A stretch of 53,311 nt of DNA, from contig JBFHFF010000009.1 of NCBI GenBank assembly GCA_041583775.1, forward strand, positions 1 to 53,311. Reading direction: 5' to 3'. Origin of the DNA: Candidatus Moraniibacteriota bacterium. Lineage in GTDB: Bacteria > Patescibacteriota > Minisyncoccia > Moranbacterales > DUUL01. This document shows, piece after piece, positions 1 through 53,311 of this stretch; position 1 is the stretch's first letter; each line of letters starts with the position of its first letter. The notes beneath the pieces were generated by a model that saw nothing but the letters and a program-made list of their open reading frames with translations, searched no databases and was not told the DNA's origin. The translations under genes were made by a program, and so were the position numbers.

Positions 1-1978
1 AAGTGCTACCAATGAGATTGTTTTTCTCACCCTCAAATGCGGTGTAGAAATGTTCTTGTCCAGAATAGAATCTGTACACAGGAACAGAGCCAGCTTCCTG
101 AGTCTTTAATGCGCGGAAAACGGCTCTTTCAGCTCTCCAGATACTGCTATTAAAAACTAGGCCGTCTTTTTCTCCTTCACTTATCGTAATAAAGTGAGAA
201 TTACTCGTACTGTTGTAAAATCTGTAAACAGGATAGTGGTTTCCGATAGGATCAGCTGAGAGAAACTTAGTGTAGCCTATCTGAGGGTTATTCCCCGTAG
301 GACTGTTTATAGCATAGAAAAAGAGTTGATGAGCAATTCCATCTTTAACACCTCCCGGAACATTCCAGAAGAAAGCGTGCTGGTCAACATCCACTCGATA
401 GTCATCGGCGGGAAAACTTTCCACAAATTGTGAATTATTTCCATAGATGTCTGTTTTGTAGACATGAACATCGGTGGGGTCATATGAATCATCATCTTTT
501 GCCCAGCCATTAATTTGACTACTTGTAACAGAATCAATATGACCGTAAGGATCCTTATTTGGCTTCACAACAGTAAAGACTGCTTCAGTAGAGCAGTTGT
601 TTGATTTGTGTTCTTCTGGAACATCTCCATCACCATTGTCTTGATCTTTTGTGCGATCAGCACAGGCCACGATATTGTATACTCCTGGCTCAAGATGATA
701 TTCCCAAAGTTTGAGACCCTCTTCTTCGTGTTTAGGAGGATCGCTAATTTGGATATTTTCCTTCTTGATATTGTCTGTGCCTACATGTTTCCACTCATCA
801 TGAGCATCCTCCTTGTAGCCCTTTGATAAGTAGAAGCGAACTTCCATATCGTCGTGGTCTCCGGCCCAATTAGCTTCGCCGATGTTATCAAACCAAGCAT
901 GCATTTTGACTTCATCGATTGTCTCATATTGGTATTGCTCGACACCTGATGGTGTCTGGAGTTGGAGTTCGGTAACGATGAAATCTGGTTTGCCTGGATC
1001 TGGTGGTTCGGTGGGATTTGAAGAATACCCATAACCAGTTGCATCACTTGCAACAACTCCATCTCCGGCAATAACAATGGCAGGACCAGAATTGTCTGCA
1101 GGAATTTCAATTTCCCGGATTACAGCGTAGTTCATAATATCATCAGCACTTGCGCCAGGACCAAAAATGCTTATAAGAGACCTCCACCAGGATTGCCAGA
1201 AGTGTTCTTCTGGAACTTCTTGGGTTGAATTTGTGGCTTGAGAAATATAGTATACTTCTTCATAAAGCTGGTCACAAATGTCGCTAGCCTGAAGATAGGG
1301 TGGTTTTTTAAGGTCAAACCATCTATCAGCCTCAGAACATTCTCTGCTGGATGGTTCCCAACAGATGTCACCTACACACTTGGCGGTAACTTTTTCAGGA
1401 GTATTGAACGGGGAGTTGTTTTGAATGAAGTCGACTGGGTTGATGAAACCATTGTCACTCCCGTATCCATATCCAGACCAACGATTATTGTCGTCATTAA
1501 AAGGAGATCTTATTCCAAAATGAAGATGCACAGTTCCTTTTCTGTAAGGTCCTATTTCGGCGATCTTCTGATCCTTTGTTACAGTTGAACCGACGGAAAT
1601 GTTTTTTATATGTGCGTATATTGCAGTAAATTTTTCTCCGTTGGCTAACCTATGTTCAATAATCAAAGCACCACCATCAATACAATTGTAGCTATCATCG
1701 TATCCACCGTAACAAGCCACATCCATTCTATTGTGTAAAACGACACCATCAGCAATTGCATAAACGTTATCACCTTCATCAGCTCTAATATCTTGAGCAA
1801 GATGAACGCCTCCAGGAAATGCGGTATTTGTTCCATGCCACCCCAGAAGCAAATCAGTGCTTTCTGTAGGCCAGCAAAATCCGTTTGGCATTGTTCCTCC
1901 CGGACATTCTGCCAGACAATTAGTAGATAAAAAAAATGTGAACGCAACAATCAAAGAATGAATTGTCAGACGAGACAT
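1..1978 (-). CDS. Secreted M23 metallopeptidase with CARDB/Ig-like domains and C-terminal 'VYRFY..HF.T' (DUF5648-like) repeats; 3'-truncated by the window edge (>659 aa)
   Basis: Hand translation from ATG 1978 is open to the edge. Signal peptide MSRLTIHSLIVAFTFFLSTNCLA; M23 motifs HLAQD, YAHI and HLHFGI; CARDB-like PDFIVTEL...SNNCS; GHID..INGWAKD domain; repeats YPVYRFYNSTSNSHFITISEGEK and VPVYRFYSGQEHFYTAFEGEK. GGAGGT SD lies upstream. Missing from the ORF track because there is no stop codon in the window. Confidence 0.88.
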   Translation of the reverse strand, partial: MSRLTIHSLIVAFTFFLSTNCLAECPGGTMPNGFCWPTESTDLLLGWHGTNTAFPGGVHLAQDIRADEGDNVYAIADGVVLHNRMDVACYGGYDDSYNCIDGGALIIEHRLANGEKFTAIYAHIKNISVGSTVTKDQKIAEIGPYRKGTVHLHFGIRSPFNDDNNRWSGYGYGSDNGFINPVDFIQNNSPFNTPEKVTAKCVGDICWEPSSRECSEADRWFDLKKPPYLQASDICDQLYEEVYYISQATNSTQEVPEEHFWQSWWRSLISIFGPGASADDIMNYAVIREIEIPADNSGPAIVIAGDGVVASDATGYGYSSNPTEPPDPGKPDFIVTELQLQTPSGVEQYQYETIDEVKMHAWFDNIGEANWAGDHDDMEVRFYLSKGYKEDAHDEWKHVGTDNIKKENIQISDPPKHEEEGLKLWEYHLEPGVYNIVACADRTKDQDNGDGDVPEEHKSNNCSTEAVFTVVKPNKDPYGHIDSVTSSQINGWAKDDDSYDPTDVHVYKTDIYGNNSQFVESFPADDYRVDVDQHAFFWNVPGGVKDGIAHQLFFYAINSPTGNNPQIGYTKFLSADPIGNHYPVYRFYNSTSNSHFITISEGEKDGLVFNSSIWRAERAVFRALKTQEAGSVPVYRFYSGQEHFYTAFEGEKNNLIGST

Positions 1979-2089
1979 ATTACACCTCCACTTCTTGAGT
2001 TAAGTTTTCAAAGCAACAAAATATGCGATCCCTATGACCGCACAAAGAATATTTTATTTTTTAAAACATTCTTTGTGCGGTCATTTCTC

Positions 2090-2707
2090 TTAATTTACGA
2101 AAATAAGATTCTTTATCATTTTATTGAAAATTGGATTCAACTGGTTCTTTTTACATAAAGCACTTTCTTTTTTAGTAATTTCGACGTTATTTAGATCAGT
2201 TGCTGGACGAAAACTTCCGATATAAAATTTCTTTTGGTTATCGTTTTTTATTACTGAGACGTAGCATCCAGAAAACATTGTATCCATCCACTGAGTTTTT
2301 AAATTAAAATCAACACCCTTAAGTCTATCAGGAACCATTGCTATAGAAATTGTTTCTGAGTTTTTGATATCTTTATTGTAAAAAGAAAAACCAATAACAT
2401 CACATTTTTCTGGTGTTTTTTCACAATCGATTGCACAGTCAGAAAGACCCAGGCAGGCGGATTTAAATTCCTTTACTTCCCAGGCACTTGGATGTTTAAT
2501 TTCAAATCCCAGTTCCTCATTCCGATAAGTCTGCCAATCGCTCGTATCAATTTCCTCTGTATTAATAGGTGTAGCTTCTTGTTTATTTTCTACCTTAGCT
2601 AAAGGTTTTTCAGTAGTGGTTATTTTTTGATTTTTCACATACCAAAAAACACCCAATGCCAAAACAACGAGTAAGAAAGAAACTGATAGAATTATTGACT
2701 TTTTCAT
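2090..2707 (-). CDS. Membrane-anchored extracytoplasmic protein with a 'DWQTYRNEELGFEIKHP' PsbP-like motif
   Basis: N-terminal TM helix, low-complexity linker, WxTYxNxxxGFxIxxP motif typical of CPR surface proteins, several Cys. Confidence 0.7.
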   Translation of the reverse strand: MKKSIILSVSFLLVVLALGVFWYVKNQKITTTEKPLAKVENKQEATPINTEEIDTSDWQTYRNEELGFEIKHPSAWEVKEFKSACLGLSDCAIDCEKTPEKCDVIGFSFYNKDIKNSETISIAMVPDRLKGVDFNLKTQWMDTMFSGCYVSVIKNDNQKKFYIGSFRPATDLNNVEITKKESALCKKNQLNPIFNKMIKNLIFVN

Positions 2708-2738
2708 CTTTCAAATAAAATTATTATTTATTAAGTTA

Positions 2739-2768
2739 AAATTAGCACACAAATACAGGGGATGTCAA
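2739..2768 (-). promoter_or_regulatory. Candidate sigma70 promoter for 2090..2707
   Basis: Minus strand TTGACA-N18-TAATTT with TGn extension. Confidence 0.45.
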
Positions 2769-3017
2769 TGTTTTTTACACCAATCTCTGATTTAAATTCC
2801 ACCATAAACCTATTCAAATGTCAGTTTTTGTTTTAAATAAATGAAACTGTATTCATAAGTAACATACCATGATATGTTGCTTTGAATAGCTGGTAATAGT
2901 GGATTTATTAAATCCTAAATTCGAAATCGAAACGTTTTACTGAAGATGACTTTTTTTTGAAAATATTCTATAATTAATTCGTATTAATAAACATAATTAA
3001 ATAGCAAAAAATAAACA

Positions 3018-4232
3018 ATGAAAAATAAAAAGGTGCTGATAGCAGCAGCGGTTGTTGTTGTTATGATTTTAATCATTCTCAGTTTTTTCAAAAAAGATAC
3101 AACTCCCATTGAGTTGAAACCTTCTGAAGAAAAGATTGCCGAAAACATAGAAACCGTTCCCTACACCACCCCTGAAAATGCTTCAAAAATAACAGGGCTT
3201 GCTTGTGATAACTATCAAAAAAGAGCTTTCGCGGTTATGTATTCTGGAGACCCTGACGCAAGAGAATATTTCTCAAATCTTTCGCAAGCAGACCTTGTGC
3301 TCGAAATGCCTCATCGTGCAGTTCATGGAGATCCTCGTTTGATGGGAATTTTTCAATGCAATTCACCTGAAATTGTTGGGCCAATGCGCTCTGGAAGAGT
3401 CGATAATATCTCGGTCGCTGGTTCTTTTGATGCAATTTTTGTTCCTTGGGGAGGTTCCAGTATCGCAAAAGCATTATTAAAAAAAGATGTGATTGACCAC
3501 ATCGATTGTAACGGAGAGGTTGCTCCTTCTGGTGGAGATGCTTGTTTTCGAAGAACTGGGCCAATGAGCCAGATGAACAAGGCTTCTACTAATATTTTAG
3601 GACTAATAGGAGTTGCTGAAAAAGTTGGTTACCGAAAAGAATCAAACTTAAAGGGTTATCTTCACCAGGGAGATCTTCCTGTAAATGAGCGTCCTGAATA
3701 CGCAAAAATAAGTGTTGATTTTAAAAGCACCAAAAGCATTAACCCTACCTATCTATACGATTCAGAAACAAATTCATACCTTCGCTCATTAAGAGGAGGG
3801 GCTGATATCGATTATGCAACTGGAAAACAATATGCACCAAAAAACATAATTACCATTACTACAAAAAAAGAACCTTGGCTACTTGATAGAAACTATGTAT
3901 CTGAAGGAGTTCAAGATCCTTGGGATGGAGTAGATGACACACATAGTCTTAACGATAGTGGGGGTTATCCAAATATGCAACTTGGAGACCCTTGGTTTGA
4001 CACAAAATTCGAAGGTGATGCAACTTTCTTTTTCAATGGTGACAAAATCGATGGGAGTTGGAAAAGAATTAAGGGTCTAGCAAATCAATTCCAATTCTTT
4101 GATAAAAATGGAAATGAAATTCGATTTGTTCCAGGTCAAATTTGGATGCATGTTCTCGGCGATGGTCAAGAAGTTGCCTATGAAAATAATGCCGCTAAAG
4201 CAACTAGCGAAACACTAAGTCAAGGAGAATAG
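3018..4232 (+). CDS. DUF3048 / YerB-like exported protein
   Basis: N-terminal TM; motifs LSQADLVLE, VGPMRSGR, YLYDSETNSYLR, GQIW. Confidence 0.8.
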   Translation: MKNKKVLIAAAVVVVMILIILSFFKKDTTPIELKPSEEKIAENIETVPYTTPENASKITGLACDNYQKRAFAVMYSGDPDAREYFSNLSQADLVLEMPHRAVHGDPRLMGIFQCNSPEIVGPMRSGRVDNISVAGSFDAIFVPWGGSSIAKALLKKDVIDHIDCNGEVAPSGGDACFRRTGPMSQMNKASTNILGLIGVAEKVGYRKESNLKGYLHQGDLPVNERPEYAKISVDFKSTKSINPTYLYDSETNSYLRSLRGGADIDYATGKQYAPKNIITITTKKEPWLLDRNYVSEGVQDPWDGVDDTHSLNDSGGYPNMQLGDPWFDTKFEGDATFFFNGDKIDGSWKRIKGLANQFQFFDKNGNEIRFVPGQIWMHVLGDGQEVAYENNAAKATSETLSQGE

Positions 4233-4252
4233 TTTTCTTTGCTAACTAAAAT

Positions 4253-4283
4253 AAAAACCACTAGCGTTAACTGGTGGTTTTTT
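4253..4283. terminator. Bidirectional intrinsic terminator
   Basis: AAAAACCACTAG-CGTTAA-CTGGTGGTTTTTT between convergent genes. Confidence 0.8.
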
Positions 4284-4329
4284 AAACTAAAAAAGCCTTC
4301 CTTAAAATCAATTTCAAATTAAAAATCAG

Positions 4330-5616
4330 CTATCTCAAAAAATCTCTCACAAAAAGAATAAACCTCACTCTCAAATTTTTATTCTCCTCTATCAAATCAA
4401 TATCAAGGGCATTGGCACCTTCTTTTAATTTTATCTCTTGAGAAAAATATCCTGGAGCAGAAACCTTCAAATAGGTATCTCTTTGATCTCCTACAAATTT
4501 AAGTTCGTAATATCCATCATTGTTAGTGATTATTTTTTGATTTCCATATTCAACACTGACGCCCTCAATTAATTCACCAATTTCGTTATATATAGAACCA
4601 TAAACAACATTAACTTTGTAATATTTACTAAGAGTCTCCACTGCCTCTTTGGGTTTTCCGTTCTCTTTCCAAATTTCAGTGCTTCCCCCCACATTCAACC
4701 AATAACTAGCTCCGACGAGAGCTTTGTTCCCTTGCAAACCACCTAAGAGTTTATCTATCCATTCTGCTTGTTGCTTTTCGCTCATTTCGCCATGGATATC
4801 TGGAATCGGCGCTCCAAACTCTCCCAAGATTACTTTCCCACCACTTTTTTGGGCTAAAAAATCAACATCTTCTATCAATTTTTCTGGCGTATCAACATAA
4901 TGATCAATAGTTACAACTCCACCAAGAGCTGTTGTAGTGCTCTTATCCATAATCATTTTAGCAACATCACCGTTCATCGAGAAAAGATTTGTTTGAACTT
5001 TTTTATCTATTTTTTCAAAAGATGCATTCATCAAATCATATTCATCTATTAAAAATCTTCGATATCCCTCAGTGTCTCCTGTTTGTCTTGGATCACCATC
5101 TCCGCCATTTTCACATTCTGGACAAGACGAAAACGCATCCCCATCTTCAAAAATATCAGCATTTTTTACAATAAACTCCTCTGTCTTGCTTAAATGTTCT
5201 TCCCTAGTAATTTTTGGATACTCAAACCATCCCTCCCAACCAGACCAATTTCCTCTAAACCAAACCTTTAAATTATGGTTACGAGATATTTCCACCCAAC
5301 GCCTAAGCATTGGCAAAAACTCTTCATCATAGGGCGTTGCAATCGCAATATGAGTTGCACCTGTTTGTGCAATGTTTTTTACTTGCTCTTCGATTGTTTT
5401 GTCGAAAGTGCTGTCGTTTAACTTTTCACGACTTAGATCACGAGAATACTTCATTGTATCAATGGCCTGAAATTCAAAAGAATTACGAGATGGCTCGGGA
5501 TAATAAACTCTTTTTTGTGCTTCCCATAGATCTTTTTCAAAATACAAAAAAGAAGGGACTATAAAAATCAATCCTAACAAAAAAATACTTAGAAATAATA
5601 CCCCTATTTTTCTCAT
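4330..5616 (-). CDS. Exported clan GH-A-like glycoside hydrolase with C-terminal carboxypeptidase-regulatory-like beta domain
   Basis: N-terminal TM; TIM-barrel-like motifs WFRGNW, CPECENG (acid/base?), DHY, LGEFG (nucleophile?); C-terminal TNNDGYY..VSAPGY; last gene of the glycan operon. Confidence 0.6.
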   Translation of the reverse strand: MRKIGVLFLSIFLLGLIFIVPSFLYFEKDLWEAQKRVYYPEPSRNSFEFQAIDTMKYSRDLSREKLNDSTFDKTIEEQVKNIAQTGATHIAIATPYDEEFLPMLRRWVEISRNHNLKVWFRGNWSGWEGWFEYPKITREEHLSKTEEFIVKNADIFEDGDAFSSCPECENGGDGDPRQTGDTEGYRRFLIDEYDLMNASFEKIDKKVQTNLFSMNGDVAKMIMDKSTTTALGGVVTIDHYVDTPEKLIEDVDFLAQKSGGKVILGEFGAPIPDIHGEMSEKQQAEWIDKLLGGLQGNKALVGASYWLNVGGSTEIWKENGKPKEAVETLSKYYKVNVVYGSIYNEIGELIEGVSVEYGNQKIITNNDGYYELKFVGDQRDTYLKVSAPGYFSQEIKLKEGANALDIDLIEENKNLRVRFILFVRDFLR

Positions 5617-5648
5617 AACAAAAATTAATTTAAAAACTCACTAACACC

Positions 5649-7277
5649 TTATTGTTTGTTTTGGTTTTTATCAAAGACAGCTTCTGTATTTAGATTCTCT
5701 AGATACTCTGGCTTCAATTCATAGATATCAGCAAAAGGATAGTGGTCAATTAGATTATACATCTTAAATCCAGGTTTGTCTTTTATTTCTCTCCAAGTTG
5801 AATCGTCGTCGGAATAACTCCTAACCACAATCCATCGCGCCCATAAATCAGGATTCTCTATCGCAACCTTATAATATTTGCCTGCACCCTCATGAATAAA
5901 CTTCTTCATAGGCAATCCAGAAGAAAAAATAATTGAATCATGAGACGCCACGGAAATTAGAATGAATCCTTTTTTGTCAGCCGTATTCTCCTTCAACCAC
6001 TCACTAACCTCCTTAACATTCTTCTGACTAGAACCAACTCTCGCATCATCAATTGTCACAGCATCACCACTTGTAAAAGAGAAAAATGTAACAAACAATA
6101 GAAGTCCTATCAAAGTCGCTCGCAAAGGTTTGAATTTTCCCACTAGATATCCCACAAAAATAGCGATTGACGGTACCATCATAACTCCATAACGAACATT
6201 AAACCAGGTATCACCAGAAATTCCCTGAATAAATAATACTGAATGCCCGAGATAAAGCGCCAAAACATTAAACAAAAGTGGTGCTATTAATGCTACTGTT
6301 GCAAAACGAATATTTTTTGGTATTTTCTTGTCCATCCATAAAACCACAGCTCCAATCAAACCAAGGAACATTGTAAAAGCTCCTGTATTATAAGCAAGCG
6401 CATAAATATACATTTTAAAAGAAAGTAACCAATTACCTTTTGTTGGCAAAGCTCCCGCACTATTCAATTGATCTTGTTGTGTATGTGCTGAATATGGACC
6501 AAAAGCAAAATAGAGCGGATCCTTAAAGATAGCAGCATTCCAAATAAGCCACAAAAAGACACCAAATCCTCCTAGTGTGCAAAACAAAACAAACATCCCT
6601 TCTGCTCTTTTGTAGTTATATTTTTTGAATAAATAAATGCCAATCATCAGAGAGACTAAAAACAACAAAAACCAAGCATCATAACGAACCAGAGTGCCCA
6701 GCATTATAAAAAATGCTGAATATAAAAGATAAAGCAATTTTTCCGTCTTGAACCAGCGCAACAAGAGATATGCACCAGCCGTCATAGTCGCTAAAAGCAT
6801 AAGTTCGGTCATTGCAGTTGCCTGAAGATAAAGAATATTTATATTTGCAACAAACAAAAACACTCCCAACAAACGACCAATCATTCCAATTCCCAATTCT
6901 TTTATGAAAAGATAAATCAATATCCCAGTAACAACAAAGGCTATCATTGATTGAATTGCTCCTGCTAGCCCAGAATGCCACATAAAATCATTCCAAACAG
7001 TCAAGGTCATTAAAAGATGCGTAAGTGGCAACCAAACACTCCCCAATTGAGCAAATCCCGTGTTTAAGCCCTCCACTACCCTCCTTCCGATATCCAAATG
7101 CGATCGCGCATCATTGTATGCCAAACCCAATCCATTGTTGAGGTAGAAAACAAAAGATGCAATGGAGATTAGGGATAAAACAATAATAAGAATTGTTATA
7201 TCCCATCTTTTCAGAAACTGCCTACTTTTTTTAATATATTTTTCAAATATTAAAAATTGTATAATATTGTTTTTCAT
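5649..7277 (-). CDS. Multi-pass GT-C fold glycosyltransferase (PMT_2/ArnT-like)
   Basis: Many TM helices; first loop YNDARSHLDIGRR; WLPL, MTE and RYDAW motifs; C-terminal soluble domain; ATGA overlap with the upstream gene. Confidence 0.7.
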   Translation of the reverse strand: MKNNIIQFLIFEKYIKKSRQFLKRWDITILIIVLSLISIASFVFYLNNGLGLAYNDARSHLDIGRRVVEGLNTGFAQLGSVWLPLTHLLMTLTVWNDFMWHSGLAGAIQSMIAFVVTGILIYLFIKELGIGMIGRLLGVFLFVANINILYLQATAMTELMLLATMTAGAYLLLRWFKTEKLLYLLYSAFFIMLGTLVRYDAWFLLFLVSLMIGIYLFKKYNYKRAEGMFVLFCTLGGFGVFLWLIWNAAIFKDPLYFAFGPYSAHTQQDQLNSAGALPTKGNWLLSFKMYIYALAYNTGAFTMFLGLIGAVVLWMDKKIPKNIRFATVALIAPLLFNVLALYLGHSVLFIQGISGDTWFNVRYGVMMVPSIAIFVGYLVGKFKPLRATLIGLLLFVTFFSFTSGDAVTIDDARVGSSQKNVKEVSEWLKENTADKKGFILISVASHDSIIFSSGLPMKKFIHEGAGKYYKVAIENPDLWARWIVVRSYSDDDSTWREIKDKPGFKMYNLIDHYPFADIYELKPEYLENLNTEAVFDKNQNKQ

Positions 7278-8869
7278 AAGCGTTGTTTTTTAGATATTTC
7301 ACTTCTACCATAAAACCAATGTCTAACGATGAGAAAGCCACCAACAAAAAGAATCAATCCGCTAACTAAGTTATAATATTGATAAGCATTTATATATTTG
7401 CTAACAAGAACCTTATAAACAAAAGATTTGGAACCAATTTCTTTTATATAATCCCTACTTCGCTCGAAATCATACTTTTGAATTGTGCCAGACAATTCTT
7501 CTAATGCCAACACTTCGGCTTTTGGAGGAATAGCGCTTGTTCCAAGTGCTCCAAGTGTATTAATTCTAACGGAATATACAAAAACCATAAAAAATAAAAG
7601 TAGGAAAATAAAACTTCCTCTCCATTTTGTTAAGGCTATAGCGATTCCTATGCTAAGCAATGCATAACTTGGAATCAAATAGCGTGAACCAAAAGCCCAT
7701 CCGCCCCACGGATCACCCCACATTGAATAAAGCAAAACATTCATTCCGACACTAGCAATCAAAACAGTTGAGATGCTTTGATATTTTTTAAAAATAATAA
7801 TAAGCCCCAAAACACCAAACAAAACAACAGGGGTAAACCAGAGAATCCCTCTATCTCTACTTACAAAATGAACATAAAATCCATTGAACATATTCCTTGT
7901 TTCAAAAAATCCAATACTCGTTTTTTCTTCTGATTCTTTTTCTATCTTGCCATCTTTATCAAGAGGAATGTTTACTAATGAGCTACCTTTAACACTATTA
8001 CTCTCATCAGACAAAGAGAGTACTCTTTCTAAAGTTCCGGCAAGCTGAAAAGGACTACCATTAGAACTCTTGTTAAACCAGCCAAAAAATATTAATGGGG
8101 GGAGCATAGCAAGAAAGGTGAATATATAAAATGGCTTTATAATAAATTTTAAACCGTTTTCCTCTTTTTTGATATAAAATATTCTTCCAAGGGCAAAAAG
8201 TCCTATTGGCAATAAAAAGAAAAAATTTGGATTATCAATGACAATGGAAGCTGCACACATAAACCAAATGGCTGAGAGAGACCACCAATTATTCCAATTA
8301 AGAACTAGGTATATACAAAAAAGAAGTGTAAATACAGAAAAATGGTGTTGAGACAATGAAACTGCATAAGTAAATGCTGGTGTTGCGAAAAGAAAAGACA
8401 ACGCACCCAAAGTTGCTGGTATAGTTTGGGCTCCTACTTTTTTTGCTATCAAATAAATAAGAAGCGCATTTAATAAGGCAAAAAGTGCTACTACTGCAAA
8501 TGCTCCAAGCTGAGAAACATTGAAGTATTTCCCAACAATATACCCTGGTATAATCAAAAAGGATACTCCTGGCGCAAACAAGGAGGCATACCTTCCATCC
8601 TCTGTTATTGCTAAATCGGGAGCAGCAAAATTAGCTACGGGAATAGAAAAGTTAAGAGATTTGTCCTCGACAAAAGAAAATGTCAATGCAAACCTACCTC
8701 GATCATTGGATGATTCAAAGGGACCATTCCCCTGCCAGTTCAATGTAAAAAAATCATCTTTTCCGAAATTGCCCGGATTTCCCCTTAGACCAACAGCTAA
8801 AACAAAAACAAAGAAAATTGTTATTAAAATTGCATAGACTGTTTTTTTTCTTATCTTAATAAAATTCAT
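7274..8869 (-). CDS. Multi-pass membrane protein, probable GT-C glycosyltransferase
   Basis: Many TM helices; RGILWFTP and WGGWAFGSRYLIP motifs; operon context. Confidence 0.6.
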   Translation of the reverse strand: MNFIKIRKKTVYAILITIFFVFVLAVGLRGNPGNFGKDDFFTLNWQGNGPFESSNDRGRFALTFSFVEDKSLNFSIPVANFAAPDLAITEDGRYASLFAPGVSFLIIPGYIVGKYFNVSQLGAFAVVALFALLNALLIYLIAKKVGAQTIPATLGALSFLFATPAFTYAVSLSQHHFSVFTLLFCIYLVLNWNNWWSLSAIWFMCAASIVIDNPNFFFLLPIGLFALGRIFYIKKEENGLKFIIKPFYIFTFLAMLPPLIFFGWFNKSSNGSPFQLAGTLERVLSLSDESNSVKGSSLVNIPLDKDGKIEKESEEKTSIGFFETRNMFNGFYVHFVSRDRGILWFTPVVLFGVLGLIIIFKKYQSISTVLIASVGMNVLLYSMWGDPWGGWAFGSRYLIPSYALLSIGIAIALTKWRGSFIFLLLFFMVFVYSVRINTLGALGTSAIPPKAEVLALEELSGTIQKYDFERSRDYIKEIGSKSFVYKVLVSKYINAYQYYNLVSGLILFVGGFLIVRHWFYGRSEISKKQRL

Positions 8870-10048
8870 TTATTTATTGTCAAATTTTTCATTATAAAAC
8901 GACTCCACTCGAGAAGCAATTGCATCCCAGGAATGACCCTTTGTAAATTTAAAATTCTCTTCTTCCATTTTTTTAATCTCCTGACTTCCTCTCATTTTAA
9001 AAATATATGCCACTTTTTCTGCCAATGCATGCTCATCATCCACTCCAACACAGAACCCATTAATACCATCTTTAATCAACTCTTCAAGTGCAGTTTTTTC
9101 CGAAACTATGCATACTCTTTTTTGGCTCATGTACTCGTGTACCGCATTACAATAACTTTCCCATCGAGCCATATGAACACCTAACAATGCCTTGTTAAGA
9201 AGATAATACTTATCGAAACCAGTAACAACTCCCAGAAAATGAACTCTTTTTTCTAAATTGAGATCCTTTATCGTTTCCTTTAATTCTTTTTCATAAGCAA
9301 AATCAGTAACTGGTCCAATCATAACAAAACTTATTTCCTCAGGCAGTTCTTTAAGTGCTTTAATTGCAACTTTTTGATTTTTTATTGGATGTATTCTTCC
9401 GATTTGAATCATATATGTACCCAGTGAATCAACTGTTTTTTTGGCCTTTTCACTAGCACATTCGTCTATATTCGCAAGAACTTCTTTCTCAAGACCGTTT
9501 TGAATTGTTTCAACCAATTCAGGCTTAACGCCCAATTTAATTGTCTTATCTCGTTCCCATTCCGAAACAGACCTTAGTCCATCAACGAGATTATTAACAA
9601 AAAAAACACCTATCGTATTATGATAAAATTTCTTTATAACCCTTTGCCAAAAAGGAAAAATGGGCCACTCTGGAGTAAAGCCACCATGCGGAGTAAGAAA
9701 TAATTTGATTTCACTCTTTTTAATAAATCTCAAAATAGCAATCTTCACAAACAACCAGCTATGTGGAAAAATATCAAAATTATGAAGACACAAAGCTTTG
9801 GTTTCACCCCATTTTATATCTGGAACAAAACCATACCAATGCCATTTATATCTACATACATGAAGTCCGTTTATTTCCTCTCTTTCACTCAAAGAATCTG
9901 GAGCATCTGGCATATCAGTGGTTGTGTGAACATACACATCCCACCCGTTTCTAGCGAAATAACTATAAACATTCATCACATTAACTTCTATTCCTGCAGC
10001 TAATGGAAAAAAATACTTAACTACAACATCTAGTCTTTTTTTGTTCAT
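8870..10048 (-). CDS. GT4 family glycosyltransferase
   Basis: GIEV N-terminal loop, TPHG, IGRIHPIKN, ESYCNAVHEYM (E-x7-E). Confidence 0.88.
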   Translation of the reverse strand: MNKKRLDVVVKYFFPLAAGIEVNVMNVYSYFARNGWDVYVHTTTDMPDAPDSLSEREEINGLHVCRYKWHWYGFVPDIKWGETKALCLHNFDIFPHSWLFVKIAILRFIKKSEIKLFLTPHGGFTPEWPIFPFWQRVIKKFYHNTIGVFFVNNLVDGLRSVSEWERDKTIKLGVKPELVETIQNGLEKEVLANIDECASEKAKKTVDSLGTYMIQIGRIHPIKNQKVAIKALKELPEEISFVMIGPVTDFAYEKELKETIKDLNLEKRVHFLGVVTGFDKYYLLNKALLGVHMARWESYCNAVHEYMSQKRVCIVSEKTALEELIKDGINGFCVGVDDEHALAEKVAYIFKMRGSQEIKKMEEENFKFTKGHSWDAIASRVESFYNEKFDNK

Positions 10049-10075
10049 ATGTTTTTTCTGAAAAATTATACTTAT

Positions 10076-10795
10076 TTATTTTCTAGCAACAATTCCTACT
10101 ATAATGGCATATCGAGGATCTGAAAACTCTAATTCTGCTTCCGTTAGCTCTTCCGTTCCCATACCAACCCAAAATGCTTGTCCGGAAAGAACATTTCCAT
10201 AAGAAATTATCTTATTTTTCTTAGAAGGAAAAATTCTATCGAAAACATATCTCATGGATGTTTGTGTAAATCTCCAATAAGAAAATTCCACTTGAGCTGC
10301 AACACCCATCGCCGAAACAGTAGCAATTAAAACACCTCCGGGCTTCAATATTCGATAACATTCCTTAATTGATTTTTGATATTCATCAATTATGCCAAAA
10401 ACATGCGTGGCAATTATGCAATCATATTTATCATCTACGATGTTATTTAAATCCCTTAAATCGCCTTTTATATTAGCCTTTTTATTCTTTTCGTCTATAT
10501 CCAAAACATCACTTTTTGTAACACGATTTTCCCCGAATTTAATAGTGTAGGCATTATCAGTTATTTCCAAACAATGACCTTTTATGTACTCCTTGTGTTC
10601 ATCTAAAAATTTATTAATATAATATCGATCAATAGGTGTTCCACGGTCAAAACCATAACACTTACTAATGGGTTTTAGCGAGCGTTTTTTGGTATTAAAT
10701 AGAAAATAACTTTTCTTTGGTTTAATAAGTAAAGTAAAAAAAATACGTATTTTTTTTACTAACATTGCGAATCTTTCAATATTTTTGTTAAACAT
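10076..10795 (-). CDS. Class I SAM-dependent methyltransferase (polysaccharide-cluster type)
   Basis: GFDRGTPIDRYYI, LEI, YDCII, RILKPGGVL, YWRFT. Confidence 0.8.
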   Translation of the reverse strand: MFNKNIERFAMLVKKIRIFFTLLIKPKKSYFLFNTKKRSLKPISKCYGFDRGTPIDRYYINKFLDEHKEYIKGHCLEITDNAYTIKFGENRVTKSDVLDIDEKNKKANIKGDLRDLNNIVDDKYDCIIATHVFGIIDEYQKSIKECYRILKPGGVLIATVSAMGVAAQVEFSYWRFTQTSMRYVFDRIFPSKKNKIISYGNVLSGQAFWVGMGTEELTEAELEFSDPRYAIIVGIVARK

Positions 10796-10799
10796 AAAT

Positions 10800-12536
10800 T
10801 TATAAGAATAATTTTATTAATTTACGAAAAATCACAACGGAAGGAGAAAATGTTGTTAAAAATTCCTCATTTGCATGAGAACTGTTTATGCCTATTCTTG
10901 GAACAGAAAAAACATCTATACCACCTCTAATTATTCCATCGTCCATTGAAAATCCCATTAAATAACCAGCTGACCGAACTATTTTTTTAATTTCCTTATC
11001 ATAAAAACCTTTTGGATAAGCAAAAGACTCTACTATTAAATCATACTTTTCTTCTAATTTCTTTTTTGATAAACGAATTTCTTCATCTAACTCTTCTGCA
11101 CTAAGGTCCTTAAAGTCTTTATGTGTGGCGCTGTGTGAACCTATTTTCCAACCGTCTTTTTTTAAAACTTCTATGTCATTTTTAGCTAAAAATTCTTTAT
11201 CTGAACCCAGTGCCTCCCTTGAAACTCTCTCTTTATCACTCAAAACAAATATAAGTGGTTTTATTTTCTTATATAAAAGAAACTCTCTCACTACTAAAAC
11301 ATCTTTATAGCCATCGTCAAATGTGAGCAAGCAAACTTTCTCTACATTACTTTCGTCTCTTTTTTTCAATAATTTATAGAATTCTTTTGAATCTACAAAA
11401 ACATAACCCTCTTTAAGCAATAAATTGATTTGTTTTTTAAAATCTTCCACTGAAACATCAAAAAATGATTCCTTCTTATCATTTACGCCATGGTAACATA
11501 AGACAATCATTTTGTTTTTTAAAAACAAAACATCATCAACAAACCTCAAGATTCTATACAATGTCCTTCGAAAAAAAACTTGTTTACTCAACCTTAACAA
11601 TATTGAATCTTGCTTATTCTTGTTTATGTTATGATCTTTTGTACTAATTGAGATATCCCATACATTTGAACTTTTTTTAGAAAAAAGTGATAATATCCTC
11701 ATATACAAAGTCACTAAAACATTAAATGTCATAAGAAGGGGTCTTCTAAAAAAACAAGTAATTGCCTTTTTAAGAATTAAACCTATGGGCAAATGATATT
11801 CTTTTCTAATAAAATCTTTTCCAAAAATTTCGTTAAATCTCTCTTTTGAATCATTAAAACGCAAACTTTGTTTTTTGTGATCTAATAAATTATCTGGCAA
11901 TTTAATATATATCTTAGCGTCTTTCATATTTGCATATTTAAAACCATTTTTTAAACAGTATAAATAAGAATAAGCATCTTCGCCCACACTTTCTGTAAAA
12001 GTAATGCTTCTATATAAATTTTTTGAAAAAGCTCTTCCAGCACCATAACATGTAAATAAATTTAACCCTTTTTTATAATTTTGAAAAATTGTTTTCTTAA
12101 AATCAAAACTTGTTTTCAAAACTTTTCCAATAAATGTTTCTGCTTTCAATGCCATTAAATCAGCAGAAACTAGGTCAGCCCTATCTTCAATAATTGGTTG
12201 TATTATTTTATTGATGAAAAATTTATCAGGAACTGCAATGTCTGCATTAAGTAAAATAAGTATCTCAGAATTACAATGTTTAAAAATTTGATTCATACGA
12301 ACTGCCACACCTCTTCTTTCCTTGTTTTCAAATATTTCAATTTCCGATAAATTAAATTTCTTGGCTTCCTCTATAGTATTATCATTACTTCCGTCAGAAG
12401 CAATTATTATCTTATCGATAGAAAAATTTTTTTGGTCTTGTGATAAAATTTCTTTAATCAATTTCCCAATATTTAGCTCCTCGTTATAAGCAGGTATTCC
12501 TATTGAAATTGTTGGTTTTTTCCTCTTTTTCTCCAT
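10800..12536 (-). CDS. Fusion of GT2 glycosyltransferase and CE4 polysaccharide deacetylase (IcaB/PgaB-like)
   Basis: IPAYNEE, DGSND, NAD, GED in the N-half; LCYH, TFDDG, GSHSATH, FAYPKG, VPRI in the C-half; start set at ATG 12536. Confidence 0.85.
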   Translation of the reverse strand: MEKKRKKPTISIGIPAYNEELNIGKLIKEILSQDQKNFSIDKIIIASDGSNDNTIEEAKKFNLSEIEIFENKERRGVAVRMNQIFKHCNSEILILLNADIAVPDKFFINKIIQPIIEDRADLVSADLMALKAETFIGKVLKTSFDFKKTIFQNYKKGLNLFTCYGAGRAFSKNLYRSITFTESVGEDAYSYLYCLKNGFKYANMKDAKIYIKLPDNLLDHKKQSLRFNDSKERFNEIFGKDFIRKEYHLPIGLILKKAITCFFRRPLLMTFNVLVTLYMRILSLFSKKSSNVWDISISTKDHNINKNKQDSILLRLSKQVFFRRTLYRILRFVDDVLFLKNKMIVLCYHGVNDKKESFFDVSVEDFKKQINLLLKEGYVFVDSKEFYKLLKKRDESNVEKVCLLTFDDGYKDVLVVREFLLYKKIKPLIFVLSDKERVSREALGSDKEFLAKNDIEVLKKDGWKIGSHSATHKDFKDLSAEELDEEIRLSKKKLEEKYDLIVESFAYPKGFYDKEIKKIVRSAGYLMGFSMDDGIIRGGIDVFSVPRIGINSSHANEEFLTTFSPSVVIFRKLIKLFL

Positions 12537-12540
12537 AAAT

Positions 12541-15500
12541 CTATTTATTACCAATAAACAATGCGAACTCTTTACTGCTTTTCTCCCAATTAAAGTTCTC
12601 TGCCCATTTTCTAGCAGCTACACTCATCTTATCACGATATTCCTTATTCTCTATTACATATAAAATCTTTTCAGCAAATCCATCAACATTGCCATAAGGA
12701 ACCAGATATCCTGATTCACTATCCTTAACAGAATCACGCAAACCAGAAACATTTGAAGCAATCACGGCAGTTCCACAAGCATTAGCCTCAATCACAACCA
12801 CCCCCCAACCCTCAGCCAAGGAAGGATTGACTAAAACCCAAGCACTTTGCATTAACTTAACTCTTTCTTCATCAGACACTCTCCCCATAAAAATTATTTG
12901 CTCAGATTTAAATCCCATTTCTTTGGCAAGACTTTTCAAATATTTTTCAGCATCACCACCTCCTGCAATCACCAAGAAAGCTTTTTTATTTTTTTCCAAA
13001 ACTTTTTTAAATGCACGGATAAGCACATCTATTGATTTATAGGCACGCAACCTTCCGAGATAAAGAACCATTGGTCTTGTGCTTTTGTCTCCCACAACAA
13101 ACTCATTAAGGTTAACTCCGTTATGAACAATTTCTATCCCTGCTTTTCCAATTCCTATTTTTTCCATCGCTTGCTTACTAGAATTAGAAACAGTGATAAA
13201 CTTTACTTTCCGATAAACTAAAGGCATTAAGTCTTTCTCCAAAAAACTCGCCAATAATGCTAACGGCTTTGACAAAGAGTGAAAGAAGACATCTTGATGA
13301 ATATGATGCAAAACAGCGAAGATTGGTTTGTGCACATATAATGGTGTAAAAAAAGGAATTCCATTTTCACAGTCTATCACCAAATCATATTTGCCCCTAA
13401 AGCGGAAAATATAATAAAGAAATGCCCAGAAATAAACCAAATAAAAACCTCCTCTTCTAACAATAACAATGCCATCAATAATATTTTCTCTTTTTTGTCT
13501 ACCATCGTTTCCACAAAAAATTGTCACATGATTACCTTCCTTAACCCAATTTTTGGCAATTTCATGAATATATGTTTCCGCTCCACCAGCGAAGGCGTGT
13601 GTAATATCCCTCCAATTGAAAATCAATATTCTTTTAGCCGTTCCAATATTAGGCTCTGTTTTTGGCAATCCATTGACAAAAATTCCGAAAAAATCTTTTA
13701 TCGATCTATTCAAAAAAGGTATATAGTTTTCCAACAAATGAAAAATGCTCGATACAAAAAAATTCAACAAGCTAACAATCAAAAAAACTCTGATCACGGT
13801 AGATATGCTATCATGTAAAAACCATATTACCCCAATAAGCACAAGGGATGATACTAATGAAATATAAGTAAAAATATATTGTTTTTTTGCCAAATGATAA
13901 GTAACAATAGTATTTGAAATTGCAAATATTCCCACTGCCAAACAATACATTGGTAGCCAACCCACTATTGTAAGTGCCTTTTCTCCAAACAACAATGGAC
14001 TAGTGAAAAATCCCAAAAAACCAAAGATCACAACACCTAAACCAGCCAAACCAACAACACTTGCTAGCGTCATGCGAAATATTTTTTTGGAACTCTGCCT
14101 CAGGCTCTCTTTTCTGCTAACAAAAGGAACGATAAAAATTAATGGTAGTGTTGCCAAAAAATAAACCATTTTTCCGGAAAGAGCTATTATTGAATATTGC
14201 CCAGTAATTTCTTCGTTAAAAAAATGCTTAACTAAGATCATATCTATACTCAAAAAAACAACATAAGAAAGAGTTAACATTATGGAAGAAAAGAAAAAGT
14301 GGAGTGGAAAATGATTGCTACTCTTTAAAATAACCTCTTTGTTTCTAGATAAACCAACTCTATTTACAAATATCCCTCCTACCAAAGCTGCTACCGCTAA
14401 AGCTAACGGTATTGATAAATAAACCAAACTTCCTCTCCCAATAAACACAAAAATAAATGCAAAACAAATTTTAGCTAATGGCTCTACAACAAAAACTATC
14501 GCAGACAAACCAAAAAGTAGTTTTCCATTTAAATAACCATTAAAAGAACTATCAAAAAACCCAAATAAAATTGCCGGGGCAAATAAAATCAACACCCAAG
14601 CGTTGCTAATCTGAAAAAATTTTGACAACACAGGACTCAATAAAACCAAAATCACTATCACAAAAACAACAAAATATGAGCCTCTTAAAATAGTCCTTCT
14701 AAGAAAGCTTCTTGCTACTCCATCCTCATTTCGGGCAACAAGATATGAAACTCTGTGATTAATGGTAGTAGAAACTCCTCCAATAAAGATGGTTGCTATA
14801 TACCAAAGAGTTGTCACAAAAACAATTAACCCCAACTCAGAATATGATAATTTCCTTGTTAAAAATGCATTGAATGCAAAATTAATGAGATTGCTTATCA
14901 CCATAGCAATCAAAAGAACTCCCTTGCTTGAGAAAGAAAATTTCACAACTTCCTGCAAAAATAGTCTCAGTTTTTTATTTTTCAACAAACCGATTCTTTT
15001 ATTAATTCTGCTAGTAGTTTTTTCAAAACTAAAACTAGAAATCCTCAACAAAGATGATTTATTGGAGTCTCTTTTGGAAATCTTATTTTCAATAAAGGCC
15101 TTATAAACAGCCCTAGAAACAAAACCAAATTTAACTATCTTTTTATAGATGTAATTCTTTTCTAAAAATTCTAAAATTTTTCTTCGCCTTTCCGTGCTTT
15201 TAGTGGGAATTAAATGCAAACCATGATTTGTTTTTTCCCAATAATGAGGTTTGACAAAAAGTTGATAGGCCGCGATTAACGCTGCAATACTAACCATTAT
15301 CCAGTAAATTGGTACCAAAAAGACATATTTTATAATCTGATAATGCCCTCTTTTGGCACAACCAATCATATAATAAAAAATAAACAAAAAGTTTCCAAAA
15401 ACCAAAGATACTATGGCAATGTAGAAAACCCAAGTTGGAAAAAGTGATCTAATTATTCCACCAACATATTCGTTTGATGAAAAATAAACAATGGTTGTAA

Positions 15501-17364
15501 TCCATAAAATAGGATTAATGACCATAAAAGAGATTTTACCACCAACTACCAATTGAAATATCAACGCGTGCCAACCATTTTTTTTCACAAATTGAACAGG
15601 ATTTCGCATATGCACTAAATAGGTTTGCATATAGCCCTTAATCCAACGAGATCTTTGTCTTAACCAATTTTTAAAATTACTATTAGCCTCCTCAAGTGTA
15701 ACGGAGTCAATAATTGCGGTCCTAAAGCCCTTAGCAAAAAGCCTAATCCCCAAATCACAATCCTCGGTCACATTGAAAGGATCCCAACCTTTAAGTGCAA
15801 CCAAATCCTTGGTACGAAAATGGTTACTGGTTCCTCCAAGTGGAATTGAGGTATTAATACTTTGCAATCCTGGCAAGGAGATATCAAACCACAAAGAATA
15901 TTCTGCCGTAAAAAGACGAGTTAAAATATTTTGATTAGGGTTGAAATAATTAAGCTTTGCCTGAAGACACAAAACATTTGATGCTGACTTTTGAAAACCC
16001 AAAAAAGCTTTTTTTAATTGCCAAGGATCAGGAACATCTTCGGCGTCATAAATCACAATATATTCACCTTTTGCATAAGAAATTCCATAATTACAAGCCT
16101 TGGGTTTGGTTTTTGGAAAAGAATGTGGAACAACAATAATTTTTATAAAATCTGGCAAATTCATTTCTCTAGCAGACTGAACCGTTTCCTGATCATTTTC
16201 TTCTAACAAAAGCAAAACTTCGAGTTTATCTTTTGGCCATTCCATTTTTTTTATAGCGTCCACAAAATGAGGCAATATGTGCGCCTCTTTGTAAAGAGGA
16301 CAAAAAATTGAATAGATTGGTAAAGAGTTGTCATCAATTGCAAGCAACTCTTCTTCGGTGCTTATTATCTCTGGTGGATTAATTAGGCTCCTTAGAACCA
16401 ACACCAAGTTAAAAATAACATCAACAAAATACAAAACACTTATGCCTGCCAAAAAGATAATTCCTGTAAGAAGAGGATCAGTAAATAATCCAAAAACTAC
16501 TACCGCAAAGATAAGAAACATAAAGATCTTTTGCCACAAAGAAAAAGTGCTGAGTGCTGATATGTCATGATGTAGCGTTGTATGAGTAATAAAATGTTGT
16601 CCTCCATGCTTCACCCCCGCTCCGCGCATATGGAGATCTGATTCAGCCTCAACAAGAAGTGGTGCTCGACCTTTTGTCTTTAGAGCAATGGCATTCCAAC
16701 CAATTTCAAGAGCAGCCGCAAACACATTTATTTTTGATTTTCCAATAACACGCTCATCAAATTTTATATCCATTGATTCTATCGTGTAGCCATAGTTTTT
16801 CGCAGAAAGTAGGAATTCCAAATCAAATGTCCAAGGGGATGGATTAAGTTTAGCTTCTTTTGTTATTTTTCTGCGAAAAACCTTCAACCCCGATTGCACA
16901 TCACAATCCAAATCATGCAATAACCTAGCAAAAACAAACTTAAAAGACTTACTCAAAAAAGATCTTAGAAAGCTAGTTTCTTTTTCAACACGATTAGCAA
17001 CTACAATATCAGCACCTTGTTCGATTTTTTCCGCCATTTCCACAATGGCCTCTGGGGGATATTGCAAATCAGCGTCTATCATCGCAACCATTTCGTTTTT
17101 CACATATTCAAACCCCTCAATAATAGAGTATGCTTTACCAGGCTTTCCTTTTTTCAAAAAGAGCTTTATTGGAAGAATTTTTTTATATTCTCTTTTTAAA
17201 TTAGAAATCACTTTCCTAGTTCTATCAGAAGAATTGTCATCTATAAAAATAATCTCACCTGAAAAACCACTATCCAAAAAAGATTGTGAAATTCTCTTAA
17301 CCAACTTTCTCACATTACCTTCTTCGTTAAGAGTAGGGATTATTACTGAAATATTTCTGTTCAT
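12541..17364 (-). CDS. Four-module fusion: DPM-synthase-like GT2, processive membrane GT2, Wzx/MATE-like flippase, GT4
   Basis: IPTLNEE/DDNSSD/DADLQ/DVQSGLK; PLYKE/YDAED/TEDCDLG/QRSRW; long TM block with DMILVKHFF..GQYS; GGAE/GRLRAYK/EGWGVVVIEANACG. Confidence 0.88.
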   Translation of the reverse strand: MNRNISVIIPTLNEEGNVRKLVKRISQSFLDSGFSGEIIFIDDNSSDRTRKVISNLKREYKKILPIKLFLKKGKPGKAYSIIEGFEYVKNEMVAMIDADLQYPPEAIVEMAEKIEQGADIVVANRVEKETSFLRSFLSKSFKFVFARLLHDLDCDVQSGLKVFRRKITKEAKLNPSPWTFDLEFLLSAKNYGYTIESMDIKFDERVIGKSKINVFAAALEIGWNAIALKTKGRAPLLVEAESDLHMRGAGVKHGGQHFITHTTLHHDISALSTFSLWQKIFMFLIFAVVVFGLFTDPLLTGIIFLAGISVLYFVDVIFNLVLVLRSLINPPEIISTEEELLAIDDNSLPIYSIFCPLYKEAHILPHFVDAIKKMEWPKDKLEVLLLLEENDQETVQSAREMNLPDFIKIIVVPHSFPKTKPKACNYGISYAKGEYIVIYDAEDVPDPWQLKKAFLGFQKSASNVLCLQAKLNYFNPNQNILTRLFTAEYSLWFDISLPGLQSINTSIPLGGTSNHFRTKDLVALKGWDPFNVTEDCDLGIRLFAKGFRTAIIDSVTLEEANSNFKNWLRQRSRWIKGYMQTYLVHMRNPVQFVKKNGWHALIFQLVVGGKISFMVINPILWITTIVYFSSNEYVGGIIRSLFPTWVFYIAIVSLVFGNFLFIFYYMIGCAKRGHYQIIKYVFLVPIYWIMVSIAALIAAYQLFVKPHYWEKTNHGLHLIPTKSTERRRKILEFLEKNYIYKKIVKFGFVSRAVYKAFIENKISKRDSNKSSLLRISSFSFEKTTSRINKRIGLLKNKKLRLFLQEVVKFSFSSKGVLLIAMVISNLINFAFNAFLTRKLSYSELGLIVFVTTLWYIATIFIGGVSTTINHRVSYLVARNEDGVARSFLRRTILRGSYFVVFVIVILVLLSPVLSKFFQISNAWVLILFAPAILFGFFDSSFNGYLNGKLLFGLSAIVFVVEPLAKICFAFIFVFIGRGSLVYLSIPLALAVAALVGGIFVNRVGLSRNKEVILKSSNHFPLHFFFSSIMLTLSYVVFLSIDMILVKHFFNEEITGQYSIIALSGKMVYFLATLPLIFIVPFVSRKESLRQSSKKIFRMTLASVVGLAGLGVVIFGFLGFFTSPLLFGEKALTIVGWLPMYCLAVGIFAISNTIVTYHLAKKQYIFTYISLVSSLVLIGVIWFLHDSISTVIRVFLIVSLLNFFVSSIFHLLENYIPFLNRSIKDFFGIFVNGLPKTEPNIGTAKRILIFNWRDITHAFAGGAETYIHEIAKNWVKEGNHVTIFCGNDGRQKRENIIDGIVIVRRGGFYLVYFWAFLYYIFRFRGKYDLVIDCENGIPFFTPLYVHKPIFAVLHHIHQDVFFHSLSKPLALLASFLEKDLMPLVYRKVKFITVSNSSKQAMEKIGIGKAGIEIVHNGVNLNEFVVGDKSTRPMVLYLGRLRAYKSIDVLIRAFKKVLEKNKKAFLVIAGGGDAEKYLKSLAKEMGFKSEQIIFMGRVSDEERVKLMQSAWVLVNPSLAEGWGVVVIEANACGTAVIASNVSGLRDSVKDSESGYLVPYGNVDGFAEKILYVIENKEYRDKMSVAARKWAENFNWEKSSKEFALFIGNK

Positions 17365-17416
17365 ATTTCTTCTGATTTTATAGATTTCCTTGTTTTAAAA
17401 ACAAGGTTCTTTTATT

Positions 17417-17490
17417 AAAAAACGCTCGAAAAATAGAAGTGTAAACACCCCAGTTAATCCGAGCGAATTTTGTATTGAATCCATTTCGCT
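17417..17490 (-). promoter_or_regulatory. Candidate leader attenuator (terminator with overlapping alternative stem) of the glycan operon
   Basis: Minus strand CGCTCGGA...TTCGAGCG-TTTTTT; upstream AGCGAA can pair with TTCGCT, which overlaps the 5' arm. Confidence 0.4.
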
Positions 17491-17591
17491 ATCTAAATAA
17501 CTAGTGATATCCACAAACTACTATCCAATTATAAACTTTGTAAACTACTATGAATCTCAGGGAAAATCATCATTGATTCTGTTAGTTATTC

Positions 17592-17620
17592 ATAATATAG
17601 TTAAAAATAACAAAAGTCAA
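17592..17620 (-). promoter_or_regulatory. Candidate sigma70 promoter of the glycan operon
   Basis: Minus strand TTGACT-N17-TATTAT. Confidence 0.55.
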
Positions 17621-17673
17621 TATTAATTAATAATTTATACCATAATTACTTAGATAAAACTCCTTTTTGAAAC

Positions 17674-17702
17674 AAAAAAACAGCCACCAGCGTGGCTGTT
17701 TT
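17674..17702 (-). terminator. Intrinsic terminator after pyrG
   Basis: Minus strand AAAACAGCCAC-GCTG-GTGGCTGTTTTTTT. Confidence 0.8.
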
Positions 17703-17723
17703 AAAAAATAAAAACACTTAAAC

Positions 17724-19388
17724 CTATTTCCCCTTATTCTTTGCCGCTTTAATAAATTGCAAAAACATTGGATTTGGAATCAAAGGCGATGATGTTAACT
17801 CTGGATGGAACTGACTTCCCATCATAAACGGATGCTCTTCTTTTGGAAGTTCTGCGATTTCCATCAAAGTTCCATTTGGTGATTTTCCAGAAAAAATCAA
17901 GCCTGCTTTTGTAATTCTCTCAATATATTCCGGATTTACTTCATATCGATGTCGATGCCTTTCTTCTATTTTTGTCTTTCCATATGCCTCAAATGCAAGT
18001 GTTCCTTTTTGAATTTCACATGGATAATCACCCAATCTCATCGTTGCACCATAATTTCCATTTGCAAGATTTTCCTTTTGCTCAGGCATTATATCAATAA
18101 CAGGATTATTTGTTTTGGGATTAATCTCAGTCGTATTAGCATCTGAAAGACCTAATACATTTCTTGCATATTCAACAACTAAAAGTTGCATTCCATAGCA
18201 AAGGCCTAGATAAGGAATCTTATTCTCTCGTGCAAACTTAATAGTTGCGATCTTACCCTCAATTCCCCTCTCTCCAAATCCACCAGGAACTATGATTCCG
18301 TCATATCTTGATAGATCCTTAATTTTTTCTGGATTTTTTTCATATTCTTCAGCACTCAACCACTCAATCTTAGCTTTTCTGCCCTCCGCTATTGATGCGT
18401 GCTTAACAGCTTCAATTACTGAAATGTAAGCATCGGAAAGAACGCATTCTCCTGTCCCAAAATATTTACCTACAATTCCAATCTTGATCTCCTTTTTGGC
18501 ATTTTTCATTTTTTCTATAAAAACATTCCAATCTCTCAGATCACTCTTCCTTGGCTCAAGTGAAAGCTTTTTCAAAATCAACTCACTTAGGTTGTCTTTT
18601 TCAAAATTAACAAGAACTTCATAAATTGAATCAATGTCTGGAGCTGAAATCACTGCTTCCTCTTTTATGTTGCAAAAAAGTGCAATTTTTTCTTTTCTTT
18701 TTTTATCAATTGGAGTTGAACTTCTGGCGATGATGATATCAGTTTGAATTCCTGCTGAATTTAAAGCACGAATTGCTTGTTGAGTTGGTTTTGTTTTCAT
18801 CTCACCTGTTTTTTCTGGATATGGGACATAGGTGATTGTCACATACAAAACACTGTTGTCATCTCTTTGAAGTTTCATTAAACGAGCCGCTTCTGTAAAA
18901 AGCATATTTTCATAATCACCAGTAGTTCCACCCACTTCGATTATCACAAAATCTGCTTTATTAACTTTTGCTGCCTTTTCTATTGTTTGGATGACCTCAT
19001 TTGTTACATGAGGGATGATCTGCACACATTTTCCTTTATATTCGAGATTTCGCTCTCTTTCTATAACTTTTTTATAAATACTTCCCGTTGTCATATAATT
19101 AGACGAAGGGAGTTTTACATTTAAAAATCTTTCATAATTTCCCATATCTTGATCTGTTTCCAAACCACTTGAGAGCACAAAAGTTTCACCATGTTCAGTG
19201 GGGTTCATAGTCCCAGCATCTACATTTACATAGGGATCAATCTTAACTGCTGTGACAGAATAACCTCTTGCCTGGATTATTTTAGCGATAGAAGAAGCTG
19301 ACACACCCTTTCCAATTCCACTCATAACTCCCCCGAAAATAAAGATATATTTGGCATCTTCAGCCCACTTTTTTTTCTCCATTGACAT
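17724..19388 (-). CDS. pyrG: CTP synthase
   Basis: GGVMSGIGKG, KIDPYVNVDAGTMNP, KTKPTQ, GLCYGMQ, RHRHRYE, QFHPE. Confidence 0.98.
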   Translation of the reverse strand: MSMEKKKWAEDAKYIFIFGGVMSGIGKGVSASSIAKIIQARGYSVTAVKIDPYVNVDAGTMNPTEHGETFVLSSGLETDQDMGNYERFLNVKLPSSNYMTTGSIYKKVIERERNLEYKGKCVQIIPHVTNEVIQTIEKAAKVNKADFVIIEVGGTTGDYENMLFTEAARLMKLQRDDNSVLYVTITYVPYPEKTGEMKTKPTQQAIRALNSAGIQTDIIIARSSTPIDKKRKEKIALFCNIKEEAVISAPDIDSIYEVLVNFEKDNLSELILKKLSLEPRKSDLRDWNVFIEKMKNAKKEIKIGIVGKYFGTGECVLSDAYISVIEAVKHASIAEGRKAKIEWLSAEEYEKNPEKIKDLSRYDGIIVPGGFGERGIEGKIATIKFARENKIPYLGLCYGMQLLVVEYARNVLGLSDANTTEINPKTNNPVIDIMPEQKENLANGNYGATMRLGDYPCEIQKGTLAFEAYGKTKIEERHRHRYEVNPEYIERITKAGLIFSGKSPNGTLMEIAELPKEEHPFMMGSQFHPELTSSPLIPNPMFLQFIKAAKNKGK

Positions 19389-19472
19389 AGTTTAAACTTT
19401 TAAATTAGGTTATTTCCACAAAAACTCCTGGGGACTTAATTTTCAAAGCAATTTTGCTTTAATTTTTTATAT

Positions 19473-19499
19473 AAAAAGCCGCTCCCCTGAGTAGCGACT
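19473..19499 (-). terminator. Intrinsic terminator after rplI
   Basis: Minus strand AGTCGCT-N9-AGCGGCT-TTTT. Confidence 0.6.
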
Positions 19500-19516
19500 G
19501 ATTTTTATAATAGCCT

Positions 19517-19963
19517 CTATTCTTTCTCTATTATTATTTTTATCATTGCTGAAACACCTTCAGCAAAACCGACTTTAACTGGATATTCTCCCAACTGTTT
19601 AATGGATTTTTTCAAACCAATATTGGCTCCTTTGATTTGATATTTTTCTTCTTCTAATTTCTCAATAATTTGTTTCTTATCAATCGAACCAAATAATTTT
19701 TCTGATGAATCCTGTGTTTTTGCAGTGATGAAAAAGCTTTTTCCATTAATTGCATCTGCTGTTTTTTTCATTTCAGCTAACAATTCTTCTTGTTCTTTTA
19801 TTTGTTGCGCTGCCAATTCTTTTGCTTGCTGAACATTGCCTTGTGTTGCAATTTTCGCAAGTTTCTTGGGGATTAAAAAGTTTCTGGCATATCCGTCAGC
19901 AACATTTTTCACCTCCCCTTTCTTTCCAACTCCTTTTATATCAGCTTGTAAAACTAGTTTCAT
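19517..19963 (-). CDS. rplI: 50S ribosomal protein L9
   Basis: [33 protein letters not shown]. Confidence 0.97.
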
Positions 19964-20056
19964 ATCCTTGTTTTGCTTTTAAAAATTAGCAATTTTTCCG
20001 TTATTTTCAGTTTACCCAAAAAATAAAACCTTTGCAATAGTCATATTCTATATTTT

Positions 20057-21196
20057 TTAGATTTGATGTTTTTTAAAAACTTTTACAATTACATCAACCA
20101 CCTCTATCTCCATAACACCAGGAATAATCATCTCTTTTGTCGGATTTTTAATCATCCCTGCAATAGCTCTTGCTACTTCAACCTTTATCTCATTTGTAAT
20201 TTTGACAGTCCTTGTTTGCAAGGCTCCTTTGAAAATTCCCGGGAAAACCAATGCATTATTAATTTGATTTGGAAAATCCGATCTTCCAGTTGCTATCACT
20301 CCAAGGTTCTTAGCTTTTATGGCCTCGTCTGGCATAATTTCTGGATCAGGATTTGCTAAAGCAAAAATAATTGCATCCCGATTCATTCGCTCTATGTCCT
20401 CAGCAGAAAGTAAATTTTTCGCTGAAACCCCAACAAATAAATCAGCATTCACCAAAGCTTCTTTGAGAGTTCCTGAAAAATTATTTTTATTTGTCTTAAT
20501 AGCCAATTCTTTTTTGGAAGAATCTATTAAATCTTCTCTTTCCTTTGAAATTGCCCCCTTTGAATCAAAAACAATAATATTTTCTGAACCAGACTGCAAA
20601 AGCAGGTCAACAATAGCAAAACCAGCGGCTCCCGCACCAGAAATCACAATTTTCAGATCACTAAGCTCTTTTTCAACAACTTTTAGCGCATTTATGAGCC
20701 CAGCCAATACAACGATTGCTGTACCATATTGATCATCGTGAAAAACGGGTATATCCAGATCATTTTCCAAAGTTGCTAGGATTTCAAAACATCTAGGAGC
20801 TGAAATATCTTCCAGATTAATTCCTCCAAATCCGGGTGAAATTGCTTTTACAATTGAGATAATTTCATTTGAATTTTGTGTATCAAGTACAATTGGCACA
20901 GCATTAACACCTCCCAGTTCTTTAAACAAAGCTGACTTTGCCTCCATAACTGGCAATGCCGCTTTTGGACCTTGATTTCCCAATCCCAAAATAGCGCTTC
21001 CATCACTAACGACCGCGATTACATTCTTTTTCCAAGTACAATTATAAACATTTTCCTCATCCTCCATTACCTTCCTTACAAGCTTTGCAACTCCCGGTGT
21101 ATAAACTTTAGATAAATTTTCTTGTGTAATCTTTTCTTTTGAAACAACCTCGATAACTCCACTATTTTCAGATTCCTCAAATTTATTAATTTCCAT
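20057..21196 (-). CDS. NAD(P)-dependent malic enzyme
   Basis: YTPGVA, SDGSAILGLGN, INLEDISAPRCF, FHDDQYGT, GAGAAG, ATGRSDFPNQINN. Confidence 0.95.
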   Translation of the reverse strand: MEINKFEESENSGVIEVVSKEKITQENLSKVYTPGVAKLVRKVMEDEENVYNCTWKKNVIAVVSDGSAILGLGNQGPKAALPVMEAKSALFKELGGVNAVPIVLDTQNSNEIISIVKAISPGFGGINLEDISAPRCFEILATLENDLDIPVFHDDQYGTAIVVLAGLINALKVVEKELSDLKIVISGAGAAGFAIVDLLLQSGSENIIVFDSKGAISKEREDLIDSSKKELAIKTNKNNFSGTLKEALVNADLFVGVSAKNLLSAEDIERMNRDAIIFALANPDPEIMPDEAIKAKNLGVIATGRSDFPNQINNALVFPGIFKGALQTRTVKITNEIKVEVARAIAGMIKNPTKEMIIPGVMEIEVVDVIVKVFKKHQI

Positions 21197-21197
21197 T

Positions 21198-22121
21198 TTA
21201 TTTTTCTTTCAATTTCCTAAAAATTTCAACTGCAGCAACAGCTCCTTCGGCAGCAGCTGTTATCACCTGTCGGAATCCATTGGAATTTGTTGTTATATCA
21301 CCAGCTGCATAAATCCCTTCAATACTAGTTGATTGATCTGGTTTAGTTTTCAAAAACCCCTTATCATCAACTTCCACACCCAATTCGAGCAACATTTTTT
21401 GATTTGGAACGGAACCAATTTCAATAAAAATTCCGTTTATCTCCACAACCTCTTCCCCTCCCTCTTTATTTGACAATATAACTCTCTCTACAGCATTTTC
21501 TCCTTCTATCCTTGAAACACCCTTATTATATTCTATTTTAATTTTAGAATTATCCCGCAAACTATCTAGGTATACTGGCATACAAGAAAGTTCATCCCCC
21601 CGATGAATTAATGTCACACTCTCAGCATATTCCGCCAACATTAAAGCTGCCATAGCCGCTGAGTCACCGCCACCAACAATAGCCACCTTCTTGTTTTTGA
21701 AAAATGGACCGTCACAAGTTGAGCAATAGGAAATTCCTTTTCCAAAAAATTCTTTTTCACCAGGAACATCCAATCTCCTGGCAGAAGTACCAACGGTATA
21801 AAGAATTTTTTTAGCTTTATATGAACCTTTGTCTGTTGTCACCTCAAATCCACCATCTATTTTTTCAATTCTAAGCGCAGTTTCTTGTTGCAATTTTGCT
21901 CCGAGATTCTCAACATGAGATCTCATCTTAGAAGCAAGTTCAAAACCCGTTAAAGATTCAAAGCCTAGATAATTTTCAATTTTATGAATTTCATTCAGAT
22001 ATCCTCCTGGTTCTTTTCCAATAATAATATGGTCAATTTTATACCTTGATGCATAAATAGACGCTCCTAAACCAGCTGGTCCTGCCCCCAGAATAATAAG
22101 ATCCTTTATTTCTCCTTCCAT
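21198..22121 (-). CDS. trxB: Thioredoxin reductase
   Basis: GAGPAG, SYCSTCDG, GGGDSA, IYAAGD; adjacent to thioredoxin. Confidence 0.9.
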   Translation of the reverse strand: MEGEIKDLIILGAGPAGLGASIYASRYKIDHIIIGKEPGGYLNEIHKIENYLGFESLTGFELASKMRSHVENLGAKLQQETALRIEKIDGGFEVTTDKGSYKAKKILYTVGTSARRLDVPGEKEFFGKGISYCSTCDGPFFKNKKVAIVGGGDSAAMAALMLAEYAESVTLIHRGDELSCMPVYLDSLRDNSKIKIEYNKGVSRIEGENAVERVILSNKEGGEEVVEINGIFIEIGSVPNQKMLLELGVEVDDKGFLKTKPDQSTSIEGIYAAGDITTNSNGFRQVITAAAEGAVAAVEIFRKLKEK

Positions 22122-22136
22122 TAATTTTTCTTTTAA

Positions 22137-22451
22137 TTATAGATTCTTCAATTCCCCTAAAAGAGTGTCCTTTGATTGAGCACCGATAATTTGTTTTACA
22201 TTTTTTCCATCCTTGAAAATAATCATTGTAGGAATAGACATAACTCCATATTTTTGAGCTGATTCTTGATTCTCATCAACATTTAATTTCCCAACTTTTG
22301 CAATCTCCCCAATCTCAGTAGCAACTTCATCAATCACAGGTCCCATCATCTGACAAGGTCCACACCAAGGAGCCCAAAAGTCCACCAAAACTGGTTTATC
22401 ACTCTCCAAAACTTCTTTTTCAAAGTTTGCATCATTAAATTCTACTGCCAT
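22137..22451 (-). CDS. trxA: Thioredoxin
   Basis: [14 protein letters not shown]; start set at MAVEF. Confidence 0.96.
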
Positions 22452-22510
22452 TTTTTTATTCTTACTTCTTATAAAACTCAACTTATTAATAAACAATTTT
22501 AAAAATTATT

Positions 22511-23251
22511 TTATTTACCCAATCTTCTTACTCGCAAAGAATATTTTTTTAAAACCTTAATAAACTCCTCATTCGTAAAGGCTGGAAACTTTTCCTTGGA
22601 AAATTCATATTGTGCATTTTGTGTCTGCCACATTAGAAATCCCGCACTGTTATGAGGATCATCCTCAACTCCAGTCCTCACAAGAAAATCAACAGCTGGC
22701 AACTCCGCAGTCATTAAATTTTGCTTTATCAAATCCTTGGTAACTTTAATTTTATCTTTAGCTTCATGTGCCTTATCAATGATTTTATTAAAAGCATGTA
22801 ACATATCATCATCTCCATTATACGCCAATAAAAAACATAAGACATGTTTTGAATGATTTTTTGTTTTTTCTATACCATTTTCCAGAATATTTCTGAGCTT
22901 TTTGGGAAATTGATTTCGCCAATCACCTATGATAATAATCTTGGCCTGTGATTCATAAACCTCTTTACTATCAATCAATTTTTGAAAATACTCCTCATAA
23001 ATTGACAAAAGAGCTTTTTTTTCCTGAAGTGATCTTTTGGTTAAATTATCAACCGAAGAACCCCAAAATGTTAAATACTTTATCCCCAAATCAAGAGCCT
23101 CTCTAACAATCTCCTCAATTCTATTCGCACCTTCCCTGTGCCCTTCCCAGGGCTCTAAATCTCTTTCTTTTGCCCATCGCCTATTTCCATCAGGAATAAT
23201 AGCAATATGATTTGGTAAACTAAATTCTGATTTTTGCATAGCTATTTCCAA
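22511..23251 (-). CDS. uppS: Undecaprenyl diphosphate synthase
   Basis: HIAIIPDGNRRWA, GH, DFLVRTG, FLMWQ. Confidence 0.93.
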   Translation of the reverse strand: MEIAMQKSEFSLPNHIAIIPDGNRRWAKERDLEPWEGHREGANRIEEIVREALDLGIKYLTFWGSSVDNLTKRSLQEKKALLSIYEEYFQKLIDSKEVYESQAKIIIIGDWRNQFPKKLRNILENGIEKTKNHSKHVLCFLLAYNGDDDMLHAFNKIIDKAHEAKDKIKVTKDLIKQNLMTAELPAVDFLVRTGVEDDPHNSAGFLMWQTQNAQYEFSKEKFPAFTNEEFIKVLKKYSLRVRRLGK

Positions 23252-23254
23252 TTC

Positions 23255-24325
23255 TTAATGTTGCCTGTTAACAATAAAATGAGCAATCCCTTCAAAGAAA
23301 ATTTTTGAATCCTTATTTTGCATTTCTATTTCATTCAAAGCCCTAAGTGAATCATTGACAAGACTTTTTGAAAGATTATTTGTATAATCTAAGGAACCAG
23401 AATCTGTTACAATTTGTCTAAACTCATTAATTTCTTTTTCTGTTATATCTTCTTTTCCAAGCAACTCTTCCATTCTTCTTTTTTGTGCCGTTGTTCCAAA
23501 TTCTCGCACCTTAATAACAAGCATTGTTTGTTTTCCTTCGATGATGTCACTTCCCACTGGCTTACCTAATTTTTTTTGATCACCAAAAACCCCCAAAACA
23601 TCATCTCTGATTTGAAAAGCAGCTCCCAATGGCATCGAATAGTCTGTAAAACTTTTCAAAACATTCTCGTTAGACTTCGCAAGTAGCGCGCCTAAATGCG
23701 AAGGACCTTCAAATGTATATCTCGAGGTCTTTCCTTCATACATACGCATAATTTCATCTTCAGTTGCGGACCCCCTTGCCTCCAAAATAACATCTATCAT
23801 TTCTCCTGGAATTGTCACATAAACAATATCCTGCAGTTTATGCAAAACCTTGATTATCACTTCCGGTTCATAATCGGCAGTAAAAATAATCTCACTTGCC
23901 ATTGAACCAGCTAAATCACCTGCTATCATCGCCATTGAATTCCCAAAGTGTTGTGCATCTGTATTTGGAAAAAATTTCTCTGCAATTTCTCGATATTCCG
24001 CATTCAAAGTCTTAACTCCGTGTCTAGTATTGTCTTTATCGATAATATCATCATGTATAAGTAAAAAAGAATGTATCATTTCAATTGCCATCGAGGCTTT
24101 GACAATTCTTTCTTCATCTTCTCCTCCACAAGCAAGATATGCATAATACATTACAGCTGGACGAATCCTCTTTCCTCCTGCAAGTGTAAAGTCACGAATA
24201 AATTTTACTGACTCCTCAGCAAGGGGATCTATGGATTCAGCTTTCTCTAACTTACCCTCGAAATAGTTTTTTAAAAAGGGCTGCAAACGATTTTTGTAAT
24301 TTTCTAACAATTTTATTGCTTCCAC
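23255..24325 (-). CDS. Trans-polyprenyl diphosphate synthase (IdsA/GGPP synthase-like)
   Basis: GGKRIRP, LIHDDIID..RHG, KT, FQIRDD, GKPVGSDIIEGK. Confidence 0.93.
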   Translation of the reverse strand: MEAIKLLENYKNRLQPFLKNYFEGKLEKAESIDPLAEESVKFIRDFTLAGGKRIRPAVMYYAYLACGGEDEERIVKASMAIEMIHSFLLIHDDIIDKDNTRHGVKTLNAEYREIAEKFFPNTDAQHFGNSMAMIAGDLAGSMASEIIFTADYEPEVIIKVLHKLQDIVYVTIPGEMIDVILEARGSATEDEIMRMYEGKTSRYTFEGPSHLGALLAKSNENVLKSFTDYSMPLGAAFQIRDDVLGVFGDQKKLGKPVGSDIIEGKQTMLVIKVREFGTTAQKRRMEELLGKEDITEKEINEFRQIVTDSGSLDYTNNLSKSLVNDSLRALNEIEMQNKDSKIFFEGIAHFIVNRQH

Positions 24326-24365
24326 TGGTTTATTTGTTATTTTTGTGCAAAAAGACTACATTTCG

Positions 24366-24437
24366 TACCGAATAGGGGAATCGAACCCCTGTTACCAGGA
24401 TGAGAACCTGGCGTCCTAACCACTAGACGAATTCGGC
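24366..24437 (-). tRNA. tRNA-Glu (CTC), CCA not encoded
   Basis: GCCGAATTCGTCTAGTGGTTAGGACGCCAGGTT-CTC-ATCCTGGTAACAGGGGTTCGATTCCCCTATTCGGTA cloverleaf; upstream TTGACT-N17-TATAGT. Confidence 0.95.
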
Positions 24438-24518
24438 TGATTATTTCAAAACTATTAACAACTATACTCAAAAAGTTTTCAATAGTCAATCATTTAAAGA
24501 TATATACTGTTTTTGATA

Positions 24519-26237
24519 TTATTTTATATTGATATCAACAACCATTGCCTGTGGAGTTCTGTTTCCATTCCATTCGTTCATCTCAAGATTAAAAGCGATA
24601 TCAATCAAACTACCTACTTCAATTTTTTGAAATTTATTTGCTATACTAAAACCTATCGCATCCAAAAAATGCTCCTCATTTTGATCACTTAATTGGAGTT
24701 TCAAATGAGCATCTCCATTCCCCACAGTCCTTACTCCTGAAACTTTCAGACTCTCGCAACAAAAAACTGGCTTTCCATTCCCCATGCCATAAGGCTCTAA
24801 CAAACTAAGTTCTTGGACCAATTTATCATTAATTCTTTCAAATGGAATACAGATATCGATTAAAACTTCTTTAACTAAGTCTTTTTCGTCAATATCCTTC
24901 ATTTCAAGTTGCATCCTTTTTTGAAATTCCTCAAAATTCTTTTCCTTAAGTGTCAATCCTGCAGCCTGTGAATGTCCACCATATTTCAACAACAAATCTT
25001 TATTTTTTTCAAGCGCTTCAACCACATTAAATTGAGGAATTGAACGACAAGATGCCCTCATCAACTTCTCTCCTTCATTCTCATATTTTTGAAATAATAT
25101 CGTAGGTTTGTGAAAAGCTTCTGCGACTTTTCCTGCCGCAAGACCAACCACTCCAAAATTCCAATCTGGCGAGGACTCAATTATCATTTTCTGATTTTTT
25201 CCGTTCTTAATTTTTGCAAAGACTTCATCAACAATTCTAGTTGTCACTTTCTGCCTATACTTATTTTGTTCTTCGATTTCAAGAGCCAACAAACGAGCCT
25301 GTGCTTCTTGAAATTTATTGCAAAGTAAAAGTTTTTGTGCAGAATTGGCATGATCCATTCTTCCAGCAGCGTTAATCCTTGGTGCAATTTGAAAAGAAAC
25401 TTCATAACTAGAAGGAATATTGTGTTCATTGATATTTATCTTTCCAACCTGAAAAAGATGATGAAGACCAACTCTTTTCGTCTTTGAAAGCACTAACAAA
25501 CCAAATTTCACTAACATTCTATTTTCAGTAGAAAGCTCAACGCAATCAGCAATTGTCCCAATAGCAACTAAATCCAAAAGCCATTTAAGCTTTTCATCGT
25601 CATAATCTTCCATCTTTGAGGTCAGTGCTTGCAAAAATTTAAAAGCAACACCAACACCAGCTAAGTCCTTGTTTGGATAAGGATCCCCCTCTCTCTTTTG
25701 ATCAACAACAGCAACTGCCTTTGGAATATTCTCCGGCAAATGGTGGTGGTCAAGAATAATTATCTCAATTCCAATCCCCTTGGCATATTCAACCTCTTTT
25801 GCATTTGAAACTCCACAATCAACAGTAATCATAAGTTTAACCCCCTGCTCTTTGAGATAGTCCAGTGCCCCCTTATTAATTCCATAGCCCTCGGTTGCAC
25901 GATCTGGCAAATAAGCAATCGTTTCAACTTCAATTTGCCCAAAAAAATCTAAAAGTAAAGTAGAGGCTGTAACACCGTCAGCATCATAATCACCATAAAC
26001 ACAAATTTTTTCCTTTTTTTCAATTGCAATTAGCGTCCTTTTGACCGCAAGATTCATATCTATTAATAAAAAAGGATCGAGACTTTCAGTTTCATAACCG
26101 GGTTTCACAAAAGCCTCCTTTTTTTCAACACTATCAACACCCCTGTCCAACAAAAGTTGTTCAATTTCCACCTCTAGCTCTGGGAAAAGTCTATTTTCCA
26201 AAGTGCTTTGTTTTTTTACCTTCCAGTTATTTTTCAT
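24519..26237 (-). CDS. recJ: Single-stranded-DNA exonuclease RecJ
   Basis: GDYDADG, TVDCG, DHH, GTIAD, PRINAAGR, GGHSQAAG, LEPYGMGN. Confidence 0.96.
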   Translation of the reverse strand: MKNNWKVKKQSTLENRLFPELEVEIEQLLLDRGVDSVEKKEAFVKPGYETESLDPFLLIDMNLAVKRTLIAIEKKEKICVYGDYDADGVTASTLLLDFFGQIEVETIAYLPDRATEGYGINKGALDYLKEQGVKLMITVDCGVSNAKEVEYAKGIGIEIIILDHHHLPENIPKAVAVVDQKREGDPYPNKDLAGVGVAFKFLQALTSKMEDYDDEKLKWLLDLVAIGTIADCVELSTENRMLVKFGLLVLSKTKRVGLHHLFQVGKININEHNIPSSYEVSFQIAPRINAAGRMDHANSAQKLLLCNKFQEAQARLLALEIEEQNKYRQKVTTRIVDEVFAKIKNGKNQKMIIESSPDWNFGVVGLAAGKVAEAFHKPTILFQKYENEGEKLMRASCRSIPQFNVVEALEKNKDLLLKYGGHSQAAGLTLKEKNFEEFQKRMQLEMKDIDEKDLVKEVLIDICIPFERINDKLVQELSLLEPYGMGNGKPVFCCESLKVSGVRTVGNGDAHLKLQLSDQNEEHFLDAIGFSIANKFQKIEVGSLIDIAFNLEMNEWNGNRTPQAMVVDINIK

Positions 26238-26299
26238 TGCTTATCTTTCTATTTCTTAAATTCGTTCAAGCTTTCATCCATCCCAAAACAAGTTTGCCA

Positions 26300-26866
26300 T
26301 TAATTAAACCTTTTATTACAGGCGGGACATCTAATAGACCCTCTAAAATAATCACTTTCAGTTTTTTTAAGCTTAACCGCCAACTCAGTACCACACTCAT
26401 CACAAAGAAATCCTGTTGGCATTCCTTGCTCAATACTAAATCTTTCTAAATCCAAGGCATTCTTTTCAACCTTAAGAAAATATGCTTCAGCATTTACAGC
26501 ACTAATAATTCTTTTGATGATCTCAGCTGGAGAAACTAATCCTCTGATGATAAAATCATTTACTCCCAACCTTTCCATTGCTAACCTATCCTCCTCTCTA
26601 CCTAGATGAGAGTTTACAATTATTGGAACATCAACGGTGTCTTTATACTCTTTTAATGCTTTCACAAAATCAAAACCATTCATTCTCGGCATTATAATAC
26701 CCGTTAAAATCCCATCCAACTTTTCACTGGTAGCCACCTCCATTCCTTCAGCGCCATCATTTCTTTCAATAACATCAAAACCGCTTTGGCGCAACAACTC
26801 AGCATACATAGAGCGTATTTGTTCATCATCGTCAACGATGAGAATTTTTTGTTTTTGATTTTCCAT
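26300..26866 (-). CDS. Atypical (pseudo-)receiver-domain protein with C-terminal zinc ribbon
   Basis: ILIVDDD; ILTGIIMPRMNG with Gly at the phospho-Asp position; CDECG and CPACN; start set at MENQKQ. Confidence 0.85.
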   Translation of the reverse strand: MENQKQKILIVDDDEQIRSMYAELLRQSGFDVIERNDGAEGMEVATSEKLDGILTGIIMPRMNGFDFVKALKEYKDTVDVPIIVNSHLGREEDRLAMERLGVNDFIIRGLVSPAEIIKRIISAVNAEAYFLKVEKNALDLERFSIEQGMPTGFLCDECGTELAVKLKKTESDYFRGSIRCPACNKRFN

Positions 26867-26900
26867 TTTTTTGTTTATCCTAATACTTTTCCTTAAAAAA

Positions 26901-28952
26901 TTAAAGCAATATTTTAATATCAACAATCATTGAGTCATAATCTGGATATAACATAATCGGATTGATATCAAGCTCTTTTATTTTTGGATTTTTGTTGGAG
27001 AGTTCCGCCACTCTTACTGCTTCCGAAACCAATATTTCCAAGTCAATTTTTTGCTTTTTTAAAACTTTTCCTAAAAGCGAATTCTCTATTTTACTCCTTA
27101 TCATTTCCTCATTTACTGGCAAAAGCCAAAGCAACTTCGTGTCAAAAAGCTCGGTTAAAATACCTCCCAACCCAACCATTAGAACATGCCCAAATGATGT
27201 ATTTTCTTTTATTCCAATAATCACTTCAAGGCCAGGTCTTATCATTGGTTGAACAAGCATTCGTTCCTCTGGAAAAGAACTTTTCAATATTGTTCTTTTT
27301 TCTTCCAACTCTTGTTCATTTTTAATGTTTAAATATAAAGCATCTTTAGAGTTTTTATGCAAAACGCTAGGACTATCCAGTTTCAAAACCACAGGATATT
27401 CTCCCTGATACTCTGAAGCATTTTGTTCTATATATGTAGCTTCTAAAATATTTAATTTAAATTTATTTCCAAGCTCTGTTGCCTCATCATAATAGAAAAC
27501 CTTTCTTTTCTCTTTTTCTAATTTTAAAATAATCTGATCATCTTCTTGCAACTCTTCCTGATTTTTCACATCTACTAAATTCTCTGGTTTTTTTTCTTTT
27601 TTCATAACAGAGAATTCCCAAGATTTCTCCAGAGCTCTTATAGCACCATATCCAAAACGAAAATTATTCAAACCCTCTTTTGTAAGACACTCCTCAGCTC
27701 TTTGTGGTGCTAATCCTCCCATAAAAATAGGAATTATTGGAATTTCAAGCTCCCTGTTCATATCAATAATTACTTGTGCTATTTTCTCGATGGGCGTTTG
27801 AGACTGAGGAGTCACAATTGCTACAATTGAACCTATTCCATCAATATTTTTTAGAATCTGAAATGTTTTCAAATATCGATCCTCCATTGCATCGCCTAAC
27901 ACATCTATTGGATTTTTAGCAGAACTTTCTGGGGGCAAGTTATCTGCAATCATTTTTTGTTGTTCAATAGAAAATTCAAAAAGTTCCAACTCTGAATCAC
28001 TTTCGATGATATCTGTTGTTACAACTCCAGGACCTCCAGCATTCGTAACAATCACCACTTTTTTATTTTTTGGAAGAGAGAAGCTATTCAACAAAGAAAT
28101 TACACCCGCAAACTCTTGAAGATGTTTACAATAAATTCCGCCACTAGACTCAATCACTTCCTTTGTAACAGCTGCATCTCCCGCCATCGCTCCTGTGTGG
28201 GATTGAATTGCCACCTGAGCTTTTTTAGAAATACCCGCTTTCAAAATAACCACAGGTTTTATATTAGCAACTTCTTTTAATTTTTTTGCAAATTCTTTTC
28301 CATTAGCAATATCTTCTAGATATAAGGCAATAATTTTAGTGTTTTCATCCTTAACATAATAATCCAAAACATCATTCTCGTTTATAATAGCCTTATTCCC
28401 AAGCGTTGTAACTAGTGAAAAACCAAATCCCCCACCAGCTGCCATATCAAAAAGTGCTGTTGTTAGAGCACCAGATTGCATCACAAGACCAATTCCACCA
28501 GCAGGAATATCCCTTCCAGCGAAAGAAGCGTTGAGATTCTCTGTTGTATTAATAACTCCTAAGCAATTTGGACCAACCACATTTAAATTATGCTCTTTTG
28601 CGAAATTTTTTAACTCCTCTTCCCTCTTTACACCTTCCTCGCCTTCTTCGGAAAATCCAGCTGAAATAATGATTATATTTTTAATGGGTGCCCCCTTCCA
28701 AGCACAATCACGCACAGCTTCATTCACAAATTTTGCAGGAACAGCAATGATTGCTAAATCAACCTCATCCTCAATATCCAAAACACTGGCATAAGCCCTG
28801 ATACCACCAATTTCTTCGTGCTTTGGATTAATTGGATATATACGGATTGAGTCATTTTTAGAAATATTTTTCAAAATAATATTTCCGATTTTTCCTTCTG
28901 TATCAGTAGCACCAATAATCGCAACTGAACTTGGATTAAGAATTTTCTTCAT
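26901..28952 (-). CDS. ADP-forming acetate--CoA ligase (alpha/beta fusion)
   Basis: SVAIIGA, GPNCLG, QSG, SHTGAMAG, NAGGPG, NPIDVLGDA, ELDINP. Confidence 0.92.
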   Translation of the reverse strand: MKKILNPSSVAIIGATDTEGKIGNIILKNISKNDSIRIYPINPKHEEIGGIRAYASVLDIEDEVDLAIIAVPAKFVNEAVRDCAWKGAPIKNIIIISAGFSEEGEEGVKREEELKNFAKEHNLNVVGPNCLGVINTTENLNASFAGRDIPAGGIGLVMQSGALTTALFDMAAGGGFGFSLVTTLGNKAIINENDVLDYYVKDENTKIIALYLEDIANGKEFAKKLKEVANIKPVVILKAGISKKAQVAIQSHTGAMAGDAAVTKEVIESSGGIYCKHLQEFAGVISLLNSFSLPKNKKVVIVTNAGGPGVVTTDIIESDSELELFEFSIEQQKMIADNLPPESSAKNPIDVLGDAMEDRYLKTFQILKNIDGIGSIVAIVTPQSQTPIEKIAQVIIDMNRELEIPIIPIFMGGLAPQRAEECLTKEGLNNFRFGYGAIRALEKSWEFSVMKKEKKPENLVDVKNQEELQEDDQIILKLEKEKRKVFYYDEATELGNKFKLNILEATYIEQNASEYQGEYPVVLKLDSPSVLHKNSKDALYLNIKNEQELEEKRTILKSSFPEERMLVQPMIRPGLEVIIGIKENTSFGHVLMVGLGGILTELFDTKLLWLLPVNEEMIRSKIENSLLGKVLKKQKIDLEILVSEAVRVAELSNKNPKIKELDINPIMLYPDYDSMIVDIKILL

Positions 28953-28957
28953 TTTTT

Positions 28958-29968
28958 TTAATTAATCTTTTTGATTTTTGATAAAACATCTTTCTCCCCC
29001 CGCAACAACTCTTTTTTCTTTAAGAGACCTTTTGTTCCACCTTTGACTGAAATTACTGCAGCACTGTTCATTATCCCCCAGCAGATTGATCTTTTAATAT
29101 CATCATACTCTAGATGCGCTGCAAAAAATCCACTTGAAAAAGCATCTCCAGCACCAACAGTATCAGCAATTTCCACCGCTTGAGTTTCCACAAAGTATAT
29201 ATCTCCTTCTTTTGCCACATATGCACCCTTTTCCCCATCAGTAATTACCAATATTTTAGCGCCATATTTTGAAAGTCTTTCGAAAAGGGGTGCTATTTCA
29301 GTTTCAGTTCCACCTTCATGATTCTCTATCAGCTTAACTGCTTCATCACGATTAACAAAAACGATTTCAAAATCAGGAAATGTTTCTAATAATTTTTTTG
29401 GATTTTTATCAATCTGATAGCCAGAAGGATTAAGTGCCATTTTAACCTTTTTATTTTTTGAAAACTTAATTAGAGTTTCAAATTTATCCTCCCACCCTTT
29501 TTTTTGAGATCCTACATAAACTCCGTCTACGCCCCATCTGAATTTTGTTAGAGCTTTGTCCAAATTAAACCGCTCCACAGAATCTCCTGTTCTAAAAATC
29601 ACATGGTCATTATGAACTGAATCTGAAATTATTGTTGATATTTCAGATTCAACACCTCCATTTCGCTGGATAAATCTCTTTTTCAACTTTTCTCTTCCCA
29701 TTTGTTTTAATAACCAATCACCAACATCAGAATTTGAAACTCGCGAAAAAACAAGTGGTAACATTCCACATTGCGAAAGTCCAACAGCTAAATTAATTGC
29801 ACTTCCTCCAATAGCCTCTCGATAACTATCAGTATAAACTTTTGCACCAAATTCAAAACAAATCAATTTTCGTGCTGCACTATCTTCTGTGCCTTCAATG
29901 ATCTTCGCTTCTCTGGTTGAGAGGAAAACATCTTTTGTTATTGATCCTATGCAAATTATTTTCTTCAT
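28958..29968 (-). CDS. PfkB-family carbohydrate kinase
   Basis: GGSAIN, NRDEA, ITDGEKGA, DTVGAGDAF. Confidence 0.92.
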   Translation of the reverse strand: MKKIICIGSITKDVFLSTREAKIIEGTEDSAARKLICFEFGAKVYTDSYREAIGGSAINLAVGLSQCGMLPLVFSRVSNSDVGDWLLKQMGREKLKKRFIQRNGGVESEISTIISDSVHNDHVIFRTGDSVERFNLDKALTKFRWGVDGVYVGSQKKGWEDKFETLIKFSKNKKVKMALNPSGYQIDKNPKKLLETFPDFEIVFVNRDEAVKLIENHEGGTETEIAPLFERLSKYGAKILVITDGEKGAYVAKEGDIYFVETQAVEIADTVGAGDAFSSGFFAAHLEYDDIKRSICWGIMNSAAVISVKGGTKGLLKKKELLRGEKDVLSKIKKIN

Positions 29969-30029
29969 TTTCTATTCAAAAAGTTAGTGCTTATTATGAA
30001 TTTTTACAATTTCTTTTTTGTATTTTATG

Positions 30030-31604
30030 TTATTTTTTCAATAAAGAAGGTAGTGTCATCTCTTTTGGTTGCTCCACTCCCATAATTTCTAAGAGCGTTG
30101 GCGCAACATTTCCCAACCTCCCAATATTTTCAAGTTTAGTATTACTAAAATCATCATCATATGAAACCACCACAAAAGGAACTTTGCATTTTGTGTGGAA
30201 TGTATATGGAAGTTGCAATTCTTCATTAAAAAGAATGTCAGCATTTCCATGATCAGCTGTGACTACTAAGGTGCCTTTTTTGATTTTCAATATATCATTC
30301 ACCTTCTTTAATTGCCTATCCACCTCTTCAATACCTAGTTTTGTTGCTTCAAAATTACCTGTATGTCCCACCATATCAGCATTAGGAAAGTTAATACAAA
30401 TAAAATCGTATTCATCTTCCATGAGTTTCTTTGAAACAATTTTTGTAATCTCTTTTGCTGCCATTTCTGGAGCCTCATCATAGGAACGAACCTCTGGTGA
30501 TTTCACTAGAATCCTATCTTCCCCTCCAACTGCATCAGCATAACCACCATTTATAAAATATGTAACATGTGCATATTTCTCTGTTTCAGAAATATATAAC
30601 TGTCGCTTTTCAGAAAGTGCCATTGGCAGTGTTCCTACTAATAAAGGACTTGAAAAAGCTGTTCTAAGATTTAAATCAGGACCAAAATTTGTCATTGCGA
30701 CAAAAGCCAAATTTTTCAAAAAACTCATCTCTGGAAATCCTTTTTCAATTTGAGTATTCGTTCCAACAAACAATTTTGATAATTGTCTCGCCCGATCAGA
30801 TCTAAAATTGAAAAAGATCACACTATCATTGTCTTCTATTTTACCAACTGGTTCACCTTCTTCGTCAACAATCACAGCTGGCTCGATAAATTCATCTGTG
30901 AGATTTTTTGCATAATTATATTCAACAATCTCTTCAAATGATTTAAATTTCGCACCCTCTCCTTTGACCATTGCATTATAAGCACTGATAAGCCTATCCC
31001 ATTTTTTTGTTCGATCCATTCCATAAAAGCGTCCACTAACCGATGCTAAAATTGCTAAATTTTCATATTTAATTTGCTTTTTCAATGCACCCCAATGCTC
31101 TAGGGCACTTTGAGGATATGAATCCCTCCCGTCAGTAAAAAGATGAAGAAACACTCTTCCTTTTAAATTATTATTTTTCAATAAAATCATCAAAGCTAAT
31201 AAAATATCTGGATGCGAATGTGGACTATCTGAACTCCCCAAAAGTCCAACCAAATGAATGTTCGATTTATTTATTTTTGCATGCTCAATTGCACCAAGAA
31301 TTGCACCATTGTGAAAAAAGCTACTATTGTCAATAGATTCTAGGATCATTCTAACATCTTGCTTAACAATTCTTCCGGCACCAATATTCATATGCCCTGT
31401 CTCAGAACCACTCATTTGACCAGCTTCTAAACCAACATCGTGTCCAGATGCTAGCAGTTTAGTGTTGGGGAAATCATTCATTATTCCATCAAAAAATGGT
31501 GTATTCGCTGCGAATACTGCGTTTGTTTTTTTATTTTTTGGTCCCAATCCCCACCCATCTAAAATAGCCAAAACAAGTGGAGCTGTTTTTTTTCCTTTTT
31601 CCAT
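30030..31604 (-). CDS. gpmI: 2,3-bisphosphoglycerate-independent phosphoglycerate mutase
   Basis: ILDGWG, SETGH, DGRD, NFRSDRAR, ETEKYAHVT, DMVGHTG, TADHGN. Confidence 0.97.
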   Translation of the reverse strand: MEKGKKTAPLVLAILDGWGLGPKNKKTNAVFAANTPFFDGIMNDFPNTKLLASGHDVGLEAGQMSGSETGHMNIGAGRIVKQDVRMILESIDNSSFFHNGAILGAIEHAKINKSNIHLVGLLGSSDSPHSHPDILLALMILLKNNNLKGRVFLHLFTDGRDSYPQSALEHWGALKKQIKYENLAILASVSGRFYGMDRTKKWDRLISAYNAMVKGEGAKFKSFEEIVEYNYAKNLTDEFIEPAVIVDEEGEPVGKIEDNDSVIFFNFRSDRARQLSKLFVGTNTQIEKGFPEMSFLKNLAFVAMTNFGPDLNLRTAFSSPLLVGTLPMALSEKRQLYISETEKYAHVTYFINGGYADAVGGEDRILVKSPEVRSYDEAPEMAAKEITKIVSKKLMEDEYDFICINFPNADMVGHTGNFEATKLGIEEVDRQLKKVNDILKIKKGTLVVTADHGNADILFNEELQLPYTFHTKCKVPFVVVSYDDDFSNTKLENIGRLGNVAPTLLEIMGVEQPKEMTLPSLLKK

Positions 31605-31625
31605 TTTTTCCCAGAATAAATAAAT

Positions 31626-32885
31626 TTATTTATTGAAACTTCTTTCTATTTCAGCAACACGATTATATTTACAAACTCGCTCACCTCTTGCGGTGCTTCC
31701 AAATTTCACATAATCAGCAAAAAAACCAACTGCCAAATCACCAATAAAATCATCTGTAGTTTCGCCACTTCTATGAGAAACTGCAATCTTCATCCCATAT
31801 TCTTTTGCAGCTCGAACACAATTCGCAGTCTCAGTAACTGAACCAATTTGATTAACTTTAATTAAAATCGAATTAGCAGCATTTTTTTCTTTTGCTTCGT
31901 CTAGAATCTTTTTGTTTGTAACCGTTAAATCATCTGCAATGATAGAAATTTTTTCTCCTGATTGTTCATTGAACATTCTCCAACCATCCCAGTCAAATTC
32001 ACTCATCGGATCTTCAATCAATTCCATTTTAAACTTCTCAATCCACTCTCTATACATAGAACTAATTTGTGAATTATCCAATGAAATACCATCAAGCTTT
32101 AAGTTATATTTCTCTGTATCTTTATCATAAAACTCACTTGCAGCAGCATCAATTCCGGTCCTGATTTGAGTTCCAGCTTCATATTTTGTATTTTCAATTG
32201 CCTCTAAGATAAGCTCCAATGCTTCTGCATTAGCAAGAAGGGCTGGTGCAAAACCTCCTTCATCACCAACAGCAACACGATAACCTTTTTCCATAAGCAC
32301 TTTTTTAAGCGACTGATATGTCTCGGCACCTGCTTGTAACCTCTCTGCAAAAGTTTCAAATCCTGAAGGAACTAGCATAAATTCTTGTATATCTAAGCCG
32401 CTATCAGCATGCTCTCCTCCATTAATTACATTAATCATAGGAACTGGAAATTTCCAATTTTCTGGTTGTTCAAATCCGTAAATTTCTTTTAGATGTTGCC
32501 AGAGTTCGACACCCTTCAAGAGAGCCCCCGCTCTTGCAACCGCCAAAGAAACACCCAGGATTGCATTTGCCCCAAGTTTTGACTTATTTGGAGTTCCATC
32601 AAGTTCAATCATTGCCTCATCAATTGCGATAAGATCTTCAACATCCATATTTTTTATTCTTGGAAAGATTTCATTAACAACATTCGCACAAGCTTTCAAT
32701 ACACCCTTTCCACCAAATCTTTCCTCACCATCTCTCATTTCAAGAGCTTCTTTTGTCCCTGTTGAAGCGCCTGAAGGAACCGCAGCTTTCACAACCCTTC
32801 CGTCTTCGAGTGTTAATTTAACCTCTACTGCAGGAATTCCTCGGGAATCCAAGATTTCATGCGCATCAATATTTTTGATTTTCAT
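31626..32885 (-). CDS. eno: Enolase
   Basis: EILDSRG, VPSGASTG, GDEGGF, LIKVNQIG, SHRSGET, RGERVCKYN; start set at MKIKN. Confidence 0.97.
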   Translation of the reverse strand: MKIKNIDAHEILDSRGIPAVEVKLTLEDGRVVKAAVPSGASTGTKEALEMRDGEERFGGKGVLKACANVVNEIFPRIKNMDVEDLIAIDEAMIELDGTPNKSKLGANAILGVSLAVARAGALLKGVELWQHLKEIYGFEQPENWKFPVPMINVINGGEHADSGLDIQEFMLVPSGFETFAERLQAGAETYQSLKKVLMEKGYRVAVGDEGGFAPALLANAEALELILEAIENTKYEAGTQIRTGIDAAASEFYDKDTEKYNLKLDGISLDNSQISSMYREWIEKFKMELIEDPMSEFDWDGWRMFNEQSGEKISIIADDLTVTNKKILDEAKEKNAANSILIKVNQIGSVTETANCVRAAKEYGMKIAVSHRSGETTDDFIGDLAVGFFADYVKFGSTARGERVCKYNRVAEIERSFNK

Positions 32886-32942
32886 TTTTTTGTTTATTGT
32901 TTTACTGAAATTATCACCCTCTTTGCCAATTATACTTTTTCG

Positions 32943-32970
32943 TTGACATTTCTGCAAGTTTGTATATAAT
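32943..32970 (+). promoter_or_regulatory. Consensus sigma70 promoter for tRNA-Lys
   Basis: TTGACA-N16-TATAAT. Confidence 0.75.
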
Positions 32971-33067
32971 TAAAAATGTTTGAAAAATGATATTTCTGCA
33001 TTACGCTTCCAAAGCGACATTTTTGATTTTGCAAGAAGTTATTTATTTAAAGATTTTGACAATTTAT

Positions 33068-33143
33068 GCGCGCATAGCTCAGTCGGTAGAGCAACTGCCT
33101 TTTAAGCAGAAGGTCGGGGGTTCAAATCCCTCTGCGCGTACCA
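33068..33143 (+). tRNA. tRNA-Lys (TTT), CCA encoded
   Basis: GCGCGCATAGCTCAGTCGGTAGAGCAACTGCCT-TTT-AAGCAGAAGGTCGGGGGTTCAAATCCCTCTGCGCGTACCA. Confidence 0.96.
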
Positions 33144-33146
33144 AGT

Positions 33147-33177
33147 AAACACGATTATTTCAAATAATCGTGTTTTT
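33147..33177 (+). terminator. Terminator after tRNA-Lys
   Basis: AAACACGATTATTT-C-AAATAATCGTGTTTTT. Confidence 0.75.
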
Positions 33178-33188
33178 GTTTATTAAAA

Positions 33189-33224
33189 TAGATACCTCTA
33201 TAGAGGTATCTATAGAGGTATCTA
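33189..33224. repeat. Three copies of the 12-mer TAGAGGTATCTA (one inverted, two direct)
   Basis: TAGATACCTCTA-TAGAGGTATCTA-TAGAGGTATCTA; the first 24 bp are a perfect palindrome. Confidence 0.9.
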
Positions 33225-33416
33225 CGAAAACTTTGCAGTTATAATATTGTTTAGTTGAAGAGCTAACGGATTAACGAGTTATGAAGAAAAACTAATTTTC
33301 AATGTTCGAGGATGACCAAATGGGAAGTTCTTGAATTTGAACATTTCTAAATTAGAAAATTGAAAATTAAGTATATCTTCCTCTTGACAATGTATTAAAA
33401 TCATCTAATATTAAAT

Positions 33417-33501
33417 TGTGAAAAGGGCAATGTCCCTTTCGCATAATGAATCCTCCTCCCTTCTAACCCCTGTTGCATAAATATTTGCACGGGGGTTTTT
33501 T
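33417..33501 (+). ncRNA. Candidate small RNA 1 with anti-SD UCCUCCUCCC tract
   Basis: TTGACA(33384)-N16-TAATAT; 5' hairpin TGTGAAAAGGG/CCCTTTCGCA; TCCTCCTCCCTTCT; terminator AACCCCTGTTGCA/TGCACGGGGGTT followed by T-run. Confidence 0.65.
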
Positions 33502-33620
33502 AAAGGTTTTTTAAAAAAATTTTTAAATTATGCTGTTTTTTCAAGTTCAAGAAATTATTAGAACTTTTAGGCTAAGGCATAAATTATTTGACAATAATTT
33601 TAAATCCTATATCTTAAATA

Positions 33621-33691
33621 AGAGCAAGAGAAAATATTCTCCCTCCTCCTCCTTTCCCGTTGGACCTGAACATTGGTCCAACGGGTTTTTT
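33621..33691 (+). ncRNA. Candidate small RNA 2 with anti-SD CCUCCUCCUCC tract
   Basis: TTGACA(33588)-N16-TATCTT; hairpin GAGAA/TTCTC; CCTCCTCCTCCTTT; perfect 11-bp terminator CCCGTTGGACC/GGTCCAACGGG followed by T6. Confidence 0.65.
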
Positions 33692-33794
33692 ATTATCTTA
33701 AGATATCAAGCCAACTCATACAACAAAGACAAAACTTATTTTTTATTTCTTTTCGGACAAGCTTTATGACACAACTTTTTTTAAAAATCAAACA

Positions 33795-33823
33795 TTGAAA
33801 ACTATTAACAAAAATTGTATAAT
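33795..33823 (+). promoter_or_regulatory. Candidate dnaE promoter
   Basis: TTGAAA-N17-TATAAT. Confidence 0.6.
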
Positions 33824-33907
33824 GAAAAATGCTATGTAGAAAAAACGAAAAGCTTTTTTTGGGGGATTCAAAGAGGGCTTTATTAATTTAAAACGACATT
33901 CCTTTCT

Positions 33908-36900
33908 ATGTCTTCCAAAACAACAAAACAAAAATTTACACATCTTCATGTCCACACGCATTACAGCCTCTTGGACGGTCTAGGAAAAATAGACGATCTT
34001 TTGGACCGTGTAGAAGAGCTTGGAATGGATTCCATCGCAATTACGGACCATGGGACAATGTATGGAGTGCCAGAGTTCTATGACAAAGCAACTCAAAGAG
34101 GGATAAAGCCTATTCTGGGATGTGAAATGTATGTTGCACCAAACGGACTTCATAACAAACAACCACGGGTTGATGATGAGCGCTATCATCTAACCATTCT
34201 AGCTGAAACAAATGAGGGCTATAGAAATCTGATGAAACTAGCCACTATAGCCCACCTTGAAGGTTTTTATTATAAACCGCGAATTGATCTTTCTGTTTTA
34301 AAAAAACACGCGAAAGGACTGATTGCCCTTAGTGGTTGTGTTCAAGGAGAGGTTGCCCAACTTGTTGTTAATGGAAAATATGATGAGGCAAAAAGCAAAG
34401 CACTTGAATATCAAAAGATTTTGGGTGTTGGTAACTTTTTTTTGGAGATTCAACACTTGCCTACTCTCGACAAACAGGTCATTTCAAATAAAGGTCTAAA
34501 AAAAATATCAAAAGAAACTGGAATTCCACTTGTAGCTTCCGCTGACCTTCATTATGTAAACCCTGAAGACAAAGATGTTCAAGACATTCTTCTGTGTTTG
34601 CAAACTGGACGGAAAAAAGATGAACCAAATAGAATGACGATGTTGGAATTTGATTTATACCTCAAAAGCCCAGAGGAGATGTGGGAAGCTTTCAAAGACA
34701 CGCCAGAAGCACTTGAAAATACCCAAAAAATCGCGAAGCGTTGCAATGTGACAATTGAATTTGGAAACACCAAACTTCCCCGTTTTGAAGTTCCTGAGGG
34801 GTTTACTTCAGATTCATATCTTTTGAAACTTTGCGAAGACGGAATAAAAAAAAGATATAAAGACGGAGAATATACAGATGAACATAAAACCCGTTTGGAT
34901 TTTGAACTTGGGGTTATTTCAAGAATGGGATTCTCAGGATATTTCTTGATTGTTCAAGATTTTATGAATTGGGCAAAAAATGAGGGCATTGTTGTTGGAC
35001 CAGGCCGTGGAAGTGCTGCCGGAAGTTTTGTTTCATATTTAACAGGAATTACAAATCTCGATCCGCTTCAATACGGACTTCTTTTCGAGCGTTTTCTGAA
35101 TCCAGACAGAATTTCAATGCCTGATGTTGATGCTGATTTTGCAGATCATCGTCGAGATGAAGTTTTACAATATTGCCGAAAAAAATATGGTTACGATCAT
35201 GTAGCACAAATTATCACTTTCGGAACAATGGCTGCAAGGGCTGCAATTCGTGATGTTGGGCGTGTACTAAATGTTGAATATGGTTATTGTGATAAATTGG
35301 CAAAAATGGTTCCCCAATTCACAAATCTCCCAAAAGCACTTGAGACTTCAAAGGAATTGATCATGGAATATAACAGCAACTCAAACGCTAAACAAATTAT
35401 TGATGCTGCTCTCCGCCTTGAAGGAGTTGCTCGCCATGCATCTATGCATGCTTGTGGTGTTGTTATCACAGCTGAACCTGTTGTAGAATATTCCCCTTTG
35501 CAATATATGACAGGCAAGAAAGGGAGTGAACCTTCAATTGTAACTCAATATGCCGCCTCATCCAAGGCGTCATATGTAGAAAAAATTGGTCTACTCAAAA
35601 TGGATTTCTTGGGACTAAAAAATCTTACTATTATTGAAAATTCTTTAAAGATAATCAAAAAAACTACTGGTGACATCATCAACATTGATGAATTGCCTCT
35701 TGATGATGTCGATTCTTATAAACTACTCCAAGACGGTTGCACAACGGGAGTTTTTCAAATGGAGTCCTCTGGAATGAAAAGATGGCTCAAAAAACTAAAG
35801 CCAAATGTTTTTGAAGATATCATCGCAATGGTTGCTTTGTATCGCCCAGGGCCTATGGAGTGGATTCCTGATTTTATTGACGGAAAACACGGAAAAAGAA
35901 AAATTGATTATTTTCACCCAAAATTAAAACCAATCATTGAAAATACCTACGGTGTGGTCGTTTATCAAGAGCAAGTGATGAAAATCTCTCAAGAACTTGC
36001 AGGCTTCACTCCTGGCGAAGCAGATGTCTTGAGAAAGGCAATGGGTAAAAAAATAGTGGAGATGATTGAGAAACAAAAACAAAAGTTTATTGAGGGTTGT
36101 ATCAAGAATAAAGTATCTCAAGAACTTGCAGAAAAAGTATTTTCTTTTATTGAGCCTTTTGCTGGTTATGGATTTAATCGTTCCCATGCTGCTTGCTATG
36201 CTTTAATTGGTTATCAAACAGCTTATCTAAAAGCCCACTATCCTGCTCAATTTATCGCTGCGCTCTTAAATTCAGACAAAGATGATATTGATAGAATCGC
36301 AATCGAAGTTGAAGAATCAAGGGAAATGGGAATTGAGGTTCTCCCCCCCGACATCAATGAAAGTTTTAAAGATTTCGCTGTGATTATGCCTGAAAAAGAT
36401 GCAAAAAAACAAGCTCAACGAATTCGTTTTGGACTAGAAGCAATTAAGGGTGTTGGTTCTCATATCGCAGAAAGTATCATTATAGAACGAGAAAAAAATG
36501 GCAAATTCAAAGACATTATTGACCTATTAGAAAGAGTTCAGGACAAAGATATGAACAAAAAATCACTCGAGGCGTTGGCTATGAGTGGTGCTTTAGATTG
36601 CATTATTGCAAGAAATAAGGTCTTACAAAACATTGAGACTTTGCTTACTTATGCGAAAGATTTCCAAAAAAATGCCTTAGCTGGACAATCATCTCTTTTC
36701 GGAATGATGGATGGAAAGGCTGACGCAGTGCCCAAAATCACGCTATACGAAGCTGACGCAGTCCCTAAAAAACAAAGATTGTCTTGGGAAAAAACTCTAT
36801 TAGGACTTTATATCTCAGATCATCCCTTGCGTGGCTATCAAGAATATTTCAAAAAATTTGCAACACCAATCCGAGAACTTTCTGCTGAACATGTTGATAG

Positions 36901-37486
36901 AAAAATCACAGTTGGTGGAATTATCACAAAAATGCAAAAAATCTACACTAGAAGGAATCAATTGATGTATTTTGCAACAATTGAAGATGGAATTGGAAAA
37001 GTTGAAGCATTGATTTTTCCAAAAACAATTGAACGAACTGGAGATATTTGGGTTGAAGAAAAAATATTACTACTAACAGGGAGACTTTCAGAAAAAGACG
37101 GGGAACTTAAATTGCTCACTGAGGAAGCTTTGGAAGTTGACGAAAAAGAACTTTGGCAATACAAGAAAAAAGAAATTAAAGAGACGACTCCTGTAAGCGA
37201 GAAGTTTAAAAATAGATCCTTTACAAACGCGTCTTCTCCGAAATCTTCGAAAGAAGAAACTATCCAAAAAAACATTCTAATCACTATCAATACTGGTTGT
37301 GACAAAGTTACTCTTGAAAAGATTTCCAAAATCCTTCTTACCAACAAAAAAGGCCTTTGTAGTGTTTTTATTACAGCTCCGGAAATTGGAGGAAAACTAG
37401 AAACCCCCCACCGCATCACTTTCAATCTAGAGACAATAGACAAAATCAAAGCGATTGTTGGGAATGAGAATGTTGTTTTTGAGTAG
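33908..37486 (+). CDS. dnaE: DNA polymerase III alpha subunit
   Basis: PHP HLHVHTHYSLLDG, GPGRGSAAGS, RISMPDVDADF, KMDFLGLKNL, YGFNRSH, OB fold. Confidence 0.98.
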   Translation: MSSKTTKQKFTHLHVHTHYSLLDGLGKIDDLLDRVEELGMDSIAITDHGTMYGVPEFYDKATQRGIKPILGCEMYVAPNGLHNKQPRVDDERYHLTILAETNEGYRNLMKLATIAHLEGFYYKPRIDLSVLKKHAKGLIALSGCVQGEVAQLVVNGKYDEAKSKALEYQKILGVGNFFLEIQHLPTLDKQVISNKGLKKISKETGIPLVASADLHYVNPEDKDVQDILLCLQTGRKKDEPNRMTMLEFDLYLKSPEEMWEAFKDTPEALENTQKIAKRCNVTIEFGNTKLPRFEVPEGFTSDSYLLKLCEDGIKKRYKDGEYTDEHKTRLDFELGVISRMGFSGYFLIVQDFMNWAKNEGIVVGPGRGSAAGSFVSYLTGITNLDPLQYGLLFERFLNPDRISMPDVDADFADHRRDEVLQYCRKKYGYDHVAQIITFGTMAARAAIRDVGRVLNVEYGYCDKLAKMVPQFTNLPKALETSKELIMEYNSNSNAKQIIDAALRLEGVARHASMHACGVVITAEPVVEYSPLQYMTGKKGSEPSIVTQYAASSKASYVEKIGLLKMDFLGLKNLTIIENSLKIIKKTTGDIINIDELPLDDVDSYKLLQDGCTTGVFQMESSGMKRWLKKLKPNVFEDIIAMVALYRPGPMEWIPDFIDGKHGKRKIDYFHPKLKPIIENTYGVVVYQEQVMKISQELAGFTPGEADVLRKAMGKKIVEMIEKQKQKFIEGCIKNKVSQELAEKVFSFIEPFAGYGFNRSHAACYALIGYQTAYLKAHYPAQFIAALLNSDKDDIDRIAIEVEESREMGIEVLPPDINESFKDFAVIMPEKDAKKQAQRIRFGLEAIKGVGSHIAESIIIEREKNGKFKDIIDLLERVQDKDMNKKSLEALAMSGALDCIIARNKVLQNIETLLTYAKDFQKNALAGQSSLFGMMDGKADAVPKITLYEADAVPKKQRLSWEKTLLGLYISDHPLRGYQEYFKKFATPIRELSAEHVDRKITVGGIITKMQKIYTRRNQLMYFATIEDGIGKVEALIFPKTIERTGDIWVEEKILLLTGRLSEKDGELKLLTEEALEVDEKELWQYKKKEIKETTPVSEKFKNRSFTNASSPKSSKEETIQKNILITINTGCDKVTLEKISKILLTNKKGLCSVFITAPEIGGKLETPHRITFNLETIDKIKAIVGNENVVFE

Positions 37487-37689
37487 AGATTATAGAATTC
37501 GTTGTCCTACAATTTCAAAATCAAATGCAAATCAATCAGAGTCTATCTTTGTTTTTAAATAAAGATATAAATAAAATGAATGTAAAATTAAATATACTTT
37601 TGTTGTCTTATATAAAAATGCTCTGTATACAAATGAGTTAAATGCAAATTAAATTGGACTTCAATTAAATCAATTTATCTCTTTATAAA

Positions 37690-38127
37690 ATGACTCAAAA
37701 AATACCCACAAAAAAACGGAATTGCAGAATAAGCGACTACACCTTCGTTTATAATTTAATGAAAACTACCTTATTTCCTTTGATTGAAAAATATCACACA
37801 ATTGATAAAAAAGGATTTGATGAAAAATTTTATAAAGATTACAAAAATATGCAGATACTGCTTCGAGGCACACGACGTATCGGCCTATATGAATTAAAGG
37901 AAAAACAAGAACACCTTTATATTTCGCGTTTATTTTTAACACCATTTTATCAAAAAAGAGGTATCGGTTCTCAAATCATGAAAAATTTTGAAAAAATGGG
38001 ATACCCCAAAATCACCCTTGAAGTTTGGGATAATAATCCTGCTGTATCATTTTATAAAAAACTAGGCTACACAATTACTAAAAAACAAGACCATAAGTAC
38101 TTTTTAGAAAAAATACTTACAAAATAG
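37690..38127 (+). CDS. GNAT family N-acetyltransferase
   Basis: YQKRGIGS, LEVWDNNPAVSFYKKLGY. Confidence 0.88.
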   Translation: MTQKIPTKKRNCRISDYTFVYNLMKTTLFPLIEKYHTIDKKGFDEKFYKDYKNMQILLRGTRRIGLYELKEKQEHLYISRLFLTPFYQKRGIGSQIMKNFEKMGYPKITLEVWDNNPAVSFYKKLGYTITKKQDHKYFLEKILTK

Positions 38128-38379
38128 TCTGTACTGACCTGAGCTCGTGATTAAGATTTTTTATTTTTAAAAAAATAGATGTTCCGGTGCTTACTTCCCT
38201 GTTATTTTTGTGTTATTATGGCTAAGTAACTAGTTAATATATGATTCGCGTTTTGTATAACATCTTTTTATCCAAAAAAAGTTCGCACATAAACCAGTTA
38301 TAGAAAATATTGCTTTTTAAAACAAATGTTTTTTAAGAAGTCTCGATAACAATAAATCAAACCCAATAAAACTTTAATT

Positions 38380-38934
38380 ATGTTTCTAGATTTTGCTTTT
38401 GCCATTTTAGTATCCATTTTGGCTAATGTATTTTTTGATATCCCCCTAGCATCTATAATTTATTTTGCTTTGTTTTTTTCAATTCTTCCTGATTTAGATT
38501 TTGTTATTTATAAAATATTCGGCATTCATCAGGACAAGGCCTACAAGCACAGGGATCTTTTCCACTACCCTTTGTTATATCTCCCAATTGGCTTTTTCTT
38601 ATTATTCTTGATAAGCAAGACTTTGGCTTTTATTTTCCTGGTTATTTCAGTTTTGCATTTCCTTCACGACAGCATTGCCTATGGACGAGGTATAAAATGG
38701 CTATTTCCTTTTTCAAAAAACTCTTTTGCTTTTATCTATCTATATTCAAGAGTGGTTAAACTCGGTCTTTGGCAATGGATTTTCGTGTTCAATGACAAAA
38801 ATCTAGCCAAATGGGACGACGAACATGGCGATGAGAACTGGATTGAGAATATTTATTATAAAGCACATCCGATAGCAATCATCGAATTTAGTACTTTTTT
38901 TACCTCGCTTTTGTTACTGTATTTTTCATACTAA
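38380..38934 (+). CDS. YdjM-like membrane metal-dependent hydrolase
   Basis: SILPDLD, HRDLFH, HFLHD, GIKWLFPF; TM helices. Confidence 0.8.
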   Translation: MFLDFAFAILVSILANVFFDIPLASIIYFALFFSILPDLDFVIYKIFGIHQDKAYKHRDLFHYPLLYLPIGFFLLFLISKTLAFIFLVISVLHFLHDSIAYGRGIKWLFPFSKNSFAFIYLYSRVVKLGLWQWIFVFNDKNLAKWDDEHGDENWIENIYYKAHPIAIIEFSTFFTSLLLLYFSY

Positions 38935-39024
38935 ACCCATATTTATAGTTAAAAAATCCGAATCAGTTGTGCTTATATAATCTACATAGAAGAAAACCCC
39001 AAAAAAAGTTTTAGAAATGCTTGG

Positions 39025-39052
39025 TTGACAAAAACCACAAAACTTCTAAACT
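39025..39052 (+). promoter_or_regulatory. thrS leader promoter
   Basis: TTGACA-N16-TAAACT. Confidence 0.65.
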
Positions 39053-39058
39053 AAATAT

Positions 39059-39276
39059 AGTTCATAATGTGATGATTGATGTGGCTACCAACCATATGTT
39101 AGTTAACGCAAAAAACTATTTTTGCCTAAATCACAGGACAATATCTTAAGAGCTTGAGAAGAAAATTCTCAGGAATCTGAGTGGAACCGCGAGAAGCCTC
39201 GTCTCAGAATATGTTTTAGTTTTCATTTTTTCAAAAATGGAATTTGAAATATATTTTGAGATGAGGTTTTTATTTT
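39059..39276 (+). promoter_or_regulatory. T-box riboswitch (Thr) upstream of thrS
   Basis: T-box AATCTGAGTGGAACCGCG (39174-39191); antiterminator CTGAG-TGGAACC-GCGAG-AAGC-CTCGT-CTCAG; stem III CTTGAGAA/TTCTCAGG; long terminator 39197-39266 plus T-run; ACC in a loop at 39087. Confidence 0.88.
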
Positions 39277-39321
39277 CGAAAAACTAAAGCAAATTTTAAC
39301 ACTCTAATTTTTACAACAACT

Positions 39322-41082
39322 ATGAGCAAACTAAAAGGAAAGGAACAATTAGAAATCAAAAGACATAGTTCCGCACACATTCTCGCTGCTGCAGTCTTCG
39401 AAATGTTTCCTGATGCCAAATTTGCAATTGGACCTGCAATTGAAAATGGCTTCTATTATGATTTTGATCTTCCGCGAACACTGATTCCTGAGGATCTAGA
39501 AATTTTGGAAAATAAAATGAAAGAAATTATTAAAAATAATATTCCTTTTGAGAAAAGAGTAATCGATATAAATGAAGCCATTTCTCTTTTCAAAAAAACA
39601 AAACAAGAATATAAAGTAGAGCTAATTCAGGAACTGAAAGATGCTGGGGAAAAGAATGTGACAATTTATAAAACAGGACACTTTTTTGATCTTTGCACTG
39701 GCCCGCACATTGAATCTGCTGGTGAAATTGATTCCAATGCAATCAAATTGGATAAAATTTCTGGTGCTTATTGGAGAGGTGATGAAAATAAAAAACAACT
39801 TCAAAGAATATACGGACTTGTCTTTGCAAACAAACAAAACCTCAAACAACACATCCAAATGATGAAGGAAGCGGAAGAACGAAATCATCGAAAAATTGGA
39901 AAAGAGCTTGAATTATTCGCTAATATTCCTGAAATTGGGCAAGGACTCCCTGTCTGGCTTCCAAAGGGATATGCTATGAGAAGAGTTTTAGAGGATTATA
40001 TGTTAAGACTTGAAAGAAAATTTGGCTACGAGCACATTCTAACCCCAAATATCTACAAAAAAGAACTCTTTGAAATTTCTGGACATCTCAAGTTTTACAA
40101 AGAATCCATGTACAGTCCAATTGAAATTGATAACGAAACTTTCTATTTAAAACCAATGAACTGTCCTGCAGGAATGATGGTGTATAAAATGAAACCCAAA
40201 AGTTATCGGGAATTACCTTTAAAAATGGGTGAACTTGGAACGGTATATCGCTATGAGCGTTCAGGTGAATTACACGGCCTTCAAAGAGTTCGTGGTTTCA
40301 CTCAAAACGATGCGCATATATTCTGCACTCCTGAGCAATTAAAAGCGGAATTCGTTGAGGTATTAGAACTTCTTTTAAAATTCTATGCCGATTTGGGATT
40401 TAAGAACTATAAATTTAGACTCTCTCTTTCAGATGATACGAAAGATAAATATGTTGGTGACCGAGCGGATTGGAAAAAAGCTGAGGATACTATGCGCGAA
40501 GTTCTCAAGGAAGCTAAAGTCGATTTCTATGAAGAAGAGGGCGAGGCAGCTTTCTATGGACCCAAGCTTGATGTACAAGCAATCAATGTTTTTGGAAAAG
40601 AAGATTCAATTTCAACAATTCAAGTAGACTTCAATTTACCGGAAAGATTTGACCTAACATTTGTTGATAAAGATGGCGAAAAAAGAAGACCTTTTGTAAT
40701 TCACAGAGCTCTCATTGGTTCATTTGAAAGATTCTTTGCGTTTCTAATCGAATATTATGCGGGATCATTTCCTACCTGGCTTGCACCAACTCAAGTTGGA
40801 ATTCTACCAGTTTCTGAAAAATTTGATGCCTATGCGAAATCAATTTTCAAGGAAATGAAACAAGCAGAAATTAGAATTGAATTGTTCAATACCGATGACT
40901 CCCTTGGAAAAAGAATCGCAGAAGCAGTTAAACAAAAAGCACCCTACCTATTAATAGTTGGTGAACAAGAAGAAAAAGAAGGAACTGTCGCAATCAGAAG
41001 AAGAGGAGAAAGAAAAAATGAATCGATGACAAGAGAGGATTTTCAGAAAATGCTTCTCAAAGAAATTACCAATAAAAAATAG
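39322..41082 (+). CDS. thrS: Threonine--tRNA ligase (no N-terminal TGS domain)
   Basis: RHSSAH, DLCTGPH, LKPMNCP, GLQRVRGFTQNDAH, FYGPKLD, HRALIGSFERF. Confidence 0.98.
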   Translation: MSKLKGKEQLEIKRHSSAHILAAAVFEMFPDAKFAIGPAIENGFYYDFDLPRTLIPEDLEILENKMKEIIKNNIPFEKRVIDINEAISLFKKTKQEYKVELIQELKDAGEKNVTIYKTGHFFDLCTGPHIESAGEIDSNAIKLDKISGAYWRGDENKKQLQRIYGLVFANKQNLKQHIQMMKEAEERNHRKIGKELELFANIPEIGQGLPVWLPKGYAMRRVLEDYMLRLERKFGYEHILTPNIYKKELFEISGHLKFYKESMYSPIEIDNETFYLKPMNCPAGMMVYKMKPKSYRELPLKMGELGTVYRYERSGELHGLQRVRGFTQNDAHIFCTPEQLKAEFVEVLELLLKFYADLGFKNYKFRLSLSDDTKDKYVGDRADWKKAEDTMREVLKEAKVDFYEEEGEAAFYGPKLDVQAINVFGKEDSISTIQVDFNLPERFDLTFVDKDGEKRRPFVIHRALIGSFERFFAFLIEYYAGSFPTWLAPTQVGILPVSEKFDAYAKSIFKEMKQAEIRIELFNTDDSLGKRIAEAVKQKAPYLLIVGEQEEKEGTVAIRRRGERKNESMTREDFQKMLLKEITNKK

Positions 41083-41100
41083 TTGCTCTAAGAATTGAAA

Positions 41101-42228
41101 ATGGAAACTTATTTTATTAAAACCTTTGGCTGTCAAATGAATGAATCTGACAGCCAAAGAGTTGCAAGCGTTCTAATGTCCAATAGTCTCAAAGAGGTAT
41201 CGAAAATAGATGATGCTGATTTAGCGATTTTCACCACTTGCGGAGTTAGAAAAAGTGCGGAAGATAGAGCTTTTGGGCAGATACATAATCTTTGGGAGAA
41301 GCGACCAGAAACAACAATTGTTGTGACTGGCTGTTTAAGTAACCGAGAAGATGTAAAGCGCAGACTTGGAAAAAAAGTCACGCACTTTATCCAAATTAAA
41401 GACATTCTCAAACTACCCTCTTTACTTATGCTCCAAAAAGAAAGAAATCCTGCTAAAAACAAAGAGGCTGATTATTTAAAAATACTCCCGAGTTATAAAA
41501 ATAAAAATTCTGCTCTTGTGCCAATTATGACTGGCTGTAATAATTTCTGCACCTATTGTGTGGTTCCATATGCAAGGGGTCGAGAATGGTCAAGGTCTTT
41601 AGAGGAAATTATAAAAGAAGTAGAATTTCTAAATAAAAATAAATGTGAGGAGATTATCCTTTTGGGTCAAAATGTAAACAGCTATTCGTTTGAGTTAAAT
41701 AAAAACTCTGACTTATTAGAAATCAACAAACTGGTACTAAAAAAAACAAGTCCAATTTCTTTTCCAATTTTACTGGAAATACTAGCCAAGAAATTCCCCA
41801 ATATACTTTTTAGATTTCTCACTTCACATCCCAAAGATTTTTCTGATAGACTTATAAGCACCATCGCAACAAATAAAAATATTTCCAAAGAGATACACTT
41901 ACCAATTCAATCTGGAAGTGATAAAATTCTCAAAGCAATGAACAGAAAATACACTAAGAAACACTACCTTGGGATTATTAGAAAGATTAAAAATAAAATT
42001 CCTGAGGCAAAAATTTCAACAGATGTTATTATTGGGTTTCCAGGAGAAACTCTGGAAGATTTTAATGAAACAGTTGAAATTTTTAAAGCCGTGAAATACT
42101 ATACAGCTTTCACAAACAAATACTCTCCTCGCCCAGGAACAGTAGCGGAGAAACTGGAAGACTCAATTCCCTGGAAAGAGAAAAAAAGAAGAGAAAATAT
42201 TTTAAGGAAATTTATAAAAATAAGTTAA
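41101..42228 (+). CDS. miaB: MiaB-family radical SAM methylthiotransferase (no TRAM domain)
   Basis: TFGCQMNESDS, CNNFCTYC, LLGQNVNSY, HLPIQSGS, IIGFPGET, YSPRPGT. Confidence 0.85.
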   Translation: METYFIKTFGCQMNESDSQRVASVLMSNSLKEVSKIDDADLAIFTTCGVRKSAEDRAFGQIHNLWEKRPETTIVVTGCLSNREDVKRRLGKKVTHFIQIKDILKLPSLLMLQKERNPAKNKEADYLKILPSYKNKNSALVPIMTGCNNFCTYCVVPYARGREWSRSLEEIIKEVEFLNKNKCEEIILLGQNVNSYSFELNKNSDLLEINKLVLKKTSPISFPILLEILAKKFPNILFRFLTSHPKDFSDRLISTIATNKNISKEIHLPIQSGSDKILKAMNRKYTKKHYLGIIRKIKNKIPEAKISTDVIIGFPGETLEDFNETVEIFKAVKYYTAFTNKYSPRPGTVAEKLEDSIPWKEKKRRENILRKFIKIS

Positions 42229-42352
42229 TTCCTTGCCAATAAAAGCGCTTGAAATAAACTGGTTCAAAAGAAGAGGTCAAAAAAATTCAGTCCACATACA
42301 GTGAGCGATAAATGAAATAATGTCTTTATATATATTAATTGCTCTTCTCATA

Positions 42353-42383
42353 CAAAAAAACGGCCTGTGTGACCGTTTTTTTG
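42353..42383. terminator. Bidirectional terminator
   Basis: CAAAAAAACGG-N9-CCGTTTTTTTG. Confidence 0.75.
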
Positions 42384-42400
42384 TTATAAAAGTTATTAAA

Positions 42401-45106
42401 CTACTCTTCTAAATTACTATATTCCGTATTTCTAGAACTTGCGTTTGATTGGATATCATCTGGATTTGGCGTTGCTTCCTCTGGAATCTCTTCATTTTGA
42501 ACACCTGGATTAATTCCTGGTTGAGAGCTTTGCTCAGTTTTTTCACCAACTGCCGAACCTTCGCCTAATCCATCAAGAGCCCCTTTTCCGTTCTCAAGAT
42601 TATTAACGATTTTCTTTAAATCCTCATTTTCAGAATTCAATTCAAGAACAGCTCTAAATTGTTCTAAAGCACCTTTTTTATCCTTTTCCTTATCGAGCAC
42701 CAAACCAAGGAAGTATCTAGCATTAGCATAGTTTTCATCTAAATCCACAGCAGCCTTAAATTCTTTTTTTGCTTCATCAAAAGCCTCTTTCTTATAGTAG
42801 AAAAGCCCTTGTCTGAATGCAATACTAGCAACTGTTGGATATTGTTTTCTATTTTCAATTCCTTTTTGAATTGCACTGTCAATATTTCCCTCTCTTTCAT
42901 AGATCCCAACTGCCAAAAGATTAGCATCTGTATAATCTGACTTCAATTCCAAGGCTTTATTTACATTTTCTCTCGCCAAAGCCAAGTTCTTAACACTCTC
43001 CTCTGGAAGTTCTCCTTCCTTTACTGTTCCTTCATTTTGAGCATTTATAACAGCAACATCAGACAAAGACACATAGATACTTGCAATCTTTTGGTAAATA
43101 GCAGGATTGTTTGGATCCAATGCAATTGCTGACTGATAAGCTTCTATAGCCTTCTCATCTGCACCATCCATTGTCACTAAAACCCCTTCATATATCCTTG
43201 CAAGAGCAATGTGATTATCAACATTCAACTCACTTAGGTTCTTAGCTCTAGCAGCACTTTCAATTGCTCCTCGAATCAAACTGCTAACAACAGCTGATTC
43301 ATCTGCTGTTAATTTTTCGCCTTCACTTTCAGCAACTTTCTTGTTTGCTTGTGCAAATAATGCAATTGATAGATTTCTATAATATACATCACGGTTCACA
43401 TCGAATTCAACAGCTTTAACCAATTCAGCGTTTACTGTTTCTAAATCATTTCCCTTAGCATCTGCAACCAAAGCTTTATTGAAATGTGTTGCAGCAAAAT
43501 ATTTTTGACTCTCAAGATAAATTGATGCAATGAAACCAATGATAACCAAAACGAACACAAATGAAAGTGCCAATGATGATTTTGGAGAAGCTGAAGTAGT
43601 GACAAATTCTTCTTTTGCACTTTTATCATCTTTAAATCCAGAAAATGCCAAGAATAAGGCAAGACTAAACCACCATAAAAACATAATTGTGATATTGGAA
43701 AGATAAATAAACAACATTAACGAAACAAACAACCAAACCATCCCAACTCCCACCGCCATATAATCTTCCTTACCATTTTCACCATCTTTTTGTTTTGCTC
43801 TCTTCGCAACGCCCTTAAATAGAGCAAACACTCCTGAAAAAACCAAAAATAGGAAGGATAGTCCACCCAAGATTCCCGTTGTAGAAACTAATGTTAGAAA
43901 ATAACTTGAAGCACTGTTGAAATTAACTGCCCAGTAGTCGCCAAGATTCTCGGGTCTGTTTTTCTGATAAACAGTTGTATAAGTAGTTAGACCTGAGCCT
44001 ATCATCGGATTCTCTTTGATTGCATTTAGTGCAATTTTAGTTGAAGCGGAATGATTTAACAAAACTTCAATTGGTAGCTCTTTTTGAATTAAAGGTCTTG
44101 GCCTTAGAATCATTAAAATTGTTAACACAAGGAAAATCATTGGCAAAATTCTTGCTTGACCTTGAGCCTTACCACCATTCATTATTGTTGCTCCAAAAAG
44201 AAAAGCCATACAAATAATTAGTGCTATCCAAACAATTTTAAAATTGATTACCATCAAAATAAAGAAGAAGAAGAATGCTAAAGCTATTAAAACAATTTTT
44301 AATACTTTAGAAATATCACTAAGAAACATCGCCATAGAAAGCAAGAAAAGAGCTCCAACATATATTGCTAAGGCGTAAACTGAACCGACCGTATTAAAAA
44401 AGGGATTTTTTGCAAACTCCAACGGCAAAGCATGAATTTCCCAAATTTGCAAAATTCCAAATAAAGAAGTCAAAAAACCACTTATTAGAAACACAATCAC
44501 AACCCTCAAAGCCTCAGCGCGAGTTTTAATTGTATTTAAGACTAAAAAGAAAAAGGCCACGAAAAACAAAAGGGTTATTAATGAGCTTCCCTCTCCGCCA
44601 AAAAATCCCCACAAACTCTGTTCTCTATATTCGGAGAAGATTGTACTCAATCCAAGGATTGCAAAAAAAGTAATAATCGGCACTAAAATAAAATCTTTTT
44701 TAACCCTGATTTCATTTTTCCAAGCCATTTTACCAACCCAAGCCAAAAAACCAATTCCCACAACCACGACCAATAGCACCTGCTTGTTTAATTCCAAAAC
44801 TGATGGTACATTTGGTGCAAAAAATAATGGCATCATAAACACTGTCAAAAAAACAGAAGACTTAACAATAATATCGATTATTCTCATTGCTAAACTATCG
44901 GAGATATTATCACTGGCTCCAACCGACTTTGACTTATTTAAAGTTTGAAATTTATTAGGTTGGATTTTCTGCAAGGGATTGTTGCCTTGTTTTTGATTTG
45001 ACACAGCACCCAAATTCACACCGATTCTCTGTCCGTTACTTTTTTGTAGCACCTCTCCCGTAGGAGCGCCTTGTCTGATATCACTGTTTTTGTTTAAACT
45101 ATTCAT
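42401..45106 (-). CDS. O-antigen-ligase/O-oligosaccharyltransferase-like membrane protein with C-terminal TPR repeats
   Basis: Many TM helices with NPMIGSGL and STTGILG (Wzy_C-like); TPR motifs AIALDPNN, AVDLDENYANARYFLG. Confidence 0.75.
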   Translation of the reverse strand: MNSLNKNSDIRQGAPTGEVLQKSNGQRIGVNLGAVSNQKQGNNPLQKIQPNKFQTLNKSKSVGASDNISDSLAMRIIDIIVKSSVFLTVFMMPLFFAPNVPSVLELNKQVLLVVVVGIGFLAWVGKMAWKNEIRVKKDFILVPIITFFAILGLSTIFSEYREQSLWGFFGGEGSSLITLLFFVAFFFLVLNTIKTRAEALRVVIVFLISGFLTSLFGILQIWEIHALPLEFAKNPFFNTVGSVYALAIYVGALFLLSMAMFLSDISKVLKIVLIALAFFFFFILMVINFKIVWIALIICMAFLFGATIMNGGKAQGQARILPMIFLVLTILMILRPRPLIQKELPIEVLLNHSASTKIALNAIKENPMIGSGLTTYTTVYQKNRPENLGDYWAVNFNSASSYFLTLVSTTGILGGLSFLFLVFSGVFALFKGVAKRAKQKDGENGKEDYMAVGVGMVWLFVSLMLFIYLSNITIMFLWWFSLALFLAFSGFKDDKSAKEEFVTTSASPKSSLALSFVFVLVIIGFIASIYLESQKYFAATHFNKALVADAKGNDLETVNAELVKAVEFDVNRDVYYRNLSIALFAQANKKVAESEGEKLTADESAVVSSLIRGAIESAARAKNLSELNVDNHIALARIYEGVLVTMDGADEKAIEAYQSAIALDPNNPAIYQKIASIYVSLSDVAVINAQNEGTVKEGELPEESVKNLALARENVNKALELKSDYTDANLLAVGIYEREGNIDSAIQKGIENRKQYPTVASIAFRQGLFYYKKEAFDEAKKEFKAAVDLDENYANARYFLGLVLDKEKDKKGALEQFRAVLELNSENEDLKKIVNNLENGKGALDGLGEGSAVGEKTEQSSQPGINPGVQNEEIPEEATPNPDDIQSNASSRNTEYSNLEE

Positions 45107-45193
45107 TTTAACTTTTATTAAATATATTTATATTTCATTATAAAAAACACGCCATACTCAAATATTTTAACATCTATTTTTAATATTCACAAG

Positions 45194-45241
45194 TTGAATT
45201 ATTTATAAAAATAACATATAATAATAATAATAATAATAATA
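45194..45241 (+). repeat. (ATA)8 microsatellite overlapping a candidate -10 box
   Basis: TTGAAT-N17-TATAAT; ATA x8 at 45218-45241. Confidence 0.75.
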
Positions 45242-45274
45242 CTTTCTACTAAAAACTTTCAAAAATAAAAAATA

Positions 45275-45709
45275 ATGGAAAACTTGACAATAATAGCCAT
45301 TCCACTTATTGTAATGGCTCTTGCTCAACTCACCAAATTCATCATCTTTACAATTAAGAGTGGTGGAATTCGTTGGAATTATATCATGACGCACGGACAT
45401 ATGCCATCTGCACATAGTGCGTTAGCCACTTCTTTGATCACTACCATTGCATATTCCGATGGCATTGGTTCTGGCGAGTTTATGATTGCAGTTGTTTTGG
45501 GACTCATCATTCTAGATGATGCCCTTCGAATCAGAATGTATCTTGGAGACCAAGGAAGGTTTTTAAATATGCTGACTCAGACTCTAAACTTAGATCCAGA
45601 GAAATATCCAAGATTAAAGGAACATGTTGGCCACAGAATAAGCGAAGTTGTTTGTGGAATTATATTTGGATTTGTTGTTTCTTGGTTATTGATTCAGGTT
45701 TTGGTTTAA
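45275..45709 (+). CDS. Divergent PAP2 family protein (DUF212)
   Basis: AQLTK, GHMPSAHSA, DA..R, LKEHVGH...EV. Confidence 0.9.
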   Translation: MENLTIIAIPLIVMALAQLTKFIIFTIKSGGIRWNYIMTHGHMPSAHSALATSLITTIAYSDGIGSGEFMIAVVLGLIILDDALRIRMYLGDQGRFLNMLTQTLNLDPEKYPRLKEHVGHRISEVVCGIIFGFVVSWLLIQVLV

Positions 45710-45732
45710 TTTCTCATCTCGTAAAATATTTC

Positions 45733-45763
45733 AAAAAAGCCAACTTATCAGGTTGGCTTTTTT
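45733..45763. terminator. Bidirectional terminator
   Basis: AAAAAAGCCAAC-N7-GTTGGCTTTTTT. Confidence 0.8.
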
Positions 45764-45923
45764 ACTTTAATATTTTTTGCATTTTTTCAAACAGAAAACT
45801 AATTCTTCACCCCTAATACTCCACTGTCAGCGTCATTTTTGGAAAGTTGTTGGAAATTTTTTATAAACATAGTATTTTTATGTATTAAATAGCTATACTA
45901 TTTATTAATAATATTCTGGCGTT

Positions 45924-46922
45924 CTACTTTTTTGATCGTAGCATCAGCAAAACTACTCCCACCATTCTGTCTTTATCCTTAGGGTTACTTTCAGCAATCA
46001 AAAGTGTGAGTGCTGTCAATGCTTCTGGGGTGAGACTGGCATGCAAAATTTCAAATCTATGTAAAAACCACACAAAAGCAAATGCTCCACTTCTCTTGTT
46101 ACCATCTGTAAAAGGATGATTCTTTACCATAAAATAAAGTAGATGAGCGGCTTTCTCCTCGAGCGTCGGATATAAATCTTTTCCACCAAAAGCTTGCAAA
46201 ACATTACCAACAATTCCAGCAACCGCACCCGCATTTTTCTCTTGAGCGAAAAGTTCCGTCGCTTGTTTTTTGATCATAAGCTCCTTTTTGAATGAAAAAA
46301 TTGCTAGATTCAACTCCTCTGCCGTAAAAGATGCTTGTTTCCTAGTGACTCCTTTTTTTGGAAATTCTTCACTGTCATATGCATCCAAAGAAAACCAAGT
46401 ATCAGCAAAAGCATTCACCAATTCCAAGACTTCTTCCACTTTCACTTCGTTATTTTTCGGCAAAAGCGCTTTAACATCGGAAACAGCTTGTAAAAATTTT
46501 TCGTAATTTTGTGCAATACGGTCCTTATTAATTGTGTATCCAGCAACTAAGTGCTGTTTTAATATTTTTGTTGCCCAAATACGAAACTGGGTTGCTTGTT
46601 TTGAATCCACTCTATATCCAACGGAAATAATAACATCTAAATTATAGTACTCTATATCACGAGTTATCTTCCTTTTACCTTCCCTTTGAACTGTTGCAAT
46701 TTTTGCAACAGTTGCTTTTTCGCTCAACTCTCCCGCTTTAAGAATATTCTTTATATGCCTAGAAACAACAGAATTATCTCTACCAAAAAGTTCTGCTATT
46801 TGATTGAGGGAAAGCCAGATAGTCTCATTATCAAGTCGCACCTTCAAACCAACCCCTTTTCCAGAAGTCTTATAAATCAAAATTTCACCCCTGTTTTTTT
46901 CGTTTATTACTTTTTTTGACAT
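45924..46922 (-). CDS. RhuM-like domain plus Fic/Doc domain fusion
   Basis: ETIWLS..QIAELF, YYNLDVIISVGYRV..ATQFRIWAT; YPTLEEKAAHL, HPFTDGNKRSG. Confidence 0.9.
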   Translation of the reverse strand: MSKKVINEKNRGEILIYKTSGKGVGLKVRLDNETIWLSLNQIAELFGRDNSVVSRHIKNILKAGELSEKATVAKIATVQREGKRKITRDIEYYNLDVIISVGYRVDSKQATQFRIWATKILKQHLVAGYTINKDRIAQNYEKFLQAVSDVKALLPKNNEVKVEEVLELVNAFADTWFSLDAYDSEEFPKKGVTRKQASFTAEELNLAIFSFKKELMIKKQATELFAQEKNAGAVAGIVGNVLQAFGGKDLYPTLEEKAAHLLYFMVKNHPFTDGNKRSGAFAFVWFLHRFEILHASLTPEALTALTLLIAESNPKDKDRMVGVVLLMLRSKK

Positions 46923-46947
46923 TGGGGATATTTAATTAATCTTATGT

Positions 46948-47592
46948 TTAGATTTCCTGAGAATCATACTCCTCTTTCCACTCCACCCCTCCTTTTTCAA
47001 ACTCAACTTTCAATTTTCCTTTAACCATCCTCAGAACATCCAAAAGCTCCGGGAATTTTGCTACCGCCTTATCCGCATAATTAGCTATGAATTGTGGCTT
47101 ATCATATGTTTTATATCCACTTTCTGCAAGTTGTGTCAGCGTTTCAATCTTGTCTAGAGCTTTTATAAACCTCGCTTCTTTAGTCAGAGCTTCTTCATAT
47201 TCACTCCATAAACCAAAAATTTCTTCACCGATCTTCCCAGGAAGAGTTTTTTTCAATTCTTCGATTGCTGTTTTTTCTTGAGCATTTTTATCTTCAATTA
47301 AAACCTTTCCTTCTGCAATCAAAATTGCGTCAATGTCGCCCGTTAAAGCTTCGGCTATATCATGTACCAAGGCAATTTTTACAGCTCTGTTTATATCAAG
47401 GTCCAATTTCAACTCATCCGCAATAATAAAAGTTGCCAGTGCCAAGCGCCAAGAATGATCTGCGCTCGATTCCTTTCTACCAGAAGTGGTTTGGTTATAT
47501 CTCAAAGTTGATTTTAGCTTTTCAACCTTGTGCATAAAATCAAATATCTTTTCTAGATTTTCTAAATTACCGATTTCTTCTTTTTCCTGCAT
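46948..47592 (-). CDS. HD-domain phosphohydrolase (YfbR/HDDC2-like)
   Basis: LK..LR, ESSADHSWR, LVHDIAE..GD, ALDKIE. Confidence 0.9.
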   Translation of the reverse strand: MQEKEEIGNLENLEKIFDFMHKVEKLKSTLRYNQTTSGRKESSADHSWRLALATFIIADELKLDLDINRAVKIALVHDIAEALTGDIDAILIAEGKVLIEDKNAQEKTAIEELKKTLPGKIGEEIFGLWSEYEEALTKEARFIKALDKIETLTQLAESGYKTYDKPQFIANYADKAVAKFPELLDVLRMVKGKLKVEFEKGGVEWKEEYDSQEI

Positions 47593-47607
47593 AACTTCTT
47601 TTTAGAA

Positions 47608-47778
47608 TTAGTTCTTCCAATCGCTGATAATTATCTTGGAGGCTTTTCTTTTTATTACCAATTTTTGTCCCTGACGAATCCCCAATTCTCTAATAATCTC
47701 AATTGGGATTGTCACTGCATAACTCCCCGACTTTTTGTATACTTTTCTAATTTCTCTTTTTTCAAGCTTATTCCTCAT
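47608..47778 (-). CDS. Small AbrB/MazE/SpoVT-family DNA-binding protein (56 aa, below the ORF-track cutoff)
   Basis: MRNKLEKREIRKVYKKSGSYAVTIPIEIIRELGIRQGQKLVIKRKASKIIISDWKN; SxxVTIP..I..L...G..L signature. Confidence 0.85.
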   Translation of the reverse strand: MRNKLEKREIRKVYKKSGSYAVTIPIEIIRELGIRQGQKLVIKRKASKIIISDWKN

Positions 47779-47796
47779 AGCTTTTATTTTTAGAAC

Positions 47797-47840
47797 TTAA
47801 GGATATCTTAAAAGGTACCTTTTACAGTACCTTTATTATA
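47797..47840 (-). promoter_or_regulatory. -10 box and palindromic operator candidates upstream of the AbrB gene
   Basis: TATAAT (minus, 47835-47840); perfect palindrome TAAAAGGTACCTTTTA (47809-47824); extra half-site GTACCTTT; near-palindrome TTAAGGATATCTTAA. Confidence 0.55.
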
Positions 47841-47874
47841 TCGCTATTTTATACACAAATCAAACTTAAATTCC

Positions 47875-49587
47875 CTATTTCTTGAGATTTTTCGGAACCA
47901 TCACCTTTTTTAATACATACTTTAACTCCATCTGCTCTTTCTGCTCTTTCGCTAGTTTCTTCATTGCCCTACGATTACAATCACCTTTTTTCAAGATGTT
48001 TGACATCCACACACCACTAATAAGATGTGGCATCATCACATAATCAGCTCCTGCATCATACATTTCATTTAAAAATCTTCCATAAGATAGATTGGCAATA
48101 ATAATTGGCTTAGGATGTTTTTCTCTTACCATTTTTATCATAGTCAATTGACTGTTCGTGCTGGGCATTGTTGAGATTATCATTTTAGTTTTGCTCAATG
48201 GGAGCTCCGATAACAGTTCGACATCCGTAGCATCTCCAAAAAAATGTGGGATATTTCTTTTCTGCAATTTCTTTAGGGCTAATGGATCGAAATCAATCAC
48301 TGCGAAAGAAATTCCTCGCTCAGCTAATGATTCGCAAATTTTCCAACCAATCCTATGATAACCAAAAACTAGAACATCAAATTTTTGAATTTCATTCTTG
48401 GGGGTGAGACACTTATCCTTGCCAAACATTCTAAGTAACGGCTCAATTATTTTATATATCTGACTGTTGTATGTAATCAAATACGAAGAAGCAAAAATAG
48501 TAGTTAGTGCAACAAAAGTGAAGAGTGGTAAAAGATTACTATTCATATAACCTTGCTGCTCCACTACAAACAAGAAAACGAAACCAAACTCGCTTACTTG
48601 TGCAGCTGTTAGTCCGGCCTTGAAGCTTACTCGCCTAGTAAATTTCATTGTGCGATATAAGAAATAAAGGATGAAAGGGTTTCCAAACAAAACGAATAAT
48701 GACAAAACTATTCCTGGGATAACAACACCTCCAATGTTTTGGATTTCCATCTCGCTTCCTAGGATAACAAAAAACAGGACTATGAAAAAATCACGAATTG
48801 GACGAATACGACTAGAGATTTCGACTTGATAGACTGAAGAACCCAGTGAAAGACCAGCTATAATCGCTCCTACTTCCAGCGAAAGACCAACCCATTCAGC
48901 CAACCCGGCAATGGAAAAACACCAAGCAATTGTAAAAATTAGCAGAAATTCTCCTGATTTTGCAGCGGTGTTTATTAACCTCAAAATCAATTTAGAAGCA
49001 AAATAAACAAAAAGCAAAAAGGCCACACTTTTAAAGAAAATAAAAAAAAGCGAAACTACAAGAGAATCCCCATTTTTAAAGGCTGGCAAAAGAATAAGAA
49101 GTAAAATGGCAATAATATCCTGAACCAACATAAGTCCCATAGTATATCTACCATAAACAGTTTCCGTCTCCCTCTTCTCATTGAGAAGTTTCATTATAAT
49201 AATGGTCGAGGAAAATGTTATCGCAATTGCTAGATAGATCGAAAACTCTTGATCAAATCCCAAAGCTGATAAAATCAAAAAACCAAAAAAAGAAGTAAAC
49301 ACAACCTGACCAACCCCCGTTACTGTGGCTACGGTCCCAATTTTTTTCAAAAAGTGGAAATTCAAACTCAATCCAACCAAAAACAAAAGTAATATAACAC
49401 CAAATTCCGCAAAAATATGAAAATATTCTTGATTGCTATTGATTAGATTTAAAAAAACAGGACCAGCCAAAATTCCTGTTATGATGTAGGAAATAATTAA
49501 TGGCTGTTTTAGCAACTGAACAATAAACGCTATTAGAATAGTAAAGCCAAGAATGGCTCCGGTGTTTATAAAAATTGAATCAATCAT
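47875..49587 (-). CDS. Kef-type cation:proton antiporter with TrkA-N domain
   Basis: LLFLVGL, FSST, QD, QVSEFGF; GYHRIG, FGDAT, GADYV. Confidence 0.92.
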   Translation of the reverse strand: MIDSIFINTGAILGFTILIAFIVQLLKQPLIISYIITGILAGPVFLNLINSNQEYFHIFAEFGVILLLFLVGLSLNFHFLKKIGTVATVTGVGQVVFTSFFGFLILSALGFDQEFSIYLAIAITFSSTIIIMKLLNEKRETETVYGRYTMGLMLVQDIIAILLLILLPAFKNGDSLVVSLFFIFFKSVAFLLFVYFASKLILRLINTAAKSGEFLLIFTIAWCFSIAGLAEWVGLSLEVGAIIAGLSLGSSVYQVEISSRIRPIRDFFIVLFFVILGSEMEIQNIGGVVIPGIVLSLFVLFGNPFILYFLYRTMKFTRRVSFKAGLTAAQVSEFGFVFLFVVEQQGYMNSNLLPLFTFVALTTIFASSYLITYNSQIYKIIEPLLRMFGKDKCLTPKNEIQKFDVLVFGYHRIGWKICESLAERGISFAVIDFDPLALKKLQKRNIPHFFGDATDVELLSELPLSKTKMIISTMPSTNSQLTMIKMVREKHPKPIIIANLSYGRFLNEMYDAGADYVMMPHLISGVWMSNILKKGDCNRRAMKKLAKEQKEQMELKYVLKKVMVPKNLKK

Positions 49588-49680
49588 TTTTTTATTTTTA
49601 TTTTTTCATAATATAAATACTGCAAATACGATTGTGCAACATTTTTGACATTAGTATTTGCTATCAAAACCAAGGGTCAT

Positions 49681-50970
49681 TTAAACTTCGCTAAGCAATT
49701 CACCAATCACTCTCTTGTCATTCCATGGCACCCTTTTTTCTCCGATTGCCATTGTTTCCTCTGCTCCTTTTCCTGTGATAAGCACAAGATCGCCTGCCTG
49801 TGCAATTTTCAAAGCTTTTGCAATACCGTCTTTTCTTTCTGGAATTTTCCAACAATTTTCATTTTCTTTTTTGCCTCCAGAAACAACGCCTGCAAATACT
49901 TCTTCTATAATTCGCATAGGATCTTCATGATATGGATCCTCATTCGTGACAATAGCAAAATCAGCATATTTTGCCACAATTTTTCCCATAATCGGTCGTT
50001 TTCCTCGGTCTCGCTCCCCACAACTTCCAAAAACCCAAATTATTTTCCCAAATTCTTTTCGATCTTGTGCTTTGCTCAACATAACACCAATTTTTTCCAT
50101 TGAATCTGGCGTAAGAGCATAGTCAACAATAATTGAAAGATTTCTATTATTTTTGATATATTCCATCCTACCACTAACATTTTCAATTTTCTCAAGAGCT
50201 GTTTTTGAAACATCTAGTTTCACACCTTGTAAATTTCCAACACAGACTGCGGCTAAGGCATTTTCAATATTAAAAAGGCCCGGTAAATTCAAATGAAACT
50301 CTACTTCATTGATTGTAAAATTAGAACCTTGAATATTAGCTTTTATTCCTTTTGCTAAAATAATATCCACTTCATCTCTCTCTTCAAATCCAGCTTGAAC
50401 TTCAATTTCTTTTGTAAATCCAATAATTTTATTTCCTCCTTGCTTTGCAATATCAATAAAACTTTGCGGATTTTCCATATCAAGATTAACAACACACAAC
50501 CCATTCTCCTTCAGTTTTGTGAATAATTTGGCCTTTGCTTTTCGATATTTCTCCATCGATTGATGGTAATCCAAATGTTCTCTGGTTATATTAGTAACAA
50601 CCGCAATATCAAAAAATACTCCGTACAAACGGCTTTGGTCCAATGCATGAGAAGAAACTTCAAGCACTAAATATTCACATTTCTCATTAACTGCATTGCT
50701 GATGAATTTTTGTACAGCCCATGCCGATAGTGTAGTAAATTTTGTCTCATTCACCCACTCTTTTTCCGCAAACTTAAAATTGATTGTAGAAGCCATTGCC
50801 ACTCTATGACCAGACTCTTCAAGAATCTTTCCAATCATTTGCACTGTTGTGGTCTTGCCATTTGTTCCAGTGACGCCGATTATTTTTATTTTTTTCGAGG
50901 GAAATCCAAAATATAGAGCTGCCAAAAAGGATCTACCAAAATGATATTTATTCTTAAACCATCTTAACAT
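49681..50970 (-). CDS. murE: UDP-N-acetylmuramyl-tripeptide synthetase
   Basis: GVTGTNGKTTT, EVSSHAL.Q, TNITREHLDYH, GRME, VDYA, GERDRGKRP.MG, TGKGAE. Confidence 0.93.
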   Translation of the reverse strand: MLRWFKNKYHFGRSFLAALYFGFPSKKIKIIGVTGTNGKTTTVQMIGKILEESGHRVAMASTINFKFAEKEWVNETKFTTLSAWAVQKFISNAVNEKCEYLVLEVSSHALDQSRLYGVFFDIAVVTNITREHLDYHQSMEKYRKAKAKLFTKLKENGLCVVNLDMENPQSFIDIAKQGGNKIIGFTKEIEVQAGFEERDEVDIILAKGIKANIQGSNFTINEVEFHLNLPGLFNIENALAAVCVGNLQGVKLDVSKTALEKIENVSGRMEYIKNNRNLSIIVDYALTPDSMEKIGVMLSKAQDRKEFGKIIWVFGSCGERDRGKRPIMGKIVAKYADFAIVTNEDPYHEDPMRIIEEVFAGVVSGGKKENENCWKIPERKDGIAKALKIAQAGDLVLITGKGAEETMAIGEKRVPWNDKRVIGELLSEV

Positions 50971-51988
50971 TTTTTTTGATTTTCATTTTTAATTGATGCA
51001 ATAAATCGCTGATATTTTGCAATATTTTATAAGCATAATACTTTTTGTCATCAAGAACAACATCCCAACAACCCGGAAATGATACCAATTCACTTTTAGG
51101 CGAAAATCCTGTTTTAAACTTAGAAATCCCAGTCCAATTATTTTCCAAAAGTTCTCCGTTTCCATCTTTTTCAATCTTAGTTCCACCAAAATCATATCTC
51201 AAAAAATCATTTTTCTTTGCATCTAAGATAATGGTCCATTGCAAAAGGTGTGGCGCCATCACATTTCTATTCTCATTAGAAGAAGCTCCGTGTAGATAAG
51301 TTGCAACAGACCCACAAAATGAAACAAGTGCAGTCGCAATTACCTTGCCTTCAAATCTAGCCATATACAAACTAAGCATATCTGTTGGAATGGACTTCAC
51401 CATTTTCCTATAATAACTTTCTGAATGAATTTCAATTCCATCCCTTTTGGCTGTCGTTTTTGATAATTGAATAAAAGTCTCTACCGCTTTTTCGTCACAA
51501 ATTTTTTCTATCTCAACCCCTTTTTTTGAAGCTAAACGAATGTTATACCTTGTCTTTGATTTCATCTCAGACAAAAGATTCTCTTTTGATTTTTTCAAAT
51601 CCAACATTAGCGTTTGTGCCGGCTCGTGGTTCTTTTTGGATTTTACCACGCCAAACCCTAATTTCTCAAAACTGCTTTTCAATTCCGTCAAATCCTTGCT
51701 TGTTTGGGGCTCAATTCTAATCCAACCAACATTTTCCTTCTTAGCAATTTGCAATAACTCATCTACACATTTCTCGACAAATCCTTTTTTGAAAAATATT
51801 GGTCCGCGCGGAATAAAAAAATAACTCCCCACTACCGGTAAGGTATATTCAATCATATTAGCACTAAACTCGTCAGCTATTTTTAGTTTCACAGTTTTAT
51901 TACCAACAGCTTCCTGAAAAAAAGCCCATTCTTCTGATTGTAAAAATCCACCATCCTTTACATCTAACAATTCCTTTTCATTTTTCAT
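50954..51988 (-). CDS. FemABX-family peptidoglycan bridge aminoacyltransferase
   Basis: FLQSEEW, PRGP, KTRYNIRLA.KKGV, YLHGAS, YDFGG, FKTGF. Confidence 0.9.
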   Translation of the reverse strand: MKNEKELLDVKDGGFLQSEEWAFFQEAVGNKTVKLKIADEFSANMIEYTLPVVGSYFFIPRGPIFFKKGFVEKCVDELLQIAKKENVGWIRIEPQTSKDLTELKSSFEKLGFGVVKSKKNHEPAQTLMLDLKKSKENLLSEMKSKTRYNIRLASKKGVEIEKICDEKAVETFIQLSKTTAKRDGIEIHSESYYRKMVKSIPTDMLSLYMARFEGKVIATALVSFCGSVATYLHGASSNENRNVMAPHLLQWTIILDAKKNDFLRYDFGGTKIEKDGNGELLENNWTGISKFKTGFSPKSELVSFPGCWDVVLDDKKYYAYKILQNISDLLHQLKMKIKKNVKMV

Positions 51989-51994
51989 CTTTTA

Positions 51995-52564
51995 CTATTT
52001 TTTCATTGATTTAAGGGCGAATTTAATCTTGTCAGAAATATCAGTAAACTCTGCTGGAATTGATTTATTAGCCTCCCTAGCCTCACCAATTGAATATCCC
52101 ATACCAATGAGGGCTTCGACAACTTCATAATCAGTATCAACCTCCTCGCTTTCACTAACCATAACTGAATCAACTTTATTTCGTAATTCCAAAACTACTC
52201 TTTCCGCTGTCTTTTTTCCAATTCCAGATACTTTCGTTAAAATACTTGGATCTCCTTTTTTAATAGCATTTTTAAGAGTTGCTGGAGACGCAATCGTCAA
52301 AATTCCCAATCCAGCCTTTGGTCCAACACCAGAAATTGAAAGCAATAATTCAAACATTTCTAATTCCTCCATTAACTCAAATCCATAGAAGTGAATATGA
52401 TCCTCTTTCACATTCGTGTGAATAAACAAAGAAACTTCAGGTTTTATAGCAACTTTTCCTAAAGAAATTTCACTGAGAAAAACTCTATATCCCACACCAT
52501 TAACATCTAATACCACAAAATTCTTATGAACAGAGTCCAATCTTCCATTTAGCTTTCCAATCAT
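51995..52564 (-). CDS. ruvA: Holliday junction branch migration protein RuvA
   Basis: DVNGVGY, ISGVGPK, GIGKKTAERVVLEL, ALIGMGY. Confidence 0.96.
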   Translation of the reverse strand: MIGKLNGRLDSVHKNFVVLDVNGVGYRVFLSEISLGKVAIKPEVSLFIHTNVKEDHIHFYGFELMEELEMFELLLSISGVGPKAGLGILTIASPATLKNAIKKGDPSILTKVSGIGKKTAERVVLELRNKVDSVMVSESEEVDTDYEVVEALIGMGYSIGEAREANKSIPAEFTDISDKIKFALKSMKK

Positions 52565-52742
52565 TTTTGTTTAGTTCTATTTTTAATTATCCTTTTACAT
52601 ACTAACATTTCCTTTACAAAACTTCCAGAGCATGATAGTCTGTTAAGAGTTTCGAGTTGGCTCTAAAAGTATCTACCTGCGAGAAACCATTTGAGTTAAA
52701 AGTATCTCAGACTTTTATAATTTATATTTATTAAATAAAAAA

Positions 52743-53000
52743 ATGCCAAATCTAGAATCGGCAAAAAAATATCTTAAGGTTACAGCACGAAGAACAGCTG
52801 AGAATCGTATGAGAAAACTTGCATACAGAAAAGCAATCAAGGACTTTCTTTTAGCAATCAAAGAAGAGAAAACTGCTGAAGCACAAAAACTTTTTGTTAC
52901 TGTGCAAAAGTCTCTTGATAAAGCAGTTAAAACAGGAGCAATTACTAAGAACACTGCTTCAAGGAAAAAATCTCGACTTTCAAAAAGCTTAGCAAAATAA
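52743..53000 (+). CDS. rpsT: 30S ribosomal protein S20
   Basis: MPNLESAKK, LDKAVKTG..KNTASRKKSRL. Confidence 0.95.
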   Translation: MPNLESAKKYLKVTARRTAENRMRKLAYRKAIKDFLLAIKEEKTAEAQKLFVTVQKSLDKAVKTGAITKNTASRKKSRLSKSLAK

Positions 53001-53026
53001 TCTTTGCAAGACAAGATATACTTTTT

Positions 53027-53062
53027 AAAATAAAACCACCAGAGAGGTGGTTTTATTTTTTT
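53027..53062. terminator. Bidirectional terminator
   Basis: AAAATAAAACCACC-AGAGA-GGTGGTTTTATTTT. Confidence 0.8.
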
Positions 53063-53074
53063 ATAATTTTTCAT

Positions 53075-53311
53075 CTATGAATCTCTTGTTTCAGACATAT
53101 TTTTCAATTTCTTAGCCTGCTCAATTCTTTGTTTTTGAATATTTGATAATTTCGGACTGAAATTACTTTTGAGCTCCACATAAAAAGCACTTCCTTTTCC
53201 TACTCCAGGAGATTCTGCCCAAATTCTTCCTTTATGTGCTTCAATGACTTTTTTGCAAACATATAGTCCCAAACCAACTCCTTCCGTATGTATTTGTGTT
53301 ACACCTTTTCC
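53075..53311 (-). CDS. C-terminus of a sensor histidine kinase (5'-truncated by the window edge)
   Basis: [34 protein letters not shown], HATPase_c G2 box. Confidence 0.9.

Follow-up and report, generated by a model that had tools for sequence, protein, structure and literature searches.

Two tandem candidate small RNAs with exposed anti-Shine-Dalgarno tracts in a Shine-Dalgarno-poor Patescibacteria genome

CU-rich regulatory RNAs and anti-Shine-Dalgarno ends in other bacteria

RoxS/RsaE and LhrC, the latter made up of sibling copies, are short, Hfq-independent small RNAs (sRNAs) of Firmicutes whose exposed C/U-rich motifs (CCCC or UCCC, carried in loops) pair with G-rich ribosome-binding sites, in hosts that bear Shine-Dalgarno (SD) sites on most genes. 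The cuckoo RNAs of Alphaproteobacteria (CcsR, RSs0680 and SmelA075 types), as described in the available excerpts of PMC4615179, consist of two to four adjacent hairpins with a motif in each loop that is read as an anti-SD; they occur in tandem clusters with freely varying stems, and outside a genus their sequences are no longer conserved. According to the available parts of PMC7797042, PMC9976891 and PMC13000453, the anti-SD end of the 16S rRNA is sequestered by protein in Bacteroidia, and rpsU is SD-led.

The window analysed here is the whole 53,311-nt stretch of one genome (G000, contigs of which are cited as C1, C3, C7 and C11), and holds two adjacent units between tRNA-Lys and dnaE that partly resemble these RNAs. 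Like the C-rich sRNAs of Firmicutes, the units are short, expose a C/U tract and come as sibling copies; unlike them, they had no Rfam match at E up to 10. With the cuckoo RNAs, as far as the excerpts describe them, they share the conserved motif CCUCCUCCC (exact in unit 1, 33452-33460), the tandem arrangement and the unrelated stems, and a family-wide RNA encoded on contig C1 also displays the motif in a hairpin loop. They differ from the cuckoo RNAs in carrying one motif each, placed in the single-stranded stretch that links the 5' hairpin to the terminator instead of in hairpin loops, and in belonging to Patescibacteria, outside the cuckoo distribution and Rfam models, in an SD-poor host with no Hfq found. 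The likeness to Bacteroidia lies in the host: G000 is SD-poor with A-rich start contexts, its family keeps the CCUCC tail of 16S rRNA, and rpsU is one of a handful of genes with a strong SD. The available parts of the three Bacteroidia papers make no mention of an anti-SD-like sRNA.

The sequence-only reading had placed the DNA in the CPR, which the DnaE relatives (Patescibacteria/Moranbacteria MAGs) confirmed, the genome being placed near Moranbacteria. It had also known of no such sRNA from this group; likewise, Rfam and the titles and abstracts of the literature yielded no regulatory sRNA described for Patescibacteria.

Anatomy and rarity of the two units

The features of the spacer and its borders are as follows.

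33068-33175, + strand: tRNA-Lys(UUU) with its terminator, bounding the variable spacer on the left (ARAGORN, Rfam, terminator scan)
33188-33224, no strand: palindrome, common to genome G002 (self-BLAST)
33384-33411, + strand: unit 1 promoter, -35 TTGACA (33384-33389), 16-nt spacer, -10 TAATAT (33406-33411) (consensus scan, 10/12 matches)
33418-33442, + strand: unit 1 5' hairpin (MFE and centroid fold)
33443-33464, + strand: unit 1 unpaired linker, containing CCUCCUCCC at 33452-33460 (MFE and centroid fold)
33465-33501, + strand: unit 1 intrinsic terminator, bulged stem (33465-33497) and T6 run (33496-33501) (fold)
33588-33615, + strand: unit 2 promoter, -35 TTGACA (33588-33593), 16-nt spacer, -10 TATCTT (33610-33615) (consensus scan, 10/12 matches)
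33622-33645, + strand: unit 2 weak 5' hairpin (fold)
33641-33655, + strand: unit 2 CU tract CCCUCCUCCUCCUUU, with 33646-33655 unpaired in MFE and centroid (sequence, fold)
33656-33691, + strand: unit 2 intrinsic terminator of 11 bp (eight G-C pairs; 33656-33685) with an 8-nt loop and T6 (terminator scan, fold)
33795-33823, + strand: dnaE's own promoter, TTGAAA-17-TATAAT (scan; also upstream of dnaE in G001, G002 and G003)

In both units, a predicted TTGACA-16-(-10) promoter was followed on the + strand by a 5' hairpin, by CCUCCUCC in unpaired form and by a strong terminator. Scans and folds found this architecture at the places and in the orientation proposed by the sequence-only reading, and comparison of the stems of units 1 and 2 found no sequence in common, as it had stated; the 16-nt spacer indeed recurred in the tRNA-Lys promoter (32943-32970, 12/12 matches). 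Transcripts are predicted to start at about 33418 (from the position of the -10 element) and 33622, and to measure about 84 nt for unit 1 and 70 nt for unit 2. The terminator hairpin of unit 1 reached -15.6 kcal/mol in the promoter-to-terminator scan; in unit 2, CCCUCCUCCUCC occupied 33641-33652 and was followed by U. Folds of both units were more stable than expected (z = -4.3 for unit 1 and -5.7 for unit 2), an equally good fold being obtained in 0 of 200 shuffles in each case. As in base-pairing sRNAs generally, a predicted promoter and a Rho-independent terminator enclosed each short noncoding unit, and the CU tracts, unpaired in MFE and centroid structures, offered an accessible predicted seed; conservation of the gene in relatives, a further generic feature, was found in 0 of 3 same-genus genomes.

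The combination of elements was rare. The pattern TTGACA-N16-18-TANNNT-N20-50-CCTCC occurred twice in the window against 0.04 expected, and two occurrences were reached in 0 of 100 shuffles. The sequence CCTCCTCC or its complement had about 56 listed occurrences in the whole 1.16-Mb genome, with a terminator on its 3' side only at the two unit sites. Such promoters appear to be really used in this genome, since 88 of 124 TTGACA-N16-18-TAnnnT sites were intergenic although intergenic DNA makes up 15% of the genome, and since the same promoter-to-terminator scan also recovered the 5S rRNA and tRNA genes. The units had no Rfam family at gathering score, and at E up to 10 the spacer gave noise only (miRNA, snoRNA and PyrR; 15-31 bits). 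The exact 19-mer of unit 1 was found among JGI metagenome contigs in three unrelated contigs only, of 48-57% GC.

Lying upstream of dnaE on the same strand, the units could act in cis as dnaE leaders or attenuators, or they could encode tiny peptides: ORFs of 16 codons (+ strand, unit 1), 79 codons (across unit 2) and 25 codons (minus strand) are present, and the reading frame of both + strand ORFs includes TCC TCC TCC. However, dnaE has its own genus-conserved promoter downstream of unit 2 and is therefore independent of the promoters of the units, and the folds displayed no alternative antiterminator pairing. The 79-codon ORF crosses a strong terminator, and no ORF is common to the window units and a similar pair in another genus (G008, below). 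Coding readings were set aside on anatomy, and the leader or peptide explanation as a whole is considered most unlikely.

Spacer turnover and recurrence of the motif in the family

The spacer holding the units was variable. In the syntenic position, G001 carried a small SD-led ORF, G002 an unrelated 1.25-kb insert and G003 other genes, and the units were missing from all three of these same-genus genomes, both there and genome-wide (BLAST, covariance models). Contigs from four DNA runs of one study, possibly the source of the assembly, were identical to G000 over 33000-34000. Loose contig ends in DNA runs revealed a co-occurring related strain that departs from the G000 sequence at 33224. Because this strain diverges there, the unit region turns over fast and could hold neutral DNA.

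Sequence searches beyond the genus were likewise negative. When the 317-nt region was compared with 60 relatives by BLAST, only AT-rich spacer matched. A covariance model built from the two units (R1) matched only itself in its own genome, had no match in G001-G003, and had four weak matches in 150 order genomes, none with a CU tract. A second model (R2, five sequences) searched against 27 family and 151 order genomes recovered, beyond its training sequences, only promoterless gene-end terminators. The two units thus appear, from these comparisons, to be specific to this species.

Searching by pattern instead of sequence, 31 matches were obtained in 26 family relatives against 17 in the reversed control, a modest excess. 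In one relative of another genus, G008, two tandem units begin with a TTGACA promoter and end in a terminator, with a 5' hairpin and a free tract (ACCUCC or UCCUCUCCU) in between, and this pair also adjoins a tRNA gene; a comparable pair was found in 1 of the 26 family relatives, namely G008. The expectation of homologous promoter-CCUCC-terminator units in related genomes was accordingly borne out by this one pair in the family, and failed in 3 of 3 same-genus genomes. A unit in G006 was rejected as a member, its CCUCCC being paired in the MFE structure. Further pattern matches were located in G013 (L046), G005 (L050), G010 (L068) and G018 (L054).

The same motif was found in an RNA distributed across the whole family. 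In G000, an RNA of about 105 nt (C1:166699-166804) carries UCCCUCCUA in an apical hairpin loop. RNAs of this type were present in 20 of 26 family relatives, covering 13 of 13 genera, as single-copy loci, syntenic and convergent with pth and ending in a T run; a promoter was predicted on the CU strand (at least 10/12 matches) at 19 of the 20 loci. Compensatory changes affected 14 of 16 basal stem pairs, and the loop motif was fixed; on this pattern, the exposed CCUCC motif of the pth-convergent RNA is under purifying selection. Unit 2 reproduces 8 of 9 bases of the family-conserved loop motif (UCCCUCCU). The pth-convergent RNA and the units share a genome, a promoter type and a CCUCC-centred motif. 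They differ in that the former holds its motif inside the apical loop of the terminator hairpin and is vertically conserved, whereas the units appear species-specific and display no long covarying hairpin with a UCCCUCCUA loop convergent with pth. A model of this RNA (R3) did not match the window units at E up to 1, and its matches in G000 were confined to the C1 locus (both strands). Rfam had no family for the C1 RNA, the G008 units or the G006 unit either. Selection on exposed anti-SD tracts in this lineage receives strong indirect support from the pth-convergent RNA, as judged from sequence conservation.

These results bear on whether the units are genes or instead neutral, decaying DNA, in which promoter-like and terminator-like pieces and minus-strand ribosome-binding-site relics (GGAGGAGG) have gathered in a hypervariable tRNA-Lys spacer. 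This explanation, unlikely but of appreciable probability, agrees with a spacer that differs in each of three same-genus genomes and, from 33224, in the co-occurring strain, and with the lack of sequence conservation of the units in BLAST and covariance searches. It also agrees with the minus strand of unit 1, where a hairpin, GGGAGGAGG, 7 nt, ATG and a 25-codon ORF follow each other in a layout resembling that of real SD-led genes such as C7:48234. Neutral DNA would hardly be expected, however, to keep, in two units with unrelated stems, the perfect -35, the 16-nt spacing to the -10, the unpaired CU tract and the T6 run, all on the same strand, when the promoter and CCTCC pattern alone is in such excess over expectation (2 against 0.04). 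The T runs of the hairpins occur on the + strand only, and the minus strand of unit 2 has no start codon at SD distance. The independent pair of the same design in G008 and the purifying selection indicated for the motif in the family-wide RNA also argue against neutrality.

Shine-Dalgarno usage, candidate targets and proposed role

The genome was SD-poor, as the sequence-only reading had held. Of the 981 ORFs that encode 100 aa or more, 47 had a strong SD (GGAGG, AGGAG or GGGAG) ahead of the first start, compared with 18 for either of the two control windows. Among 234 genes with unambiguous starts, nine had GGAG/GAGG at -18..-3, which is below background, and upstream regions were A-rich. 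About 3-5% of genes have SD-type ribosome-binding sites. The 59 convincing SD-led starts include those of bS21 (rpsU), HU and an N-methyl type IV pilin-like protein, as well as secreted proteins, an FG-GAP protein and an M23 peptidase; on the small contig C11, all three genes listed are SD-led. The 16S 3' end reads GGAUCACCUCCUUUCUA in both full-length 16S genes of the family (G004 and G010), from which the anti-SD of G000 is deduced, its own 16S gene being unassembled. Unit 1 (CUCCUCCCUUCUA) is identical to the family 16S 3' tail CACCUCCUUUCUA at 11 of 13 positions, and unit 2 (CCUCCUUUC) at 9 of 9. Both a functional anti-SD end and a minority of SD-led genes exist; if the anti-SD end were sequestered as in Bacteroidia, the meaning of the SD sites would itself be doubtful.

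Perfect complements of 10-11 nt were present in the ribosome-binding site of rpsU (AGAAGGGAGG, unit 1) and in those of an 88-aa protein gene (AGGAGGATTCA, unit 1) and an FG-GAP/dockerin gene on C3 (AAAGGAGGAGG, unit 2); these complements are weak evidence because any CU tract matches any SD. A genome-wide duplex scan for targets was discarded as uninformative, being dominated by glycine-rich coding sequence, and its target predictions are nonspecific for that reason. The perfect target of the conserved loop (TAGGAGGGA, a 9-mer) showed no enrichment ahead of ATG, with 13 matches versus 10 for the control. The assembly, 95.5% complete, yielded neither Hfq nor CsrA.

The explanation preferred here, with about an even chance of being right, is that the units are two lineage-specific sibling sRNA genes whose products pair with the SD-led minority of host mRNAs, including those of rpsU, HU and the pilin. 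Each unit would have a sigma-70-type promoter and an intrinsic terminator of its own to begin and end transcription. Function would reside in the single-stranded CU tract, which copies the 16S anti-SD end and most likely pairs with purine-rich ribosome-binding sites of the AAAGGAGG type. Such pairing would block 30S binding or lay the mRNA open to decay, so that the RNAs would selectively repress the host's own SD-led genes in an Hfq-independent manner.

A different role proposed by the sequence-only reading was xenogeneic silencing, in which the RNAs defend the cell against SD-led phage or horizontally acquired mRNAs and spare SD-less host genes. The SD-poor host, the fast-changing spacer next to a tRNA gene (as often seen with islands) and the presence of some SD-led genes on small contigs of uncertain origin, such as C11, are compatible with it. 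Against it, native genes (bS21, HU, the pilin and secreted proteins) belong to the SD-led set; silencing would therefore not be selective for foreign genes, and an anti-SD RNA would strike host genes first. The neighbours of the units are eno, tRNA-Lys and dnaE, with no defence or mobile genes flanking them, and no link to phage or defence genes emerged. The family-wide RNA is single-copy, pth-syntenic and vertically conserved, and housekeeping regulation therefore fits it better than defence. The defence model found no support and is viewed as very unlikely.

The resemblance to the 16S tail could also mean that the RNAs are decoys, titrating a factor that holds or processes the tail, e.g., bS21, S1 or a 3'-end maturation nuclease. 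The similarity does extend beyond CCUCC (11 of 13 positions in unit 1, nine contiguous bases in unit 2), perfect 9-mer targets of the conserved loop show no excess ahead of ATG, and a strong SD on rpsU despite the SD-poor background parallels the situation in Flavobacteriia, in which the tail is sequestered by bS21 according to the available parts of the Bacteroidia papers. The extended similarity could nevertheless have arisen by chance in sequence so rich in C and U, UCCCUCCUA of the conserved loop is unlike the 16S tail outside CCUCCU, and the known CU-rich sRNAs act on mRNAs as far as the excerpts of PMC4615179 go. Decoy function is thus judged improbable.

Beyond repression by the two siblings, a wider scheme may be considered, which is unlikely and is offered as speculation: the anti-SD would have been copied onto sRNAs throughout the family, as one conserved copy and fast-evolving siblings, to form an RNA layer timing the translation of SD-led messages. 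These messages would be those of rpsU, the nucleoid protein, the pilin and secreted proteins, possibly joined by incoming SD-led phage genes, and the RNAs would act by masking SDs or as competitors of the 16S tail for the partners that it binds. If so, anti-SD RNA would switch the cell globally between SD-dependent and SD-independent translation. The strong rpsU SD in an SD-poor genome raises the question whether the lineage shares a Bacteroidia-type hiding of the 16S tail.

Patescibacteria have tiny genomes and few regulators and cannot be grown alone, which makes sequence-based leads to their regulation valuable. The pth-convergent RNA provides a covariation-supported family that can be searched for in metatranscriptomes, and the apparently species-specific tandem units would illustrate how quickly sibling copies can be born and lost. 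Should the CU-tract RNAs prove real, anti-SD seed RNAs arise even where most genes have abandoned SD sites, and under such SD-poor conditions the seed would be directed at a limited, defined group of genes rather than at nearly every mRNA.

Anatomy and setting of the two units

The spacer between tRNA-Lys(UUU) and dnaE measured 764 bp and contained both predicted anti-Shine-Dalgarno (SD) sRNA genes on the + strand, with the following elements.

33068-33143: tRNA-Lys(UUU)
33384-33389, + strand: TTGACA of the unit 1 promoter, followed by 16 nt and TAATAT (consensus scan)
33418-33442, + strand: unit 1 5' hairpin (predicted fold)
33452-33460, + strand: CCUCCUCCC, within the 22-nt unpaired stretch of unit 1 (predicted fold)
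33465-33497, + strand: unit 1 terminator, bulged G+C-rich stem, then T6 (predicted fold)
33588-33593, + strand: TTGACA of the unit 2 promoter, followed by 16 nt and TATCTT (consensus scan)
+ strand, following the unit 2 promoter: weak unit 2 5' hairpin (predicted fold)
33646-33655, + strand: unpaired part of the unit 2 tract CCCUCCUCCUCCUUU (predicted fold)
33656-33685, + strand: unit 2 terminator, 11 bp, then T6 (terminator scan and fold)
33908-37486: dnaE

The architecture described in the sequence-only reading (promoter, 5' hairpin, unpaired CU tract and + strand terminator) was recovered in both units, and their stems, as it had stated, had no sequence in common. T runs followed the hairpins of both units on the + strand only, and none of 200 shuffles was as stable as either predicted RNA (fold z = -4.3 for unit 1 and -5.7 for unit 2).

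The window had two occurrences of the promoter-plus-CCTCC pattern where 0.04 were expected, and 0 of 100 shuffles reached two. Across the assembly (1.16 Mb, 15 contigs, 34% G+C), about 56 sites of CCTCCTCC or its complement were listed, chiefly in coding sequence, and among these only the sites of units 1 and 2 preceded a terminator. Of 124 TTGACA-N16-18-TAnnnT sites, 88 fell in intergenic DNA, to which a crude ORF map assigns 15% of the genome; by this measure the organism does use sigma-70-type promoters. A promoter-to-terminator scan recovered both units together with 5S rRNA and tRNA genes. On contig C2 (about 119.8-123.2 kb, minus strand) a 23S-like sequence accompanied a 5S rRNA gene with its own promoter. 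A second set of sibling sRNA-like genes, lacking a CU tract, consisted of three nearly identical units of promoter, leader and terminator, each about 55 nt long (C8:30328, 33624 and 34414, + strand; TTGACA-16-TATTGT, then AUAAGUAAUCUCAAAAGAGA).

Spacer turnover and similar units in relatives

The sequences of the units were not conserved: BLAST against 60 relatives returned AT-rich spacer matches alone. The region upstream of dnaE was retrieved for 25 family loci. Among the same-genus genomes, G001 kept the tRNA-Lys-dnaE order but had, where the units would lie, a terminator and a short SD-led ORF, G002 shared the tRNA flank and a palindrome before an unrelated 1.25-kb insert, and G003 carried different genes at this position. 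Four DNA runs of a single study yielded contigs in which the units' region was identical, and a co-occurring strain departed from the window sequence at 33224. The sole spacer element conserved in the genus was dnaE's own promoter (33795-33823), which makes it unlikely that the units serve as a dnaE leader.

The palindrome ctatagaggtatctatagaggtatc (33188-33224) marks the divergence point of the co-occurring strain. A segment of 44 nt containing TAACGAGT-like repeats (33239-33282) recurred at C3:16601-16644 and in G002, beside GAATTTT-type tandem repeats. A gctggagcggg...cccggtcccac element, perhaps a small mobile repeat, recurred in the G002 spacer upstream of dnaE, also in inverted form (locus L010, contig C13, about 140-175, 880-925 and 1075-1105).

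Covariance models of CU tract plus terminator, a route to homologues suggested by the sequence-only reading, gave nothing convincing beyond their training sequences in 3 same-genus, 27 family and 151 order genomes; a pattern search did yield an analogous pair. The promoter-plus-CCTCC pattern matched 31 times in 26 relatives, against 17 with a reversed control, and in G008, from another genus, two tandem units lay 130 nt apart between tRNA-Gly and a lipoprotein gene, each with a TTGACA promoter, a 5' hairpin, a free ACCUCC or UCCUCUCCU tract and a strong terminator. No ORF was common to the window and G008 units, which speaks against small peptides as their products. The absence of the window units from relatives would fit neutral DNA in a quickly changing spacer, as would the minus strand of unit 1, which reads as a hairpin, GGGAGGAGG, 7 nt, ATG and 25 codons; unit 2, however, lacks a minus-strand start, and the + strand design common to both units, the G008 pair of like design and a conserved RNA convergent with pth (last section) also argue against neutrality.

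A 25-codon ORF with a GAGGAGG SD (L070, contig C16, about 1340-1460, + strand) faced the second G008 unit in convergent orientation and extended into its terminator; the encoded peptide is hydrophilic and therefore not a typical type I toxin. In G010, L052 (contig C2, 807-857, minus strand) showed UGAAUCCUACUCUCCCUAAACCCG and a hairpin like unit 1 UGAAUCCUCCUCCCUUCUAACCCC, without a T run, scoring 14.7 bits with R1, the model of the two window units. A promoter-to-terminator unit at C8:28866-29010 (+ strand), with GCCUCCUAC directly 5' of a long-range terminator stem, had no match in G001-G003, G004 or G008.

Translation signals and proposed mode of action

The nearest named DnaE relatives were Patescibacteria MAGs labelled Moranbacteria/Moraniibacteriota. 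GGAG or GAGG stood at -18 to -3 in 9 of 234 genes with unambiguous ATG starts, below control windows, and A content at -20 to -1 was 45-60%. When 981 ORFs (100 aa or longer) were examined, 47 had a strong motif (GGAGG, AGGAG or GGGAG) ahead of the first start, whereas two control windows gave 18 each; a slight positional peak was also visible at -14 to -9. These counts put the SD-led share at about 3-5% of genes, bearing out the SD-poor genome of the sequence-only reading. The 59 most convincing SD-led starts included HU, bS21 (marginal Pfam match, 26.8 bits against a cut-off of 27), an N-methyl pilin-like protein, an FG-GAP/dockerin protein, an M23 peptidase-domain protein and a methyltransferase; many of the proteins had signal-peptide-like N-termini. 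All listed genes of C11 (4.9 kb) and of C7:47-50.5 kb were SD-led with such N-termini; C11, at 36.8% G+C slightly above the genome, may represent mobile DNA or a contig binned in error. Nothing found speaks for a defence that silences SD-led foreign mRNAs, the model offered earlier; core genes native to the host are themselves SD-led, and the units' neighbours are housekeeping genes.

The assembly contained no 16S gene. In two family members (G004, G010) the 16S gene ended in GGAUCACCUCCUUUCUA, so the canonical anti-SD end is, judging from these two, kept in the family. The likeness of the units to this tail exceeded the CCUCC core: unit 1 CUCCUCCCUUCUA was identical at 11 of 13 positions, and unit 2 shared the 9-mer CCUCCUUUC.

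RoxS/RsaE and LhrC are C-rich seed sRNAs that block initiation by pairing at ribosome-binding sites. Similarly, the free CU tract of the unit RNAs would pair with purine-rich ribosome-binding sites and block initiation, addressing a small gene set in this genome. In cuckoo RNAs the CU-rich motif is likewise read as an anti-SD sequence (PMC4615179), and such seed pairing would be the parsimonious, most likely mechanism. Alike in proposed working, the window units nevertheless have a motif that lies in a linker, not in loops, belong to a host of a different phylum and matched no curated model; they are therefore not members of the cuckoo or RoxS families. Neither Hfq nor CsrA genes were detected in the genome, so the RNAs would act chaperone-independently or through some other protein.

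Perfect complements of 10-11 nt, sought among the 59 SD-led starts, were found at rpsU (AGAAGGGAGG, unit 1), the FG-GAP/dockerin gene (AAAGGAGGAGG, unit 2) and a gene for an 88-aa protein (AGGAGGATTCA, unit 1). These are predicted targets only, as every CU tract complements every SD, and a whole-genome target scan was not specific. The rpsU gene (C10:29829-30083) has a strong SD in an otherwise SD-poor genome, which recalls the Flavobacteriia, whose 16S tail is hidden by bS21 and whose rpsU regulates itself via its SD (PMC7797042, PMC9976891 and PMC13000453); this parallel keeps alive a decoy model in which the unit RNAs would mimic the 16S tail. Whether the units function as sRNAs that target SD-led mRNAs is, from sequence, an evenly balanced call.

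A family-wide RNA convergent with pth

The promoter-to-terminator scan flagged a third locus (C1:166699-166804, minus strand), an RNA of about 105 nt with its own promoter (TTGACA-17-TAAACT) and UCCCUCCUA displayed in the apical loop of a long hairpin-terminator. It was found at 82-86% identity in all three same-genus genomes, with 31 of 31 predicted pairs kept and the 15-nt apical loop invariant. A covariance model of these four sequences (R3) had a single match each in 20 of 26 family relatives, with 13 of 13 genera represented; it had no match in 130 genomes from the remaining families of the order, where distant forms may escape a model built from one genus. Independent analysis of 20 sequences (MAFFT/RNAalifold) showed compensatory changes in 14 of 16 basal-stem pairs and a nearly invariant UCCCUCCUA. 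On the CU strand, 19 of 20 loci had a promoter (at least 10 of 12 matches) at a distance of 50-100 nt upstream, and 19 of 20 were convergent with pth. Rfam had no family for this RNA. Unit 2 holds UCCCUCCU, 8 of the 9 bases of the loop motif; neither window unit scored with R3.

The pth-convergent RNA is a firmer discovery than the window units and a better entry point for experiments. Its promoters, covarying stem and near-fixed loop show that selection in this lineage acts on a CCUCC-centred motif exposed by a small RNA with transcription of its own.
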